Assembly: GCA_046861385.1 (NCBI GenBank)
Contig: JBHHTW010000009.1
Location: 1-64,000 of the forward strand
Direction: 5' to 3'
DNA: 64,000 nucleotides
From: Fidelibacterota bacterium
GTDB taxonomy: Bacteria > Fidelibacterota > Marinisomatia > Marinisomatales > TCS55
The notes under the pieces are model-generated. The model was given only the letters and a program-made list of their open reading frames with translations, did no database searches and was not told the DNA's origin. Position numbers and translations under genes: made by a program. This document shows positions 1 through 64,000 of this stretch, in pieces. The stretch's first letter is position 1. Each line of letters begins with the position of its first letter.

Positions 1-2328
1 GCAGTTCAAATTCAAATAATGGATGTAACCACCCGTAAACGAGCGGAAAAAAAGCTCTTTGAAAGTGAGAAACAATTATCTCTTATATATGACACAGTTG
101 GCGATGTGCTTTTTTATTTGATCGTTGAATCGGATGACTGCTTCCGCTTCCGGTCAGTCAATCAAGCATTTCTTGACGCTACAGGGTTGGATAGAGACCA
201 GATTGTCGGAAAACCTGTCAATGAGGTGATACCAGAACCTTCTCTCCCGATGATCCTGGACAATTACAAAAAAGCTATAGAGGAAAAAAGAATTGTCCGT
301 TGGGAAGAAACCACCGAATATCCTTCAGGGGTAAAGGTTGGAGACGTCTGCATCGCTCCTATTTTCAAAGATGGAATATGTACTCATTTGGTTGGCTCCG
401 TTCATGACATCACGGATCGCAAAAGTTTGGAAGAAAGGCTCCAGTCTGAACGGAATGAGTTCAATTCTATTTTAGAGGAATTACCCATAGGTGTGACAGT
501 ATTGGATACGAAAGACAAAGTTGTTTATATCAATCCAATTTCAATAGAAATTGATGGATTCAAAACCAATACGGACAGTCTGATGGGTAAAAATGTGAGA
601 AGTATCCACCCCAAACATACTTTGCCAACCATAGAAAAGCTTCTTGCAGATTTCAAATCCGGCAGGAAAACCCATTTTTCAAGAGAGGCTAAAAGAGGAA
701 AGCGCACAGTTGAGATTTCATACCATACTATCCGTAGTGAAATTGGAAAATATCAAGGTTTAACGAGGTTGGTTTCCGATATCACAGAGCGAAAGATAGC
801 GGAGAAAAGAATCACACGTCTTAGCCGAATATTTGAAGAATCTCTAAATGAAATATATTTATTCGATGCAGATAATTTAATATTTACACATGTGAATAGC
901 GCTGCACAGCAGAATCTCGGTTACACGATGGAAGAATTAAAAAATTTCACTCCTCTTACTCTAAAACCAGAATTTACTGTAGAATCGTTTTCAAAATTGA
1001 TTGACCCGTTAAAGAAAGGAGAAAAACAAAAAATTATTTTTGAGACGGTGCATAAGCGTAAGGATAAATCGCTATATAATGTGGAAGTTCACTTGCAGCT
1101 TCTAACATTTGAAAACGAAACGTTATTTGCAGCAATTATTCTGGACATCACCGAGCGTAAACAAGCCGAAGATGCTCTCAAGGAAAGTGAAGCAAAATTC
1201 CGCGGGGTAATCGAAGAATCCAATGATGGAATATATGTGTTACAGGATGACCGATTTAAGTTCATCAATCCCCGGTTCACAGAAATCACCGGTTACGAAT
1301 TGAAAGAAATCAGTAGCAGCAATTTTGATTTTAAAATACTGTTTACGGATAAAGGTCTAGAGGTATTAGAAGAGCGGGAAGCGTTGCGTATTCAGGGTGT
1401 AGAACCACCAACTCGATACATATTTGAAGGTTTGCGAAAGGATGGACAAAGAAGAGATTTAGAAGTGAGTGTAACCCTTATAGATTGGCAAGGCCAACCA
1501 GCCACTCTGGGAATTGTGAGTGATGTAACAGAAAGAATACAAAATCAAATTGCTCTTGAGAAAGCGTTTGAGGATGCGAAACAAGGTGAAAAGGTCAAAT
1601 CCCTTTTTATGGCCAATATGTCTCATGAGATACGGACGCCACTGAATACAATTTTGGGTTTTACTGATTTGGTGGAAGAAACAACACGAGACCTTTTAAG
1701 TGAGGAAGAAAAGACATTTTTTAATGTAATCAGTACAAGCGGTAAACGGCTCATGCGTACAGTCCATGAGATACTGGATATATCTCAACTTGACGCAGGG
1801 ACAGTTGTTATTGTTAAAGAAGTTTTTAATTTAGTACCGATGATACAAGAAATGGTCCATGGTATGCGTATCCAAGCTGAAGAGAAGCAACTTGATTTAA
1901 CGTTTCATTCCACGCGGAAGGAAATATTGGTCTACGCGGACAAAGAGGGGATTACCCATTCGATCAGTAATATAATTGACAATGCAATTAAATATACCGA
2001 TGAAGGGAGTATTACTCTGTCTTTAAGGCAAAAATCCAGGAAAGCCATTTTGACTATCAAGGATACAGGTATCGGAATGTCCAAAGAGTATCTCAATAAT
2101 TTATTTGAAGCATTTACTCAAGAAAGTGAAGGATATACAAAGGATTATCAGGGTATTGGTTTGGGTTCGGCAATTGTGAAAGGTCACCTGGATTTAAATG
2201 AGGTGGATATTTCCGTAGAGAGCACCAAAGGAAAAGGAACCACATTTACACTGACATTTCCGGAACCAAATAAAATCAGCAATAAAACAAAGAATGTAAA
2301 GAATTCAAATGAGAATAAAGATTCGTAA
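1..2328 (+). CDS. Multi-PAS sensor histidine kinase (5'-partial)
   Basis: Four PAS/PAC repeats (DITxRK-type ends), H-box FMANMSHEIRTPLN, N-box NAIKY, G1 DTGIGM, G2 GIGLG. The frame is open from base 1, so the gene probably starts upstream of the window. Confidence 0.95.
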   Translation, partial: AVQIQIMDVTTRKRAEKKLFESEKQLSLIYDTVGDVLFYLIVESDDCFRFRSVNQAFLDATGLDRDQIVGKPVNEVIPEPSLPMILDNYKKAIEEKRIVRWEETTEYPSGVKVGDVCIAPIFKDGICTHLVGSVHDITDRKSLEERLQSERNEFNSILEELPIGVTVLDTKDKVVYINPISIEIDGFKTNTDSLMGKNVRSIHPKHTLPTIEKLLADFKSGRKTHFSREAKRGKRTVEISYHTIRSEIGKYQGLTRLVSDITERKIAEKRITRLSRIFEESLNEIYLFDADNLIFTHVNSAAQQNLGYTMEELKNFTPLTLKPEFTVESFSKLIDPLKKGEKQKIIFETVHKRKDKSLYNVEVHLQLLTFENETLFAAIILDITERKQAEDALKESEAKFRGVIEESNDGIYVLQDDRFKFINPRFTEITGYELKEISSSNFDFKILFTDKGLEVLEEREALRIQGVEPPTRYIFEGLRKDGQRRDLEVSVTLIDWQGQPATLGIVSDVTERIQNQIALEKAFEDAKQGEKVKSLFMANMSHEIRTPLNTILGFTDLVEETTRDLLSEEEKTFFNVISTSGKRLMRTVHEILDISQLDAGTVVIVKEVFNLVPMIQEMVHGMRIQAEEKQLDLTFHSTRKEILVYADKEGITHSISNIIDNAIKYTDEGSITLSLRQKSRKAILTIKDTGIGMSKEYLNNLFEAFTQESEGYTKDYQGIGLGSAIVKGHLDLNEVDISVESTKGKGTTFTLTFPEPNKISNKTKNVKNSNENKDS

Positions 2329-2714
2329 TGAGCAATAAAAAGAAACCGTTTGTGCTAGTGGTTGAAGATGATTTTAATTCACAAATGCTCATGAAATTTT
2401 ACTTAAAAGATACATATGAATTAGAATTTTCAACCACCGTAACGGAAGCAATAGAAAAGTTAAAGATTATCCATCCAGATATTATTTTATTGGATTTATC
2501 CCTTGATGGCGGGGAAGATGGCTTGGATTTAGCGAGATACATTCGAAAGGAAGACAAATGGAAGGATACTTCTGTTATTGCCACCACAGCACATGCATTT
2601 ACCGCAGACCGGGATAATTGTATAGAAGCAGGATGCGACGATTATATCAGTAAACCCATCAAAAGATCAGATCTGCTTGAACTGATGAAACATCAATTAG
2701 ATTTATCCAAATAA
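2328..2714 (+). CDS. Single-domain response regulator receiver
   Basis: VLVVEDD, DIILLD, ATTA and YISKP receiver motifs; TAATG overlap with the kinase. Confidence 0.95.
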   Translation: MSNKKKPFVLVVEDDFNSQMLMKFYLKDTYELEFSTTVTEAIEKLKIIHPDIILLDLSLDGGEDGLDLARYIRKEDKWKDTSVIATTAHAFTADRDNCIEAGCDDYISKPIKRSDLLELMKHQLDLSK

Positions 2715-2748
2715 TAAATTGTGTCCACTTCGAAAAAGTTAATTTTGC

Positions 2749-3222
2749 CTAAAGCCCAGTTTTTTCACAACCTCCAACCCGTCTCTCATTCATAAATATT
2801 ATGCGTTCCAAAGATTCATCTGGGCACAATTCTATTTTTTCCCAATTATATCCTCCATCATTTGTGCGTCAAATATAATTGGAGTCTGTGCTAACAGGCT
2901 TAAATTGAGCCCATCCATTCAATATATCTGTAAAAACTAAATCACCAATCCAAGAATAAGCGCTATCAGTTTGTTGATTCCATGTATAATCACCATCCTT
3001 GGTATGCCAAATCCTGCTTGGAGAATTCTCCGCCATCCAACCATTATTCTCATCAACACAGGTGACATGATCTAAATTATATTTTCCTGGTGGATTAAAG
3101 ACAGGGTCAATTATTTCCCAATTTTGGGTTATACCAGCAGTACGAAATGCCAGAAATGAAAAAGTAATCTTGAACGCGAATTATCAGTGTTTTTCTTTTG
3201 AATGATTTGTAAGTATGTTCAT
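2749..3222 (-). pseudogene. Decayed YCF48/BNR (Asp-box) beta-propeller protein
   Basis: Hand translation of the minus strand gives QNWEIIDP...DENNGWM...IWHTKDGDYTWNQ...LNGWA...NYI*RTNDGGYNWEK, with two Asp-box-like motifs. There is an in-frame TGA at 2869-2871 and TGA-TAA near the 5' end. Confidence 0.7.
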
Positions 3223-3371
3223 CAAAATTCTAACGAACCATGCTAACAGAATTTCTGAATTCAAGTAGTCGTGAGGACAAATGGTTGATTTTTTTCCGAA
3301 ACAATTGATTATATCTCCAGCTTTTTGTCATACTGTATTTACCTTTTTATTATAAATACTAAATATATCAT

Positions 3372-3514
3372 GAGTCTACTCCGAAAAGGTCGAATCCGAT
3401 TCAATTTCATCTTTTCAACCGTACGATAGACATTCTTGTCTGTCGGTGTGCAGACAGGAATGTCTGCACACCGCAACGTTGGTTAAACAAAAACACGGTT
3501 TTCGGAGCAGACTC
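3372..3514. mobile_element. 143-bp MITE-like element with 16-bp terminal inverted repeats and 6-bp target-site duplication
   Basis: GAGTCTACTCCGAAAA (3372-3387) versus TTTTCGGAGCAGACTC (3499-3514), 15/16 match; TATCAT directly flanks both ends (3366-3371, 3515-3520); internal REP-like palindromes. Confidence 0.8.
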
Positions 3515-3724
3515 TATCATTGAAAATCATTTATAAAATGTATCACGACATATTTATATTATTTGTCAATAAGCTGAATGCCCTATTTATGTTAGAAAAA
3601 AGCTCTATACCATCACAATCTCGATTAATATAATAGAATTTAGGGTGACAAAATGATTCATTAATAGTGTTGACAGATTCTATCATGTTAAATTCTACCC
3701 AATCACAATCAAGGAATATCTTTC

Positions 3725-4108
3725 ATGAAACCAATTATTATAGTCGGAACAATCACTATTACACTTTCACTCATTTTGTACACCAAAGGAATGCTTCAAA
3801 TATTAAAGAAACGATTGATTACAAAGAAGTTAGTATCGTTATTAACTATCGGTCTCGTTTCAGAGATTATTGCAGTCATTTGTATGTCTATAGGTTCAAC
3901 GAGACCCATTACAACACCCCATGGATTAATCGGTCTTGCTGGAATATTAATCATGATAAGTATCGTTTGGATAAGTTGGAAATCAATTTCAACAGACAAA
4001 AAGAGCAGTACATTATCCCCTAACAAATATTTTTATTATCTGTTTGCGTATGCTATATGGGTTATCGCGTATTTAACCGGAGTAATCATCGGCATGAGTC
4101 GAACATAA
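3725..4108 (+). CDS. Small 4-TM membrane protein, HsmA/TIGR03987-like
   Basis: Four hydrophobic helices, ITLSLILYT start and HGLIGLAGILIM histidine motif; AAGGA upstream. Confidence 0.65.
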   Translation: MKPIIIVGTITITLSLILYTKGMLQILKKRLITKKLVSLLTIGLVSEIIAVICMSIGSTRPITTPHGLIGLAGILIMISIVWISWKSISTDKKSSTLSPNKYFYYLFAYAIWVIAYLTGVIIGMSRT

Positions 4109-4126
4109 TTTCGAAAGAAACGCTTT

Positions 4127-6673
4127 ATGATTAAATACATCAGTTCTATAACCTATCTATTAGTCGTTTCCATTGTTTTCGGTCAATCTCTCCCAAATGG
4201 TGTATCTGTCCATCGATTAAACAACGGCCTCGATGTTATTCTCATCGAAAACCAGTCTCTGCCGATGGTAGGAGTAAATGTTGTAGTCAAAACAGGCTCA
4301 GCTTATGAAACATTCGCCACCAGTGGAATGAGTCACATGCTGGAGCATCTCTTATTCAACGGTACGATATCAAGGACTCAAAAAGAGCTCTATGACGATA
4401 CAGACCAAATTGGTGGGTACAATAACGCCAATACGGGAGAATATTATACCAATTATATGATGGTAGTGCCGACTGAACATATTCAAGCGGGAATGGAAAT
4501 TCAAGCAGATATGCTATTTCGGTCAATTCTTCCAGAAGATAAATATGAGAAAGAAAAAGGGATCGTTCTGGAAGAAATTGCCCGGAGTCTTTCCAGCAGA
4601 GAAACCCAAATAGAGACAGACATTCAATCGATTTTATATCAGGGACATTCTTTGTCATTACCTACTTTGGGAACTTACTCGACAATTGAATCTATATCGT
4701 TGGATGCTGTGAGACAATATTATCAAGGAAATTATTTACCCAATAATATGGTTTTAAGTGTCATCGGGAATTTTGATACATCAATCATGTTGGAATGGGT
4801 AAAAAATAATTATGGACAAGCCGCTCCCGGGACAGTATATCGACCGAAGGATGCTCATCTTATTAATGGTTTTGAAACTCCTGCTTTTAATCCTGGAAAA
4901 ATATATCACCGATCTCATGCCGATTCGATGACTGTAATCCATTTGGCTTTTGTATTACCCAATGATCCTAAACCGGGATTTTTTGAACTGATGGAAGAAA
5001 TCCTCTCATCAGAAGTGGAAAAACTCAAGGCAAAAGCAGAGCAAGAATTTAATAGTTTTGCTTCTCTGTCGGCTGAAATTCGAGAATTTCCCGTTAGGAC
5101 TTTTCTCATTCTGAAGGCGACTACCCAAAATGAGGAAAACCTGGATGAGATAATCTTATTTTTAACCGAAGCAGTGAATCATATTCAATTTTCAATGAAA
5201 AGAGACGCCATAACTGCTTTTACCTTTTCCCATATAACGTCCTTTTATAAAAATTTAGAAAAGCCGCATATGTTTGGGATTTACAATGCCCATGTTTTTG
5301 CACAGAAAGGGATTGATGGTTTTTTAAATTCTTTTCAACCGGATATTTATGCCGATGCTGCTGCAGCACTAAAACATTACAAAATCAGGGAAAAACCAAC
5401 AGTTATCTTTCATCACCCAATGGATTTTACCCGTCATAAAACCAAAAATATCTCTAATGTAAAATTGTTTGAGCATGATGGAATCGGTACAACCCTAATC
5501 GTAAAACAAAATTCAAACAGTTCTTTGATGGCAGTCCATTATTTATTCAAACACAAAGCTCGATTAGAAAAGGAATTTGGACTCAATGCTGCAAAAATAC
5601 TCCATGATTGTTTCGGTCAGCGAATGAAGTCCGATGCGGTTAAAAAAATGATTGCCCCGTTTGGACTATCCTTTACGGTAAATGATAATCCATTCATTCC
5701 AATGGATAATATCTATTTACACGATGATTTTGGATATATTCGCGTGGAAGGTCTTGCCCGAGAATTTGAAGAAGCGATTGGCTTTTTAAATGAATCGTTT
5801 CTCGATTTTATTCCGACATATACGGAGTTCACAAAAGCAATGTCAAATTCCCAAGAAGGTCACAGTGGTATGATGGGGAAAAATGAAGCAAAAGAAATGT
5901 TTGATCATTTGGTAAATGAACAATTATATGCCCCTGAAGAACAATTAAATACGCCACCGGAACTTACCTATGAGTCTTTACTAGCCTTTAAAAATAAGTA
6001 TTGGCTCCCGGAGAATCTGATTGTATCAATCGTCTCTCCAAAATCACCTGAATTAGTTCAATCTCTGTTTTCCGATTTCGGTACTGCTCAAGATAAGGAT
6101 TCCGAACCGGTTTACGATAAAGTATATCAACTTAATGCTGAATCCGTTTCCTTTGAAAAGGAGGGCGGCGGCTCACAATCGTATCTTTTTTGGGGATTCA
6201 TGAAAGAAATTGATCCAGCTGACAAACCGGGTTTAACCGCACTTTCTTTGATCCTGGCGGATAAGATTGTTTTTGATATTCGAGAGAAGCAGGGGATGGC
6301 TTATCGAATGTACGCCGGAATTAATATTAAAAATAATCAAGCATTGTTTTCAATTAAATTTGGTACTCGACCTGAAAATGTGGATATACTCATACCGCAA
6401 TTTCCAAAATTATTCTCCATTGAGATGTTGGAAGATGTAGACGAAGCAATGCTGGAAAAGTCAATAAATATGTATTTGGGAAGAATGATGTTTCGTCGTC
6501 TTTCGAGCATCAATCAGGCTTATTATCTCGGTCGGTCACTGTATTTTGAGGGCGATATGAATGCAGATACAATTTTCCTGGAAGATTTGAAATCTGTCAC
6601 ATTAGATGATATTAATCGTCTTGCAAAAAAATATATGGATAGAGGAAATCCGGTCTCAATTATTGTTCGGTAA
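4127..6673 (+). CDS. Exported M16 (insulinase-type) zinc peptidase
   Basis: Signal peptide; LNNGL..; inverted zincin motif SHMLEHLLFNGT; EKEKGIVLEE; C-terminal IREKQGMAY motif. Confidence 0.92.
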   Translation: MIKYISSITYLLVVSIVFGQSLPNGVSVHRLNNGLDVILIENQSLPMVGVNVVVKTGSAYETFATSGMSHMLEHLLFNGTISRTQKELYDDTDQIGGYNNANTGEYYTNYMMVVPTEHIQAGMEIQADMLFRSILPEDKYEKEKGIVLEEIARSLSSRETQIETDIQSILYQGHSLSLPTLGTYSTIESISLDAVRQYYQGNYLPNNMVLSVIGNFDTSIMLEWVKNNYGQAAPGTVYRPKDAHLINGFETPAFNPGKIYHRSHADSMTVIHLAFVLPNDPKPGFFELMEEILSSEVEKLKAKAEQEFNSFASLSAEIREFPVRTFLILKATTQNEENLDEIILFLTEAVNHIQFSMKRDAITAFTFSHITSFYKNLEKPHMFGIYNAHVFAQKGIDGFLNSFQPDIYADAAAALKHYKIREKPTVIFHHPMDFTRHKTKNISNVKLFEHDGIGTTLIVKQNSNSSLMAVHYLFKHKARLEKEFGLNAAKILHDCFGQRMKSDAVKKMIAPFGLSFTVNDNPFIPMDNIYLHDDFGYIRVEGLAREFEEAIGFLNESFLDFIPTYTEFTKAMSNSQEGHSGMMGKNEAKEMFDHLVNEQLYAPEEQLNTPPELTYESLLAFKNKYWLPENLIVSIVSPKSPELVQSLFSDFGTAQDKDSEPVYDKVYQLNAESVSFEKEGGGSQSYLFWGFMKEIDPADKPGLTALSLILADKIVFDIREKQGMAYRMYAGINIKNNQALFSIKFGTRPENVDILIPQFPKLFSIEMLEDVDEAMLEKSINMYLGRMMFRRLSSINQAYYLGRSLYFEGDMNADTIFLEDLKSVTLDDINRLAKKYMDRGNPVSIIVR

Positions 6674-6680
6674 CAAATTT

Positions 6681-6718
6681 AAACCTTGCGAAGGTTCAAA
6701 ACCTTCCGAAAGGTTTTT
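6681..6718. repeat. REP-like double hairpin between peptidase genes
   Basis: AAACCTTGCGAAGGTT followed by AAAACCTTCCGAAAGGTTTT, two related short palindromes. Confidence 0.5.
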
Positions 6719-6730
6719 TAAGGAAAACTC

Positions 6731-8803
6731 ATGAAACATATATTTATACTAACATTCCTTTTTTTAATCTCATGTAAAGAATCGACCGTATCCATCGTGG
6801 AGTTTGAATCTCACGACATTCAATTAACCATCCATGTGTCGAATCACTCTGCTGATTTGTTCGATCAAGGAATGATGGAAGTAAATGCGGGCTGGAATCT
6901 TTTTACATTAAATGAAGGAGTTGAAATATATTCATTCAATCTGAATGACATACCGGTTAAATATTTTTTATGGAAACCCGACGAAATGGAAAATATTCCG
7001 AATCATGCCAGAGAAAAAGTCAAGTTATTATATCAAGATAAAACCATTCAGGTTATTTCATTTAAATCTAAATTATCAGAATCGGTTGCATTTTCAATTT
7101 CCTATTCCGGAGAATTTTACGAAAAAATAGAGGATATTCGTTTTTCCAATGAGAATGTTGGTCGTGAAGTCGCTGCGACGATTTCTGATCTAGGTGCCTA
7201 TTTTAGTCCATCAGCGAACTACTATCCTACGGGGAGCGAAACAATGGCCAGTTTCAATCTCACAGCTAATATTCCTGTATCATGGGAATCTATCAGCGAC
7301 GGAAACAGGCTGTCCAATGAAGTAAAAGACAACCGAAAAATCCAGTCCTGGAGTAATCCATTTAAAAACAATGGTAACATGTTTATGGCAGCGCCATTTG
7401 TAACCAAATCCACGTGGGTAGATAATATCGAAGTGGCGTGCTATTTCTTTGAAGCCGATACCGGATTATTTGATCAATATCTCCCGGCTACCGCAGGATA
7501 TATCCGCCAATACTCTGAATTGATCGGCCCCTATCCCTACAAACGATTCACGGTTGTGGAAAATTTCTTCCCAACGGGGTATGGCATGCCGGCCTGGACA
7601 TTATTGGGACAACAAGTCATTCGCCTTCCCTTCATTGTTTATACTTCATTGGGGCATGAAGTGCTTCATAATTGGTGGGGGAACAGCGTGTATGTAGACT
7701 ATGATCGGGGAAACTGGTGCGAATCCGCAACGGTGTACGGTGCGGACTACCGTTACAAACTTCAGCGTTCACTGGATGCGGCAAAAACCTATCGGAAAGA
7801 TATTTTAAAGCAATATGCAAACTATGTAACCAAAGAAAATGATTTCCCCATACGTGAATTCAAATCCCGTACCAGCAAAGAAACACGGACGATTGGCTAT
7901 AATAAAGCAATGATGGTATTTCACATGATTGAAGAAGAAATCGGGACAGAACCTTTCTTTGAAGCTTGGAAAAAAATTAATTCAACCTACAGAGAACAAA
8001 AAATTTCATGGGAAGAATGGATCACCATGTTTCAAGAAACTTCCGGAAAGGATTTAAGTTATATTCTTCCCCAATGGATTGATCAGGATGGTGCGCCGGT
8101 AATAGGGCTGATCATTGATTCCGTCAATGAGAATTCAATTCATTTTACGCTTAATGAAAGCAGTGGAAAGAACTATAAACTATCCGTTCCTATCCATTTT
8201 GATAACGGTGTTGACACCGTTGTCGTCTTAAATTCACCATCTTCCTCTTTTTCAATGAATATATCTACCAGTGTATCAAGTATTTCAGTTGATCCTGATT
8301 TCCATTTGTTCCGAGAACTTTATCCTGAAGAAATTGAACCCATTATTTCTGCGACACTGGGAAATGAAGATAAACATTTCTATGGGGATGGTAAACAAAG
8401 CTTTTTTAAACAATTCGCTGATAATATTTCTGGTGCAGATATCGCCATTGAAAGGATGGATGCGTTTAAATACGCTGATCGATTAAGTCTTCCTATTGTT
8501 CTTAATCCCACTGATTTGCCATCATACATTTCTTCCCGAATTTCTATTAACGATCGTGAAATAACAATCAGTGGAAACAAGTTTCCGTTGGATGGCCATA
8601 CGTTTATTCTTACGGGACAAGACTGGAATGGAGTTAAAGATTATATGATAATATTGTCGCAAAATATGGAATCACTACCCAGGATTGGTCAACTGGTTCC
8701 CCATTATGGAAAGTATTCCTATTTAGTGTTTAAGGGACCCAAAAATATTGGTAAAGGTCAGTGGACTGTTACAGATTCACCCCTGAAGAAACGATTACGC
8801 TAA
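6731..8803 (+). CDS. M1-family (gluzincin) aminopeptidase, probable lipoprotein
   Basis: Lipobox-like LISC; GYGMP; HEVLHNWWG...NWCES zinc motif; IGYNKAMMVFH; C-terminal HYGKYSYLVF. Confidence 0.9.
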   Translation: MKHIFILTFLFLISCKESTVSIVEFESHDIQLTIHVSNHSADLFDQGMMEVNAGWNLFTLNEGVEIYSFNLNDIPVKYFLWKPDEMENIPNHAREKVKLLYQDKTIQVISFKSKLSESVAFSISYSGEFYEKIEDIRFSNENVGREVAATISDLGAYFSPSANYYPTGSETMASFNLTANIPVSWESISDGNRLSNEVKDNRKIQSWSNPFKNNGNMFMAAPFVTKSTWVDNIEVACYFFEADTGLFDQYLPATAGYIRQYSELIGPYPYKRFTVVENFFPTGYGMPAWTLLGQQVIRLPFIVYTSLGHEVLHNWWGNSVYVDYDRGNWCESATVYGADYRYKLQRSLDAAKTYRKDILKQYANYVTKENDFPIREFKSRTSKETRTIGYNKAMMVFHMIEEEIGTEPFFEAWKKINSTYREQKISWEEWITMFQETSGKDLSYILPQWIDQDGAPVIGLIIDSVNENSIHFTLNESSGKNYKLSVPIHFDNGVDTVVVLNSPSSSFSMNISTSVSSISVDPDFHLFRELYPEEIEPIISATLGNEDKHFYGDGKQSFFKQFADNISGADIAIERMDAFKYADRLSLPIVLNPTDLPSYISSRISINDREITISGNKFPLDGHTFILTGQDWNGVKDYMIILSQNMESLPRIGQLVPHYGKYSYLVFKGPKNIGKGQWTVTDSPLKKRLR

Positions 8804-8815
8804 TCTGATTTCGGT

Positions 8816-10084
8816 CTATTTATGGATATATGAATAAGCAATATTCCATTCTGATTTGGAAGGGTAGCTGATAACATTTACGATATATTTATCAGAAATA
8901 GTTACACCTAATTGGAATGCCAAATAGGACGATGTTTCATCTATAAAAGAGGAGGTCATAGGATTATAATCCGGTATCGTTTCCTCATCATAAAAAATAC
9001 CGACCACTGGGTTTGAGATTATCGAAAACAATTTTTTATCTAATATTTTATAAAACCGAAGAGCTTTAATACCGACATTATTTATGCTGCCAGGGATTAT
9101 TTCCATTCCGTTATTTAAATAAATATAAAAAAGTGAATTATCTGCATTGCGATAATCATCAGTAATCGTCATTAATTGCCCCTGGCGCAAGAGACTATTT
9201 TCCCTTAGGGCTATACTACTGATAAAAATTCCCTGTGTCATTCCAAGAACTGCAGGTCGAACCAACAAATTTGTTTTTCCCCATAAAACAGCTCCCAGTT
9301 GAAAATCATAATTATCTTTATGCTTCCATATCGCAAAACCACTCGGACGTCCATCCGGACGAAAGGGCGCCCATTTTCCGATTGCCAAAGTTCTGACGTT
9401 TTCTAAAGTGTTATCGCTTTTAATATATCCACCAAGAACAAAAGTGTTAAAAGGGCCTTTAATAAGACCGGCACCTCCATATCCAATACTTGAGTTGTCA
9501 TCTTTCTTTCCAGTCCCGGTTAAAACGGTAAGTGTAAAACGAGTATTTTCAATTTTTCCTGCAAGGTATGCTGTATTCTTATCTGTCATTATATAGGGCG
9601 CGGAGTGTTTCTTTTCATATTCCGAAACTGATTCATACCCTGCACGGAACCAAAATAATTTTGTCGGTTTGAAAGTCATCCGGGAAAACAAAGCTTTATT
9701 AGCCAAAGATGTGTCAATTATCTTATCAATTGTGCCGCCAAATTCCATCCGGAATCGATCATCGTCTTTGTATGGAAATAGCACAATTCCACCGGTTAAT
9801 TGTTTTACTGGAAGCACATTTCGCATATCTAACCCATTATTCATATAGCGCATGAAAAATGTCTTATTTCTCTGGTTCTTGCGGTAAAAATCAAATGCTG
9901 TTGTCACTTCGTTCCCTCTGGACCATATCCCAAATTGAAATTCCCAGACAGTGGGTCTTGCGGGTCCATATATGGAATGCCTGGGATCAGGATTACCATG
10001 TCCATGTGTTGAGTGTCCTTGTGGACATACATTTGTTAAGAGAATGATCCCTATAACGAAGAGCGATTTAGACCATATCGTCAT
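8816..10084 (-). CDS. Exported hypothetical protein, probable outer-membrane beta-barrel with His-rich N-terminus
   Basis: 422-aa ORF; signal peptide, GHSTHGHG segment, alternating amphipathic strands, ends WNIAYSYIHK. Confidence 0.6.
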   Translation of the reverse strand: MTIWSKSLFVIGIILLTNVCPQGHSTHGHGNPDPRHSIYGPARPTVWEFQFGIWSRGNEVTTAFDFYRKNQRNKTFFMRYMNNGLDMRNVLPVKQLTGGIVLFPYKDDDRFRMEFGGTIDKIIDTSLANKALFSRMTFKPTKLFWFRAGYESVSEYEKKHSAPYIMTDKNTAYLAGKIENTRFTLTVLTGTGKKDDNSSIGYGGAGLIKGPFNTFVLGGYIKSDNTLENVRTLAIGKWAPFRPDGRPSGFAIWKHKDNYDFQLGAVLWGKTNLLVRPAVLGMTQGIFISSIALRENSLLRQGQLMTITDDYRNADNSLFYIYLNNGMEIIPGSINNVGIKALRFYKILDKKLFSIISNPVVGIFYDEETIPDYNPMTSSFIDETSSYLAFQLGVTISDKYIVNVISYPSKSEWNIAYSYIHK

Positions 10085-10225
10085 TTATTAGTTTTTTTCA
10101 TTGATTGATTTTGCTTCTATTTAAATTATTAGGGCTTGATAGGAATGGAATATCTACCCAAGTTATTCTTTTTGTTTGAGCCTGCTCATTTACGATCCAT
10201 AATTATCAATGTCTTTGGTAATACC

Positions 10226-10254
10226 TTGACCTATCAGTGATTGTTTACTACTTT
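10226..10254 (+). promoter_or_regulatory. Putative sigma70 promoter of the 10336-19918 gene run
   Basis: TTGACC-17 nt-TACTTT; AAGGAG RBS precedes the TTG start at 10336. Confidence 0.45.
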
Positions 10255-10335
10255 ATACTTTATAATAATACATAAAAATATCTTAATTAGGATAATTAAA
10301 TAGTAAGGAAAAATAATAAAAAAAAGGAGTTAGCC

Positions 10336-12042
10336 TTGAAAAATACGTTAAGAATTATATTTATTATCGGTTGTGGAACAAGTTTGATGTTTACACAGTC
10401 AATACCATACGCTGAAGATTTTGAAGATGGAGATGTGAGTGAATGGGAATTGTATCGATCAGGGGAAGAAGCGCTTCAAGTTGTGGATATGTCCTCGGCT
10501 CCGGCCACACTTCCAAACGGTGGAAGTAATGTGGGGTATTTACAGGATATTGATGCATCTTATTCCGGAGCAGCCATTGCTCTTGTGGGATCGACCACTG
10601 ATCAAAACTATACGATAGACGGTGATGTTTACGTATATCACAGTCACCCTCAAGGATCTGCTTATACCGGTTTGGTGGTGTATGCGGACACTTCAGTCTC
10701 TGGTTCTGCCAGTCATGGATATTATGTTAAACTAGTGGCAGATTTTGATGGAGATAATCGATTTCGTTTGTACAACAACCAGCTCAATATGTCGACCTTC
10801 CAATACACGTTTTCTCACAGTATTGATGCGTCTGTTGTAGATACCTCTGAAGGCTGGCACCATATGGCAGTAAAAGTTCAAACATTAGATGATGGTACGA
10901 CCGAGTACACGTGTTATTACGATGGTCAAAATCTGGGTTCTTATATTGATGATGGTGCGGATAGAGTCGCTGGCGGACAGTATGGAGTGTATGCCTTTCA
11001 AATGGATGGCGTGGATGGAATTGCCGGGTATTATGATAATATCGCAGTTACGCCAAATCGTAATGTGGTTTTTAGTGAAGATTTTGAAGATGGAGATGTG
11101 AGTGAATGGGAATTGTATCGATCAGGGGAAGAAGCGCTTCAAGTTGTGGATATGTCCTCGGCTCCGGCCACACTTCCAAACGGTGGAAGTAATGTGGGGT
11201 ATTTACAGGATATTGATGCATCTTATTCCGGAGCAGCCATTGCTCTTGTGGGATCGACCACTGATCAAAACTATACGATAGACGGTGATGTTTACGTATA
11301 TCACAGTCACCCTCAAGGATCTGCTTATACCGGTTTGGTGGTGTATGCGGACACTTCAGTCTCTGGTTCTGCCAGTCATGGATATTATGTTAAACTAGTG
11401 GCAGATTTTGATGGAGATAATCGATTTCGTTTGTACAACAACCAGCTCAATATGTCGACCTTCCAATACACGTTTTCTCACAGTATTGATGCGTCTGTTG
11501 TAGATACCTCTGAAGGCTGGCACCATATGGCAGTAAAAGTTCAAACATTAGATGATGGTACGACCGAGTACACGTGTTATTACGATGGTCAAAATCTGGG
11601 TTCTTATATTGATGATGGTGCGGATAGAGTCGCTGGCGGACAGTATGGAGTGTATGCCTTTCAAATGGATGGCGTGGATGGAATTGCCGGCTATTACGAT
11701 AATATAGTTGTATCATCTGATCCTGCCCTTGCCATCGACTCTCATGATAATTTTGATTTACCACAATCTTTTTCATTAAATCAGAATTTTCCAAATCCGT
11801 TTAATCCTACAACGACCATTTCCTTTGATCTGACTCAAAGATCAAATGTATCGTTGGATATTTTTAATATGAATGGACAATTTATCAGGAATCTTATCAG
11901 CGGAAACTACTCCCCGAATCATTACTCCGTTACCTGGGATGGAAAAAATAATCAAGGCCGGGTTGTACCAACAGGTGTATACCTCTACACCATTACGAAT
12001 GGGATGCAAAGAGTTTCTAAAAAAATGATTTTCCTCAAATAA
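10336..12042 (+). CDS. Secreted protein with two identical ConA/LamG-like beta-sandwich domains and FlgD/T9SS-type C-terminal domain
   Basis: Signal peptide; repeated EDFEDG...GWHHMAVKV...YYDN domain; C-terminus QNFPNPFNPTTTI...WDGKN...GVYLY...KKMIFLK. Confidence 0.85.
   Translation: MKNTLRIIFIIGCGTSLMFTQSIPYAEDFEDGDVSEWELYRSGEEALQVVDMSSAPATLPNGGSNVGYLQDIDASYSGAAIALVGSTTDQNYTIDGDVYVYHSHPQGSAYTGLVVYADTSVSGSASHGYYVKLVADFDGDNRFRLYNNQLNMSTFQYTFSHSIDASVVDTSEGWHHMAVKVQTLDDGTTEYTCYYDGQNLGSYIDDGADRVAGGQYGVYAFQMDGVDGIAGYYDNIAVTPNRNVVFSEDFEDGDVSEWELYRSGEEALQVVDMSSAPATLPNGGSNVGYLQDIDASYSGAAIALVGSTTDQNYTIDGDVYVYHSHPQGSAYTGLVVYADTSVSGSASHGYYVKLVADFDGDNRFRLYNNQLNMSTFQYTFSHSIDASVVDTSEGWHHMAVKVQTLDDGTTEYTCYYDGQNLGSYIDDGADRVAGGQYGVYAFQMDGVDGIAGYYDNIVVSSDPALAIDSHDNFDLPQSFSLNQNFPNPFNPTTTISFDLTQRSNVSLDIFNMNGQFIRNLISGNYSPNHYSVTWDGKNNQGRVVPTGVYLYTITNGMQRVSKKMIFLK
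10413..11690 (+). repeat. Exact 615-bp intragenic direct repeat (10413-11027 = 11076-11690)
   Basis: Offset 663 bp (221 codons); no mismatch found by eye; the protein translation repeats exactly. Confidence 0.95.
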
Positions 12043-12052
12043 CTCTGACATA

Positions 12053-12091
12053 AAAGAGAGGGTGCAATGATTCTAATTGCACCCTCTCTTT
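12053..12091 (+). terminator. Perfect 16-bp stem-loop (terminator or mRNA-stabilising hairpin) inside the gene run
   Basis: AAAGAGAGGGTGCAAT-GATTCTA-ATTGCACCCTCTCTTT; ends 7 nt before the next ATG. Confidence 0.75.
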
Positions 12092-12098
12092 AGACCCT

Positions 12099-14720
12099 AT
12101 GATTGCCAAGCGCTATTTTTCCCTTACCCTATTTTTGTTTATGATGACCTCTGGTTTTGCCGGAGTGGGCGGGAAATTCGCCGGCATAATCGTTGATGAA
12201 AAGGGTGATCCGCTCATTGGAGTCAATATCATTATTGAAAATACAGGAATGGGGACAATTTCTGATGGTTACGGTAATTATTATTTCCTAAATATTCCTC
12301 CTGGACATTATGATATAAAATTTATGATGATTGGATACAAAACCGTTATTCATAAAGATATTATTATTATGTCGGATTTCACAACAAATTTAGCCGTTGG
12401 TATGGAACAAACAGTCATCAGCGGAGAGGAAGTGACAGTAACGGCCTCCAAGCCTTTGATACAAAAAGACGCAACCTCATCTATTAAAGTAATTGATGCG
12501 GATAATATCGTAGATATGCCGGTGGTTGACTTCAAAGATATTCTAGCCACCCAAGCTGGATTTACCGAAGATAGTGAAGGCGAAATCCATGTAAGAGGCG
12601 GTCGAACCAAAGAAATTCTTTACATGATCGATGGTATGGTGGTCAAAGATCCGTTGCAAGGTGATTATTCAGGCTCGATCAACCAGAATGCCATTCAAGA
12701 AATGACAATCATTAGCGGCACATTCAATGCTGAATACGGTCAAGCAATGTCCAGTGTTGTGAATATTGTCACCAAGGAAGGAGACGATAAATTCCGTGGC
12801 AAATTTGAATTTATTTCCCCTCAATTAAACGATTCACCCTACCATTCTAACGGCGCATTTAATGCTGTATCGGATGGTGATTATGTCTGGATGGATTTAA
12901 GTGAACCGCTTTTCAATTATCTTGAATCAAATCTGGATAATTCATCGGCAAACCCCCTTCTTCCTTTGATGGATTTACCCGTAAATGGATCTGCCAGTCT
13001 GAGTTTGGGTGGAAAAATTCCTTTTGGAAATTCACATTTTTTTGCATCAGCATTTTATAGCTCAGTAGATGATTATTTACCGCATGGTATTGACATTAAC
13101 CAGGATATACAATTAAAACTTACAACTCGACTTTCTCAAAAAATAAAGCTCACGACTCACATTCATAGTTCAAATAAATTATATCAGCGTTATTCTCACC
13201 GTTGGAAATACAGACCCTTAAATCAAGCCCACACCTTTAAATCCAACGATAGAATTGCGTTGACGCTGACACATTTTATCAGCGAACGTCTTTATTATAA
13301 TTTGTACTTATCGCGGCAAAATGTGGCAACACGAAGAGGAGTTATGGATAAGTTGCCTGGAGACTATGAGCGACCGCTCACAGATGAAACAGTCTATTTC
13401 TACGACACAGGCGACCAGGGGATACTAGTTGATAATCATAGTTTGACACAAACAATTAAAATGGATATGACCCATCAAATAGATAATATTCATCAGTTGA
13501 AAGCGGGCTTTACTTATTCGCCTCACACATTGGATATTTACACAGTAGAGGAACCTTGGGTCGGAGGAACAAATTTCAAGGATGACACGACCTTCACTCC
13601 TCTAGAAGGTTCGTTTTTTATACAGGATAAGATAGAACTTGATTACATTATCCTCAACCTTGGTCTACGTTGGGATTATGTCGATCCAAACGCAACCATG
13701 TGGAAGGACATAAACCGGTTTGTCGTCTGGGATTCCACGGAGAATGTTTGGCTGCCGGCGGAACTTATCACCGCGCCTCCGCAATCCGATTGGAGTCCGA
13801 GGGTTGGAATTGCATTTCCCATCACTGATAATACAGTTTTCCATTTTTCATATGGACATTTTTTCCAGACACCCACATTTGATTCTTTTACCTATAACGC
13901 TGAAAAAGACGTGTCAACCTCCTTGCCTCTCGTTGGAAATCCAAAATTAAAAGCACAGAAAACGGTCTCATTTGAAGCTGGATTGAAACAGGCATTTTCA
14001 AATAAAACGAGTCTGGAAATTAATCTTTGGTCAAAAGACATTCGCGATCTTCTCTCTACCTTACAGATTCGTTACCTATCAAATATGTATGTAGCATATA
14101 CGAACTCTGATTACGCAAGCGTTAAAGGTATCGATTTATCATTGGATAAACAGTTTTCGGGGATTTTTGGAAGTTCAATTGCATACAGCCTGTCAATCGC
14201 AAAGGGAAACAATTCAAATCCAACCGGTGGATATTTTTCAGCATATACTCAGGAAGAGGTTCCCCATCAGGAATTTTTTCTCGATTTTGACCAACGCCAT
14301 GATCTATCCGTTTCCCTATTTATCAAAACACCATCAAAGTATGGCCCCGGTTTTATTGGTTTTCGTCCTTTGTCAAAAATAAATGCAAATTTATTAATTA
14401 ATGGTGGCAGCGGGCTGCCTTATACACCCTACGTGGATCCCACCATAAGAGTCGATATTAATTCCGCAAGGAAGCCGTGGACTTTTTCAGCTGATTTGAG
14501 AATAAAAAAGCACTTTAACATCAATTCCACAGCATTAACATTTTTTCTTGAAGTGATCAATTTGACGGATTATAAGAATATCTATTATGTTTATTCTCGT
14601 ACCGGAAAGCCATTTGACCCCGGTTTTTCCGGAGTAGGTACATCACTAGATGCCAATTATAATCCTCTCCATGTTGGGCAGGGAAGAACAGTTAAAGCAG
14701 GGATTAATATTTCATTATGA
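12099..14720 (+). CDS. TonB-dependent receptor with N-terminal carboxypeptidase-regulatory-like domain
   Basis: GDPLIGVNIII...NIPPGHY; plug IHVRGGR...YMIDG...GTFNAEYG; barrel LNLGLRWD, SPRVGIAFPI, GNPKLKAQKT; ends AGINISL. Confidence 0.93.
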   Translation: MIAKRYFSLTLFLFMMTSGFAGVGGKFAGIIVDEKGDPLIGVNIIIENTGMGTISDGYGNYYFLNIPPGHYDIKFMMIGYKTVIHKDIIIMSDFTTNLAVGMEQTVISGEEVTVTASKPLIQKDATSSIKVIDADNIVDMPVVDFKDILATQAGFTEDSEGEIHVRGGRTKEILYMIDGMVVKDPLQGDYSGSINQNAIQEMTIISGTFNAEYGQAMSSVVNIVTKEGDDKFRGKFEFISPQLNDSPYHSNGAFNAVSDGDYVWMDLSEPLFNYLESNLDNSSANPLLPLMDLPVNGSASLSLGGKIPFGNSHFFASAFYSSVDDYLPHGIDINQDIQLKLTTRLSQKIKLTTHIHSSNKLYQRYSHRWKYRPLNQAHTFKSNDRIALTLTHFISERLYYNLYLSRQNVATRRGVMDKLPGDYERPLTDETVYFYDTGDQGILVDNHSLTQTIKMDMTHQIDNIHQLKAGFTYSPHTLDIYTVEEPWVGGTNFKDDTTFTPLEGSFFIQDKIELDYIILNLGLRWDYVDPNATMWKDINRFVVWDSTENVWLPAELITAPPQSDWSPRVGIAFPITDNTVFHFSYGHFFQTPTFDSFTYNAEKDVSTSLPLVGNPKLKAQKTVSFEAGLKQAFSNKTSLEINLWSKDIRDLLSTLQIRYLSNMYVAYTNSDYASVKGIDLSLDKQFSGIFGSSIAYSLSIAKGNNSNPTGGYFSAYTQEEVPHQEFFLDFDQRHDLSVSLFIKTPSKYGPGFIGFRPLSKINANLLINGGSGLPYTPYVDPTIRVDINSARKPWTFSADLRIKKHFNINSTALTFFLEVINLTDYKNIYYVYSRTGKPFDPGFSGVGTSLDANYNPLHVGQGRTVKAGINISL

Positions 14721-17700
14721 TTAGGAGGAAAAAATCAGCTCTTAATATCGCTTTGGTCACGCTCGCACTTTGCAATATACCAATGAATCTCTTGGGTGTG
14801 GATTGTGCCAAATGTCATGATGAGCCGCCAAAAAGGAGTTACTTTAAATCATCCGGATTTACTGAAAAAGCGGTTGGTGTGATGGATAAAGGACAACTGC
14901 AAAATAATACGAGTAATATTGGTGATCTATCGAGTTTTCATTTATGGTTTACCAATGCTGGGCATTGGCCCCGGACAGCGGATTATGACCGCCAATATGT
15001 ATTCGGATTGGGTTTAGTTGTCGCTGTAAATGAACATAATGTCATTGAAACGGTCACTCAGGGATTGTCAAAAGTAACGGATTGGCTGCCGCCTAACGAT
15101 GCTGCCGGTCGCCATTATTCTGGTGAGATTCGGGCAGAATCTGATGATACACCTTTTCAAGCATCTAGTGATTTTAGGGAAACATGGCCGTTTGGTTATT
15201 ACGACATAAACGGCTCTTGGACATCAACAGATGATCGATACTGGCCTGGATATTTTCGTGTGGATGTAGGAAATGTGAATGAAGATACATTGAACTTACA
15301 CCCCGATTCCCGACTCCTTCCTGACAGAGAAAATGAATTTACGTCCGACAGAGACCTTTTTTGTATTTATAATGATGATGAAAATGCACAGGGAACTATC
15401 GGTATTGAGGTTGAACAATCCTCTTATAGTTACGGACGTCCCTATGCGGAAGATTTTATTTTTTGGGATTTAAAAATTCATAATAATAGTGGCGGTGATT
15501 TGGATAGTATATATATTGGCTTCTATTCAAAATTTCGTCCCGATTATGATAACCACGATTACGTGAATATTATTGATAGTGATTCTGATGGAAAGTTAGA
15601 CTTTGTCTATGTGTACGATCTAAACAATACGCTCAACAAAACCTGGGCGAACGAAGATGATCCTCTTGGTATCGTGGGGTTGCGAATATTTGATACACCG
15701 TATAATCTCGGAGTAACAGATTTTCATCATTTTGCCCGGGGTGTTTCTCCCGTCACAGATGAAGAAATGTGGGCATTGACAACCAGTACAAAGAACGATG
15801 ATGTTTTAGACTCATTATCCTGGTATTTCCATGGTAATAATCGACGGATAGACTACACAGGCCTGGATTCTCTTGAATCGTTTTATCCCTCATGGCTGGA
15901 CGACGAAAGCGGTGTTGAATTGGCCGGAGACGGGATCAATTTTATTATTTCAAGCGGACCTCACAGCATAAAAACAGATTCTTCAGTGTCTGTATCTCTT
16001 GGACTTATTATGGGCGATGCAGGAGAAGTACCCGATTCCCCTGATACAACAGATTTGATGAATAATCTTCGCACAGCTAACAAAATGTACAATCTCTATT
16101 TCCAGGGATCAGGACCCCCGGACCCTCCGACAGTCACTGCAATCCCCGGAGATGAAAAAGCAACTTTGTTTTGGAACTCAGAACCTTCAGAATCTTCAGT
16201 AGATGTTTTAAAAGAAGTAAAAGATTTTGAAGGTTACAAAATATTTCGAAGCACCGACCGGGGTCAAACATGGGGAGAGCCAGTTACCGATGCGTATGGA
16301 ATTCAAGTTGGCTGGGTTCCTATTGCAACATTTGATTATTCGTTTCATGAAGATACATCCAGATATGGGGTTGATGTATCTGGACTCGATCCTTTGTTTC
16401 CACAGTTTTTAGGTACAAATTCTGGTCTCGTTCATACATTTACGGACGATAACCTCATTAATGGACTGGAGTACTGGTATTGTGTAACTGCTTATGATCG
16501 AGGAAGTCAAATACCTGATAGTTTAGAGCAATCCTATTTATATCCCATTGGTTCCTCTATTTTTGAACCACACACTGTTTCAGTTATTCCCAGCAGTAAA
16601 GCAAAAAATTTTGCTGATGCCGTTGTCCCGACAGGCCGGTTAGAACCTCATGGAGGGGTCTGTAACGGTATTGTCAAAATTGAAATGGCTGACCAAACGC
16701 AAATAACAGGTCATGGCTATAAAGTTACCTTTTCCGACAGCGCTCAATACATTGAAGGAGAGGATACAACATTCGGTATGGGTTTCACTCTTGTAGATAC
16801 GACTGATATGGATACACTTTATAATAATTATATTTTCTCTGATCAATCCGGCGATAATCTTCCCATCGTGGATGGCTTTCGAATTACTGTGCAAAATACA
16901 CCCTTAGGCATCAAAGAATTCGGATGGACAAAAGTACAACATGATACGAGTACATTTGACTGGAGATATAAAAGTATTAACCCTGATTTAGGTGGCCAGC
17001 TTATCCAGGAAGATATTTCTTCTTACGATGACTGGAGGATTACGGTAAATTACGATGGGGGAGATTCTGTCCGGTGGACCGATGTTTTCACCGGGTCCGA
17101 GCAGGTTAATAAACAATATTTACCCCTTCGAATTGAAATAATCAGCGATTCGGAAAACCCAAGGGATGTCACCCATTCATCTTGGTTAGGTGAATTCGCA
17201 ATTTTGGCTCCTGAGGATTACCGAAAAGATTACTATAGTCCATTGGGATGGGATCTTGAACCCGGTGGTAAAGGTTACACTCCGGCAAGCATTGGCTGGT
17301 ATGAAAAACACGTAGATATATTAATATTAGAAGCAATTGATTTAGATCCATCTACCGGGGATACACTTACCAATTATTTACTCTTATTCACCAATAATAA
17401 ACCGGACTCGTCCTATAATAAGGACAATGAGTTGGAGATTATCCATGCTAAAGCTCCCTCTGACGGAGACGAGTTCACCATTAGAACTTATAAACCATTT
17501 AGAGAAGAGATTTATTATACATTTGGAACAACAGCAATGACTGAGGGATCTCCTGCTGATTCCAATTCCCTAAAAAATATTCGAGTGGTTCCTGACCCCT
17601 ATATTGTTACTAATATCTGGGAATCCAGTGAATTTGGGAAAAAATTGATGTTTAATAATCTCCCGGATCAATGTACTATAAAAATTTATTCATTAGTTGG

Positions 17701-17860
17701 TGATCTCATTTCGACAGTAAAACACGATGCGCCTAACAACCATGAGTTTTGGAACATGCGCACGAAAAACGATCAATTTATCGCTCCCGGTGTTTACTTA
17801 TTTTATGCTGAAGCACCTAATGGTGATGAAAAAACAGGCAGATTTTTGGTAATAAAATGA
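14717..17860 (+). CDS. Large secreted protein with N-terminal CxxCH, FN3-like region and T9SS-like C-terminal domain
   Basis: Signal peptide then CAKCH; PPDPP..GDEKATLFW..DFEGYKIFRS..NGLEYWYCVTAYD; C-terminal IRVVPDPY..CTIKIYSLVGDL..APGVYLF..GRFLVIK; ATGA overlap with the receptor gene. Confidence 0.8.
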   Translation: MIRRKKSALNIALVTLALCNIPMNLLGVDCAKCHDEPPKRSYFKSSGFTEKAVGVMDKGQLQNNTSNIGDLSSFHLWFTNAGHWPRTADYDRQYVFGLGLVVAVNEHNVIETVTQGLSKVTDWLPPNDAAGRHYSGEIRAESDDTPFQASSDFRETWPFGYYDINGSWTSTDDRYWPGYFRVDVGNVNEDTLNLHPDSRLLPDRENEFTSDRDLFCIYNDDENAQGTIGIEVEQSSYSYGRPYAEDFIFWDLKIHNNSGGDLDSIYIGFYSKFRPDYDNHDYVNIIDSDSDGKLDFVYVYDLNNTLNKTWANEDDPLGIVGLRIFDTPYNLGVTDFHHFARGVSPVTDEEMWALTTSTKNDDVLDSLSWYFHGNNRRIDYTGLDSLESFYPSWLDDESGVELAGDGINFIISSGPHSIKTDSSVSVSLGLIMGDAGEVPDSPDTTDLMNNLRTANKMYNLYFQGSGPPDPPTVTAIPGDEKATLFWNSEPSESSVDVLKEVKDFEGYKIFRSTDRGQTWGEPVTDAYGIQVGWVPIATFDYSFHEDTSRYGVDVSGLDPLFPQFLGTNSGLVHTFTDDNLINGLEYWYCVTAYDRGSQIPDSLEQSYLYPIGSSIFEPHTVSVIPSSKAKNFADAVVPTGRLEPHGGVCNGIVKIEMADQTQITGHGYKVTFSDSAQYIEGEDTTFGMGFTLVDTTDMDTLYNNYIFSDQSGDNLPIVDGFRITVQNTPLGIKEFGWTKVQHDTSTFDWRYKSINPDLGGQLIQEDISSYDDWRITVNYDGGDSVRWTDVFTGSEQVNKQYLPLRIEIISDSENPRDVTHSSWLGEFAILAPEDYRKDYYSPLGWDLEPGGKGYTPASIGWYEKHVDILILEAIDLDPSTGDTLTNYLLLFTNNKPDSSYNKDNELEIIHAKAPSDGDEFTIRTYKPFREEIYYTFGTTAMTEGSPADSNSLKNIRVVPDPYIVTNIWESSEFGKKLMFNNLPDQCTIKIYSLVGDLISTVKHDAPNNHEFWNMRTKNDQFIAPGVYLFYAEAPNGDEKTGRFLVIK

Positions 17861-18876
17861 AAAAATATTTTTTCATAATCATCTTATTCACTTCATTCGG
17901 TTTTAGCGGTGGTGAATTCGATAAAGTTGGAACAACAACAGCCCAATTCCTCAAATTAGGCGTGGGTGCACGAGCAATGGGTATGGGGGGTAGTTTTGTT
18001 GCCGTATCCGATGATGGTTCAGCGATGTATTGGAATCCTGCAGGACTGGTGAACCAGAAAGATTTAACTACTTCCTTCAACCATAATAATTGGGCATTAG
18101 ATATTTCTCATGATTTCGTCGGCGTTTCATTCCCTACAGGGAGATCCGGTGTTTTGGGACTTTCACTCACCGCTCTTTCCATGGATGAACAGGATGTCAC
18201 TACCATTGCCGAGCCGAATGGGAATGGACAAACCTATTCAGTGATGGATATCGCTTTCGGCATAAGTTATGCCCATCAAATCAGTGATCGTTTTAGTTAT
18301 GGTCAGACAGTAAAATTCATTCGTCTAATGGCCTATAATGAAATCGCAAATGCAGTAGCTATTGATATCGGGATGCTTCTTCAAACTGATTATCACGGTT
18401 TGAAAATAGGAATGTGTCTTTCCAATTTTGGCGGTGAACCTAAATACGAAGGACGAGACCTTATCGACAAAGCCGATATCGACGAAGATATTGCCGGAAA
18501 TAACCTGTCCGATGTGACTTTGACAACAGAGCATTGGCCATTGCCATTATTATTTCGTATTGGATTTGCTGTGGATTTGTTCGGAAAGGATGATGCGTTT
18601 ATATCAACTCCCCAACACCGGTTAACCGTGAGCCTTGACGCTGAACATCCAAACGACAGCCGTGAACATTTGAATTTGGGTAGTGAATACGCTTTTAACG
18701 AACGTTTTTTCTTTAGAGGCGGGTATCGATTTAATTATGATGAAGAATTATTAACGCTGGGTGCCGGTATCAAATTAGATATGGGAATTCTTGGTAAAAC
18801 TTTCATGAATTATAGCGTCAGATCCTTCGGACCGTTCGGAAATACGACTCAAATTTCACTGGATTTGGAATTATAA
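17857..18876 (+). CDS. PorV/PorQ (UPF0164)-family outer-membrane barrel
   Basis: AQFLKLGVGARAMGMG...AMYWNPAGL; LPLLFRIG; FFRGGYRF; ATGA overlap with the upstream gene. Confidence 0.88.
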   Translation: MKKYFFIIILFTSFGFSGGEFDKVGTTTAQFLKLGVGARAMGMGGSFVAVSDDGSAMYWNPAGLVNQKDLTTSFNHNNWALDISHDFVGVSFPTGRSGVLGLSLTALSMDEQDVTTIAEPNGNGQTYSVMDIAFGISYAHQISDRFSYGQTVKFIRLMAYNEIANAVAIDIGMLLQTDYHGLKIGMCLSNFGGEPKYEGRDLIDKADIDEDIAGNNLSDVTLTTEHWPLPLLFRIGFAVDLFGKDDAFISTPQHRLTVSLDAEHPNDSREHLNLGSEYAFNERFFFRGGYRFNYDEELLTLGAGIKLDMGILGKTFMNYSVRSFGPFGNTTQISLDLEL

Positions 18877-18904
18877 CAGTTTATAAAAAAAGGAAAAATC
18901 AGAC

Positions 18905-19918
18905 ATGCCAAATATGATAAAGATTTTTGCAATTGGTTTATTTTTTGGATGGTGCGTTATCGCCCAAACACACCAGGTCGACTCATTAAAACCATCGGAA
19001 GACAAGGTTTCGAAAGAGCTGCCCGTTCGTGAAATCCCTAACTTGGACAGAGCAGCAGAAGCTTATTTTTCGCCCGATGGAAAAAGTATTATTTGTAACG
19101 CAAAAGTTGCTGATGACGACGATGTCCATCATGTTTATACTGCTAATATAGATGGAACAGCCATTAAACGAATCAACGATAAAGGTGAAGATGCCTGTTC
19201 ATATTATTATCCGTCGGGAGATAAACTGATTTGGACATCCACCCGGGATTATCCCGATATGCCAGTTGGTGATTGGTCTGTTCCCACCATATATCCGCAG
19301 GGAGCTGAGTTATACTCAAGTGATCTCAATGGAGAACATGTTGTTCGCTTGACTCATAATGAATATTATGATGCAGAAGTGTCTGTTTCTCCTGACGGAA
19401 AATGGATTCTGTTTACACGGCAGATCAATGGAAACCTTGACTTATGGAGAATGAAATCAGACGGCACAGACGAAAGACAGATCACATTTACGGATGATTG
19501 GCAGGAAGGCGGCTCTTTTTATATGCCAGACAGTAAAACGATTCTTTTTCGAGCCTGGAAGAAAGAATTTGATGATGCCCGGGGAAAGCCTATGACCATT
19601 TTCACAATAAACCACGACGGGACCGGGTTAAAACAAATTACTTTTGAAGATGATCAGACCAACTGGGCGCCGCACCCCGGTCCTGATGGAAAACATTTTG
19701 TATTTGTCAAAGTGCTTCCACCCCATAATTTTGAAATTTATATGATGAATCTTGAAACCAGTGAACAAACGCGTCTTACGTACAATGATGCATTTGACGG
19801 TTTCCCTGTTTTATCGCCGGATGGAAACTCATTATTATTTTCTTCCAGTCGAAATGCCAAACCGGGAGAAAGAGGCTTATCTCCGTTTATCATGGATATC
19901 AGTTCATTAATGGAATAA
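18905..19918 (+). CDS. TolB-like PD40 beta-propeller periplasmic protein
   Basis: Signal peptide; repeated SPDGK/SPDGN motifs; RLTHNEYYDAE; RLTYNDAFDGFP. Confidence 0.88.
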   Translation: MPNMIKIFAIGLFFGWCVIAQTHQVDSLKPSEDKVSKELPVREIPNLDRAAEAYFSPDGKSIICNAKVADDDDVHHVYTANIDGTAIKRINDKGEDACSYYYPSGDKLIWTSTRDYPDMPVGDWSVPTIYPQGAELYSSDLNGEHVVRLTHNEYYDAEVSVSPDGKWILFTRQINGNLDLWRMKSDGTDERQITFTDDWQEGGSFYMPDSKTILFRAWKKEFDDARGKPMTIFTINHDGTGLKQITFEDDQTNWAPHPGPDGKHFVFVKVLPPHNFEIYMMNLETSEQTRLTYNDAFDGFPVLSPDGNSLLFSSSRNAKPGERGLSPFIMDISSLME

Positions 19919-20043
19919 ACCTGCAATTCATTAATCAATCCATCCCCATAGCTCATAGTTTACTTTTAATGAATAAATAGCACTTTTTTTCACTCGTGGG
20001 GACGAGCTGACCCAATGATTAATTATCAAATAATATAATGCTC

Positions 20044-20091
20044 TTGTAATAAAAATATTCGTTTTTTACTTTATGACTGACTATTTAGTCA
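20044..20091 (+). promoter_or_regulatory. Putative sigma70 promoter plus palindromic TetR operator
   Basis: TTGTAA-17 nt-TACTTT (20044-20072) followed by TGACT-GACTATTT-AGTCA (20074-20091). Confidence 0.6.
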
Positions 20092-20104
20092 ATAAAAGAA
20101 TATT

Positions 20105-20710
20105 ATGTCACCTCGATCCAAAGAACAGTTCAAAAAAATGCGCAATCAAAGCCGCACCCAAATAATAAGGGCTGCTTTGGATCAATTTATACAAAATGGA
20201 TATAGAGATACATCCATACAAATGATTGCTGTCAGCGCTGGAATATCAAAAGGATTAGTATATAATTATTTTGACAGCAAAGAGGCTATTTTAAAGGCGG
20301 TATTAGAAAACAGTTTTTCTGATATTGAGTCAAAATTAAAAATATTGAATTCGATTGGAGATCCGAGAAAAAGATTGGCTCATCATATAGAAAAGGCAGT
20401 AGAGAGCATTAAAAACAATCCCGGGTTTTGGAAAATGCATCATCAGTTATTAAGTAATCCATCAACAAATCCGATTATAAAAACTGAATTAATTAAATTC
20501 CTTTCTCTCGTACGAAAGTTTGTTGAAAAAATATTGAACGAGATTAGTTGTTCGAATCCTCATGAAAAAATACTCATATTTGAAGCAACCTTTGATGGTA
20601 TGATTAATCGATATATTTTGTCTGATGGTACTTATCCAATTGATATTGTCAAGAATCATTTAATAAACACCTATTGCCAAGTTGTTAATCATGATAGGAA
20701 AACACAATAA
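20105..20710 (+). CDS. TetR/AcrR-family regulator
   Basis: MSPRSKEQF; HTH GYRDTSIQMIAVSAGISKGLVYNYFDSKE. Confidence 0.95.
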   Translation: MSPRSKEQFKKMRNQSRTQIIRAALDQFIQNGYRDTSIQMIAVSAGISKGLVYNYFDSKEAILKAVLENSFSDIESKLKILNSIGDPRKRLAHHIEKAVESIKNNPGFWKMHHQLLSNPSTNPIIKTELIKFLSLVRKFVEKILNEISCSNPHEKILIFEATFDGMINRYILSDGTYPIDIVKNHLINTYCQVVNHDRKTQ

Positions 20711-20800
20711 TGGCATAAAGAGCTAATCCTCACTTAATGTTCACAAGACTCATTATTTAGTATTTGAATAAACAATTAAACTAAACGCAAGGAGTCAATT

Positions 20801-21757
20801 ATGAATAAACCACAAAAGAATACGATTTATTTCGTGTTAATTTTACTTTGCGGTTGTGTCAGTTTGGTCCCAATAAAAGTTGGACCGGCACCTGATCTCA
20901 AAATAGAACCTACAGTAGAGCGTGTTGCCCGGGGAGAGTATTTGGCAAATGCAGTCACGGGTTGTTTTGATTGTCATTCGGAACATAAATGGGATAATTT
21001 TGCCATTCCTATTGTAGAAGGAACAAAGGGAAAAGGTGGTGAATATTTCGGTGAAGAATTAGGGGTTCCTGGTACAATATGCCTTTCAAATATTACTCCA
21101 TATGGTCTGGGAGAATGGACAGATGGAGAGATTTTCCGGGCAATAGTTAGCGGTGTCAATAAAAATGGAGATGCCATTTTTCCTATGATGCCTTATATGA
21201 GTTATGCAACGATGGATGTGGAAGATATCTATTCAATAATAGCTTATTTGCGAACGCTTAAATCGATTCCCAGTACAACAGGAAAAAGCAAACTCAAGTT
21301 TCCTCTTCCATATATCATTCGAACCATGCCGAAAGAATATGTTTCACAAACAAAACCGGATCCATCAAACGAAGTTGAATACGGGAAATATTTGGTTGGA
21401 ATCGCCGGATGTGTTGGCTGCCACACGCCTATGGAAGGACATAATCCAATTAAAGGAATGGAGTTTGCCGGTGGATCAGACCACCCTATGCCTGGCGGAG
21501 CTTTGGTGAGGTCATCGAATTTAACCCCTGACAAAGAAACCGGAATTGGTGAATGGGAACGAGATGATTTTATCGATAGGTTTAAAGAATTTGCAACGCC
21601 TGATGCGAAAAATATACCGGTGGTTGACAATAAAAATACAACGATGGGTTGGACTTCGTACGCAGAAATGACAGAGGAAGATTTAGGCGCGATATATTCT
21701 TACCTGATGTCGTTGGAACCCATAAATAACGCAGTAGAACTATATCCGTTGGACTAA
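20801..21757 (+). CDS. Diheme c-type cytochrome, probable lipoprotein
   Basis: Two CxxCH motifs (CFDCH, CVGCH), RGEYL, NITP/NLTP, FPMMPY; lipobox-like LCGC; AAGGAG RBS. Confidence 0.9.
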   Translation: MNKPQKNTIYFVLILLCGCVSLVPIKVGPAPDLKIEPTVERVARGEYLANAVTGCFDCHSEHKWDNFAIPIVEGTKGKGGEYFGEELGVPGTICLSNITPYGLGEWTDGEIFRAIVSGVNKNGDAIFPMMPYMSYATMDVEDIYSIIAYLRTLKSIPSTTGKSKLKFPLPYIIRTMPKEYVSQTKPDPSNEVEYGKYLVGIAGCVGCHTPMEGHNPIKGMEFAGGSDHPMPGGALVRSSNLTPDKETGIGEWERDDFIDRFKEFATPDAKNIPVVDNKNTTMGWTSYAEMTEEDLGAIYSYLMSLEPINNAVELYPLD

Positions 21758-22131
21758 TTAACGGATACAGTTCAGACAATATGTTCACTATTCATTATCT
21801 GTTGCCGGGATTTTTGTGACTATGATATTTCAGATAGTGGAAAAGACTGTCAGAGGCATATCCACTGCCATGGTTTATGGCAGAGGGATGAACGCACCTG
21901 AAAATTTATTATTATAACGCCACCTTCTGATGGAAAGCAGTTATGGATTCAATGTAAGTCGGTAAAGGGGGAGAAATGAAGCGGATAGATTAATATGGTT
22001 GAAGATCCATAATATCAATCTCCATTCATTTGAATGGGAAAAGTTTTCCAATCGACTTGATTGTGGGTGCGATGGGTAAAACAAATCGATCAAAATGATG
22101 ATAGATTTACCATAGATTCCCTTCAATAATT

Positions 22132-22287
22132 ATGACAGTTAATAATGAGGATGTCCATTCGACCTATCGTAACATAGCGAATAAATATGACTTATTCTCT
22201 GACCTATTATTAGTTGGATTTAGGATTAAAGCTTATTGGAGAAAGGCCGTCGCTAAACTTAATCTTCCATGTATCATCAGGAAATAA
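22132..22287 (+). pseudogene. Truncated N-terminus of a UbiE-like SAM methyltransferase
   Basis: MTVNNEDVHSTYRNIANKYDLF...GFRIKAYWRKAVAKLNLP, ending before the SAM-binding motif; runs into the next ATG. Confidence 0.5.
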
Positions 22288-22973
22288 CTCGACATTTTAT
22301 TCAGTTGTCCAATCCGGACATCGCTCTTCACTCCCAACGTTTTTTCAAAACCGGAAAGAATGAATATGGTGAAGGAGACCTGTTTTTAGGCATCCGGGTT
22401 CCTGTTGTTCGAAAAGCTGTTAAAAAATTCAAACTTGCACCCATAAAAGCAATTGAAGAATTATTGCACTCGGAATACCATGAAATTCGACTCTTTTCTT
22501 TGTTATGGCTGGTAGATCGATTCAATAAAGCAACTCCCGATGACCAAGAAAATATTTATCACTTGTATATAAAAAACATGCCCTATATCAATAACTGGGA
22601 TTTAGTAGATAGTTCTGCCCATCATATCGTCGGTGCCTATCTTGAAAATAAAGATAAAACTTTATTGGATGATTGTTCAAAGTCAGATTCGCTTTGGTCG
22701 CGGCGCATTGCGATAATGGCTACCTTCTATTATATTAAAAGAAACCATTTCACAGATGCATTGCATATTTCAGAGACACTCTTGAATGATCCGGAGGATC
22801 TGATTCATAAGGCAGTTGGTTGGATGTTAAGGGAAATTGGAAAGCGAGATTTGAAAATAGAAACAGAATTTTTGAAGTCTCATTATAAACAAATGCCCCG
22901 AACGATGCTTCGTTATGCAATTGAAAAATTTAATTTCGAAGAACGGCATAAATACCTGAATGGTAATATTTGA
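22269..22973 (+). CDS. DNA alkylation repair protein (AlkD-like)
   Basis: RFFKTGKNEYGEGDLFLGIRVP, NNWDLVDSSA, DLIHKAVGWMLREIGK, MPRTMLRYAIE. Confidence 0.92.
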   Translation: MYHQEITRHFIQLSNPDIALHSQRFFKTGKNEYGEGDLFLGIRVPVVRKAVKKFKLAPIKAIEELLHSEYHEIRLFSLLWLVDRFNKATPDDQENIYHLYIKNMPYINNWDLVDSSAHHIVGAYLENKDKTLLDDCSKSDSLWSRRIAIMATFYYIKRNHFTDALHISETLLNDPEDLIHKAVGWMLREIGKRDLKIETEFLKSHYKQMPRTMLRYAIEKFNFEERHKYLNGNI

Positions 22974-22997
22974 CGTTTTTAAGGAGTTGATATAAGA

Positions 22998-23792
22998 ATG
23001 GAAATATTAAAAGATAGATATGCATTAATAACAGGAGCTTCCAGTGGACTGGGTGTGGATTTTGCAAATATTTTGGCATCTGCAGGTTGTCATTTGGTTC
23101 TGGTTGCCAGAAGGGAAAATCGCTTACTGAAAATTCAAAATCGAATCAGGGATAAATACGGTGTAAAAGTAGAAATCATCACTATGGATCTGGCCGTACC
23201 CAATGTGCCCCAAATATTATATAATCGTATCAGCGATATGGGAATGACCATTGATGTATTGATAAATAATGCCGGCGTGGGAGTTTATGGATATTTTATA
23301 GAAACCGAATGGGAAGGTGAAAAAAAGATGTTAAATCTGGATATGATCAATCTTGTCCATTTGACAAAGTTATTTGTCAAAGACATGGTTGAGAGAAATT
23401 TTGGCTATATTTTAAATTTAGCCTCCATCGGAGCGTACCAGCCAACACCATATTATTCAACCTATGCGGCAGCTAAGAGTTTTGTTCTTAGTTTTTCGGA
23501 AGCATTGAATTATGAACTCCGTAAAACAAACGTCAATGTAACGGCATTGTCTCCCGGGGTCACCGAAACAGAATTCATCGAAACTGCCGGACAAAAAGAA
23601 ATGAACTTTTATCAAAAAATGTCAGTAATGAAAAGTTACCCGGTTGCCTTGATGGGTATTGAAGCTATGCTCAAAGGAAAGCCAAGTAAAATAGCTGGTA
23701 TTAATAATGCTTTTTCAATTGTAGTACAAAGGCTATTTTCACGAAAATTCATTACAAGAATAACAAATTGGCTCATGAGAGTGGAATCATAA
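22998..23792 (+). CDS. Short-chain dehydrogenase/reductase
   Basis: TGASSGLG, LINNAG, catalytic YAAAK. Confidence 0.95.
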   Translation: MEILKDRYALITGASSGLGVDFANILASAGCHLVLVARRENRLLKIQNRIRDKYGVKVEIITMDLAVPNVPQILYNRISDMGMTIDVLINNAGVGVYGYFIETEWEGEKKMLNLDMINLVHLTKLFVKDMVERNFGYILNLASIGAYQPTPYYSTYAAAKSFVLSFSEALNYELRKTNVNVTALSPGVTETEFIETAGQKEMNFYQKMSVMKSYPVALMGIEAMLKGKPSKIAGINNAFSIVVQRLFSRKFITRITNWLMRVES

Positions 23793-24362
23793 TTGGAGTT
23801 GAATGAACATCCGGAAGATATCTTCCCAAAAGTTTTGATCGTAAACTCAACAATACCCGGGGATTCCATATTAAATGATTTACTTCATAAAATGGATTAC
23901 ATTGATTGCTACTCCTGTAACATCGGATTAGGTGGGAAATCTCTGCGAATGGAAGATGTAGGAAAAGCATTTTTTACATCAGAACCAACTTGGATAAAAC
24001 GCTTATTTGCCATCAGGAATAAACTGGTCAAAATGTTTGGTTTAAAAATACCAAAGGCTATAACCGATCGACAGAAATTACTGGATAACTTCAAGTGCAA
24101 TGTTGGAGAATCAATGGGGTTTTTTCAGGTTTTTGCAAAAAATGATCATGAACTCATTTTAGGTGAAGATGATAAACATTTGGACTTTCGTGTTTCGTTT
24201 TATCTTAATAATAATGGAATCAATCAAGACCTAATCGTAACGACTGTTGTTCAGTTTAACCAATGGGCTGGTAAATTGTATTTTTTATTTGTAAAGCCAT
24301 TCCATCGCCTTATCGTTCCAGCAATGGTCAGGGAAATGGTAAAGCAGCTGGAATCGAAATAG
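23793..24362 (+). CDS. DUF2867-like protein
   Basis: DYIDCY, PTWIKRLFAIRN, ELILGEDDKHLDFRVS, YFLFVKPFHRLIV; start codon uncertain. Confidence 0.8.
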   Translation: MELNEHPEDIFPKVLIVNSTIPGDSILNDLLHKMDYIDCYSCNIGLGGKSLRMEDVGKAFFTSEPTWIKRLFAIRNKLVKMFGLKIPKAITDRQKLLDNFKCNVGESMGFFQVFAKNDHELILGEDDKHLDFRVSFYLNNNGINQDLIVTTVVQFNQWAGKLYFLFVKPFHRLIVPAMVREMVKQLESK

Positions 24363-24476
24363 TTATATTAGGTGGAAAATAATTTTGAATATGAAATGAA
24401 TTGTTTCAACAGTCTATCATCAAGTAATTTTAAACGGAGTATCTTCTCAGGATCGTATTCAATCTCTAAAAGAAAA

Positions 24477-27400
24477 ATGAAATCATTTTATAAATTACTA
24501 TATTTTGCTAAAATAATTTTTGCAACAAGCAGCATCTTTCTGGCCTGCCTATACTCTCAGTCTGCTTCAATAAAAGTTGATCATATTACCATTAACGATG
24601 GGTTATCCCAAAGTACGGTTCATTCCATCTTACAGGACAGTAGGGGGTTTATGTGGTTTGGTACCCAGGATGGATTAAATAAATATGACGGATATTCTTT
24701 TACGATTTATAAACATGATCCCTATGATTCAACCACAATTTCTGATAATTATATTAGATGTATCTATGAAGATCATTCCGGAACGCTGTGGATCGGTACT
24801 GAGAATGGTGGATTAAACCGATTTAACAGAGGGAAAGAAATATTTGAAAATTTTCGTCACGATCCTGCAAAATCTAACAGTTTGGCCAATAATCATGTTT
24901 GGGATATCGTTGAAGATAACGATGGGTTCCTTTGGATTGGAACTTGGGGAGACGGTTTAGAGAAATTTGATATTCAAAAAAATAAATTCACGCACTTCCG
25001 GCATGATCCGAAAGATCCCAATAGCCTAAGTGATAATCGAGTCCGGTGTCTCTATTATGACCAAGAAGGATTCCTTTGGGTAGGAACAGAGGAGGGGGGA
25101 CTGAATCGTTTTAATCTGGGGAATAACACCTTTAAGCATTATCAACATAATCCGGATAATTCCTCTAGCATTAGCCACAATCTGATTCAGGATATCCGGG
25201 AAGACAATCAGGGAAATCTCTGGGTCGGGACCAAATACGGAATTAATCGCTTTAATCGCGAAAAAGAAACATTTACACGCCATTCTCTCACCCTTGATTG
25301 GCCTTGGACAGAAGTCACTTCCATTTTAGAAGATGTGGATGGATACCTTTGGATTGGAGCAGTCGGATACGGCCTTTGCAAGTTTGATTCCAAGACAGGG
25401 TCATTTCAATATTACACGCACAACCCCAATAACCCTTATAGTTTAAGCGAGAGTGGAATTCTCATTTTATACAGAGATAGGTCAGGGTTAATCTGGACAG
25501 GAACCCGCGGAGGCGGGCTTAATCAATTTGATCCGACACCGAAATTTAGGTATTATACTCACATTCCGAATGATCCCAACAGCTTAAGTGCACCCAGTAT
25601 CCGTGCAATATATGAAGATCAGGATAGCGTACTTTGGGTTGGTGTGTATGGAGGTTTGGATAAGTTTGATAGAAAAACCGGCTCCACAAAACATTTTAGC
25701 TTTGATATAAATAATCCCAACGGTATGCAAAATGACAACGTTTACGCCATCACAGAAGATATAGATGGGTCTCTTTGGATAGGGATCGAAGGCGGTGGAT
25801 TGTATCATTTTAATCAGCAATCAGAAATTTTTACCCCATATTTACACAGTGACAATGACCCATTCAGTATAGCAGGTGACTTTATTTTCAAATTGCTTAT
25901 GGATACGAACGGTAACCTTTGGATTGGAACAGATGCCGGTCTTTCTCAATTAACTCCTATAAACAAGAAGAAGGGGCGATTCATTAATTATACTTCAAGT
26001 TTGGGTGGGGCCACCGTCAATTCTATCATCCAAGCTCAACAGGGGTCGATTTGGGTTGGTACGGCCATGTCCGGGTTGTTCCGATTGGATATGGATACAG
26101 AGTCTTTTATCAATTATACGCATAGCGAAAGTAATCCTAGAACAATAAGCAGTGACCGGATCAAATGCATTTACCTGGATCAGTCCGATCATTTATGGAT
26201 TGGGACCAATGGTGGTGGCTTGAACCAGTTCGATTTCACCAGCCAAACATTTAAACATTATACAGAAAAAGATGGACTCCCCAACGATGTTGTATATGGT
26301 ATATTGGAGGATGACCATAAAAATCTCTGGTTAAGTACTAATAAAGGCATCTCAAAATTTAATCCTGCGGAAAATACTTTTAGAAACTTCGATATCCGGG
26401 ACGGACTTCAAAGCAATGAATTCAACACTGGCGCTTATTACAAAAGCTGGACAGGTGAAATGTTCTTCGGAGGTATCAGTGGATTGAATGCATTTTTCCC
26501 TGATAGAATTCAAGATGATATTTATTCACCTCCTATTGTTATTACTGACTTTCGAATACTCAATGAACCGGTACCTATAGGAGTTTGGGAAGGAAACCGC
26601 TCCATTCTTCAAAATTGCATTGCGGAAACAGATGTACTTACCCTTTCTTATAAAGATAGAGCTTTTTCCTTCATGTTTGTTGCTTTGGATTTCTCAGTTC
26701 CGGATAAAAATCAATATGCGTACAAAATGGAAGGCTTCGACCCAGATTGGATTAACACAGTTGCATCTAAACGGTTTGCTGCCTATACCCACTTACCAGC
26801 AGGAGAATATATTTTTAAAGTAAAGGGAACCAATCATGACGGCATATGGAATGAAGAAGGCGTATCCCTTCCTATAATCATTACACCGCCACCTTGGAAA
26901 ACATGGTGGGCATATTTTGCTTTCTATCTTGCAATTCTTGTTCTTTTCTTTGGAATCATCGAATGGAGATTTCGTCGAGTTAAAAAACAAACTGTATTAT
27001 TGGAACAACAAGTAGATGAAAGAACGATTGAAATCCAAAACCATAAAAAAGAAATTGAGCAACAGAATCAATTTTTACACAGCGTAATTGAATCTCTTTC
27101 TCAACCATTTTATGTCATAGACGCAAAGACTAATAAAACAATTTTAAAAAACAGTGCAGCAAAACAAAGAGCTGATTCTGGTGGAATTTATTGCCACTCC
27201 TTACTATTTGGTACAGACAAAACCTGTAATTTATCAGGAAATTTTTGTCCTCTTCCTGAGGTTAAGAAAACTAAAAAGCTTGTCAAATTCGAACGAGAGC
27301 ATGTAGACAGAAATGGAAAGACAAACTATGCAGAAATAACCGCCTTTCCGATTTTTGACAACAATGGAAATGTAGTTCAAATGATTGAATATTGGTCAGA

Positions 27401-27875
27401 TATTACTGCTCGAAAAGAACTGGAGAATACATTAAAAGAAAATCTGGAAAACAGAAATAAAAAACTAACATCCAAAGCAATGCGCATGACGAAAGATAGA
27501 GAGATATTGATTGACATTATGAATGAAGTGCAGACACTTTATGAAAAGAGCCAAGCCGAAAACAAATTTCAAATAAAAAGTATTATTTCCAAATTGAATG
27601 AGCAAATTGATTCAGGGACTGAATGGGATGAATTCGAATTATGGTTTCAGGAGGTTCACAGTGACTTTTACCAAAATCTTGGGGAAATATGTTCTGATCT
27701 CACACTAAGAGAACAGAAAATTTGTGCCTTTTTGAAATTGAACTTAAATACAAAAGAAATCGCCAGTCTCACGAACCTTACTGTGAAGACCATCGAGGTA
27801 TACCGATCACAACTTAGAAAAAAATTAAATATACAGCAGGGAGATAATCTGGTAAAGTTTATTTCTGATTTATAA
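24477..27875 (+). CDS. Transmembrane one-component regulator: beta-propeller repeats + Y_Y_Y + TM + PAS + LuxR HTH
   Basis: DGLSQSTV, many GxLWIGT blades, YAYKMEG..YTHLPAGEY, PPWKTWW-TM, PAS (DITARK), C-terminal LTLREQKICAFLKLNLNTKEIA..RSQLRKKL. No H-box or receiver domain. Start moved from 24372 to the ATG at 24477 (signal peptide). Confidence 0.88.
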   Translation: MKSFYKLLYFAKIIFATSSIFLACLYSQSASIKVDHITINDGLSQSTVHSILQDSRGFMWFGTQDGLNKYDGYSFTIYKHDPYDSTTISDNYIRCIYEDHSGTLWIGTENGGLNRFNRGKEIFENFRHDPAKSNSLANNHVWDIVEDNDGFLWIGTWGDGLEKFDIQKNKFTHFRHDPKDPNSLSDNRVRCLYYDQEGFLWVGTEEGGLNRFNLGNNTFKHYQHNPDNSSSISHNLIQDIREDNQGNLWVGTKYGINRFNREKETFTRHSLTLDWPWTEVTSILEDVDGYLWIGAVGYGLCKFDSKTGSFQYYTHNPNNPYSLSESGILILYRDRSGLIWTGTRGGGLNQFDPTPKFRYYTHIPNDPNSLSAPSIRAIYEDQDSVLWVGVYGGLDKFDRKTGSTKHFSFDINNPNGMQNDNVYAITEDIDGSLWIGIEGGGLYHFNQQSEIFTPYLHSDNDPFSIAGDFIFKLLMDTNGNLWIGTDAGLSQLTPINKKKGRFINYTSSLGGATVNSIIQAQQGSIWVGTAMSGLFRLDMDTESFINYTHSESNPRTISSDRIKCIYLDQSDHLWIGTNGGGLNQFDFTSQTFKHYTEKDGLPNDVVYGILEDDHKNLWLSTNKGISKFNPAENTFRNFDIRDGLQSNEFNTGAYYKSWTGEMFFGGISGLNAFFPDRIQDDIYSPPIVITDFRILNEPVPIGVWEGNRSILQNCIAETDVLTLSYKDRAFSFMFVALDFSVPDKNQYAYKMEGFDPDWINTVASKRFAAYTHLPAGEYIFKVKGTNHDGIWNEEGVSLPIIITPPPWKTWWAYFAFYLAILVLFFGIIEWRFRRVKKQTVLLEQQVDERTIEIQNHKKEIEQQNQFLHSVIESLSQPFYVIDAKTNKTILKNSAAKQRADSGGIYCHSLLFGTDKTCNLSGNFCPLPEVKKTKKLVKFEREHVDRNGKTNYAEITAFPIFDNNGNVVQMIEYWSDITARKELENTLKENLENRNKKLTSKAMRMTKDREILIDIMNEVQTLYEKSQAENKFQIKSIISKLNEQIDSGTEWDEFELWFQEVHSDFYQNLGEICSDLTLREQKICAFLKLNLNTKEIASLTNLTVKTIEVYRSQLRKKLNIQQGDNLVKFISDL

Positions 27876-28047
27876 TTTTTCCTTCAAATTTTTCATTTCG
27901 CCAGTTCATAAGTATTTGGGTTTCCAATTCCCTTTCTTTCTGAACGATCTTTTCATTTTTTTCTTTTCAATCTATAGTAACGCTGTCGATAACTAATTAT
28001 CTGGTGATCTCCTTCACGTAATTAGTAAAAGTATCATTTTTATGCGA

Positions 28048-28087
28048 TATAGTGGTTTTTTTAAGGTGTATAGTGGTTTTCATAAGG
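28048..28087 (+). promoter_or_regulatory. Tandem direct repeat with 21-bp period, candidate activator site
   Basis: TATAGTGGTTTTTTTAAGG (28048) and TATAGTGGTTTTCATAAGG (28069), 17/19 identical. Confidence 0.55.
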
Positions 28088-28367
28088 CAGGTGTTAAAAT
28101 AATGGGGTGTAAAGTTTCTGCAGATAAAATGAGCCTAACGGAACCAATGAAACAACTCAACCAATCTCGAAAAGAGACGGAAAACTTCAATTCTAATATT
28201 GGTAATAGTGCATTGACCCGGTCGAATAAACAAAAAATCGACAAGGCAAAAGCAGAAGTAAAAATATTGAAAAAATTTATCAACAATAGCCAAACAGAAT
28301 ATGGCAATAATGATAAACGAATTAAATGAACAAAACAATCAACTAAAATAATAGGAGAATAACAGAT

Positions 28368-31300
28368 ATGAAAATATCCAGATATATAATACTGACCTGT
28401 CTCATGGTATTAAGTACTATGAGTTTTTTGCAGGCACAAAATAGTGTTAGCAGGACGGCTTGGGAAATGAACCGGGGCGCAGGCTGGTCCTATCTTGGTT
28501 TTACACTAACGAGCCATGGGGAGATTAGCGCATACAACAACGCTATTATTCCGGCTACGACCGATCCAAACTGGGAACCAGCTCCAAATCCGGAAACAAT
28601 CGGATTTTCCGAGGCATCCATCCTTCCTGGCAACTGCCTTTCGTCTGTGGACTATACGTATTTCCAAACGTTCGTAAATGTACCTACCAATACAACCGTT
28701 ACACAATTCACCATTGCATTCTCGGGGATTGATGACGGTGGTCGGGTTACAATTTACAATTCGGCTAATCCGAGCGGCATAGTCGTACCAGGCAGTTACG
28801 TATACTTGGGCGGCACCGGAACTTCAGACTTGGCAAGCTACATCGTTCAAGGTGAAAACCGAATCGTTGTTACTCAGGTAGATGACTGCCCAACTGGGAA
28901 TAATTTACAAGTTGCAAATGTTGTCCTTAATGGTCAGACGGTTACCCCCCCAGTTGCTACTGTACAGACCCTTACAATGATCGGTGGTTCTGGTGTTGTA
29001 GGTGATATTGATCCATATATTGATGCATCTTTGGATGGTGGTCAGACCTGGGGACCTGCCTACCTGACCGGATGGCATCCTTGGGGTTTTGTAGCCGGTA
29101 CAAACTCTTGGGTAAATTTCGACCCTGATAATACAGTAGGAATAAATAGCACGACAGATTATCGCATACAGTTTTACATACCATCAACTTTTTCTAATCC
29201 CACAATGACGTTTCAATTAAAGGCTGATAATGAAGGGATCGTTTCAATAAATGGCACTCAAGTTGCTGACGTTGTAGGACAAGGCGGCGGTTCTGTACCA
29301 GACCTGACGGTTAACCAAGCTCTTCATACGGGATTGAATGAAATTACAATTCAATTAATCGATTGGGGTGGAATCGTTGGATTAAATTATAGTGTAGAAC
29401 TAACGATGGAATCTGATCAAGATTTTCAACTACAACCTGCTGAGAATGTAAGTAATCAGGCTCCAGTTGCAGTTGCCGGCGTAGACCAATCTTTTGATTG
29501 CGTAATCGGAAACCAGTCAGTTACTTTTGATGGTTCTGGTTCTTCCGATCCCGATGGTGATCCACTTACTTATTCCTGGTCAGATGGTACTTCAGAAGTT
29601 TCGACAGCTGCTTCTTTTACAACTGCATTAGGTGCGGGAGCACACACATTTACACTAACTGTTGATGATGGTAACGGTGGAACGACCAGTGACGAAGTGG
29701 TTATTACAGTTAATGCAGACGAAGTTGCCCCAGTCCTTACCCTGATTGGTGATAATCCTATTCAAACTGTTTGCCACTTTGGATACACCGATCCAGGTGT
29801 AACAGTCGAGGATAATTGCGATACAAATCCGACCGTCGTTATGGATACATCATTAGTAGATACATTGGCTGTTGGTTCATATATCGTAACCTACACTGCA
29901 ACCGATGCCAGTGGTAACACAGTTTCAGTTGAACGGACAGTAGAAGTGACCAATAATGCACCGGTTGTAGATAATGCAGTAGGTGGAGTGACTCTTGAGT
30001 TTGGCGGTGTATTAACAACAACCATTGATTTAACCACAATATTCAGCGATGCAGACGAACATGCACTCACTTTTAGTGCAACTAATTCAGATGCTTCCTT
30101 TGCTTCTTCATCCATCACCGGGTCTCTATTGACCCTGGATGCAGTTGATTTGGGTTCATCGGACATTACCGTTACGGCAACAGATGTTTGTGGTGCCAGT
30201 GTAACCGATATGTTTACAGTAAATGTGGATGTGGTTGAAGACCTGGCTCTTTCAGTGATTTTTGCATCAAACAGTACCCAGTTGAAAAAAGAAGTTGATG
30301 TATCCTCAGGTAACATTTTGGTCAATAATGTATTGATCAATGACGATGACGATGACGATGATGGGGATGACCATGATGATGGGGATGACCATGATGATGA
30401 TTCATTTGAACTAAAGATCGATAAGAAGGTAAATATTGCATCAGGCTTTGTAGTCAAAGCAAATCGGATTGAGATTAAAAAAGATTCTGATGTAGACAGT
30501 GATGTTTATTACAACGAACTGGACAATGATGGAGATATTAACGGTGTGGAATTTTACCCGTTAAGTACACCATTATTTGTTTCTTTTCCTCCTTTCAAGT
30601 CTGCCCCTGCAGGAAGTCAGAATATAAAGGTGGATAAAAACCAGACTGTTGTATTGGCTCCCGGTGATTATGGTAAGATAGAAGTGAAAGATAATGGTTC
30701 ACTGACTTTCTCTGGTGGAGTATATAATGTCAAATCCATTAAACTTAAAAAGAAAGGCAAACTTCGGATAGAAGGTGAAGTGGAAGTCCGAGTAGAGAAA
30801 TCACTTGAGACTGGAAAGGAAGCCTATGTGGGTCCGGCCAATGGTTCTATGGTTGAACCTTCAGATATCATATTTTACGTCGCAGGAGCCGGTGAACATG
30901 ATCATCAAAAAGTGAAGTTTGAAAAGAAAGGGACAATCTATGGAACTATCTATGCACCCAACAGCAAGATTGATGTAAAAGAAGAGGTTGATGTTATTGG
31001 TGCCCTTTACGGTTTTGAAGTGAAAGTAGATAAAAAAGCCAATTTAACCCTGGACAGTTTCTTTGATCTTTCCGGAGCCGGAAACTCAGCCAAGCAGATG
31101 GCATGGTCATCAGAACCAGAATTTGAAACAATTCCGACAGAGTTTTCTCTGAGTCAGAACTATCCAAATCCATTCAATCCGAGTACAACCATCAGTTATG
31201 CATTATCTGATGAAGGATTTGTGAGTATTAAAGTGTTCGACCTATTGGGCAGGGAAGTCGCTTCATTGGTTAACAGGACACAAGATGCAGGCAGGTATCA

Positions 31301-31400
31301 GGTACGATTTGAAGCCAACGATTTGAGTGCCGGTGCATATCTCTATGTACTGGATACAGGATCGTATCGTTCCGTTAAGAAGATGATCTTCCTGAAGTAA
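28368..31400 (+). CDS. Large secreted multidomain protein (jelly-roll-like, PKD, DUF5011/Ig-like, beta-helix-like, T9SS-type CTD)
   Basis: AGGAG RBS; signal peptide; DGSGSSDPDGDPLTYSW; PVLTLIG..YTDPG..YTATDASGN; Asp-rich tract; QNYPNPFNPSTTI..KKMIFLK. Confidence 0.85.
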   Translation: MKISRYIILTCLMVLSTMSFLQAQNSVSRTAWEMNRGAGWSYLGFTLTSHGEISAYNNAIIPATTDPNWEPAPNPETIGFSEASILPGNCLSSVDYTYFQTFVNVPTNTTVTQFTIAFSGIDDGGRVTIYNSANPSGIVVPGSYVYLGGTGTSDLASYIVQGENRIVVTQVDDCPTGNNLQVANVVLNGQTVTPPVATVQTLTMIGGSGVVGDIDPYIDASLDGGQTWGPAYLTGWHPWGFVAGTNSWVNFDPDNTVGINSTTDYRIQFYIPSTFSNPTMTFQLKADNEGIVSINGTQVADVVGQGGGSVPDLTVNQALHTGLNEITIQLIDWGGIVGLNYSVELTMESDQDFQLQPAENVSNQAPVAVAGVDQSFDCVIGNQSVTFDGSGSSDPDGDPLTYSWSDGTSEVSTAASFTTALGAGAHTFTLTVDDGNGGTTSDEVVITVNADEVAPVLTLIGDNPIQTVCHFGYTDPGVTVEDNCDTNPTVVMDTSLVDTLAVGSYIVTYTATDASGNTVSVERTVEVTNNAPVVDNAVGGVTLEFGGVLTTTIDLTTIFSDADEHALTFSATNSDASFASSSITGSLLTLDAVDLGSSDITVTATDVCGASVTDMFTVNVDVVEDLALSVIFASNSTQLKKEVDVSSGNILVNNVLINDDDDDDDGDDHDDGDDHDDDSFELKIDKKVNIASGFVVKANRIEIKKDSDVDSDVYYNELDNDGDINGVEFYPLSTPLFVSFPPFKSAPAGSQNIKVDKNQTVVLAPGDYGKIEVKDNGSLTFSGGVYNVKSIKLKKKGKLRIEGEVEVRVEKSLETGKEAYVGPANGSMVEPSDIIFYVAGAGEHDHQKVKFEKKGTIYGTIYAPNSKIDVKEEVDVIGALYGFEVKVDKKANLTLDSFFDLSGAGNSAKQMAWSSEPEFETIPTEFSLSQNYPNPFNPSTTISYALSDEGFVSIKVFDLLGREVASLVNRTQDAGRYQVRFEANDLSAGAYLYVLDTGSYRSVKKMIFLK

Positions 31401-31422
31401 TCTCTAAGCAGAGTAGCAAGTA

Positions 31423-31460
31423 AAAGAAAAAGGGCAGTCAACCGGCTGCCCTTTTTCTTT
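31423..31460. terminator. Bidirectional intrinsic terminator
   Basis: AAAGAAAAAGGGCAGTC-AACC-GGCTGCCCTTTTTCTTT between convergent genes. Confidence 0.85.
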
Positions 31461-31590
31461 GTGCCGTGATCATCTTTGATCACGGGCATATTAATTTAAT
31501 CAAACCCTCCAGCAAGGGTGCTGGAAGCACAGTGCCTTGATCACGAATGGAGTTAAAATTTATTTGTTAGACTGATATTTCTTAAATAAA

Positions 31591-32052
31591 CTACTCTTCC
31601 CCTATATCCTCATTCCAAATGTCCGGATTCTTTTGGATATAATCTGAAAGCATTTTGATACATTCTTCAGACTGAAGGTCAATTATCGTAACACCGTTTT
31701 CTTTTAACCACTCAGTCCCACCGGAAAAATTAACCGATTCTCCTACAATTACTGTTTTAATTTTAAACTGTCGTATCAATCCGCTGCAGTACCAGCATGG
31801 CGCCAGTGTTGTTACCATAATGATATTTGAATAGGATCGTTGCCTACCTGCATTTCTGAAAGCGTCTGTTTCACCATGGATGGAAGGATCGTCGTCCTGG
31901 ATTCTTCTATTGTGACCTTTTCCCACCAATGTTCCATCATCTCGAAAAAGAGCAGCACCAATAGGAATACCACCTTCGGATAAGCCTTTTCGAGCTTCAT
32001 TGATAGCCACATCCAGCATCTGGATGTTTGTAGGAGTTAAATCTGTTTTCAT
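31591..32052 (-). CDS. Cytosine/nucleoside deaminase (yeast FCY1-like fold)
   Basis: EGGIPIG, HGE and PCWYC zinc motifs, WNEDIGE end; likely ATG at 32052. Confidence 0.92.
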   Translation of the reverse strand: MKTDLTPTNIQMLDVAINEARKGLSEGGIPIGAALFRDDGTLVGKGHNRRIQDDDPSIHGETDAFRNAGRQRSYSNIIMVTTLAPCWYCSGLIRQFKIKTVIVGESVNFSGGTEWLKENGVTIIDLQSEECIKMLSDYIQKNPDIWNEDIGEE

Positions 32053-32104
32053 TATGAATGTGTTATTAATTTCCAACTAAATCATCATAGATCAAAATAT
32101 ATTC

Positions 32105-33493
32105 ATGACAGAACATAAAACATCATTATTGTATGGCATAGATGACCATCCGCCCTTCATCGAAACAGTGATATTAGGGTTTCAACATTATTTGACCATG
32201 TTTGGCTCAACGGTCGCCATTCCCCTATTGTTGGCCCCGGCGTTTGGAATCAACAATCCTGTTGAAAAAGGGTGGCTCATTGCCACCATGTTTTTCGTTA
32301 GCGGAATAACCACTTTATTGCAAACCACTTGGGGAAATCGCCTTCCTATCGTCCAGGGGGGAACATTTTCGTTTTTAGCACCCACATTTGCCATCTGTGG
32401 AATGGCTGCCCTAGCCAATGCCGGTTGGGAAGTAAGAATGCAGCATGTTCAGGGAGCTATCATCGCTGGTTCTTTGGTGGAAATATTTGTCGGTGCCAGC
32501 GGAATGATTGGTCGGTTGTTGAAATTTGTTGGACCCATTACCATTGCACCCACCATTGCACTAATCGGTCTCGCTCTGTTTAAATTCGGAGCACCAGAGG
32601 CAGGTCGTCATTGGCCTATCGGTGGACTGACTATTTTTCTGATTATTCTGTTTAGTCAATATCTCCGGCAAAAAAATCGTATATTTGAGTTATACCCAAT
32701 TTTACTGGCCATCATTACTACGTGGATTGTTTCAGCAATATTTACAGGATTAGGCATTTTCCCGAAAGGGCATCCTTCTCACACCAGTTTTGAAAACCTA
32801 AAAAATACACCCTGGTTTCGGATTCCATACCCCTTTCAATGGGGATTCCCGAAATTTGGTGCAGCGGCGATTGTGGGAATGCTGGCAGGATATATCGCCT
32901 CTATGGTAGAATCCATAGGGGATTATTATGCATGTGCCAGGTTATCAGGCGCTCCCATACCCGACAAAAAAACTATTAACCGTGGTATTACATTCGAAGG
33001 GATCGGATGCTTTATCGCTGGTATTTTTGGAACGGGAAATGGAACCACATCTTATAGCGAAAATATTGGTGCAATTGGTTTAACACGTGTAGGTTCCCGC
33101 CGGGTGGTCCAAGCCGGTGCTATTATCATGATTCTTTTGGGATCCATTTCCAAATTTGGTGCCCTTTTTACCACAATACCTCAACCGATTGTAGGCGGAA
33201 TGTACTGCGCCATGTTTGGTATGATTGCAGCTGTTGGTTTATCCAACCTGCAATTTGTAGATCTTAATTCCGCCAGAAACCTATTTATCCTTGGTTTTGC
33301 TTTTTTTATGGGTCTGTCCGTTCCTGAATATTTTCTTCAGCACCCAATGGATTTTGAGCCTGAATGGCTTGCAAATATATTAAATACTCTGGGAAGCACT
33401 GGTATGGCTGTGGGTGCTTTCACAGCTTTGGTTTTGGATAATACTGTCTCGGGAACAGATAAAGAACGCGGTTTAAATGCCTGGGGGAAATAA
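32105..33493 (+). CDS. NCS2 (uracil/xanthine) permease
   Basis: GFQHYLTM, ESIGDY, signature SYSENIGAIGLTRVGSR. Confidence 0.95.
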   Translation: MTEHKTSLLYGIDDHPPFIETVILGFQHYLTMFGSTVAIPLLLAPAFGINNPVEKGWLIATMFFVSGITTLLQTTWGNRLPIVQGGTFSFLAPTFAICGMAALANAGWEVRMQHVQGAIIAGSLVEIFVGASGMIGRLLKFVGPITIAPTIALIGLALFKFGAPEAGRHWPIGGLTIFLIILFSQYLRQKNRIFELYPILLAIITTWIVSAIFTGLGIFPKGHPSHTSFENLKNTPWFRIPYPFQWGFPKFGAAAIVGMLAGYIASMVESIGDYYACARLSGAPIPDKKTINRGITFEGIGCFIAGIFGTGNGTTSYSENIGAIGLTRVGSRRVVQAGAIIMILLGSISKFGALFTTIPQPIVGGMYCAMFGMIAAVGLSNLQFVDLNSARNLFILGFAFFMGLSVPEYFLQHPMDFEPEWLANILNTLGSTGMAVGAFTALVLDNTVSGTDKERGLNAWGK

Positions 33494-33696
33494 ATGAACT
33501 TTTTAATAAGAAAAACCACATAGATTCGCGAAGATAATGAAAGAAATTGATTACAACAATCAGCAATAGTTAATGGTTATATTCTATAAACTAACTGAAT
33601 TAGACATAAAAATATTCAACACCTACCTGACTGCCACCTTCAATTTTTTTCAGATGGGGCAGGCGGGCAGCGTTGGCAATTTATTATGATTGGATG

Positions 33697-33805
33697 TTAT
33701 AGACATTTGACTCCTATCGGAGTCTTTAAAATGAAAAGAAATCCCATAGGGATTGCATGTCTATAAAGACACTGAACCCAGCAAATACGAACTCCGTCGG
33801 AGTTC
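33697..33805. repeat. REP/REPIN-like inverted pair plus third palindrome
   Basis: TTATAGACATTTGACTCCTATCGGAGTC faces AATCCCATAGGGATTGCATGTCTATAA; then GAACTCCGTCGGAGTTC. Confidence 0.6.
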
Positions 33806-33943
33806 AACAAGGTGGTTTAAACAGTATGCAAATCAGTTTATCTTTAGAGCATAGCTATGATACTGCTATTATCTGTTATTTTTGTTCTTTGTGTAATCTT
33901 CGTGCTCTTGGCGGCAAAAAAAACATTAACTTGGGAGAAAATT

Positions 33944-35341
33944 ATGTCTATACTGATTAAAAACGGCCGGGTTATCACAGCAGTGGATGACTACATGGGC
34001 GATGTTTATATCGAAAATGAGACGGTGTCTCTAATTGGTGAAAACTTGGAAATGGAAGCAGATGATGTCATTGATGCTACAGGAAAATATCTTTTTCCCG
34101 GAGGACTGGATCCACATACCCATTTTGACATGCCTTTTGGGGGTACGGTTACAGCTGATAATTTTGAAACCGGAACCAGAGCTGCTGCTCATGGAGGAAC
34201 AACTACTATCATTGATTTTGCCATCCAAACCATGGGGCATTCTGCCCTGGAAGGGCTGGATACATGGCATAAAAAAGCGGAGGGGAACACAGCCATTGAT
34301 TATGGCTTTCACATGATTCTCACGGATATGGAAGGCGAACATCTTTCGGAGATGAAGACTCTGGTGGGTGAAGGTGTTACTTCCTATAAGCTGTTCATGG
34401 CCTATCCCGGTGTACTTTACATGGATGATGGAATGATTTACCGTACCATGCGCCAGGCGGGCGACTTAGGAGCCATGATTTGTATGCATGCAGAAAACGG
34501 GATTGTTATTGATGAAATTATTCGGAAAACAGTTCAGGAGGGAAAAACAGAACCAAAATGGCATTCTTTGACTCGACCAACCCAGATGGAAGCAGAAGCA
34601 GTCCATAGAACAGTTTCAATCTCTAAAGAAGCAGGTGTTCCGATATATATTGTCCATCTCACTTCTTCCGATGCTCTGGATGAAATCATCGCAGCCCGGG
34701 ATGAGGGATTACCGGTGTATTCTGAAACCTGTCCTCAATATCTTTTCCTTGATTTTAGTTATTATGAAAAAGAAAATTTCGAAGGGGCAAAATATGTCAT
34801 GTCTCCACCCTTACGTGAAAAATGGAATCAGGATGAACTCTGGTACGGTTTACAAACAAACAATGTGCAGGCAGTATCTACGGACCATTGTTCTTTTCGT
34901 TTTAAAGATCAAAAAACAATGGGAAAAGACCTTTTTACGAAGATACCCAATGGTGCGCCGGGCGTTGAAAACCGCATGAGTCTTTTATATCAAGGCGGTG
35001 TAGTCGAAGGACGAATTTCGTTAAATAGATTTGTGGAAATTACGTCTACATCTGCCGCAAAATTATTCGGATTATTTCCAAAAAAAGGAACTATCGCTGT
35101 TGGAAGTGATGCAGACATTGTCATATTTGATCCGAATAGAAAGGAAACGATCAGCGTAAACAATGCCTGCACGCATCACATGAACGTAGATTACAGTTCC
35201 TACGAGGGTTTTGAAGTAAAAGGATTTACCGAAACGGTGTTATCCCGAGGAAAAGTGATCATTAAAGATTGTGAGTATGTTGGAAAAAAAGGCGATGGGC
35301 AATTTCAAAAACGCAGTCTTTTTAGTGGATTAAAATCATAA
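33944..35341 (+). CDS. hydA: Dihydropyrimidinase
   Basis: PGGLDPHTH, SYKLFMAY, MHAENG, STDHC, IPNGAPGVE; ATG 33944 follows a GGAG RBS. Confidence 0.95.
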   Translation: MSILIKNGRVITAVDDYMGDVYIENETVSLIGENLEMEADDVIDATGKYLFPGGLDPHTHFDMPFGGTVTADNFETGTRAAAHGGTTTIIDFAIQTMGHSALEGLDTWHKKAEGNTAIDYGFHMILTDMEGEHLSEMKTLVGEGVTSYKLFMAYPGVLYMDDGMIYRTMRQAGDLGAMICMHAENGIVIDEIIRKTVQEGKTEPKWHSLTRPTQMEAEAVHRTVSISKEAGVPIYIVHLTSSDALDEIIAARDEGLPVYSETCPQYLFLDFSYYEKENFEGAKYVMSPPLREKWNQDELWYGLQTNNVQAVSTDHCSFRFKDQKTMGKDLFTKIPNGAPGVENRMSLLYQGGVVEGRISLNRFVEITSTSAAKLFGLFPKKGTIAVGSDADIVIFDPNRKETISVNNACTHHMNVDYSSYEGFEVKGFTETVLSRGKVIIKDCEYVGKKGDGQFQKRSLFSGLKS

Positions 35342-35362
35342 ACAATTTTAAGGAGAACCCTT

Positions 35363-36229
35363 ATGCCAAGAAAAATTAAATCCGGTTTAATCCAGATGAG
35401 CCTCCCAATGACGGAAGGAGAAGGAACCATTGAAGAAATCAAACGAGCCATGACGGACAAACACATTCCGTTAATTGAAAATGCCGGGCAGCAAGGTGTG
35501 CAGATATTATGTCTTCAGGAAATTTTTAATACACCCTATTTCTGTCCCGGGCAGGATAGTGCTTGGTATGCGTCTGCAGAATCTGTTCCCGGACCTGCCA
35601 TTGAAGAAATGCAATCTTATGCCAGAAAATACAATATGGTGATGGTGGTTCCTGTGTACGAAAAAGAACAGGCCGGTGTTTTATATAATACAGCAGCCGT
35701 CATTGATGCTGATGGGTCTTATTTGGGGAAATACAGGAAAAACCACATTCCCCATACTTCTGGTTTTTGGGAAAAATTCTTTTTCCGTCCCGGGAATTTA
35801 GGATACCCTGTTTTTGAAACTGCCTATGCAAATATTGGTGTTTACATTTGCTATGACAGACACTTCCCGGAGGGGGCCCGTGCGTTGGGGTTAAATGGAG
35901 CTGAAATTGTTTACAATCCATCAGCCACCGTGGCGGGATTATCTCAATATTTATGGAAACTGGAACAGCCGGCTCATGCCGTGGCCAATGGTTATTTCAT
36001 GGGTTGTATCAACCGGGTCGGGAAAGAAAAACCCTGGAATTTGGGGCAATTTTATGGCAGCTCCTACTTTGTAGATCCCAGGGGAAATATTTTTGCATCT
36101 GCTTCAGAAGATAAGGATGAATTGTTAGTGGCTGAATTCGATTTAGATATGATTGATGAAGTACGGTCTACCTGGCAGTTTTACCGAGATCGGAGACCGG
36201 AATCTTATGATGAATTGGTCATGCTTTAA
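35363..36229 (+). CDS. Beta-ureidopropionase (nitrilase superfamily)
   Basis: E-K-C triad (LQE, YRKNHIP, ICYDRH), FWEKFFF, FYRDRRP; pathway context. Confidence 0.9.
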   Translation: MPRKIKSGLIQMSLPMTEGEGTIEEIKRAMTDKHIPLIENAGQQGVQILCLQEIFNTPYFCPGQDSAWYASAESVPGPAIEEMQSYARKYNMVMVVPVYEKEQAGVLYNTAAVIDADGSYLGKYRKNHIPHTSGFWEKFFFRPGNLGYPVFETAYANIGVYICYDRHFPEGARALGLNGAEIVYNPSATVAGLSQYLWKLEQPAHAVANGYFMGCINRVGKEKPWNLGQFYGSSYFVDPRGNIFASASEDKDELLVAEFDLDMIDEVRSTWQFYRDRRPESYDELVML

Positions 36230-36300
36230 ATTCAACTCATGTAAATCTATAAAAAGGTCCGCAAAAATTATGGGAATTATTATGCATTTTGACCCAATAA

Positions 36301-36449
36301 TTCCCCCTTGTCAAAGGGGGATCAAGGGGGTTATATCAAAGATAGACAAAACCCATATTTGAATGAAAATCCATTACAATCCAAAACTAAAAAACTTTGG
36401 CGGCCGAATACGTTTAGAGTTGATATTTTACAATTATATATGTTCATAA
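36301..36449 (+). pseudogene. Palindromic repeat plus 5' remnant of a DUF559-like endonuclease gene
   Basis: TCCCCCTTGTCAAAGGGGGATCAAGGGGG then MKIHYNPKLK from 36363, with an apparent frameshift in an A-run (would read KTLA). Confidence 0.5.
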
Positions 36450-36480
36450 ATCTTACGATTAACATAACCGGAGTCATTAG

Positions 36481-37776
36481 ATGAAAAGCCAGGATATACG
36501 TAATAAACATAAAAAGTATCTTTTTCCAGCTGTATCCAATTTTTACCAGGAATCCATTGTGGTCTCCAGCGGAAAAGGTGCCCGTATCACCGATATGGAT
36601 GGACATTCTTACTTGGACTTTTTTGGTGGCATTTTAACCGTATCTGTCGGTCATGCCAATGAAGAAGTCAATGATGCCATCATCGCCCAAGTCAACCGAT
36701 TAAGTCATATTTCAACATTATATCCGGTAGAATCTGTGGTGGAATTGGCCGAGCGCCTGGTAAAACTAACCCCGGGAAATTTAGAAAAATGTTTTTTTAC
36801 TGCTTCCGGTACAGAAGCAGACGAAACGGCCGTCATGATGGCACAACTTTCCACAGGGAATATGGAATTCATTACCCTTCGCCATGCTTATTCCGGCAGA
36901 TCCATGTTAGCCCAATCTTTAACAGCCCATTCAACCTGGAGAGCCCTTCCTACCCAGGTAGCTGCAGTCAAACATGCTCTTTCACCATATTGTTATCGGT
37001 GCCCCCTTAAAACAACCTATCCGGAATGCGGAGTGGCCTGTGCGGAAGATGTCGATGAATTGATTCGAACCACCACCACCGGAGAAATTGCCGGCATGAT
37101 GGTGGAACCAATTCAGGGTGTGGGTGGATTTATTACCCCTCCCAAAGAATATTTTACTGTTGTAGCCGAGATCGTTCGAAAATATGGAGGTGTATTTATT
37201 TCTGATGAAGTCCAAACCGGGTTCGGCCGGACGGGAAAAATGTGGGGAATAGAGCATTATGGCGTTGAGCCTGATATGATGACCATGGCCAAAGGTATCG
37301 CCAATGGACTTCCGTTGGCAGCCATTGTGACCACCGGCGATATTGCCGATTCAATTGTTAAACATACCATATCTACCTTTGGCGGCAATCCGGTCAGCTG
37401 TGCTGCTTCCAATAAAACAATAGAAATTATCCTCCGAGATCATCTGGCTGAAAATGCTGAAAATATGGGTGCTATTCTTCGAAAAGGCTTGGAAAATATT
37501 CAAATGAAATATCCGAAAATAGTCGGCGATATCCGTGGGATGGGACTGATGCAGGCCATTGAATTTGTCGTAGATGAAACAGGAGGAGATCGAACTCCCA
37601 ATCCAAAAGGGGTCGATCAATTTATGGAAGAAACAAAAAAACGGGGGTTACTGATTGGCAGAGGGGGACTTTCCGGGAACGTAGTCCGCATTTCTCCCCA
37701 TCTAAATACAACCAAAAACGATGTGGAAACGGCCTTGGAAATTTTATCTGATTCATTTGCAGTATTAAGTAGTTGA
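36481..37776 (+). CDS. Class III aminotransferase, probable beta-alanine transaminase
   Basis: YLDFFGG, EPIQGVGG, SDEVQTGFGR, PLP lysine in MAKG, STFGGNP. Confidence 0.9.
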   Translation: MKSQDIRNKHKKYLFPAVSNFYQESIVVSSGKGARITDMDGHSYLDFFGGILTVSVGHANEEVNDAIIAQVNRLSHISTLYPVESVVELAERLVKLTPGNLEKCFFTASGTEADETAVMMAQLSTGNMEFITLRHAYSGRSMLAQSLTAHSTWRALPTQVAAVKHALSPYCYRCPLKTTYPECGVACAEDVDELIRTTTTGEIAGMMVEPIQGVGGFITPPKEYFTVVAEIVRKYGGVFISDEVQTGFGRTGKMWGIEHYGVEPDMMTMAKGIANGLPLAAIVTTGDIADSIVKHTISTFGGNPVSCAASNKTIEIILRDHLAENAENMGAILRKGLENIQMKYPKIVGDIRGMGLMQAIEFVVDETGGDRTPNPKGVDQFMEETKKRGLLIGRGGLSGNVVRISPHLNTTKNDVETALEILSDSFAVLSS

Positions 37777-37851
37777 GTGGAATTTCTATTACACATTCCC
37801 ATAAAATAATGATTAACAACCACCGTTTTGATAACTATTAATCATAGGTAA

Positions 37852-39204
37852 ATGAATATGGAATCTCCATTAAGTAACCATCGGTTAGAAACACAGTTTA
37901 AAGATTCAAAACCATTGTATTCCGAATCTGAAGCAAGGATTGAAGCCAACCGTTGCCTCTATTGTTATGACGCGCCTTGTATTAAAGCCTGCCCTACAGG
38001 AATTGATATTCCGGGATTTATTCGAAAAATTGCTTCAGGCAATATTCGGGGATCTGCCCAAACCATTTTTCAATCAAATATATTGGGCTCTTCCACGGCC
38101 AGAGTATGTCCGGTGGAAGAATTATGTGCCGGAGCCTGTGTATACAATGACCTGGATCATCACCCAATTCAAATCGGTCGTCTGCAACGATTCGCAACCC
38201 AACGGGCTCTTGAATTAGAAAAAAATAGCCAAAGACCTCTCTTCATACCACTCCCGAAAATAAATAAAAAAGTGGCTCTCATTGGAGCCGGACCTGCCTC
38301 ATTGGCCTGTGGTGCCTATCTCGCTTTGGAAGGCGTTGAAGCGGTCATTTTTGAAAAATCCCAAATACCGGGTGGTTTAAATGTTTCTGGTATTGCTCCT
38401 TACAAATTCATGGCACAGGACGGAATGAACGAAATTCATTGGTTGCAACAATTTGGAATAACGATTCATACGGGTGTTAATATTGGGAAGGATGTAAAAG
38501 TAAAGGATCTTTTGACAGAATATCATGCTGTTTTTCTTGGAATCGGATTGGGGCATGATTCTTTTCCTAAAATTCCAGGGGAAGAACTGGAAAATGTATG
38601 GGGTGCTACCAATTTAATCAGGAGAATTAAAAATGATCCTGATTTTGATCTGCCTAAAAACCTGAAAAAAGTTATTGTAGTCGGTGGTGGAAACACGGCT
38701 ATTGATATCGCCAGAGAACTGGCCATACTTGGCGTACCTGAAGTCGATATTGTCTATCGAAGGACAGAAGATGTCATGCCCGGGTATCACCACGAGCTGG
38801 TTCTTGCCAAAGCAAATGGCGTACGTCTGGTGGAAAAACAAACGCCGGTAAAAATATTAAAAAAGGAAGATGGGACACTGGAGTTTTTCACAAAACATAC
38901 CGATACAAAATCACCAATGATTCATCAGACCGATTGGATAGTCATGGCCATTGGTCAATCAAAAATCGCCCGGGATTTGGTTCCCCGTTTGGCCGTAGAT
39001 GAAAAAGGCCGGGTGTCGGTTGATGACGACACGGGGGAAACATCGATTCCGGGACTTTATGCCGGTGGAGATTGTATCAATGGCGGAAAAGAAGTGGTGA
39101 ATGCCTCCGCTGACGGCAGAGATGCCGCTCATGCCATGTTAAAAAGTTGGGGAATGACCCCCGTTTTTACAAACCCTAAATTCAGGAGCAATGGAAATGG
39201 CTGA
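37852..39204 (+). CDS. preT: Dihydropyrimidine dehydrogenase subunit PreT
   Basis: RCLYCYDAPCIKACP, RVCPVEELC, GAGPA, GGGNTAID. Confidence 0.92.
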   Translation: MNMESPLSNHRLETQFKDSKPLYSESEARIEANRCLYCYDAPCIKACPTGIDIPGFIRKIASGNIRGSAQTIFQSNILGSSTARVCPVEELCAGACVYNDLDHHPIQIGRLQRFATQRALELEKNSQRPLFIPLPKINKKVALIGAGPASLACGAYLALEGVEAVIFEKSQIPGGLNVSGIAPYKFMAQDGMNEIHWLQQFGITIHTGVNIGKDVKVKDLLTEYHAVFLGIGLGHDSFPKIPGEELENVWGATNLIRRIKNDPDFDLPKNLKKVIVVGGGNTAIDIARELAILGVPEVDIVYRRTEDVMPGYHHELVLAKANGVRLVEKQTPVKILKKEDGTLEFFTKHTDTKSPMIHQTDWIVMAIGQSKIARDLVPRLAVDEKGRVSVDDDTGETSIPGLYAGGDCINGGKEVVNASADGRDAAHAMLKSWGMTPVFTNPKFRSNGNG

Positions 39205-40540
39205 TTTATCAACAAATTTTTCCGGTATAAAAAGTCCTAATCCTTTCTGGCTGGCCTCCGGACCTCCCACCAATTGCGGTGAACAAATTATGCGGGCATT
39301 TGATGCCGGCTGGGGTGGTGCAGTCTGGAAAACGCTCGGCATCCCGGTGGTGAATGTTTCATCACGATTGGCGGCAGTCGATTATTCAGGAAATAAAATG
39401 TCCGGACTTAATAATATTGAGCTCATTACCGATCGGCCTTTAGAATCAAATTTTAAGGAAATCACCGAAGTAAAAAAACGCTATCCTGATCACGCAGTTA
39501 TTGTTTCTCTCATGGTGGAAAGTAAGGAGGAGTGGAAGGAAATAATACAGCGGTCGGAAGATGCCGGCGCCGATGGCCTTGAACTTAATTTTGGCTGTCC
39601 CCATGGGATGTGCGAACGGGGAATGGGTAGTTCTGTCGGTCAGGAGCCAAAAGTCCTGGAACTCATTACGTCTTGGGTAATGGAATATGCCCAAACGCCT
39701 GTTTTGGTGAAATTAACACCCAACACCGGTGACATTCTCATTCCTGGATTGGCGGCTGTCTCCGGTGGAGCTAATGGGATTTCTTTGATTAATACGATCA
39801 AATCCATCATTGGTGTCAATCTGGATACACTCGTGCCCATGCCCAATGTGGGTGGACAAAGTACCAACGGTGGATACTGTGGTCCGGCGGTAAAACCCAT
39901 TGCCCTTCATATGCTGTCTGCTTTGGCCCGGGAACCTAAAATAAATATTCCTGTCTCAGGGATCGGCGGTATATCCACATGGCAGGATGCAGCTGAATTT
40001 CTCGCTCTCGGGGCTACCAGTGTACAGGTTTGTACAGCCGTCATGCATTATGGCTATCGGATCGTGGAAGATCTCATCGACGGTCTATCTAACTATCTGG
40101 ATGATAAAGATATGAAATCTGTGAAAGGACTGATCGGGAAAGCTTCCAATCATGTTACCGATTGGGGAGATCTCGATTTGAATTTTGGTGTCGTTCCGAA
40201 AATTGATTCTGAAAAATGTATTGGTTGTCAACTATGTTATATAGCCTGCCTGGATGGCGCCCACCAGTGCATCCATACACGCCAAAACTTATGTTGGTCT
40301 TTTCACGGAACATCAGATCATGGGGTCAATCCACGGATAGAAGTGGGTCCCGCTGTGACCCATAAAACGGATGAACAATTACCAGATCATGTTCCTTTCG
40401 TAGACGAAGATGAATGTATTGGATGCAATTTATGCAGCCTGGTTTGTCCTGTTCCGGGATGCATTACCATGGAAGAAATTCCCCACTCTAAAGGGAAGGA
40501 ATCCTGGAATGAACGGGTAGCAAAGGGGTTGGATCAATAA
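39197..40540 (+). CDS. preA: Dihydropyrimidine dehydrogenase subunit PreA
   Basis: PNPFWLAS, NNIELI, LNFGCPHGMCERGMG, two 4Fe-4S motifs (CIGCQLC, CIGCNLC..CP). Confidence 0.95.
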   Translation: MADLSTNFSGIKSPNPFWLASGPPTNCGEQIMRAFDAGWGGAVWKTLGIPVVNVSSRLAAVDYSGNKMSGLNNIELITDRPLESNFKEITEVKKRYPDHAVIVSLMVESKEEWKEIIQRSEDAGADGLELNFGCPHGMCERGMGSSVGQEPKVLELITSWVMEYAQTPVLVKLTPNTGDILIPGLAAVSGGANGISLINTIKSIIGVNLDTLVPMPNVGGQSTNGGYCGPAVKPIALHMLSALAREPKINIPVSGIGGISTWQDAAEFLALGATSVQVCTAVMHYGYRIVEDLIDGLSNYLDDKDMKSVKGLIGKASNHVTDWGDLDLNFGVVPKIDSEKCIGCQLCYIACLDGAHQCIHTRQNLCWSFHGTSDHGVNPRIEVGPAVTHKTDEQLPDHVPFVDEDECIGCNLCSLVCPVPGCITMEEIPHSKGKESWNERVAKGLDQ

Positions 40541-40553
40541 GTAATACTAGCAT

Positions 40554-41339
40554 TTAAATCATTTCAATTAATGTTCTGATATTTTCAAAAGCTTTGTTGA
40601 CGTCATAGTCAATGTCACTTCGAATAAAATTATCAATATCATGACAAAATATTGGGTCTTTCAATTTATTTTCAAGATTGACAAGATATTGACTTGCTAT
40701 AACTGAATGACCTCCAAATTGCATATACTCATTAAAGGACTTAATAATATCCTCATACTTTACGTCATGATGCCTTAACGCCCAATCAATATCAAATAAA
40801 TCCCGACCTTTCTTTCGTTGATAAAGAGCCCGCAGCTTGGTTCCAAGCAATTCCTGGAGTTCAAAAGTATTGAATACGCAAACACCAGTAAACCACTGCG
40901 ATTTAACTTCAAAATTCATTTTCTTAATTGGAAACACGCTAAAATGCTCTCTAGTATTAATCTCAATTTTAATTCGTTTCTTTCCTTCCGGATCAGATTC
41001 AGGTGTAAATGAATAATAGATTCGAAATCCATCTTTACGAGATTCTGTGCTACTTTTTCCAAGCCACGGGTCGATTGTATTTTGAATTGTTTTTACAATT
41101 TTCTTTATAGGACCTACGGTTATCTGAACAAAATCCAAATCTTCAGAATAACGAACCGGTGATGGGAAAAACAATTTATTAAGAGCCGTACCCCCACGAA
41201 AGATAAGTTGGTCTTTCAAAAATTCATTTTGATACAATTCAACAAGTATTCTGGATAAAATCAAATCCTGTTCAATCTGTTCATCTGCCACCCATGGAGC
41301 TGTATGCTGCCATTCAATCACGAATGCTCTCGGTATCAT
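40554..41339 (-). CDS. AbiEii/AbiGii nucleotidyltransferase toxin (type IV TA)
   Basis: QIEQDLIL, FRGGTAL, RYSEDLDF, KIEINTRE, KLRALYQRKKGRDLFD. Confidence 0.92.
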   Translation of the reverse strand: MIPRAFVIEWQHTAPWVADEQIEQDLILSRILVELYQNEFLKDQLIFRGGTALNKLFFPSPVRYSEDLDFVQITVGPIKKIVKTIQNTIDPWLGKSSTESRKDGFRIYYSFTPESDPEGKKRIKIEINTREHFSVFPIKKMNFEVKSQWFTGVCVFNTFELQELLGTKLRALYQRKKGRDLFDIDWALRHHDVKYEDIIKSFNEYMQFGGHSVIASQYLVNLENKLKDPIFCHDIDNFIRSDIDYDVNKAFENIRTLIEMI

Positions 41340-42109
41340 GAATCAAACTCCAATTCTTGATTGATAAACAACTTCCACCGAGGATGCTTGTTAATTCTTT
41401 CTCTGTTTCCGGAAGGATTCAAATATGCATAGATAATATTCTTTTGAGCGAAGTACTTATCCAAGCTGTTACAAATCTTGTCGAATCCTAATATTTCCAA
41501 AATATAAGATGCTCTTTGAACATAAGCATCAGGATAATGTTGTACTGTTTCAATGAATGATAGAGCAGATGTTTTTTCAACTAGTTCTGAAATCACTACT
41601 CCCACATGATCCAAACCTCCAATCTGTCGGTTGAATTCAACCAAATCCAACAATGTTGCTTCAGGTGTTGAAATATTTAAATATCCCGTTGCGGTATTAC
41701 GCTTTTTAATTGGAATAACAGCTGTATTCTTTTTGCGATAGAATAATATTTGATTTCGACCATTTTGAATATTACGCTTATCATAATTTGTTATCACTTG
41801 AAACGATTGTGGACTTTGATGGGAAGCACCATAGTAAGATGCTGCTGTTAATAGCCCAACATAATATGGTCTTGAATAATGCTTCATCAATGCATCAATA
41901 TATCGTTCCACGGGCAAGCGGTTTGTATATATATATTCTTCCGGTACAATAATATGAAATCCTCGAACAGGAGTTAGTACACGTCCATTCTTTCGAAGCA
42001 ATCTTAACTTATCCTTTGAAGGATACCCCAAATATTCAGTCATTTCCGTTGAAGAAAATGACCAAACACCCTTATTAATTAGTGTTTGTATGTAGTCTAA
42101 GTAGCCCAT
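41336..42109 (-). CDS. AbiEi-family antitoxin (type IV TA)
   Basis: YYVGLLTAASYYGASHQ, STPEATLLDL; ATGA overlap with the toxin gene. Confidence 0.9.
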   Translation of the reverse strand: MGYLDYIQTLINKGVWSFSSTEMTEYLGYPSKDKLRLLRKNGRVLTPVRGFHIIVPEEYIYTNRLPVERYIDALMKHYSRPYYVGLLTAASYYGASHQSPQSFQVITNYDKRNIQNGRNQILFYRKKNTAVIPIKKRNTATGYLNISTPEATLLDLVEFNRQIGGLDHVGVVISELVEKTSALSFIETVQHYPDAYVQRASYILEILGFDKICNSLDKYFAQKNIIYAYLNPSGNRERINKHPRWKLFINQELEFDS

Positions 42110-42126
42110 TAAAATGTGTTATTGCC

Positions 42127-42159
42127 TGCGTAACTTCGCATATTTAGCGATATTACGCA
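42127..42159 (-). promoter_or_regulatory. Inverted-repeat operator upstream of abiEi
   Basis: TGCGTAACTTCGC-7 nt-GCGATATTACGCA (11/13), 18 bp upstream of the ATG. Confidence 0.6.
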
Positions 42160-42212
42160 AGCATAATTACAATTTATTGTAAAAGGTTGTTTTAATTATT
42201 TCAAAATTTTTG

Positions 42213-42443
42213 GGCGAATCAGATCATGGCGTTAACCCCAGGATTGAACCGGGACCCGCCGTGACTCATGAAACCAATGGAACGATACCCGAACACGTCC
42301 CTTATGTGGATAAAGATGAATGTGTCGGCTGCAACCTATGCGGCTTAATTTGTCCTGTATCCGGTTGCATTACCATGGAAGAAATTCCACATTCTAAAGG
42401 GAAGGAATCCTGGAATGAACGGGTTGTAAAGGGAATGGGTTAA
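42213..42443 (+). pseudogene. Second, diverged copy of the preA 3' end (last 4Fe-4S motif)
   Basis: 59/76 aa identical by hand count to the PreA C-terminus (40307-40540); no RBS seen. Confidence 0.85.
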
Positions 42444-42476
42444 TTAATGAAAGACCAGCCACGACGATTAATCTGA

Positions 42477-43460
42477 TTAATCAGTTGGCCATAATTCTTT
42501 CGTATATAATTCAGGATGGTGTAAAATAATATCTACTCTGTTATCAGGTACATTCGATAAATCGTGACCGGGTATCACCACAAGATCGGGAACCAATTCA
42601 ATCAATTTCTGAATTCGATTCCTCATATTTGCCGCCTGTTCCGGATTTTTTGATATTCGTTGAATATCATTTCCTTTCAACCAATCGAAATGAACCGCCT
42701 CGTCTCCCGGTAATAATACAGGCCCTAGTGGCAGCCGGAGAATTATCCCCATACTCCCGGTCAAATGGCCGTTTCCTTCTATGAGAATCATGGTGCCGTC
42801 TCCCAGAAGATCAATCGTTTTTTCAAAAGTACCAAAAGGAACCCCGGATGAAAAATCTATCCGATGAAAAGAATGGCTGTCTTCAATAGATGCGATTAAT
42901 TCAGGATTGAACCCATCCATCTTTGGTAAATCTTCCAAGTCGTTATCATCACTGATGTAATAATCTGCATTCAAAAAATCATCTCCATTACCCACGTGAT
43001 CAAAATGAAGATGGGAAAAAATGACCATTGTTACATCTTCCGGATTAAAATCAAACTGCTTTAACTGAGATGATAATTCATGCCCAGGAAGGGAACTGGT
43101 CTTAAAAAAGCATCTTGTAATCGGATGGAGTACCTTCTCACCTTTGATGGCAGCTTCTGTGGATAATCCGGTATCAAATACAATCAGTCCAAAAGTCGGA
43201 TGTTCAATGAGAAAGGCTGGCGCCGGTCGCCATGGAGCCGGGCTGCCTACCAATAATGGAGAAACCCGGTTCATTCCCGTATTAAATACATGAAGTTTAA
43301 TATCAGCAGCAGTATATATTTTCTCCCAGTTGACTAATTGATTTTCAATCTCGATTCCTCTGATATTTTTTGGGATATAGCAACTGGTGGACAGTACCAG
43401 AATGAAGATGGTTAATAAAGCTCTGCTTCCCTGTGGAAACTCCAGGTTTATTTTACTCAT
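42477..43460 (-). CDS. Metallo-beta-lactamase-fold hydrolase, AHL-lactonase (AiiA/AttM)-like, probable lipoprotein
   Basis: FDTG, SHLHFDH, DLLGDG, GH, GD, PGHD; lipobox-like LSTSC. Confidence 0.85.
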   Translation of the reverse strand: MSKINLEFPQGSRALLTIFILVLSTSCYIPKNIRGIEIENQLVNWEKIYTAADIKLHVFNTGMNRVSPLLVGSPAPWRPAPAFLIEHPTFGLIVFDTGLSTEAAIKGEKVLHPITRCFFKTSSLPGHELSSQLKQFDFNPEDVTMVIFSHLHFDHVGNGDDFLNADYYISDDNDLEDLPKMDGFNPELIASIEDSHSFHRIDFSSGVPFGTFEKTIDLLGDGTMILIEGNGHLTGSMGIILRLPLGPVLLPGDEAVHFDWLKGNDIQRISKNPEQAANMRNRIQKLIELVPDLVVIPGHDLSNVPDNRVDIILHHPELYTKELWPTD

Positions 43461-43515
43461 TTTCGCTGTCTCATTTTGTATGGTATAAAAGCTCTTCACT
43501 AAACTATTCTACATT

Positions 43516-44418
43516 CTATTCCGGATAATCTGATTTATCGACGGGATAATATGGCATTTCCATGGGTCCGTCCTCATCACTCAGAAGAGAGTATAATAAA
43601 GAATCGGTCAAAATATTCCGGATATCTTCCTGACTATTCCTCAAGTCAACCGCCCGTTCCACTAACCGAATACCATGGCTGTAATCGGCATACCAGTTGA
43701 CATGACCGGCATACAACGGTTGGATAGGTTGTCCATTTAACCGGTGCCAGCCATAAATAACTACTTTGTCCTGATTTGCCAGGATTCGATTGGAAATTAT
43801 TACGTCCTTTTTATGTCCGGAAACTAAGGCTCCGAGTGGATTGGTACTGATAGATTGGTATCGTTGGTCATGGACAATGGTGTTATGATCAGCGAAAACC
43901 GGAATGGTTACCATGGCCGAGCTGGGGGGAATAGGACGGGGTTCCAGCTTTAAATCCCCTTGCTGCCAAATGGCATTGACCATTTTCCTTGTGGGAAGGG
44001 ACATGTGTAAAGAGTCGCCTAATTCCTGTGCCAGAATGGGCGTCATGGGTATGAGAAAATAATCCGCATCAGATCCAAGAGCCAGATAATCGCAGGTTGC
44101 ATAAAATATTGCTGTATCCACCAGGCCGTCTTTTGTTTTGGTGACGATTACCGGAACCAAATTCCTGATAAAATCAGGAATATTCCCTTCCAATATTTCC
44201 CTTTTAATTCGGCCCTCCCTCTCGCGAAGATTCAAAGAAGATAATACAGCAACCAGATCACTTCCGGTCAGTGCATCCGATAGACGCTCTGGTAAGGAAA
44301 TAACATGGTTGGTTTGAATGCCATTCAGGTTTTTGGTTTCACCGCTTTCATCATTCTGACAGCAAAGAGATGCAGCGATAAAAATAATTAAAATGGGTCT
44401 ATTACGTTTCAACATCAA
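43516..44418 (-). CDS. Hypothetical lipoprotein
   Basis: Lipobox-like SLCC; motif-rich core DYLALGSD, GHKKD, IYGWH, IQP, YADYSHG. Confidence 0.75.
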   Translation of the reverse strand: MMLKRNRPILIIFIAASLCCQNDESGETKNLNGIQTNHVISLPERLSDALTGSDLVAVLSSLNLREREGRIKREILEGNIPDFIRNLVPVIVTKTKDGLVDTAIFYATCDYLALGSDADYFLIPMTPILAQELGDSLHMSLPTRKMVNAIWQQGDLKLEPRPIPPSSAMVTIPVFADHNTIVHDQRYQSISTNPLGALVSGHKKDVIISNRILANQDKVVIYGWHRLNGQPIQPLYAGHVNWYADYSHGIRLVERAVDLRNSQEDIRNILTDSLLYSLLSDEDGPMEMPYYPVDKSDYPE

Positions 44419-44825
44419 CGATAGATTCGATTATTATGCATGAATTTAGCTCCGGATCCGGATAACCTTTATGAATAAGGTTCACGATTTTTCTTTATTG
44501 TATATCATGAGGGCTTTGATCTAATCACGATGTGAGCGTGATACCAACTGGGTTAGATTAATAATACTTTCAGAAGATTGCTAATTCAATAATGATTGAG
44601 TCCTCTTACAGGATGCCTGGACTTTTTATCAGGGAAAACCCGTCTGAATCATGGACGGATAACACAATGAGATCAGTATTGAACTATCCGGTTTTTTAAA
44701 ACAATCTCTATAATAATATATTTTGTTAACTTAATATTAATGAAACAATATTATTATTTATCCTCTTTTTACTGGAATTTTTGAAGAAAAGGCAAGCAGA
44801 AGAAAACTAATAATGATTTTATTAA

Positions 44826-45167
44826 ATGGGTAGAACATCTAACCTGAAAAAAGTTACAACAGGAATATTACTGGTGATCATGGGCATTTATTCCCATGAA
44901 TCAATGAGCCATCTGGGACATCCTCATTTCTATAGGGGAACAATATCCAGCGATTTGGATAATGGTTCAGTCTATGAAAATATTCAATTCTCTGAATTTG
45001 GAAAATGTCCCTGGAGCAAAGCTGGTTACCTTTTTCAAACCGCGTGTCCCCTGCTCGGTTCCCATCAAATCATTAATTCAGAAACAATCCTTCAGTTGCC
45101 TCAGGAATTTACTCCCCTTTCAGAAAAAATCCTTATTGAGTCACGAGCTCCCCCCGTTTTATCCTGA
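44826..45167 (+). CDS. Small His/Cys-containing upstream ORF ending in RAPP (DUF2946-like leader)
   Basis: Basic plus hydrophobic N-terminus, HESMSHLGHPH, two Cys, C-terminal ESRAPPVLS; first ORF of a metal-uptake operon. Confidence 0.7.
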   Translation: MGRTSNLKKVTTGILLVIMGIYSHESMSHLGHPHFYRGTISSDLDNGSVYENIQFSEFGKCPWSKAGYLFQTACPLLGSHQIINSETILQLPQEFTPLSEKILIESRAPPVLS

Positions 45168-45224
45168 TATTATTCTCATATCCCCTTTAGGGGACTATTT
45201 TTACCATTTTAAATCAGGAAACCT

Positions 45225-46208
45225 ATGTTTAAAAAAAATCTCTATCTAATAGTAATATTTAGTATGCTGACAGGTCAAACGACGGTGAACCCCAATATCA
45301 GTGCCATCGGGGATTTAATTTTGTCACATGATGAATCCAGTACTACTTTTTCTAATTCTGGATTAGAGTTGGCCTTTCAAGGTTATGTCAATCCCTTTGC
45401 CCGCGCCAACGTGTTTATTCATAAGCATGATAGTGAAGAGCCCACGGCTCTGGAAGAAGCGTTTTTGTCGGTAGACAGGGGACTTCCTCTTGGGTTACAG
45501 ATTCGGGCAGGGAGAATGAGGCCTGAATTTGGAAGGTTGAACCGGGAACATTCTCATCTCTGGCCTTACATACTTCCCTCTACACCAATGCAAAAAATTC
45601 TGGGGCCTGAATTATGGTCAGGAGTTGGCCTGGAACTCCGCTATCTTTTACCGTTTCCATGGTTCAGCAATATCACACTGGGAATTTTTCAAAATGGTAT
45701 TGAACTCTCTGAGGAAGAAGAAACAAGTACATTAGACAATACCGATCATCCTTCAGCCATTAATATGCGGTGGTCCAATTTTTTGGATTTCTCAGATATT
45801 ACCCACGGGGAATTAGGTATCAGCCTCTATCAATCAGATGGAGAAAACTTAATGGGATTAGATTACAAGTTAAAATGGCGTCCTGACACTTATCGATCCC
45901 TCTCCCTTAAGGGGGATATATTCTTCCGGAAAGGGGAGGGAGATACCACAGCCATAGTGGGATTATCAGTAATTAATGCTCAATTTAGTCGTATTTGGAA
46001 TCTGGGTGCCACTATTGACTACTTCCATCAGGAGGATCAATCCTCCTATGCTTCTGTCGGTGGATTCCTGGGATTCAGTCCGGCAGCTGAATCTTCTGTA
46101 CTACGGTTCATGGTTAAGCGAATTTTTCATGAAGGCGGAGATGATTCATGGCAGTTGGTTTCTCAATTGATATGGTCATTGGGCCCCCATAAACCACACA
46201 AATTTTAG
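45225..46208 (+). CDS. Outer-membrane beta-barrel associated with metal ABC uptake
   Basis: Signal peptide, NPNISAIGD, ELAFQGYVNPF, LEEAF, FGRLNREHSH, C-terminal LGPHKPHKF. Confidence 0.8.
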   Translation: MFKKNLYLIVIFSMLTGQTTVNPNISAIGDLILSHDESSTTFSNSGLELAFQGYVNPFARANVFIHKHDSEEPTALEEAFLSVDRGLPLGLQIRAGRMRPEFGRLNREHSHLWPYILPSTPMQKILGPELWSGVGLELRYLLPFPWFSNITLGIFQNGIELSEEEETSTLDNTDHPSAINMRWSNFLDFSDITHGELGISLYQSDGENLMGLDYKLKWRPDTYRSLSLKGDIFFRKGEGDTTAIVGLSVINAQFSRIWNLGATIDYFHQEDQSSYASVGGFLGFSPAAESSVLRFMVKRIFHEGGDDSWQLVSQLIWSLGPHKPHKF

Positions 46209-46213
46209 GAATA

Positions 46214-47101
46214 ATGCTGATGAAAAAAATTATTATAGTCTTTTCTATTTTATGGATGACCCTTGCCTGGGGAAAGGTTAGAATCGTCACCTCAATAACG
46301 GACATGGCTGATATTGCCGAGACAATCGGTGGAAACAATGTCTCGGTCACCAGCATTGCCAGAGGAAATCAAAATCCTCATTACGTGGAAGTTATGCCTT
46401 CATATATGTTAAAAGTACGCAAAGCTGATTTCTACCTCAAAATAGGAATGGATTTGGATTTATGGTCAGACCAAATTATTGATGGGTCAAGGAACCGCAA
46501 TATACAGGTGGTAGACTGCTCTCAGAATGTTCATCGATTGGAAGTGCCATCATCCAAAGTGGATGCCAGTCAGGGGGATGTGCATCGCATGGGGAATCCC
46601 CATTATTGGCTGGATCCGGCCAATGGGATCATTATTGCTGAAACCATTGCAAATGCCTTGATTTCAATTGATCCGAAGCATCGTGAAGAATATGAAAAAA
46701 ACTTGAACAAGTTCAAGAGTACGATAGAAGAAAAAATACGAATTTGGAATACGGAGTTTGCCGATCTCAAAGGGAAAAAAATCATATTTTATCATAATTC
46801 CTGGCCATATTTCAGTGAAAGTTTTGGATTGGATGTACGTCAGTTCTTAGAGCCAAAGCCTGGGATTACACCCTCTCCGTCTCACTTGGATAGGCTGATT
46901 CGCCTAATTGAGCAGGAGCACATTTCCGTTATTGCCATGGAACCCTATTTTAGTCCAAAAGCGCCTGAATTCTTGAAATCAAAAACAGGATCCCATGTGA
47001 TTGTTTTGGCCCAGTCGGTGGATGCTCTGCCTGAAGCTGACTCCTATGTAAAACTCTTTGAATCCAATTTGAAAAAACTTCAAGCAGTGTTGGGAGATTA
47101 A
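46214..47101 (+). CDS. Zn/Mn ABC substrate-binding protein (ZnuA/TroA family)
   Basis: NPHY, GDVH..GNPHYWLDP, YHNSWPYF, EPKPGI. Confidence 0.92.
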   Translation: MLMKKIIIVFSILWMTLAWGKVRIVTSITDMADIAETIGGNNVSVTSIARGNQNPHYVEVMPSYMLKVRKADFYLKIGMDLDLWSDQIIDGSRNRNIQVVDCSQNVHRLEVPSSKVDASQGDVHRMGNPHYWLDPANGIIIAETIANALISIDPKHREEYEKNLNKFKSTIEEKIRIWNTEFADLKGKKIIFYHNSWPYFSESFGLDVRQFLEPKPGITPSPSHLDRLIRLIEQEHISVIAMEPYFSPKAPEFLKSKTGSHVIVLAQSVDALPEADSYVKLFESNLKKLQAVLGD

Positions 47102-47102
47102 G

Positions 47103-47933
47103 ATGAATTTATATTTAGATTTAATCATTTGGCCATTCCTGGCAGCGGTCGTCATATCCGGAATTCACGTTTATCTTGGAATGCATGTCGTTTCGCGAGG
47201 TGTAATATTTGTGGATTTAGCCCTGGCGCAGATGGCTGCCTTGGGAACGGCTGTAGGGATACTCATTGGATTGGATCCCGCTTCCACCACGACCTTGGTT
47301 CTGGCAGTACTTTTTACATTGGTGGGGGCTGCCCTATTCGCCAGTATCCGGTCTATTTCCAATCGAATTCCTTCTGAAGCCATTATTGGAATTACGTATG
47401 TGGTGGCGGCTGCTCTCATGATCCTCCTATTTAGCCATTCTGCGGAGGGAGCTGAAGAAGTAAATCATCTTCTGGTCGGTTCAATATTATTTGTCACACC
47501 GCTTCAGGTAGGGGAAATATTCATCATATATTCGATCATCGGTCTTTTCCATTATCGATTCAGACACCAATTCATGGCCACATCCCGTTTTCGATCTGAA
47601 AAACTTCCTCCACCTAAAAATATCCATCTATGGGATTTTCTATTTTACGTTACTTTCGGAATTGTCGTCACTCTCTCCGTTAAAATCGCCGGAGTGCTGC
47701 TGGTCTTTTCATTTCTAATTATTCCTTCAGTCGCTGCACTCTTTTTTATGGATTCTCCACTTCGACGAATGATTTACGGCTGGGTTTTTAGTTTAGCCGG
47801 AAGTGTATTGGGGATGTTTTTTTCCATTTTGTTTGATACACCGACCGGAACCACTGTGGTGGTAACATTGGGTCTTCTGCTTACGTTAAATACGTTAATT
47901 TACCTGTTGAAAAATAAACAGTTAAGTGGATAG
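47103..47933 (+). CDS. Zn/Mn ABC permease (ZnuB/ABC-3 family)
   Basis: HVYLGMHVVSRGVIFVDLALAQ, EAIIG, AGVLLVFSFLIIP. Confidence 0.92.
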   Translation: MNLYLDLIIWPFLAAVVISGIHVYLGMHVVSRGVIFVDLALAQMAALGTAVGILIGLDPASTTTLVLAVLFTLVGAALFASIRSISNRIPSEAIIGITYVVAAALMILLFSHSAEGAEEVNHLLVGSILFVTPLQVGEIFIIYSIIGLFHYRFRHQFMATSRFRSEKLPPPKNIHLWDFLFYVTFGIVVTLSVKIAGVLLVFSFLIIPSVAALFFMDSPLRRMIYGWVFSLAGSVLGMFFSILFDTPTGTTVVVTLGLLLTLNTLIYLLKNKQLSG

Positions 47934-47941
47934 AACGTACT

Positions 47942-48415
47942 GTGAATAAGAAAAAAATATTTACATTAGGCGGAACACGATTCACCATTCGCACGGCGGG
48001 GGTCTTTTTTCTCATCTCTGCAGTCGTTGAGGGACTGTCCTTATCTTCCGCGGTTCCGTTGTTTGGGGATCTTCGAGGTGGAGTTATTGCCGTCATTTAC
48101 CATCTGCTGTTCGTCGGTCTGTTTCTTGGAATGGGAATTGGTCTGTGGGCTGCAAAGTCCTGGGGTTTTCGTTATATGTTTTACGGTACTATTTTTTATA
48201 CTTTAGAGAGAATTCTCTATATATTGGATGGATCAGCCCGGGAGATGGAAGCCGCAACGACATTAGGAAGATACCAGAGTCTATTGGGACAGGATGGACA
48301 AAGTTTGGTATCACAAGCAATGAATCTCACTACCATCCTGACTATTCTGTGCTGGTGGGGATTCGTATTATATCTTTACTTCAAGCGAGAATATTTCGGA
48401 TCATCAACGAAATGA
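47942..48415 (+). CDS. Hypothetical 4-TM membrane protein
   Basis: 157 aa, four hydrophobic segments, 8 bp after the permease. Confidence 0.7.
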   Translation: MNKKKIFTLGGTRFTIRTAGVFFLISAVVEGLSLSSAVPLFGDLRGGVIAVIYHLLFVGLFLGMGIGLWAAKSWGFRYMFYGTIFYTLERILYILDGSAREMEAATTLGRYQSLLGQDGQSLVSQAMNLTTILTILCWWGFVLYLYFKREYFGSSTK

Positions 48416-48624
48416 TATCTCGACCATTAGAAAATAGGATAGCTGTGTTGGATGTTGACTGTTCTCATTTTTATCTACCTTCTAAATGTTCACTCCGTTG
48501 GAAATGAATACGAAATGTCGGAACTTGCTGGGGACATATTTATTGTGAATTTCGAATTTTATGAATAATCCGTGTTAAGTTACACTACTAGTAAGCTTTA
48601 GGCAAAAAATCATAAAGGATTAAA

Positions 48625-50109
48625 ATGAGTAACATAATTCAATTTCAAAACTATGGTGCGAAACAAAATTGGATTGGAGGCGGCTTTCAAGATTCATCCT
48701 CCGGAAAATCAATTTCTGTTATTTCACCTTATTTCCATAAGGAGATAGCGACTATTCCTGATTCCAATGGAGATGACTTAGACTTGGCCGTAGACAAGGC
48801 AAAGTCTGCATTCCCTGCATGGGCATCGACAAATATCCGTAATCGAGCACAGGTAATGTTCAATCTGAAAACTATCATGGAAAAGGATATAGAGAATCTG
48901 GCACACTTGGTTGCATTGGATAATGGAAAAACAGTCGCCGATGCGAAGGGGAGTATCCTACGGGGGATAGAAGTGATAGAATTCGCCATATCATTACCCA
49001 ATATGTTACAAGGAGAATCATCGAACGTGAGCAAAGGGATCAATTGCACCATGACCCACGAACCCTTGGGTGTGGTGGGGGGAATTACACCGTTTAATTT
49101 TCCCATCATGGTTCCACTATGGATGATACCTCCGGCAATCACCACAGGAAATTGTTTTATTCTTAAGCCATCTGAACAGACGCCGCTTGCTGCATTAAAA
49201 TTGGCTGAGTATTTGAAAGAAGCCGGTTTACCCGATGGTGTGTTAAGCGTCTTAAATGGCACTCGGGAAGCAGTGGAAAGCATCTGCGATCATCCTGATA
49301 TTAAAGCAGTGGCATTTGTTGGCTCATCAAAGGTCGCAAAAATCGTTTATTCCCGTTCCACTGCCCAGGGGAAACGCGCTCTATGTTTGGGTGGAGCAAA
49401 GAATCATATGATCGTTGTTCCCGATGCAGACCAGGATTCCACGGCAAAAGGACTATTAGCCAGCTCAATGGGTAGCGCAGGGCAGAGGTGCATGGCCGCA
49501 AGCGTGGCTGTGTGTGTTGCAGAGGTTGGTCCCATCATTGATCAACTGGTGGAAGAGGCAAAATCATTTCAGTTGGGTGTGGACATGGGGACCATCGTTA
49601 GTAAAGCAGCTTTGGAAAAAATCACTGGATACATTGATGAGGCAGAAGCCATGGGTGCCAAAGTACTGGTTGATGGTCGAAATCCAAGTCCGCCGGAAGC
49701 TTATCCCGACGGATTCTGGCTGGGCCCTACTATTCTGGACAATGTTCATCCAAATTGGCCTTGCGCTATGGAAGAAATTTTCGGTCCCGTTCTCTCCATT
49801 ATTCGAACGGATACATTAGAGAGCGCCATGAAAATAGAAAATGGAAACCAGTACGGAAATGCAGCGGCGGTGTTTACTACATCAGGACAGGTGGCTAAAA
49901 CCATCTCTGAATCTGCATCTGCCGGGATGATCGGTATCAATATTGGTGTACCGGTTCCGAGAGAACCTTACAGTTTTGGCGGTTGGAATGAATCAAAATA
50001 CGGCCACGGGGATATTACCGGTAGAAGTGGTGTGGATTTCTGGACCAATTTGAAAAAAGTAACTTCTCGATGGCCTGAATCCACAGAATCCTGGAAGAAA
50101 TATTTCTAG
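48625..50109 (+). CDS. mmsA: CoA-acylating (methyl)malonate-semialdehyde dehydrogenase
   Basis: ITPFNFP, LKPSE, GGAKNH, AGQRCMA, EEIFGP, GINIGVPVP. Confidence 0.93.
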   Translation: MSNIIQFQNYGAKQNWIGGGFQDSSSGKSISVISPYFHKEIATIPDSNGDDLDLAVDKAKSAFPAWASTNIRNRAQVMFNLKTIMEKDIENLAHLVALDNGKTVADAKGSILRGIEVIEFAISLPNMLQGESSNVSKGINCTMTHEPLGVVGGITPFNFPIMVPLWMIPPAITTGNCFILKPSEQTPLAALKLAEYLKEAGLPDGVLSVLNGTREAVESICDHPDIKAVAFVGSSKVAKIVYSRSTAQGKRALCLGGAKNHMIVVPDADQDSTAKGLLASSMGSAGQRCMAASVAVCVAEVGPIIDQLVEEAKSFQLGVDMGTIVSKAALEKITGYIDEAEAMGAKVLVDGRNPSPPEAYPDGFWLGPTILDNVHPNWPCAMEEIFGPVLSIIRTDTLESAMKIENGNQYGNAAAVFTTSGQVAKTISESASAGMIGINIGVPVPREPYSFGGWNESKYGHGDITGRSGVDFWTNLKKVTSRWPESTESWKKYF

Positions 50110-50229
50110 AGAACTTTGCAAAACCCTTTTCTAATTTATCACACTACGGGGATAGGATATTAACTTCATCATTTTGTTGTCAGGTTTTATGCGAAAAATA
50201 GTCTATTTGAACCTATATCCATCATCAAT

Positions 50230-51732
50230 ATGATAAAACTCAAAGATACCCATTCCATCCACTCGTCTTATATTATTTTACTATTTGGAGTATGGAGTAT
50301 ACTATTAGGCTCACTGATTAAAAGCAGTTACTTCGATGATTCATCAAATGTGAACATTGTCAGCCTAGCATCAGGAATTAAAGATATACCCACTGACTCA
50401 GAGTGGATGACGATCACCCATCATGGAAAAAAAATGGGTTACTCAGTTTATTCTGTCTCAAACCTGGGAGATCAAGGATACTCAGTAACGAGTACAGCTC
50501 ATCTTAATTTGTCGGTTGCCGGTGTGGAGACAAAAATATTAATGAAAAATAATGTAAAAGTGGATACACTTTTCAGATTGAGTTCATTTGATTTTCATCT
50601 GAAATCGGATCAATATATTACAGCCGTGACCGGAAAGAAGACGGGTCAGACGCTGCATCTGACTTTACAACATGGAACAGAAAGTGCGTCGAAAGAAATT
50701 CAAGTCCCTGATGAAATTTATACTTATCTCAGCATCCAACCAATGGTCGCGTGGCAGGGAATCACAATGGGAGATAAAATAATACTCCCGGCCTTTGACC
50801 CGGTTACGATGGAAACCAGTCAAGTGGAAATCACCCATGAAGGAAAGGAAGACCTTATTATTGGTGAAACGAATTATCGATTAAACAAAATCCGGGTTTT
50901 GTTTAAAGGTGTGCCATCCATCCTTTGGCTGGATGATAATGGATTAACCTTCAGAGAAGAAACGATCATGGGATTAGTCATGGAGAAAACAACACCGGAC
51001 CAGGCTCTTCAGATGCAATACAACGTCGGTGAAATTGATCTGATGGACGTATATGCCATTCCGGTTAAACCACCCATAAAAGATCCGGCGTCATTGTTGG
51101 GATTGACTCTTGAAATCGATGGTATCGATCCAAAGCTTTTACAGAAATTCAATACAGATCGACAGAAAATAATTCAGGAGAATCCTATTCATCTCCGCCT
51201 GCGCCCGGCACCTGTTTCTCGCCAAGCGGCATCACTGGATACATTTCTTGTTTCAAATAGTATTATTCAATGTACAAATCCTATAATTGTAGAATTAGCA
51301 CGAGAAATCACCCAAAATGAAGAAACAAAACTCGATAAGGTGAATCGGTTAAATGATTGGGTTTATCATTACCTGAAAAAACGCCCTGTTGTATCTCTTT
51401 CCTCTGCTTTGGAGATACTCGACGGAAAACAAGGTGATTGCAGCGAACATACAACTCTATTTACCACATTAACACGCAGCGCCGGTATTCCAACCAAAAT
51501 TCACATCGGATTGGTGTATCTCCAAGGAAGATTTCTTTATCATGCCTGGCCTGTGGTTAATCTAGACGGGCAATGGATCGCGATGGATCCTACGCTTGGG
51601 CAACCGGTGGCTGATGCAACTCACATCACCTTATTAGAAGGGGATTTTAATAATATAACAGAACTCATTAACTTGTTGGGACGTGTTAAAATCCGCATTA
51701 TTGAACAAACATACGAGAAACCATTATTATGA
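50230..51732 (+). CDS. Membrane-anchored transglutaminase-like protein
   Basis: N-terminal TM; Cys-His-Asp triad GDCSEH, YHAW, DPT. Confidence 0.88.
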   Translation: MIKLKDTHSIHSSYIILLFGVWSILLGSLIKSSYFDDSSNVNIVSLASGIKDIPTDSEWMTITHHGKKMGYSVYSVSNLGDQGYSVTSTAHLNLSVAGVETKILMKNNVKVDTLFRLSSFDFHLKSDQYITAVTGKKTGQTLHLTLQHGTESASKEIQVPDEIYTYLSIQPMVAWQGITMGDKIILPAFDPVTMETSQVEITHEGKEDLIIGETNYRLNKIRVLFKGVPSILWLDDNGLTFREETIMGLVMEKTTPDQALQMQYNVGEIDLMDVYAIPVKPPIKDPASLLGLTLEIDGIDPKLLQKFNTDRQKIIQENPIHLRLRPAPVSRQAASLDTFLVSNSIIQCTNPIIVELAREITQNEETKLDKVNRLNDWVYHYLKKRPVVSLSSALEILDGKQGDCSEHTTLFTTLTRSAGIPTKIHIGLVYLQGRFLYHAWPVVNLDGQWIAMDPTLGQPVADATHITLLEGDFNNITELINLLGRVKIRIIEQTYEKPLL

Positions 51733-52484
51733 TAGAACTAAAGCGTATTTCGAAATCATTTGATTCATTGGTTGCAGTTGATTCTGTTTCCCTCAAAGTG
51801 GAGCCTGGAGAAATATTCAGTTTTTTAGGACCCAATGGAGCCGGAAAAACCACTACAATTAAAATGATGGTAGGACTCATGACCCCGGATTCCGGATCCA
51901 TCCGCATTAATGGCGCCAATATCGTCGAGGAACCTATCAAAACAAAAATGATGATTGGTTATGTTCCCGATGCTCCCTTTCTGTATGATAAACTGACAGG
52001 AGGTGAATTCTTAAGTATTATTGGAAGTCTATATCAAATGGATCATAAAAAAATGAGAAAAGGGCTTCGATTGATAATAAACCAGTTAGATATGAATGAA
52101 TGGATTTCCGATAGGGTGGAGGGGTACTCTCAAGGGATGAGACAACGATTGGCTTTCGCAGCGGCATTTTTGCACGATCCAAAAGTGATTATTCTCGACG
52201 AACCAACGGTGGGTCTTGATCCGAAAACCGCAAGAAAAATAAAGGATATGCTTAAAGAAAAAGCACAAGAGGGTATAACTATTTTTCTCTCAACTCATAA
52301 TCTTAATGTGGCAGAAGAATTGTCTGACAGAATCGCCATCATCAATCGAGGAACTATCCTTGGTATTGGAACGGTCGAATCATTTCAAACATCTAAGCAA
52401 CATGAGGGGAGCCTTGAAGATCTTTTCTTAGATATTGTGGAAGAAGAAGAAACCAATGTTACTGAAAACAAACCAATTCCATAA
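51729..52484 (+). CDS. ABC transporter ATPase
   Basis: GPNGAGKT, YSQGM, ILDEP, STH. Confidence 0.95.
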   Translation: MIELKRISKSFDSLVAVDSVSLKVEPGEIFSFLGPNGAGKTTTIKMMVGLMTPDSGSIRINGANIVEEPIKTKMMIGYVPDAPFLYDKLTGGEFLSIIGSLYQMDHKKMRKGLRLIINQLDMNEWISDRVEGYSQGMRQRLAFAAAFLHDPKVIILDEPTVGLDPKTARKIKDMLKEKAQEGITIFLSTHNLNVAEELSDRIAIINRGTILGIGTVESFQTSKQHEGSLEDLFLDIVEEEETNVTENKPIP

Positions 52485-52506
52485 TCTGATTTAACCTGAA
52501 TTTCAA

Positions 52507-54192
52507 ATGTCCTATTCATTCTTCATCCTCGAAATCAAGTTGCATGCATTTTTCACTCACATCAAAACAACGTTTCGGAAAAAGTGGCTGGAAACTTCTG
52601 TTTCACTGCTTATTATTGCTGGGTTAGCTGTTGGTGGATATACTCTGTTTGTAAAAGGAGCCTATTTCCTACTCGAGCAGGGGGAATTGGGTCTACTGTT
52701 GTTAAATCGAGTATTTTATATTAGTTGGTCCATTATTTTTTATCTTTTAATCCTTTCAAATATTATCGCCGCTTTATCCACCCTATACCGATCTCGTGAA
52801 GTCTCATTTTTAATAACCGTACCCCTTTCGTTCACTTCAATATTTCGATTGAAATTCGTTGAGAATCTTCTTTACAGTTCCTGGGCGATTCTTATACTTG
52901 GGTTACCAATCACATTCGCTTTTGGTATCGTAAAGTCTCTTTCAATTATGAAATTATTTATTCTCATTTTTGTTGGACTTTCCTCTTTTCTTGTGATAGC
53001 AACATCTATTAGTCTTATCATTTTGATGTTTGTTATCCGGTTGACTAAGTGGCTTCAGATGCGCACGGTAATTATTATTCTTGGGTTTATTTTTGTGTTT
53101 TTTCTATGGGTGTATTTTACTTTTAGTCAGCAGGATACACTCCTTACGGGAGACACGGCCAGTTTCAGGTTTATCAACCGGTATCTTGCCAACCTTTCGA
53201 GGACTCCATTTCCACTTATTCCAAGTTATTGGTTTAGCGAACTATTTAATGCCCTTTTACATTATCAATGGAAGGATATTATGTTTTATAGTGGATTATT
53301 TATCACAACTGGACTGGTGGGAATTGAAATATCAAGTTTTGTTGCGGGACGTCACTATTTTGCCAGTTATCAATTAATGGAAGGGACAGGACAAAGGGTT
53401 GCGACAACAGAGAAGCACCGAAATTCAAAAAGCGTTGAGATGACGAATAAGGTTCGTTGGCTTTCTCCCCAAATGAGAGGCTTAGTTGTGAAGGATATCC
53501 TTCAATTTATTCGAACGCCTCAGCAATGGATTCAATTTTTACTTCTTTCCTTATTTATTGGGATTTACTTGATTAATCTTTCCCGGGCTAACGTACAACT
53601 TCCACAACTATCTCCATTCTGGCAGAAAGCGATTTATTTATTGAACTTTGGGTTTAGCGGGTTTATCCTGGCGGCTCTGACGTCTCGGTTTGTATTTCCC
53701 CTCATCAGTTTGGAAGGAAAAAGTCTCTGGATCCTTATGGTTTCTCCAATTAGTTTATCAAAATTATTTAAAGAAAAATTCTGGGTTTCTTTTCTTATCT
53801 TTTTCACAATAGCAGAAATTGTCGCTGTCATGAGTAACTATTATTTGAGTCGACATTTATCATTCACACTCATAACGACTGTTTTTCTTTTATTAATGAG
53901 CGTGTCACTCATCAGTATTGCATTGGGATTTGGAGCAGTTTATCCCCAATTCAACGAAAGAAATCCCATGAGAATCAGCTCGAGCGCAGGGGGCATTATT
54001 ACCATTATGATTAGTCTGTTTTATGTTGCAATTATGGCGGGTTGTTTAGTTTGGATTGTAACATTATTGGAAAAGGGATCAACCTTATTCAGCTTGGTAC
54101 CGTTGATAACAGCCATTATCGTTTTTAATATTTTTTCAACCGTTATCCCCCTTTGGCTGGGATATAAAGCCCTGCTAAAAATCGAGCTGTGA
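52507..54192 (+). CDS. Putative ABC exporter permease
   Basis: Many TM helices, PSYW, KD...FIR, RFVFPLISLEG motif. Confidence 0.85.
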   Translation: MSYSFFILEIKLHAFFTHIKTTFRKKWLETSVSLLIIAGLAVGGYTLFVKGAYFLLEQGELGLLLLNRVFYISWSIIFYLLILSNIIAALSTLYRSREVSFLITVPLSFTSIFRLKFVENLLYSSWAILILGLPITFAFGIVKSLSIMKLFILIFVGLSSFLVIATSISLIILMFVIRLTKWLQMRTVIIILGFIFVFFLWVYFTFSQQDTLLTGDTASFRFINRYLANLSRTPFPLIPSYWFSELFNALLHYQWKDIMFYSGLFITTGLVGIEISSFVAGRHYFASYQLMEGTGQRVATTEKHRNSKSVEMTNKVRWLSPQMRGLVVKDILQFIRTPQQWIQFLLLSLFIGIYLINLSRANVQLPQLSPFWQKAIYLLNFGFSGFILAALTSRFVFPLISLEGKSLWILMVSPISLSKLFKEKFWVSFLIFFTIAEIVAVMSNYYLSRHLSFTLITTVFLLLMSVSLISIALGFGAVYPQFNERNPMRISSSAGGIITIMISLFYVAIMAGCLVWIVTLLEKGSTLFSLVPLITAIIVFNIFSTVIPLWLGYKALLKIEL

Positions 54193-54201
54193 TTTCTGAA
54201 G

Positions 54202-54345
54202 ACTAGTGTCGTTTCAAACCTATACTGACACAATCAAGTCTGGTTCTTTTTGTCATTAACTTCGTTGAATATCTTAACCATAGCTTTGCCTATGCTTAAT
54301 AATATTTACCTTATTAGTGCCTAAGAAAAATACCTGCGACTTTTT
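54202..54345. repeat. Possible decayed MITE-like intergenic repeat
   Basis: Starts ACTAGTGTCGTTTCAAAC and has a nested imperfect palindrome (TTTTTGTCATTAA..CATAG..CTATG..TTAGTGCCTAAGAAAAA); no matching right end seen. Confidence 0.3.
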
Positions 54346-54362
54346 ACATACTACAAACTTGA

Positions 54363-55073
54363 CTATTTATTCTGTGATTTTCGCAAAAGATTAATTTCCT
54401 CATTTGACAGTGTCCGCCATTGTCCAAAAGAAAGGCCTTTCACATCAATAGGACCATAACTTATCCTATGAAGAGAAAAGACTTTCCTGTTCATTTTATT
54501 CATGATTCGTCTGATTTCTCTATTTTTACCCTGGTGAAGTTCCAGGCGAACAATTGTACTTTTTTTTCGAGGAATTTGTCTAATGATGTTTGCTTTACCT
54601 TTTTGCCCCCAACCGATATAAATGCCGCGATCGATTTTTGTCATTTCTGTTTGATTAAATGATTGATTTATTTCAACATCGTAAATCCGGGAAACTTTAT
54701 TTTTTGGCAGCATCAATTCCTGAGCCAAATCCCCATCGTTTGTGAACAATAAGAGGCCGGTAGTATTCCGGTCTAAACGGCCTATGGTGAATAATCTTGG
54801 GTTTTGCGGGACCAATTCATTAACTGTCTTTCTATTTTTTGGATCGCTGGCAGTAGTGATATATCCTTTAGGCTTATTTAGTGCAATTACTGAAAGGTGT
54901 TGATCAATCGTTACACGTTTTCCATTGAAATAGATGGAATCATTCGGTGAAACGTCAAAGGCAGGATCCGTTTGTAAGACACCGTTGACAATGGTGGTAG
55001 CTTCTTGGATTAATCGATCTGATTCCCTTCGTGAAGCAACGCCGGCTTTTGCCAGGAATTTATTTAACCGCAT
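54363..55073 (-). CDS. rluB: 23S rRNA pseudouridine synthase (RluB/RsuA family)
   Basis: MRLNKFLAKAGVASRR S4 domain, NKPKG, GRLD, GKNREIRR; follows scpAB. Confidence 0.9.
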   Translation of the reverse strand: MRLNKFLAKAGVASRRESDRLIQEATTIVNGVLQTDPAFDVSPNDSIYFNGKRVTIDQHLSVIALNKPKGYITTASDPKNRKTVNELVPQNPRLFTIGRLDRNTTGLLLFTNDGDLAQELMLPKNKVSRIYDVEINQSFNQTEMTKIDRGIYIGWGQKGKANIIRQIPRKKSTIVRLELHQGKNREIRRIMNKMNRKVFSLHRISYGPIDVKGLSFGQWRTLSNEEINLLRKSQNK

Positions 55074-55109
55074 AACATTAATATCCGCGGGTTAAATTAT
55101 TACTCCGCA

Positions 55110-55727
55110 TCATGCGGAGGGTGTATCGATCGGTTGGTCTATTTCAGGTGTTTGATGAGTCGGTGCATGAACAAATGCTTCTAGTTGGGATTCAACATCG
55201 GCATCGGCGAGTTCATTAATTTCTTTCAGTTTTGGCATATCAGAAATTCTGTTGATTCCAAAATGCTCTAAAAACGCTTCAGTAGTACCATATAGCAAGG
55301 GACGCCCGGGACCAATATCCCGTCCTTTTATTTTGATCAAGCTGCGATCTAAAATAGTTTTTAATACGCCGGTACTATCTACACCTCGAATAGCTTCAAT
55401 CTCATATCGACTTACGGGTTGTTTATATGCTACAATCGCTAAAGTTTCCAGTGCAGCTTGCGATAAAGTCAGCTTACCCGATTTATTAAACGCTCGCCTG
55501 ATCCATGTTTCATATTCGGGTTTTGTGGTCAATTGATAACCGCCAGCTACCTTTTGAATTTCCAAGGGACGTTGTTCTTTTTCAAATTGATTTGATAAAC
55601 GATCAATTATTTCAACCAACTCCGGTGCATCATTCACAAAGACCAGATTGATCTTTGCTTGAGTTAAAGGTTCAGATGATGCAAAAAGAAGTGCTTCAAC
55701 GATATTTTGTTGTTCTGTATGATTCAA
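55110..55727 (-). CDS. scpB: SMC-Scp subunit ScpB
   Basis: EALLFAS, LSQAALETLAIVAYKQP, IRGV, GRPLLYGTT. Confidence 0.97.
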   Translation of the reverse strand: MNHTEQQNIVEALLFASSEPLTQAKINLVFVNDAPELVEIIDRLSNQFEKEQRPLEIQKVAGGYQLTTKPEYETWIRRAFNKSGKLTLSQAALETLAIVAYKQPVSRYEIEAIRGVDSTGVLKTILDRSLIKIKGRDIGPGRPLLYGTTEAFLEHFGINRISDMPKLKEINELADADVESQLEAFVHAPTHQTPEIDQPIDTPSA

Positions 55728-55728
55728 A

Positions 55729-56454
55729 TTATGCTTTCGCTGTTAAGAGTTGAATTTCAAGTTCGCCAAATATTTCATTCTGTACAACAGTAATTTGATG
55801 CAAACGAATTAAGTCTAAAATGGCTAAAAAAGTTACCACGATTTCAAGTTTTGATTGCAGCTGATTGAGTAATGTGGAAAATCGCAGGCGACCGTCGCCA
55901 TCAAATGATCTTATCACTACTTCTTTTTGATTATCCAAAAGAACCGTTTCACCTTGAAGTTCGTAAGACCTCATAACCGGCTTATTGTCCATGGCAATTT
56001 TAAACGCTTTTGCAATATCGTAAAGATTCACATTTTTCAATATGATGTTAATTTCCTCCGGTTCATCGGAAATGAACAATGAGTTTCCTGATGAAAATAC
56101 ATGGCTTCGGTTTTCAGCGAATGAACTTAAAGATTCTGATGCTTCCTTAAATCGTGAGTATTCCAATAATTGATTGATTAATTCATTTCTTGGATCAATA
56201 ATTTCATCATTTTCATCCAAATCAGGACGGGGTATAAGCATTTTTGATTTTATCCGCATCAGTGTGGATGCCATATCAATGAATTCACCCGCAACAGAAA
56301 TATTTAAATGTCTCATTTCTTCGATAGTATCAATGAATTCCTGGGTAATGTTGGCAATAGGAATATCATAGATGTCAATTTCATCTCTTCGAATAAAATA
56401 CAACAGTAGGTCGAGTGGACCTTCAAAGTTATTTAAATGAACCCGATAAGTCAT
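55729..56454 (-). CDS. scpA: SMC-Scp subunit ScpA
   Basis: FEGPLDLLL, IDIYDIPI, IKSKML, VVTFLAILDL. Confidence 0.97.
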   Translation of the reverse strand: MTYRVHLNNFEGPLDLLLYFIRRDEIDIYDIPIANITQEFIDTIEEMRHLNISVAGEFIDMASTLMRIKSKMLIPRPDLDENDEIIDPRNELINQLLEYSRFKEASESLSSFAENRSHVFSSGNSLFISDEPEEINIILKNVNLYDIAKAFKIAMDNKPVMRSYELQGETVLLDNQKEVVIRSFDGDGRLRFSTLLNQLQSKLEIVVTFLAILDLIRLHQITVVQNEIFGELEIQLLTAKA

Positions 56455-57422
56455 ACTCGATAATTTAACCCCGTTACGTTCCTGGCTTGAATTAAAAATG
56501 GTTCGGCAACCGTCGATGCTTTTTCAGCTCCGATCTGAAGTGTTTCGTATACTAAATCTTTATGGTTTTCCAAATAATTTCTTTTTTCCCTAAAGGACTG
56601 AAAATGATCCATTACCTGGGAAAATAAGGATTTTTTAATATCACCATAACCGGTGCCGGGAGTTATGAATTTGTCTCTTAATTCAGACTTTTCTTCATCA
56701 TTTAAAAATAAACTATATAACTGAAACAATGGGCAATCCGGATTTTTTCTCTCATTAACTCCTGTTGAATCAGTTACAATCGACATAATTTTTTTTCTGA
56801 TTATTTTTTCATCTCCAAAAATCGGTATTGAATTATGATATGACTTACTCATCTTTTGACCATCAATGCCGGGCACCAGTTGTTTTTCTTGGTCGATATC
56901 GGCTTCAGGAATTACAAATACATCACCAAATGTTTGATTAAACCGAATGGCAATATCTCTTGTCATTTCCACATGTTGTTTTTGATCTTTTCCCACCGGA
57001 ACGATTTCTCCTCCAAACAATAAAATATCAGACGCCATCAGTATTGGATATGAAAATAAACCCACGTTTGGTTTCAATCCTTTTCCCAATTTATCTTTAT
57101 ATGAGGTACCCCTTTCAAGCATCCCCACACCGATGATAGTTGATAATATCCACGTGAGTTCGGTTACAAGGGGAACGTCACTTTGAACCCAAAATGTCGA
57201 TTGTTTCGCATCCATCCCCAATGCTAAAAAATCCATTGCGGCGCTTACCGTATTTTCACGCAACTTTTTTGCATCTTTGGTAGATGTCATGGCATGGTAA
57301 TCTACTATAAAACAAAATAGGTCGTTTTCTTCCTGATAGTGGATCATGCGCTGCATCATGCCAAAATAGTTACCTAAATGCAGTTGACCTGAAGGTTGAA
57401 TTCCGCTTAAAACTCGTTTCAA
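56451..57422 (-). CDS. trpS: Tryptophanyl-tRNA synthetase
   Basis: SGIQPSG, HLGN, VPVGKDQ, KMSKS; TTG start at 57422 after GGAGG. Confidence 0.97.
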   Translation of the reverse strand: MKRVLSGIQPSGQLHLGNYFGMMQRMIHYQEENDLFCFIVDYHAMTSTKDAKKLRENTVSAAMDFLALGMDAKQSTFWVQSDVPLVTELTWILSTIIGVGMLERGTSYKDKLGKGLKPNVGLFSYPILMASDILLFGGEIVPVGKDQKQHVEMTRDIAIRFNQTFGDVFVIPEADIDQEKQLVPGIDGQKMSKSYHNSIPIFGDEKIIRKKIMSIVTDSTGVNERKNPDCPLFQLYSLFLNDEEKSELRDKFITPGTGYGDIKKSLFSQVMDHFQSFREKRNYLENHKDLVYETLQIGAEKASTVAEPFLIQARNVTGLNYRV

Positions 57423-57955
57423 AATGCCTCCAAAAATAAATAAGGCCGCCATGCGGCTTGATCGTGATTAATGAATTGTTGGAAATAGTGAATGCGATTG
57501 GGTTTCCTTGGCATTCGGCTCAAAGACATGTTGACTTCTTCCGGCGTTCTGTTACCTTTTTTAATATTACAGCTTTGACATGCTGCAACTAAATTATCCC
57601 AGCGATCCAATCCGCCATGCTCTCTCGGAATAATATGATCAATCGTCAGCTTATTTGATTTACTTCCGCAATATTGACAGGTCTGTTTATCGCGAAGCAT
57701 AATGTTTTTACGGCTTAATACAACATCCATACTGTTATAATGGATGTAATCTCTCAGTTTCACGATGCTGGGTAACTTTTCTGTAATTGAAGGTGAATGA
57801 ACTTCTTCCTGGTATGTTTCAACGACTTCTACTTTTTCAAGATATTTGAGAATAATGGCTTTCTTTGCAGTGCAAATCATCAAGGGAGCATAATTCATGT
57901 TCAGCATGAGAACTGCTTTATTTAGGGGTAAGCCGTTGTTGGAAGTATGGAACAT
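57419..57955 (-). CDS. HNH endonuclease family protein
   Basis: VLMLN, RDKQTCQYC, TIDHIIP, NLVAACQSCNIKK. Confidence 0.93.
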   Translation of the reverse strand: MFHTSNNGLPLNKAVLMLNMNYAPLMICTAKKAIILKYLEKVEVVETYQEEVHSPSITEKLPSIVKLRDYIHYNSMDVVLSRKNIMLRDKQTCQYCGSKSNKLTIDHIIPREHGGLDRWDNLVAACQSCNIKKGNRTPEEVNMSLSRMPRKPNRIHYFQQFINHDQAAWRPYLFLEAF

Positions 57956-57957
57956 AG

Positions 57958-58749
57958 TCAGGAGTTTAATACTTCTTCGATAGAAAAAGCTTTTACAAAT
58001 AGATTAGAAAGCTTTTTGCTAAAATGTGCATTTTTTCTATCCAAACTCTCAATTCGAACCCATCCTCTTGCATTTATTAAATTTAAACCACCTAAACTAA
58101 TTGCCACGTGACTAATTTGATCACCTTCAGCAAAAAATAACAAATCCCCATTTTTAATATTTTCTAATTCAATGTCATTTTGTAAATGGTCGGCTTGCTG
58201 ATGGGAATCCCGAGGAAATTCTATCCCATGAGCCTTAAAAATCGTTTGCACAAACCCGGAGCAGTCGAAGCCTTGTGTTGATTTTCCACCCCATTGATAT
58301 GGTATTCCTAAAAATGATTTTGCAAGATTAGTAATGGATTCTCGAGACGGAGTCATTGGATGCATCCTTAATCCATTCTTAATCGATCCTTGTTGACCAT
58401 CTGGGAGTGTTACAATATATTTGTTCTCATTCTCAGTAACAGATAATTGGCCACCAAAGTTTATTGTGCGAATAGGGACATTATTTTCATTATAAACAAT
58501 GCCATGAGAATTAAAAAAAGTAGAATTTGAAGCATATTTTTCTTTCTGTATAATTCCATAGAATCCATTTACCCAACCTTCATAACCATCCCACTGTTTT
58601 ATGTTGTACCAATTTTCAGATTGTCCAATAACAGGGCAAGATTCTCCCAATAGAGCTTGGGTCGTTACCGCAGAATTGAATGACGGCTTTTTATAAACAT
58701 TCATTACAGAAACATTAATGATAAAATAATACATACGTTTTTTGCTCAA
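57958..58749 (-). CDS. SH3b + NlpC/P60 peptidase
   Basis: TQALLGE, DGYEGWV, PYQWGG, GFDCSG, GDLLFF, HVAI. Confidence 0.92.
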   Translation of the reverse strand: MSKKRMYYFIINVSVMNVYKKPSFNSAVTTQALLGESCPVIGQSENWYNIKQWDGYEGWVNGFYGIIQKEKYASNSTFFNSHGIVYNENNVPIRTINFGGQLSVTENENKYIVTLPDGQQGSIKNGLRMHPMTPSRESITNLAKSFLGIPYQWGGKSTQGFDCSGFVQTIFKAHGIEFPRDSHQQADHLQNDIELENIKNGDLLFFAEGDQISHVAISLGGLNLINARGWVRIESLDRKNAHFSKKLSNLFVKAFSIEEVLNS

Positions 58750-58816
58750 ATTTCAACGGCAAATTTATTCCACGTTTTTTCATAATCCCAATATAACATT
58801 ACAGGATAATTGATCT

Positions 58817-58845
58817 TTGAACCAATCCATAGTTTAATTTAAAAT
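58817..58845 (+). promoter_or_regulatory. Putative sigma70 promoter of the riboswitch-btuB transcript
   Basis: TTGAAC-17 nt-TAAAAT, 12 nt before the riboswitch P1. Confidence 0.6.
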
Positions 58846-58857
58846 CTTGAGTTCTTT

Positions 58858-58979
58858 TACACTACTTTGTTTCAGGGAAGCCCGTTGAAACCGGGCACAG
58901 TTCCCGCTACTGTAAATGCAAGTGCATGAGTCAGGAACCTGGGCAGATAGTGTATCCACTAATCTTCGGGATAAAGGTT
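58858..58979 (+). ncRNA. Cobalamin riboswitch (compact)
   Basis: P1 TACACTA/TAGTGTA; AGGGAA; GCCCG-TTGAAAC-CGGGC; CAGT-TCCCGCT-ACTG; B12 box GAGTCAGGAACCTG; P13 loop CGGGA complementary to L5 TCCCG; lies upstream of a TBDR. Confidence 0.92.
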
Positions 58980-59010
58980 ATGATACGTTTTGGTTTAACT
59001 AATCGTACAT

Positions 59011-59037
59011 AACCCCTTAAAATGAAAGGGGTTTTTT
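59011..59037 (+). terminator. Riboswitch terminator / SD-sequestering hairpin
   Basis: AACCCCTT-AAAATGA-AAGGGGTT-TTTT, 1 nt before ATG 59039. Confidence 0.75.
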
Positions 59038-59038
59038 A

Positions 59039-61084
59039 ATGGTTCGAATTATTAAAATAATTTTGATTATCGTTCCAGTTTCATTCCTGGTTGCTTTTCA
59101 GACAGTATCCGGTATAATAGTTGATGAAAAAGGTCTTTTCGTTCGCTATGCAACAGTGAGGCATATAGAAAGTGATAGCTGGGCAATAGCGGATGAGGAG
59201 GGAATATTTTCACTCCAAACCAAATTATCTATTGGAGATACTTTGGTTATTTCGAGAATTGGATTTTCAACTGCTTACCATGCAATCACAAATCAAACTT
59301 CACAGGAAATAGTCCTTTCGAAAAAAGTACTGGTTTTGGATCCTGTTCAAGTGATGGGGAATAAACCGATTGCTAATGGCGGTTTGAACAAAATCACCCA
59401 AGCAGAAATGGATCCCTTTTCTAGAAAAAATGCTTTGAATAGACTGCCTGGATCGATGATTAGGACCTATGGCGGATTGGCAGGCGTCACAACTGTAAGC
59501 ATGGATGGTGGAGAAGCAGTACATACGAAGGTCGTTCTAGATGGCATTGATCTTACGAATGCCCAGAATGGCCTAACCGACTTATCCGATATTCCTTTGG
59601 CACTTATGCATAACCTGTTTTTAGGTCGTTCACCAAATGTCTATTATGGTTCAGGATCATTTGATGGTGTAATTCATATACGAACTCTTTTCACTCAATC
59701 ATATATTAATTTTGGCAGCGGTTCATTTGGTTACCAAAATGGGGCAGGTGGTTATAGTCATTCCACATCAAATACCCATATTCAACTACAGTTTGGTCTC
59801 ACATCATCTGAAGGAGATTATCCATACACAACGGTTGATTCAACCAGTATTCGATCCAACAACGATTATGAACAACAATTTATTAGCGGACATTACCAGT
59901 ATACCAATTCTAACCGAATCATAAAAGGATCTATCCTCGCAACAGATCATAATCGTGGTGTCGCTGGATCTTTGTCTTGGCCCAGCCCAAATGCGCGACG
60001 GAAAAATAACCTTATTTTAACAGGGTTAGAATTCATTCAAATACTGGAAAATGGACATCTACGCTTTCAAGCCTACCATCGAACGAGCGATGAGAAATTC
60101 AAAGATAGTAGTATTGGGACGGATAGCCAGCATAAGGTTGGTACTGATGGAGCAAAAATCCTTGGACAGTATCAATTAAACAAAGTCATAGGAGTGGATG
60201 GTTTTGTTGCTGCAAAATTTGAATCTATTGAAAGTACAGATGTAGGTGACAGGGAAAGAGACACCAAAGCATACGGTCTACAGGCATTGATTCAGCCAAT
60301 TAATTCCATTTTTATTAAACCCGGTATCAGGGCAGATATTATTGATAAAACCCAGGAAACATCATTTGAGGTTGAAACAACGCTTGATTTAAATAAGATT
60401 GGTAAATTCACTGCCATAATTGGAACCGGTTTTCATGTACCGTCCTTTAACGATCTTTACTGGCCATCAGATCCTTATAGCAAAGGGAATCCTGATCTTG
60501 AGCCGGAGAATAGTGAATTCCAAATTATCCGGTGGAATAATACGTTTGGGAAACACCTTAATTACGCAATTGAGTATCGTGAAAGAAAAAGTCAAAATCT
60601 CATTGTTTGGGCTGCAGATGAAAACTATATATGGAAACCGCAAAACCTTGATAAATCAGATCGGAAAAATTTAATCATTTCAGCTTCTATACCGGCCAGC
60701 ATTTCTGGATTGACCATTTCAGGAAGTGTAACACGCACTTTGGCAAAAGATATCACGACGGGGAAAGCATTACAGTATATCCCAGAATCTTCCGCAAACA
60801 TTATGGTGAGTTACATTTTAGGTGATATCCAACTTGAGCTCCAAAGCAAGTATGTTGGTGAAAGATCATACCAGGTATATGATAATAATTATGAAAAAGT
60901 GGACAAAATACTTAAGTCTTTCCAAGATATTAATGCCGGAGTTCATTTCACTCTCCCGATTTTGAATCAATCTTTACGGATTCATTTAATAGCCGAAAAT
61001 ATTCTGGATAAAAATACTGCATTCTTTCCAGATTATCCCGAGCCGGGGCGCAGTATGAAAATGGGGATAACAATTAATTTATAG
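59039..61084 (+). CDS. btuB: TonB-dependent cobalamin receptor
   Basis: Plug RTYGG..VVLDG..DLS..YGSG; PSFNDLYW..GNPDLEPE; YPEPGR..GITINL; preceded by a cobalamin riboswitch. Confidence 0.85.
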   Translation: MVRIIKIILIIVPVSFLVAFQTVSGIIVDEKGLFVRYATVRHIESDSWAIADEEGIFSLQTKLSIGDTLVISRIGFSTAYHAITNQTSQEIVLSKKVLVLDPVQVMGNKPIANGGLNKITQAEMDPFSRKNALNRLPGSMIRTYGGLAGVTTVSMDGGEAVHTKVVLDGIDLTNAQNGLTDLSDIPLALMHNLFLGRSPNVYYGSGSFDGVIHIRTLFTQSYINFGSGSFGYQNGAGGYSHSTSNTHIQLQFGLTSSEGDYPYTTVDSTSIRSNNDYEQQFISGHYQYTNSNRIIKGSILATDHNRGVAGSLSWPSPNARRKNNLILTGLEFIQILENGHLRFQAYHRTSDEKFKDSSIGTDSQHKVGTDGAKILGQYQLNKVIGVDGFVAAKFESIESTDVGDRERDTKAYGLQALIQPINSIFIKPGIRADIIDKTQETSFEVETTLDLNKIGKFTAIIGTGFHVPSFNDLYWPSDPYSKGNPDLEPENSEFQIIRWNNTFGKHLNYAIEYRERKSQNLIVWAADENYIWKPQNLDKSDRKNLIISASIPASISGLTISGSVTRTLAKDITTGKALQYIPESSANIMVSYILGDIQLELQSKYVGERSYQVYDNNYEKVDKILKSFQDINAGVHFTLPILNQSLRIHLIAENILDKNTAFFPDYPEPGRSMKMGITINL

Positions 61085-61281
61085 GAATTTTAGGAAATAA
61101 CAATCAACGATAAATTCTACTAGCTTGTCGAGTTGGTATTGATCCGAGTGCATAAAATTATTTGTATTGATCTGGAAGGAAATGTCCAACATCTAATTGA
61201 AGTCGACTCCTTCTCGACCGATTTAATTGTTCATAACAAATAGAAAATTGAACCGTTTGAATATTATTAAAAACTGATCTC

Positions 61282-61366
61282 AACCACCCCCGAAACCCCT
61301 CCTTCTTGTTCAAGGAGGGGATGGCCACCAACATTTTCGAAATTCCGGTTTACGCGAGGGGTGGTT
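61282..61366. repeat. GC-rich nested palindromic repeat between convergent genes
   Basis: AACCACCCCCG...CGAGGGGTGGTT enclosing CCCCTCCTT-CTTGTTC-AAGGAGGGG. Confidence 0.6.
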
Positions 61367-61475
61367 AATTACATATTTTATTTTATTTGTTTATTTAACC
61401 ATGTGTAATATGTAATTGTTTTCATGAAGGAGACTTTATCCCCCCATGAATCCGTGCGGTATGCAACAAAATACT

Positions 61476-63164
61476 TTAATCTTTAAACGTCCAGAAAATG
61501 CTAAACATAATCAATCGACCCATGGGAGGATAAGTCGAATTATACTGGACCAGAAAATCCCCCACTTCTTTATCCGGGAACATTTTTAACGCATTGGGTT
61601 CAATCGCTTGTAAAATGTTTCGCACGGACCATGTAATGGTCATGGATGAGATGGTAGCAGACACATCGAAATGAAGAAGCCAAATATCGGTGAGGTTAAC
61701 GGAAGCCGTACTCGGTTCCATTGGTACTCCATCCAATGGAGACAGTAAATCAGGTCCTTTTCTGTTCAATAATCCTTCACCGAATAACTTTGCAGATAAA
61801 TCAAACCGGTTAAAAAATCGCTCTTTTTCAAAGTTAAGTTGAAAAAATAGTCGATTCCCAATTCCATCCGATAAGTAATAATTCCCATTTTGGATTGAGT
61901 ATGATCCTTTAAATGACATGTATTTTAATAAGTTAAACTGTCCAACGAATTCAATAGTAGAATAATCACCCTTTTTTAAGTTATTTATGAACGACGCCCC
62001 TTGATAATAATGTAATCCGGTTTTACCATATTTAAAATCAGCCATAGCTGAAAAATCTGCCAATATTACCTTTTCGAGATTATTGCGATGGTTCGCTTCC
62101 CAGATACTAAAATGGGTTGGTTTAAATTGATCTGAATACTTTGCATTGATCGATAAATATTTCCATGATTTCAAATATTCTGCAGCGATATATCTCGACG
62201 TTCCACCTTTATCAAAAAACGATCCGCCATAAGTAACACTGAGTTCGCTCCATTTTAATTTGGTAAATGATGTCGCCCAATTCGTTTGTCTGTAAACAGT
62301 ATCTACCATTGTTACAGATTGTGTATTTAAGTCTAACCCGAAGGATATTTCAAATCCCTCAATTTCGAATCCATTCAGCTGGTTCTGCCAGCGGCTTCGG
62401 TTGATATATTGACTTTTCCAATTTGGATACCAAGATGCTTCTACACGGCGCCATTGCTGAAAAAGTGCCAAATGGGATGTTAATTGAATATTATCTCCTG
62501 GTGATTTCGTTAGAATTCCGGCTGTTAATATTTCATCTTCAAATAGTCCTTTCGAGAATGATGTGTCCGGAAGTCCGGATTCTGTCACGAGACGTGCTGC
62601 CGCTGCATCTAACGACCAGCCATTATATTCTGAACCATATTCCAATATATAGGTTTGCTGCATGGGTACAGTCATGCCATCCGGATGAAAAAACTGACCT
62701 TCTCTACCGGCGTAACTTCTCTTAAATCCATGCAGTTTGACATACCGATTTGGCTTATTAAAACCAATATTGATAGCCAGTTGATCGTAATTATAATCTC
62801 CAATTTTGTAGTCTAATGCTGATTTAATCAATGATGTGTCTTGCGTTTGGTAAGTGAATTTGGGGATTTGGTTTGAGGTTAATAATGCAAAACGGGATAT
62901 GATTTGATCGCCGTATCTCTGTGAATAAAATGTATAAGATCCGTCGAATAAAAGCGGTCCTGAAGTCCAATCTGAATTCCAAAATAATCTACCATTCACA
63001 ATAGATGACCCATATTGCCCGCTCCAATCATAAGGTCGTTCGATAATATTTTGACTATATAACCCGGATGCAATAAAAAATACAAATAGAACAATCCTTA
63101 TGGGGAGTACTTTGCCCATTGTTTTATCCCAAACATTCATCACTAATAATTTTTGTTCTCTCAT
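61476..63164 (-). CDS. Exported hypothetical protein, probable outer-membrane barrel
   Basis: Signal peptide, aromatic amphipathic strands, C-terminal PPMGRLIMFSIFWTFKD; start may be internal (MGKVL). Confidence 0.7.
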   Translation of the reverse strand: MREQKLLVMNVWDKTMGKVLPIRIVLFVFFIASGLYSQNIIERPYDWSGQYGSSIVNGRLFWNSDWTSGPLLFDGSYTFYSQRYGDQIISRFALLTSNQIPKFTYQTQDTSLIKSALDYKIGDYNYDQLAINIGFNKPNRYVKLHGFKRSYAGREGQFFHPDGMTVPMQQTYILEYGSEYNGWSLDAAAARLVTESGLPDTSFSKGLFEDEILTAGILTKSPGDNIQLTSHLALFQQWRRVEASWYPNWKSQYINRSRWQNQLNGFEIEGFEISFGLDLNTQSVTMVDTVYRQTNWATSFTKLKWSELSVTYGGSFFDKGGTSRYIAAEYLKSWKYLSINAKYSDQFKPTHFSIWEANHRNNLEKVILADFSAMADFKYGKTGLHYYQGASFINNLKKGDYSTIEFVGQFNLLKYMSFKGSYSIQNGNYYLSDGIGNRLFFQLNFEKERFFNRFDLSAKLFGEGLLNRKGPDLLSPLDGVPMEPSTASVNLTDIWLLHFDVSATISSMTITWSVRNILQAIEPNALKMFPDKEVGDFLVQYNSTYPPMGRLIMFSIFWTFKD

Positions 63165-63208
63165 TTTACTTTAACGCTCTTTGCGATATTTCTTCGTGCA
63201 CTTTAAGG

Positions 63209-63739
63209 CTAATCGCTTTTTACTAAATATTTTGTCACGCTGGGAACACCCACAGCAAAAACAACAGCGTTTGAGACTTGGTGCAATAGAGTAAAACCTA
63301 TGCCTGAAATATATAATCCAATCGTTCTGGATAAATCAAAACCGGCACTGATGGGGTAACTTAAAGTGGTTAATGAGTCGAAAATGAATGTTAATAAAAA
63401 ACCGGTAAGGCCGAGAAGAATACATTGGAAAGTTGAAATCGTTTTTTTAAAAAAGAAATGACCTAGAAATCCTCCACTAAAACCGATAAATACCATTCCA
63501 AGAATTTGAGATATGAATAGGGGGGGAAATGTTAATCCGGATCCCATCGGATTTAAACCGGAAAAAACCATCTCTGCAGTTCCTCCAATAACTACTCCCC
63601 AAGAAATTCCCAAATGCATCCCAGCCAAAAAAACGATCACTGAAATCAGTTCGATATTTGGAATCATGAGGAGGGCGAATCCGGCGCCAATAGCCAAAGC
63701 AGTGAAGATGGACGCCTGCACTAATTTATTCAGATTCAT
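63209..63739 (-). CDS. ECF transporter S component (CbrT-like)
   Basis: About 176 aa, 5-6 TM, AxxxA motif (ASIFTA), IPNIE, late H..SN; ATG 63739 overlaps the upstream gene end. Confidence 0.75.
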
Positions 63740-64000
63740 CCGATCCCTTGAATAAAGCAGTGCGGAAAATATTTTTTTTATTTGTCCATTTTCCTTCATT
63801 TTGATCATCATCAATTGCCTGCTTCATTAAATTCATTTTGGCATCCAAATTGTCAATCATATGCACGAGCAGGGCTTCCAAGAACACCGGCTGCTTAGGG
63901 CTGTGCCATTCATATCGTCCTTGATGGGATAAAATAATATGCTCCAATTGTTGTAAAAGTTCTTTTGGAAAATTTTTAATGTTTTTTGCAGCAGTCTTTA
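63726..64000 (-). CDS. HD-domain 3'-5' exoribonuclease YhaM/Cbf1-like (5'-partial)
   Basis: [13 protein letters not shown]...[11 protein letters not shown]; frame open to the window end. Confidence 0.85.

Follow-up and report, generated by a model that had tools for sequence, protein, structure and literature searches.

A conserved small RAPP leader that likely gates a predicted porin and zinc-type transporter in Marinisomatota

The window, i.e., the whole 64,000-nt stretch analyzed, taken from a genome assembly that is 98% complete, carries on its (+) strand a 113-aa leader followed by genes for a predicted porin, a ZnuA-family binding protein and a ZnuB-type permease. This agrees with an earlier note on this DNA, which had placed outer-membrane protein, ZnuA-like and ZnuB-like genes behind the leader. 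The features are as follows:

44726..44754 (+), promoter-like TTAACT-17-TATTAT with presumed promoter function, overlapping the first of two reported palindromes (TTGACT-17-TATTAT in the nearest relative)
44826..45167 (+), leader ORF of 113 aa, a candidate arrest peptide, aligned over 49 homologs
44826..44909 (+), signal-like segment, residues 1–28, with predicted cleavage between S-M-S and H29
44910..44927 (+), His cluster H29-L-G-H32-P-H34, scored for conservation among the 49 leaders
45006..45008 (+), Cys61, 45 residues ahead of R107
45144..45155 (+), candidate RAPP arrest motif R107-P110, with R and final P invariant
45162..45168 (+), anti-Shine-Dalgarno (anti-SD) TCCTGAT, spanning the leader stop codon, predicted to pair with 45213–45219
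45181..45194 (+), inner hairpin TCCCC-TTTA-GGGGA, nested within the anti-SD helix
45213..45219 (+), porin ribosome-binding site (RBS) ATCAGGA
45225..46208 (+), predicted porin gene
46214..47101 (+), ZnuA-family solute-binding protein (PF01297) with a His/His/His site
47103..47933 (+), ABC-3 (ZnuB-type) permease (PF00950)

Re-reading of the sequence bore out the earlier description of the leader, which contains HESMSHLGHPH, two Cys (Cys61 and Cys74) and RAPP followed by VLS and the stop codon. The RAPP leader is a real gene, beyond chance. Specifically, only two RAPP-ending ORFs of 70–220 aa occur among the 9322 six-frame ORFs of the genome, and one of them, the leader, has a gene behind it; it is the sole such leader found in this genome. 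Across the phylum, the homologous loci contain the conserved RAPP-ending ORF that the earlier note expected: a leader with an R-x-P-P-type end lies ahead of 49 of the 53 porin and ZnuA loci compared and is absent from four, and none of five porin paralogs without ZnuA is preceded by one. The anticipated dN/dS below 1 was found as well, with a value for the leader against its nearest relative (0.22, vs 0.19 for the porin) that indicates purifying selection; the leader gave 0.09–0.33 in 11 of 13 computable pairs and 0.64 and 1.38 in two near-identical pairs.

The 49 aligned leaders have a mean column identity of 24%, with the R and the last P of the C-terminal motif invariant (RAPP in 33, RGPP in 8, RASP in 4, RSPP in 3 and RVPP in 1), and PP lies 3 residues from the stop in the window leader and 1–10 residues from it across the set. 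R+GPP and R+APP, described as two robust arrest cores (PMC12992588), make up 41 of the 49; the eight leaders with RASP, RSPP or RVPP fall outside the cores reported as tested in the available text of that paper. We regard a functional arrest leader as very probable.

Candidate metal ligands are also kept. H34 is present in 48, H29 in 36 and H32 in 29 of the 49 leaders, and every leader has one Cys 42–49 residues ahead of the R (45–47 residues in 42 of them). CxxxC occurs in 29 leaders and CxxC in two; the window leader lacks CxxxC and reads C61-P-W-S, and Cys74 is confined to the window genome and its nearest relative. The metal site of the window leader may be degenerate, because this copy has lost the CxxxC and HH typical of most relatives. 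The earlier view of a His-based variant without CxxC is right about the His cluster and the missing CxxC, but the leader is not purely His-based, given the fixed-distance Cys in all 49. The N-terminus has a basic start and, in an AlphaFold model, a hydrophobic helix (residues 4–28), and of the 24 leaders that fit the His pattern, 21 have small residues at positions −3/−1 of the predicted cleavage. The model is of low confidence (pLDDT 63, pTM 0.33) and predicts no stable fold, and Pfam and NCBIfam profile searches of the leader returned no family.

A DUF2946 search, also proposed earlier, came out against membership, with PF11162 matching none of the 49 leaders and nothing in 301 genomes from the phylum. 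Among distant profile matches to the leader, 1 of 49 scanned passed the PF11162 cut-off and 10 more scored below it, while CxxC occurred in 66 of 146 short profile matches. In a protein atlas, the clusters nearest to the leader are unnamed and the nearest named one is DUF6769/'DUF2946 domain' (0.94; 107 features in common; structure scores below the bar), a nearness that serves as a lead only. The leader does show the ~45-residue Cys–RAPP spacing of DUF2946 peptides (45 residues) and is the first gene of its operon, but that operon is made of ZnuA/ZnuB-family rather than copper homeostasis genes. It also fits the CutF-like rule of PMC9973294, which asks for a length below 150 aa and a PP no more than 15 residues from the C-terminus, together with a predicted stem hiding the downstream Shine-Dalgarno sequence that is weak in the window genome and co-varies across loci.

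The first structural gene is predicted to encode a plug-less 16-strand porin, as its 327-aa model (pLDDT 90) most closely resembles general and specific porins among solved folds. Database entries call its homologs TonB-dependent receptors, an identity (22-strand barrel plus plug) that does not agree with the 16 predicted strands and the missing plug; the 'zinc-regulated' receptor to which it is homologous likewise owes that term to a database label. Pfam and NCBIfam searches of the porin gave no family, and a related-locus search with the porin as query returned the nearest relative only. The binding protein, the only PF01297 gene in the window genome, has cyanobacterial ZnuA as its best solved match. 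Its third ligand position is His in all alignment rows covering it, and the fourth is Gln, Pro, Tyr, Ser and others, not Asp. Mn-type cluster A-I binding proteins (MntC/PsaA) have a His-His-Glu-Asp site, and we rejected an Mn-type identity on both positions; of the two metals of the Zn/Mn importer in the earlier note, Mn is disfavored by the binding-site residues, which are of the zinc type. No ATPase gene was found in the operon. Further leaders (29 of 42) precede a His-rich lipoprotein, mostly followed by a TonB receptor whose best NCBIfam match is ZnuD in 6 of 7 scanned, all below cut-off, with the copper-receptor model far lower.

Two AT-rich palindromes (44738–44756 and 44808–44824), previously taken as Fur/Zur-like, are self-complementary at only 12/19 and 12/17 positions and are attributable to chance. 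Against five published boxes, 41–80% of shuffles score as well; against the lineage's own Fur and PerR boxes they reach −5.9 and 1.1 (thresholds 22.7 and 18); the nearest relative has not kept the second one. Upstream of 48 leaders, neither a Fur nor a PerR box was found. The window genome has two Fur-family genes (Fur-like and PerR-like), adjoining feoAB and ahpC, for both of which the Zur model ranks low; it has no Zur-like or DtxR gene, and no Zur-like gene was found among 92 Fur-family genes. A Zur/Fur-regulated znu operon was rejected, with neither an operator box nor a Zur gene found, although some other regulator may still act on the operon.

The likely RNA switch, judged from predicted pairing, is the long-range helix between the anti-SD (45162–45168) and the porin RBS (45213–45219), and not the hairpin alone. 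The TCCCC-TTTA-GGGGA hairpin pointed out earlier is indeed present but forms only the inner part of this helix. As an intrinsic terminator serving as the main switch it was rejected on its 5-bp stem, of which 1.4 are expected by chance in the region, and on the U-run that follows only 7 of the 33 intergenic hairpins seen among 49 loci. Duplexes between the post-RAPP segment and the RBS are stronger for cognate than for non-cognate pairs (−10.5 vs −8.3 kcal/mol, z = −7.2; z = −7.3 among 29 non-redundant leaders), although these z values are overstated, since the loci are kin. Pairing is maximal at the RAPP codons; six upstream control windows gave absolute z values of at most 1.7, a further control, its RBS window shifted by 60 nt to lie inside the porin gene, likewise reached z = −3.7, and 120 ordinary gene pairs of the window genome showed no cognate excess (−5.16 vs −5.23), with the window locus in their top 4%. 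A cognate excess is lacking in 12 of 49 loci. For the window leader, 34% of non-cognate RBSs pair equally well, the RBS opening energy falls only from 5.1 to 4.4 kcal/mol, compared with a drop from 7.4 to 1.6 for the nearest relative, and the local fold has no added stability over shuffles (z = −0.37). With a 30-nt footprint placed at the stall, opening the RBS costs 7.15 on average instead of 9.6, compared with 8.8–8.9 when the footprint lies 15–30 nt upstream; we relied on this control rather than on the full-block test (9.5 to 5.5), whose bias stems from the fact that any block on upstream bases helps. The leader–porin gap is 57 nt in the window and 29–124 nt in 48 of 49 loci. Positions 44300–45400 hold no known riboswitch, as the sole Rfam match there is a chance one (21 bits vs a cut-off of 90).

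In its setting, a signal-like start and His cluster at the head of a metal-uptake operon, the leader is akin to CruR and CutF, as had been proposed. CruR (Bp2923, DUF2946/PF11162), which heads bfrG in Bordetella pertussis, is described in the available text of PMC9426467 as the first gene of a metal-uptake operon, with an export signal (signal-like in our leader), RAPP three residues from the stop and 45 residues between C93 and RAPP, as between Cys61 and RAPP here; CruR needs a similar spacing. The expected sign is also shared, with metal relieving arrest. In contrast, CruR has CxxC and PF11162, a TonB receptor-PepSY operon, a 162-nt gap, Rho termination and copper, whereas the leader has a single Cys with a His cluster, no PF11162 match, a porin-ZnuA-ZnuB operon, a 57-nt gap, an anti-SD and likely zinc. 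CutF (cutF-cutO, Rhodobacter capsulatus; PMC9973294, bioRxiv 10.1101/2025.02.05.636593), as far as these sources describe it, resembles the leader in its size (<150 aa), signal peptide (signal-like here), PP near the C-terminus, short gap and stem hiding the next gene's Shine-Dalgarno sequence; its motif is CxxxC, not the CxxC that the earlier note gave it, and is found in the 29 leader relatives but not in the window copy. CutF ends in PPP, is stalled by copper and induces a detoxification enzyme, and the sign of the leader should be opposite because its cargo is uptake. ApdA, ApdP and SecM, as presented in PMC10951233, share the RAP/P arrest core, signal-like start and RBS-hiding helix, but lie upstream of sec/yidC genes and lack a conserved His/Cys site.

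Taken together, the conserved small RAPP leader likely gates the predicted porin and zinc-type transporter in Marinisomatota, on when metal, likely zinc, is scarce. We lean, though only slightly, toward a mechanism in which arrest at RAPP melts the anti-SD helix, so that porin, binding protein and permease are made, and metal (likely zinc) releases the stall; sequence and comparison provide its basis (the leader, its conservation, the Cys–RAPP distance, the co-varying anti-SD, the porin fold and the zinc-type site). By analogy with ApdA, ApdP and CruR, the ribosome would stall with RAP in the P site. Melting of the helix would then free the porin RBS. Geometry suggests that the chain at the stall would be 109 residues long, with the His cluster 75–80 residues from the P site and exported, and with Cys61, 48 residues away, either just beyond the tunnel or within the translocon; there, folding driven by metal could exert a pull on the nascent chain. 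Metal bound by the His cluster and Cys61 would likely release the stall and turn the operon off, the sign of CruR that an uptake function suggests, and the output would be RBS occlusion, as in CutF and SecM, perhaps followed by Rho termination. That the leader responds to metal is probable, while zinc as its main signal is a close call, marginally on the unfavorable side.

An improbable variant keeps the arrest switch and replaces zinc, as the metal sensed and imported, with nickel, cobalt or copper, or with several metals. Predicted cleavage leaves an N-terminal His on the leader, and N-terminal His occurs in copper and nickel sites. The window genome encodes NiSOD and hydrogenase maturation genes, with no NicO match; however, in 14 of the 49 genomes that carry the operon, both of the nickel enzymes searched, NiSOD and the NiFe-hydrogenase family, are without a match. 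Both tested relatives (CruR and CutF) sense copper, and PMC9973294 describes His-only CutF-like leaders ahead of HupE/UreJ nickel/cobalt genes, but the neighbors here belong to the ZnuA/ZnuB families or resemble ZnuD, the copper-receptor model scores far below ZnuD and CxxC is rare among the leaders.

Much less probable is that the leader stalls while monitoring export, as SecM and ApdP do, or envelope folding, with the porin tuned to Sec capacity and no metal sensing. The signal-like start, RAPP and RBS-hiding helix amount to SecM/Apd anatomy, no other such leader was found in the genome, and no family member has fewer candidate ligands than the window copy. Yet the genes downstream (porin, PF01297, PF00950) serve metal uptake rather than being sec/yidC, and the His cluster and fixed-distance Cys, neither of which export monitoring needs, are kept while the rest diverges, which makes the secretion-sensing option of the earlier note unlikely. 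We give the same low standing to a metal-responsive leader that acts mainly through Rho-dependent termination, like CruR, with the anti-SD helix secondary. Rho is encoded in the window genome, the helix of the window is weak, and 44 of 49 leaders have more C than G in the 120 nt ahead of the R (mean skew +0.21, window +0.36), but this skew may follow from Pro, Ser and Leu codons, the leader–porin gap is far shorter than the 162 nt of cruR and cognate anti-SD pairing is conserved. Rho termination and RBS occlusion are not mutually exclusive outputs. Least credible is a small exported metal-binding chaperone or store, in which RAPP merely slows synthesis, or a switch vestigial in the window genome: the signal-like start, His/Cys ligands, weak helix and CxxxC loss in the window genus would fit, but no stable fold is predicted, the leader is always first in its operon, its dN/dS equals that of the porin and RAPP, a motif that bacteria avoid (PMC12992588), persists near the stop.

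The earlier note knew of no description in this lineage. RAPP leaders ahead of this class of porin do, however, already have entries in a 2025 supplement on RAPP and RGPP uORFs upstream of metal genes (Fujiwara et al., PMC12992588), although the supplement rows listed include no Marinimicrobia. In its available main text, 'zinc' and 'ZnuA' are absent, as are anti-SD and Zur analyses, and its 'receptor' is by our prediction a plug-less porin. ZnuA, PF01297 and Marinimicrobia are absent from the available supplement text of PMC9426467 and PMC9973294, the latter probably without a large neighbor table. In the literature found, copper is the one metal for which a stalled nascent chain has been shown to act as a sensor. 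A zinc-type counterpart with different ligands, the sign of CruR and the RNA output of CutF would show that the arrest chassis has been retuned to other metals, and it would explain how zinc-type uptake is controlled in an abundant marine lineage without an evident Zur. The database label of these 'TonB-dependent receptors' is corrected to predicted porins, and the natural series of CxxC, HxxC and single-Cys leaders, some with CxxxC and some lacking it, all keeping a fixed spacing to RAPP, offers ready constructs for asking how metal binding becomes force on the ribosome. More speculatively, and on balance doubtfully, Marinisomatota may lack Zur and run zinc uptake by an arrest-peptide family instead, in which one leader type with RBS occlusion gates porin-ZnuAB, lipoprotein-ZnuD-like receptor, MerC-like and DUF3526 transporter operons, and periplasmic zinc is sensed by a cleavage-freed N-terminal His cluster and one Cys; if true, zinc sensing by a nascent peptide would be seen for the first time, and a whole metalloregulator would have been replaced at the post-transcriptional level.

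In its genome (2.43 Mb, 98% complete), the leader is followed, after a 57-nt gap, by genes for a 327-aa predicted porin to which the family scan assigned no family, a ZnuA-family protein (PF01297) and an ABC-3 permease (PF00950), and the earlier proposal of a RAPP ORF heading metal-uptake genes is borne out by the ORF, its motif and the PF01297 and PF00950 neighbours.

44826–45167: leader ORF, 113 residues, C-terminus SRAPPVLS (RAPP codons at 45144–45155)
45162–45168: anti-SD TCCTGAT, spanning the leader stop codon, predicted by RNA folding
45213–45219: porin RBS ATCAGGA, predicted folding partner of the anti-SD
46214–47933: ZnuA/ZnuB-type gene pair
40554–41339 and 41336–42109, minus strand: toxin-antitoxin-like gene pair

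Among 9322 six-frame ORFs, two of 70–220 aa had RAPP ends, and only the leader ORF has a gene behind it. A family-profile search found no second leader copy in the genome, and in the AlphaFold model of the leader the sole structured parts are a helix at the N-terminus and a short one following Cys61.

Judged by how the porin's closest homologs are named, the genome probably belongs to Marinimicrobia/Fidelibacterota (Marinisomatota). Porin matches occurred in 66 of the 301 genomes of the phylum. The 59 loci compared here come from 58 genomes, of which 57 are among the 66 and one is not (own genome included). A ZnuA-like gene lies next to the porin in 53 of the 59 loci, and 49 of these 53 carry an R-x-P-P-type leader ahead of both genes (48 called by script and L062 by frame reading), the exceptions being L042, L043, L046 and L055. 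In L045, counted outside the 53, the leader is present and the stretch ends before ZnuA. No leader was found before the five porin paralogs without ZnuA, two of which lie close to a contig start; these paralogs (L009, L010, L015, L050 and L054) have the C-terminus H-K/R-P-x-R-Y, and those of L009, L010 and L015 sit ahead of a long TPR-like gene. In L046 and L055, the porin C-terminus reads GPHSHPLE, and the frames upstream of the porin look like the antisense of a divergently oriented gene, which may encode a regulator.

At a mean column identity of 24%, the alignment of the 49 leaders retains an invariant R and last P of the motif (RAPP, 33; RGPP, 8; RASP, 4; RSPP, 3; RVPP, 1), which ends 1–10 residues from the stop. 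Every leader has a Cys 42–49 residues ahead of the R (45–47 in 42 of the 49). A CxxxC lies farther upstream in 29 leaders and is absent from the own genome and its nearest relative, to which Cys74 is confined. The description "His-based variant without CxxC" in the earlier note holds as regards CxxC, present in two of the 49, but with the Cys at near-fixed spacing the leader is not purely His-based. In L011, L014, L021, L045, L047 and L049, H-x-x-C replaces C-x-W, with the His at −46 and the Cys at −43 or −42, and four of these six end in RASP; judged by sequence, CxxC and the single Cys are thereby joined by a third ligand variant. Of the 24 leaders fitting the His pattern, 21 have small residues at −3/−1 relative to the first His, so predicted signal cleavage would expose an N-terminal His. 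Against the nearest relative, dN/dS was 0.22 for the leader and 0.19 for the porin; values of 0.09–0.33 were obtained in 11 of 13 computable leader pairs, the other two, near-identical pairs, giving 0.64 and 1.38, and one further pair being saturated. H34 is kept in 48 of the 49 leaders, and the conserved RAPP/His ORF that the earlier note asked for was found, with dN/dS below 1 in most pairs.

No match to DUF2946 appeared: the PF11162 model matched none of the 49 leaders and nothing in the 301 genomes. Searching 1.84 billion proteins with the leader profile gave 149 matches, and among the 146 short ones, 138 had an R-x-P-P-type end, 66 had CxxC with its first Cys at the Cys61 position, and 18 ended in RPPP; a DUF2946 scan of 49 profile matches returned one above the cut-off and 10 below it. 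Since the leader lacks a PF11162 match and shares these distant matches, it appears from sequence to be a single-Cys offshoot of a broad DUF2946-related group rather than a member by profile. CruR requires RAPP, CxxC and a 45-residue spacing between them, and copper relieves its arrest, upon which Rho terminates transcription (Roy et al., PMC9426467). CutF has a signal peptide and a CxxxC motif, the cutO SD is masked by a stem, and copper causes the stall (PMC9973294; bioRxiv 10.1101/2025.02.05.636593).

In the predicted fold of 45140–45240, the anti-SD pairs with the porin RBS; the hairpin at 45181–45194 described earlier is present, but enclosed within this helix. We computed how strongly the RAPP codons and the 24 nt past them pair with the RBS of the same or other loci. 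Across the 49 loci, the energy was −10.5 kcal/mol with the own RBS versus −8.3 with those of other loci, and the own RBS paired better than the non-cognate mean in 37. The cognate excess had a z of −7.2, or −6.2 when only the bases after RAPP were used, and −7.3 among 29 leaders less than 40% identical; because the loci are related to one another, these z values are overestimates. Six upstream windows showed no excess (|z| ≤ 1.7), and ordinary gene pairs of the own genome showed none (120 of 164 pairs tested), the leader-porin locus ranking in their top 4% by pairing. Against this, one control with the RBS window shifted into the porin gene also yielded a z of −3.7. When a stall was modelled as a 30-nt footprint with the P site at the first Pro (register from PMC10951233), opening the RBS cost 7.15 on average instead of 9.6; with the footprint 15–30 nt upstream the cost was 8.8–8.9. 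The drop was small in the own genome (5.1 to 4.4) and larger in the nearest relative (7.4 to 1.6); the own-locus fold was no more stable than shuffles (z −0.37). Rho may contribute to keeping the operon off, since the own genome encodes it and the 120 nt ahead of the R are C-rich in 44 of the 49 leaders.

The two Fur/Zur-like palindromes that the earlier note placed upstream of the leader proved no better than chance. The own genome has two Fur-family genes, one adjoining feoAB and the other ahpC (best models, Fur and PerR), and no DtxR match. The 53 porin-ZnuA genomes yielded 100 Fur-family matches; a quick tree without named references, holding 90 of them and the own two, resolved a Fur clade of 44 (feoA/feoB adjoining 37), a PerR clade of 41 (ahpC adjoining 31) and seven genes outside both, three of them unclassified. 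Neither znuA nor znuB occurred within the stretch around any of these 92 genes. Boxes derived from upstream DNA, seeded from the own genome, gave candidate operators ATTGAGACTnAGTCTCAAT upstream of fur-feoAB (L063 and 43 other Fur loci; unlike the E. coli box) and ATAGTAATnATTACTAT upstream of perR-ahpC (L064 and 39 other PerR loci). None of the 48 leaders with sufficient upstream DNA was preceded by either. No Zur was found among the 92 Fur-family genes covered, although a regulator of another kind may act. Of the 49 loci, 14 have a same-strand ORF (about three look spurious) that stops 60 nt or less from the first leader codon, leaving scant space for an operator.

The porin model (pLDDT 90.5) is a 16-strand barrel without a plug, its nearest solved folds being OmpU, OmpT, OprP and Omp32 (9–13% identity); across 105 homologs, H109 and H322 never vary and H111 and H325 hardly do. 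In the binding protein, every row covering the three main positions, which we take to be metal ligands, has His at all of them; the protein also has an extra conserved His in GD[IV]H, no Asp at the Asp position of MntA, and a cyanobacterial ZnuA as its best solved match. These features disfavour manganese, and of the "Zn/Mn" importer proposed earlier zinc is the likelier part. The metal sensed and imported may instead, with lower probability, be nickel, cobalt or copper, or there may be several: the own genome does encode NiSOD and hydrogenase maturation proteins, and NicO had no match in it, but 14 of the 49 operon genomes have neither a NiSOD nor a hydrogenase-family match. Separately, four NiFe-hydrogenase large-subunit matches (G180:C16, G023:C48, G183:C13 and G015:C24) contain one in-frame TGA each, consistent, on sequence, with selenocysteine NiFeSe hydrogenases in Marinisomatota. 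The own operon contains no ATPase gene, and the ZnuC model scored at best 96 bits in the own genome (cut-off, 306). Nor did a ZnuC-type gene show up in the 18 other loci for which downstream DNA was available; four of these have an ATPase paired with a small permease directly downstream (two) or nearby (two), presumably FetAB-like.

An arrest-gated, metal-released operon is the most likely mechanism; sequence and comparison show the anatomy, conservation, spacing and co-variation, and we infer the arrest, its sign, the compartment and the metal. The ribosome would arrest at RAP/P, its footprint holding the anti-SD open, so that the porin would be translated together with the binding protein and permease, whose genes follow in close coupling. 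Available metal would bind the emerging His cluster and Cys61, the metal-bound chain would fold or be pulled, releasing the arrest, and the anti-SD helix would then close and silence the operon.

Leader-profile matches extend to 97 of the 301 genomes. In a further sample of 40 loci with 42 leaders, 29 leaders lie ahead of a His-rich lipoprotein, mostly with a TonB receptor next, and five directly ahead of a TonB-type receptor; the rest comprise two leaders before MerC-family genes, two before an ABC ATPase and DUF3526 permease, one before a small barrel and three at contig ends. ZnuD was the best NCBIfam match for six of seven scanned lipoprotein-operon receptors, all below the cut-off. L113 (G238) and L114 (G233) each hold two leaders on opposite strands, one before a lipoprotein and ZnuD-like receptor and the other before a MerC-family gene. 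RPPP ends, as in the 18 profile matches above, are frequent among leaders of this branch.

Elsewhere in the window, the toxin-antitoxin-like pair, which we take to be AbiEii/AbiEi-type, lies between a dihydropyrimidine-dehydrogenase-like gene (39191–40540) and a divergent duplicate of that gene's final ~75 codons (42210–42443, so that pair and duplicate together span 40554–42443), which suggests that the pair was inserted into that gene, duplicating its 3′ end. A similar pair lies downstream of the permease in L243.

The kind of leader is already known from CruR, CutF and CutF-like leaders, which number thousands, some His-only (PMC9973294), and from RAPP/RGPP uORFs ahead of metal genes (PMC12992588). 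Supplement file 8 of the latter lists at least nine RAPP uORFs ahead of "zinc-regulated" receptors, not discussed in the accessible text of that paper, and many short actinobacterial ones with an LDVLRRSxDRAPP end before TraR/DksA C4 zinc-finger genes. In literature that mostly excludes subscription papers, neither a zinc-sensing arrest peptide nor the porin-ZnuA operon in Marinisomatota was the subject of any paper we found. Besides the predicted porin fold and the apparent absence of Zur, what is new is the phylum-wide count, the single-Cys variant at fixed spacing and the controlled co-variation of the anti-SD.
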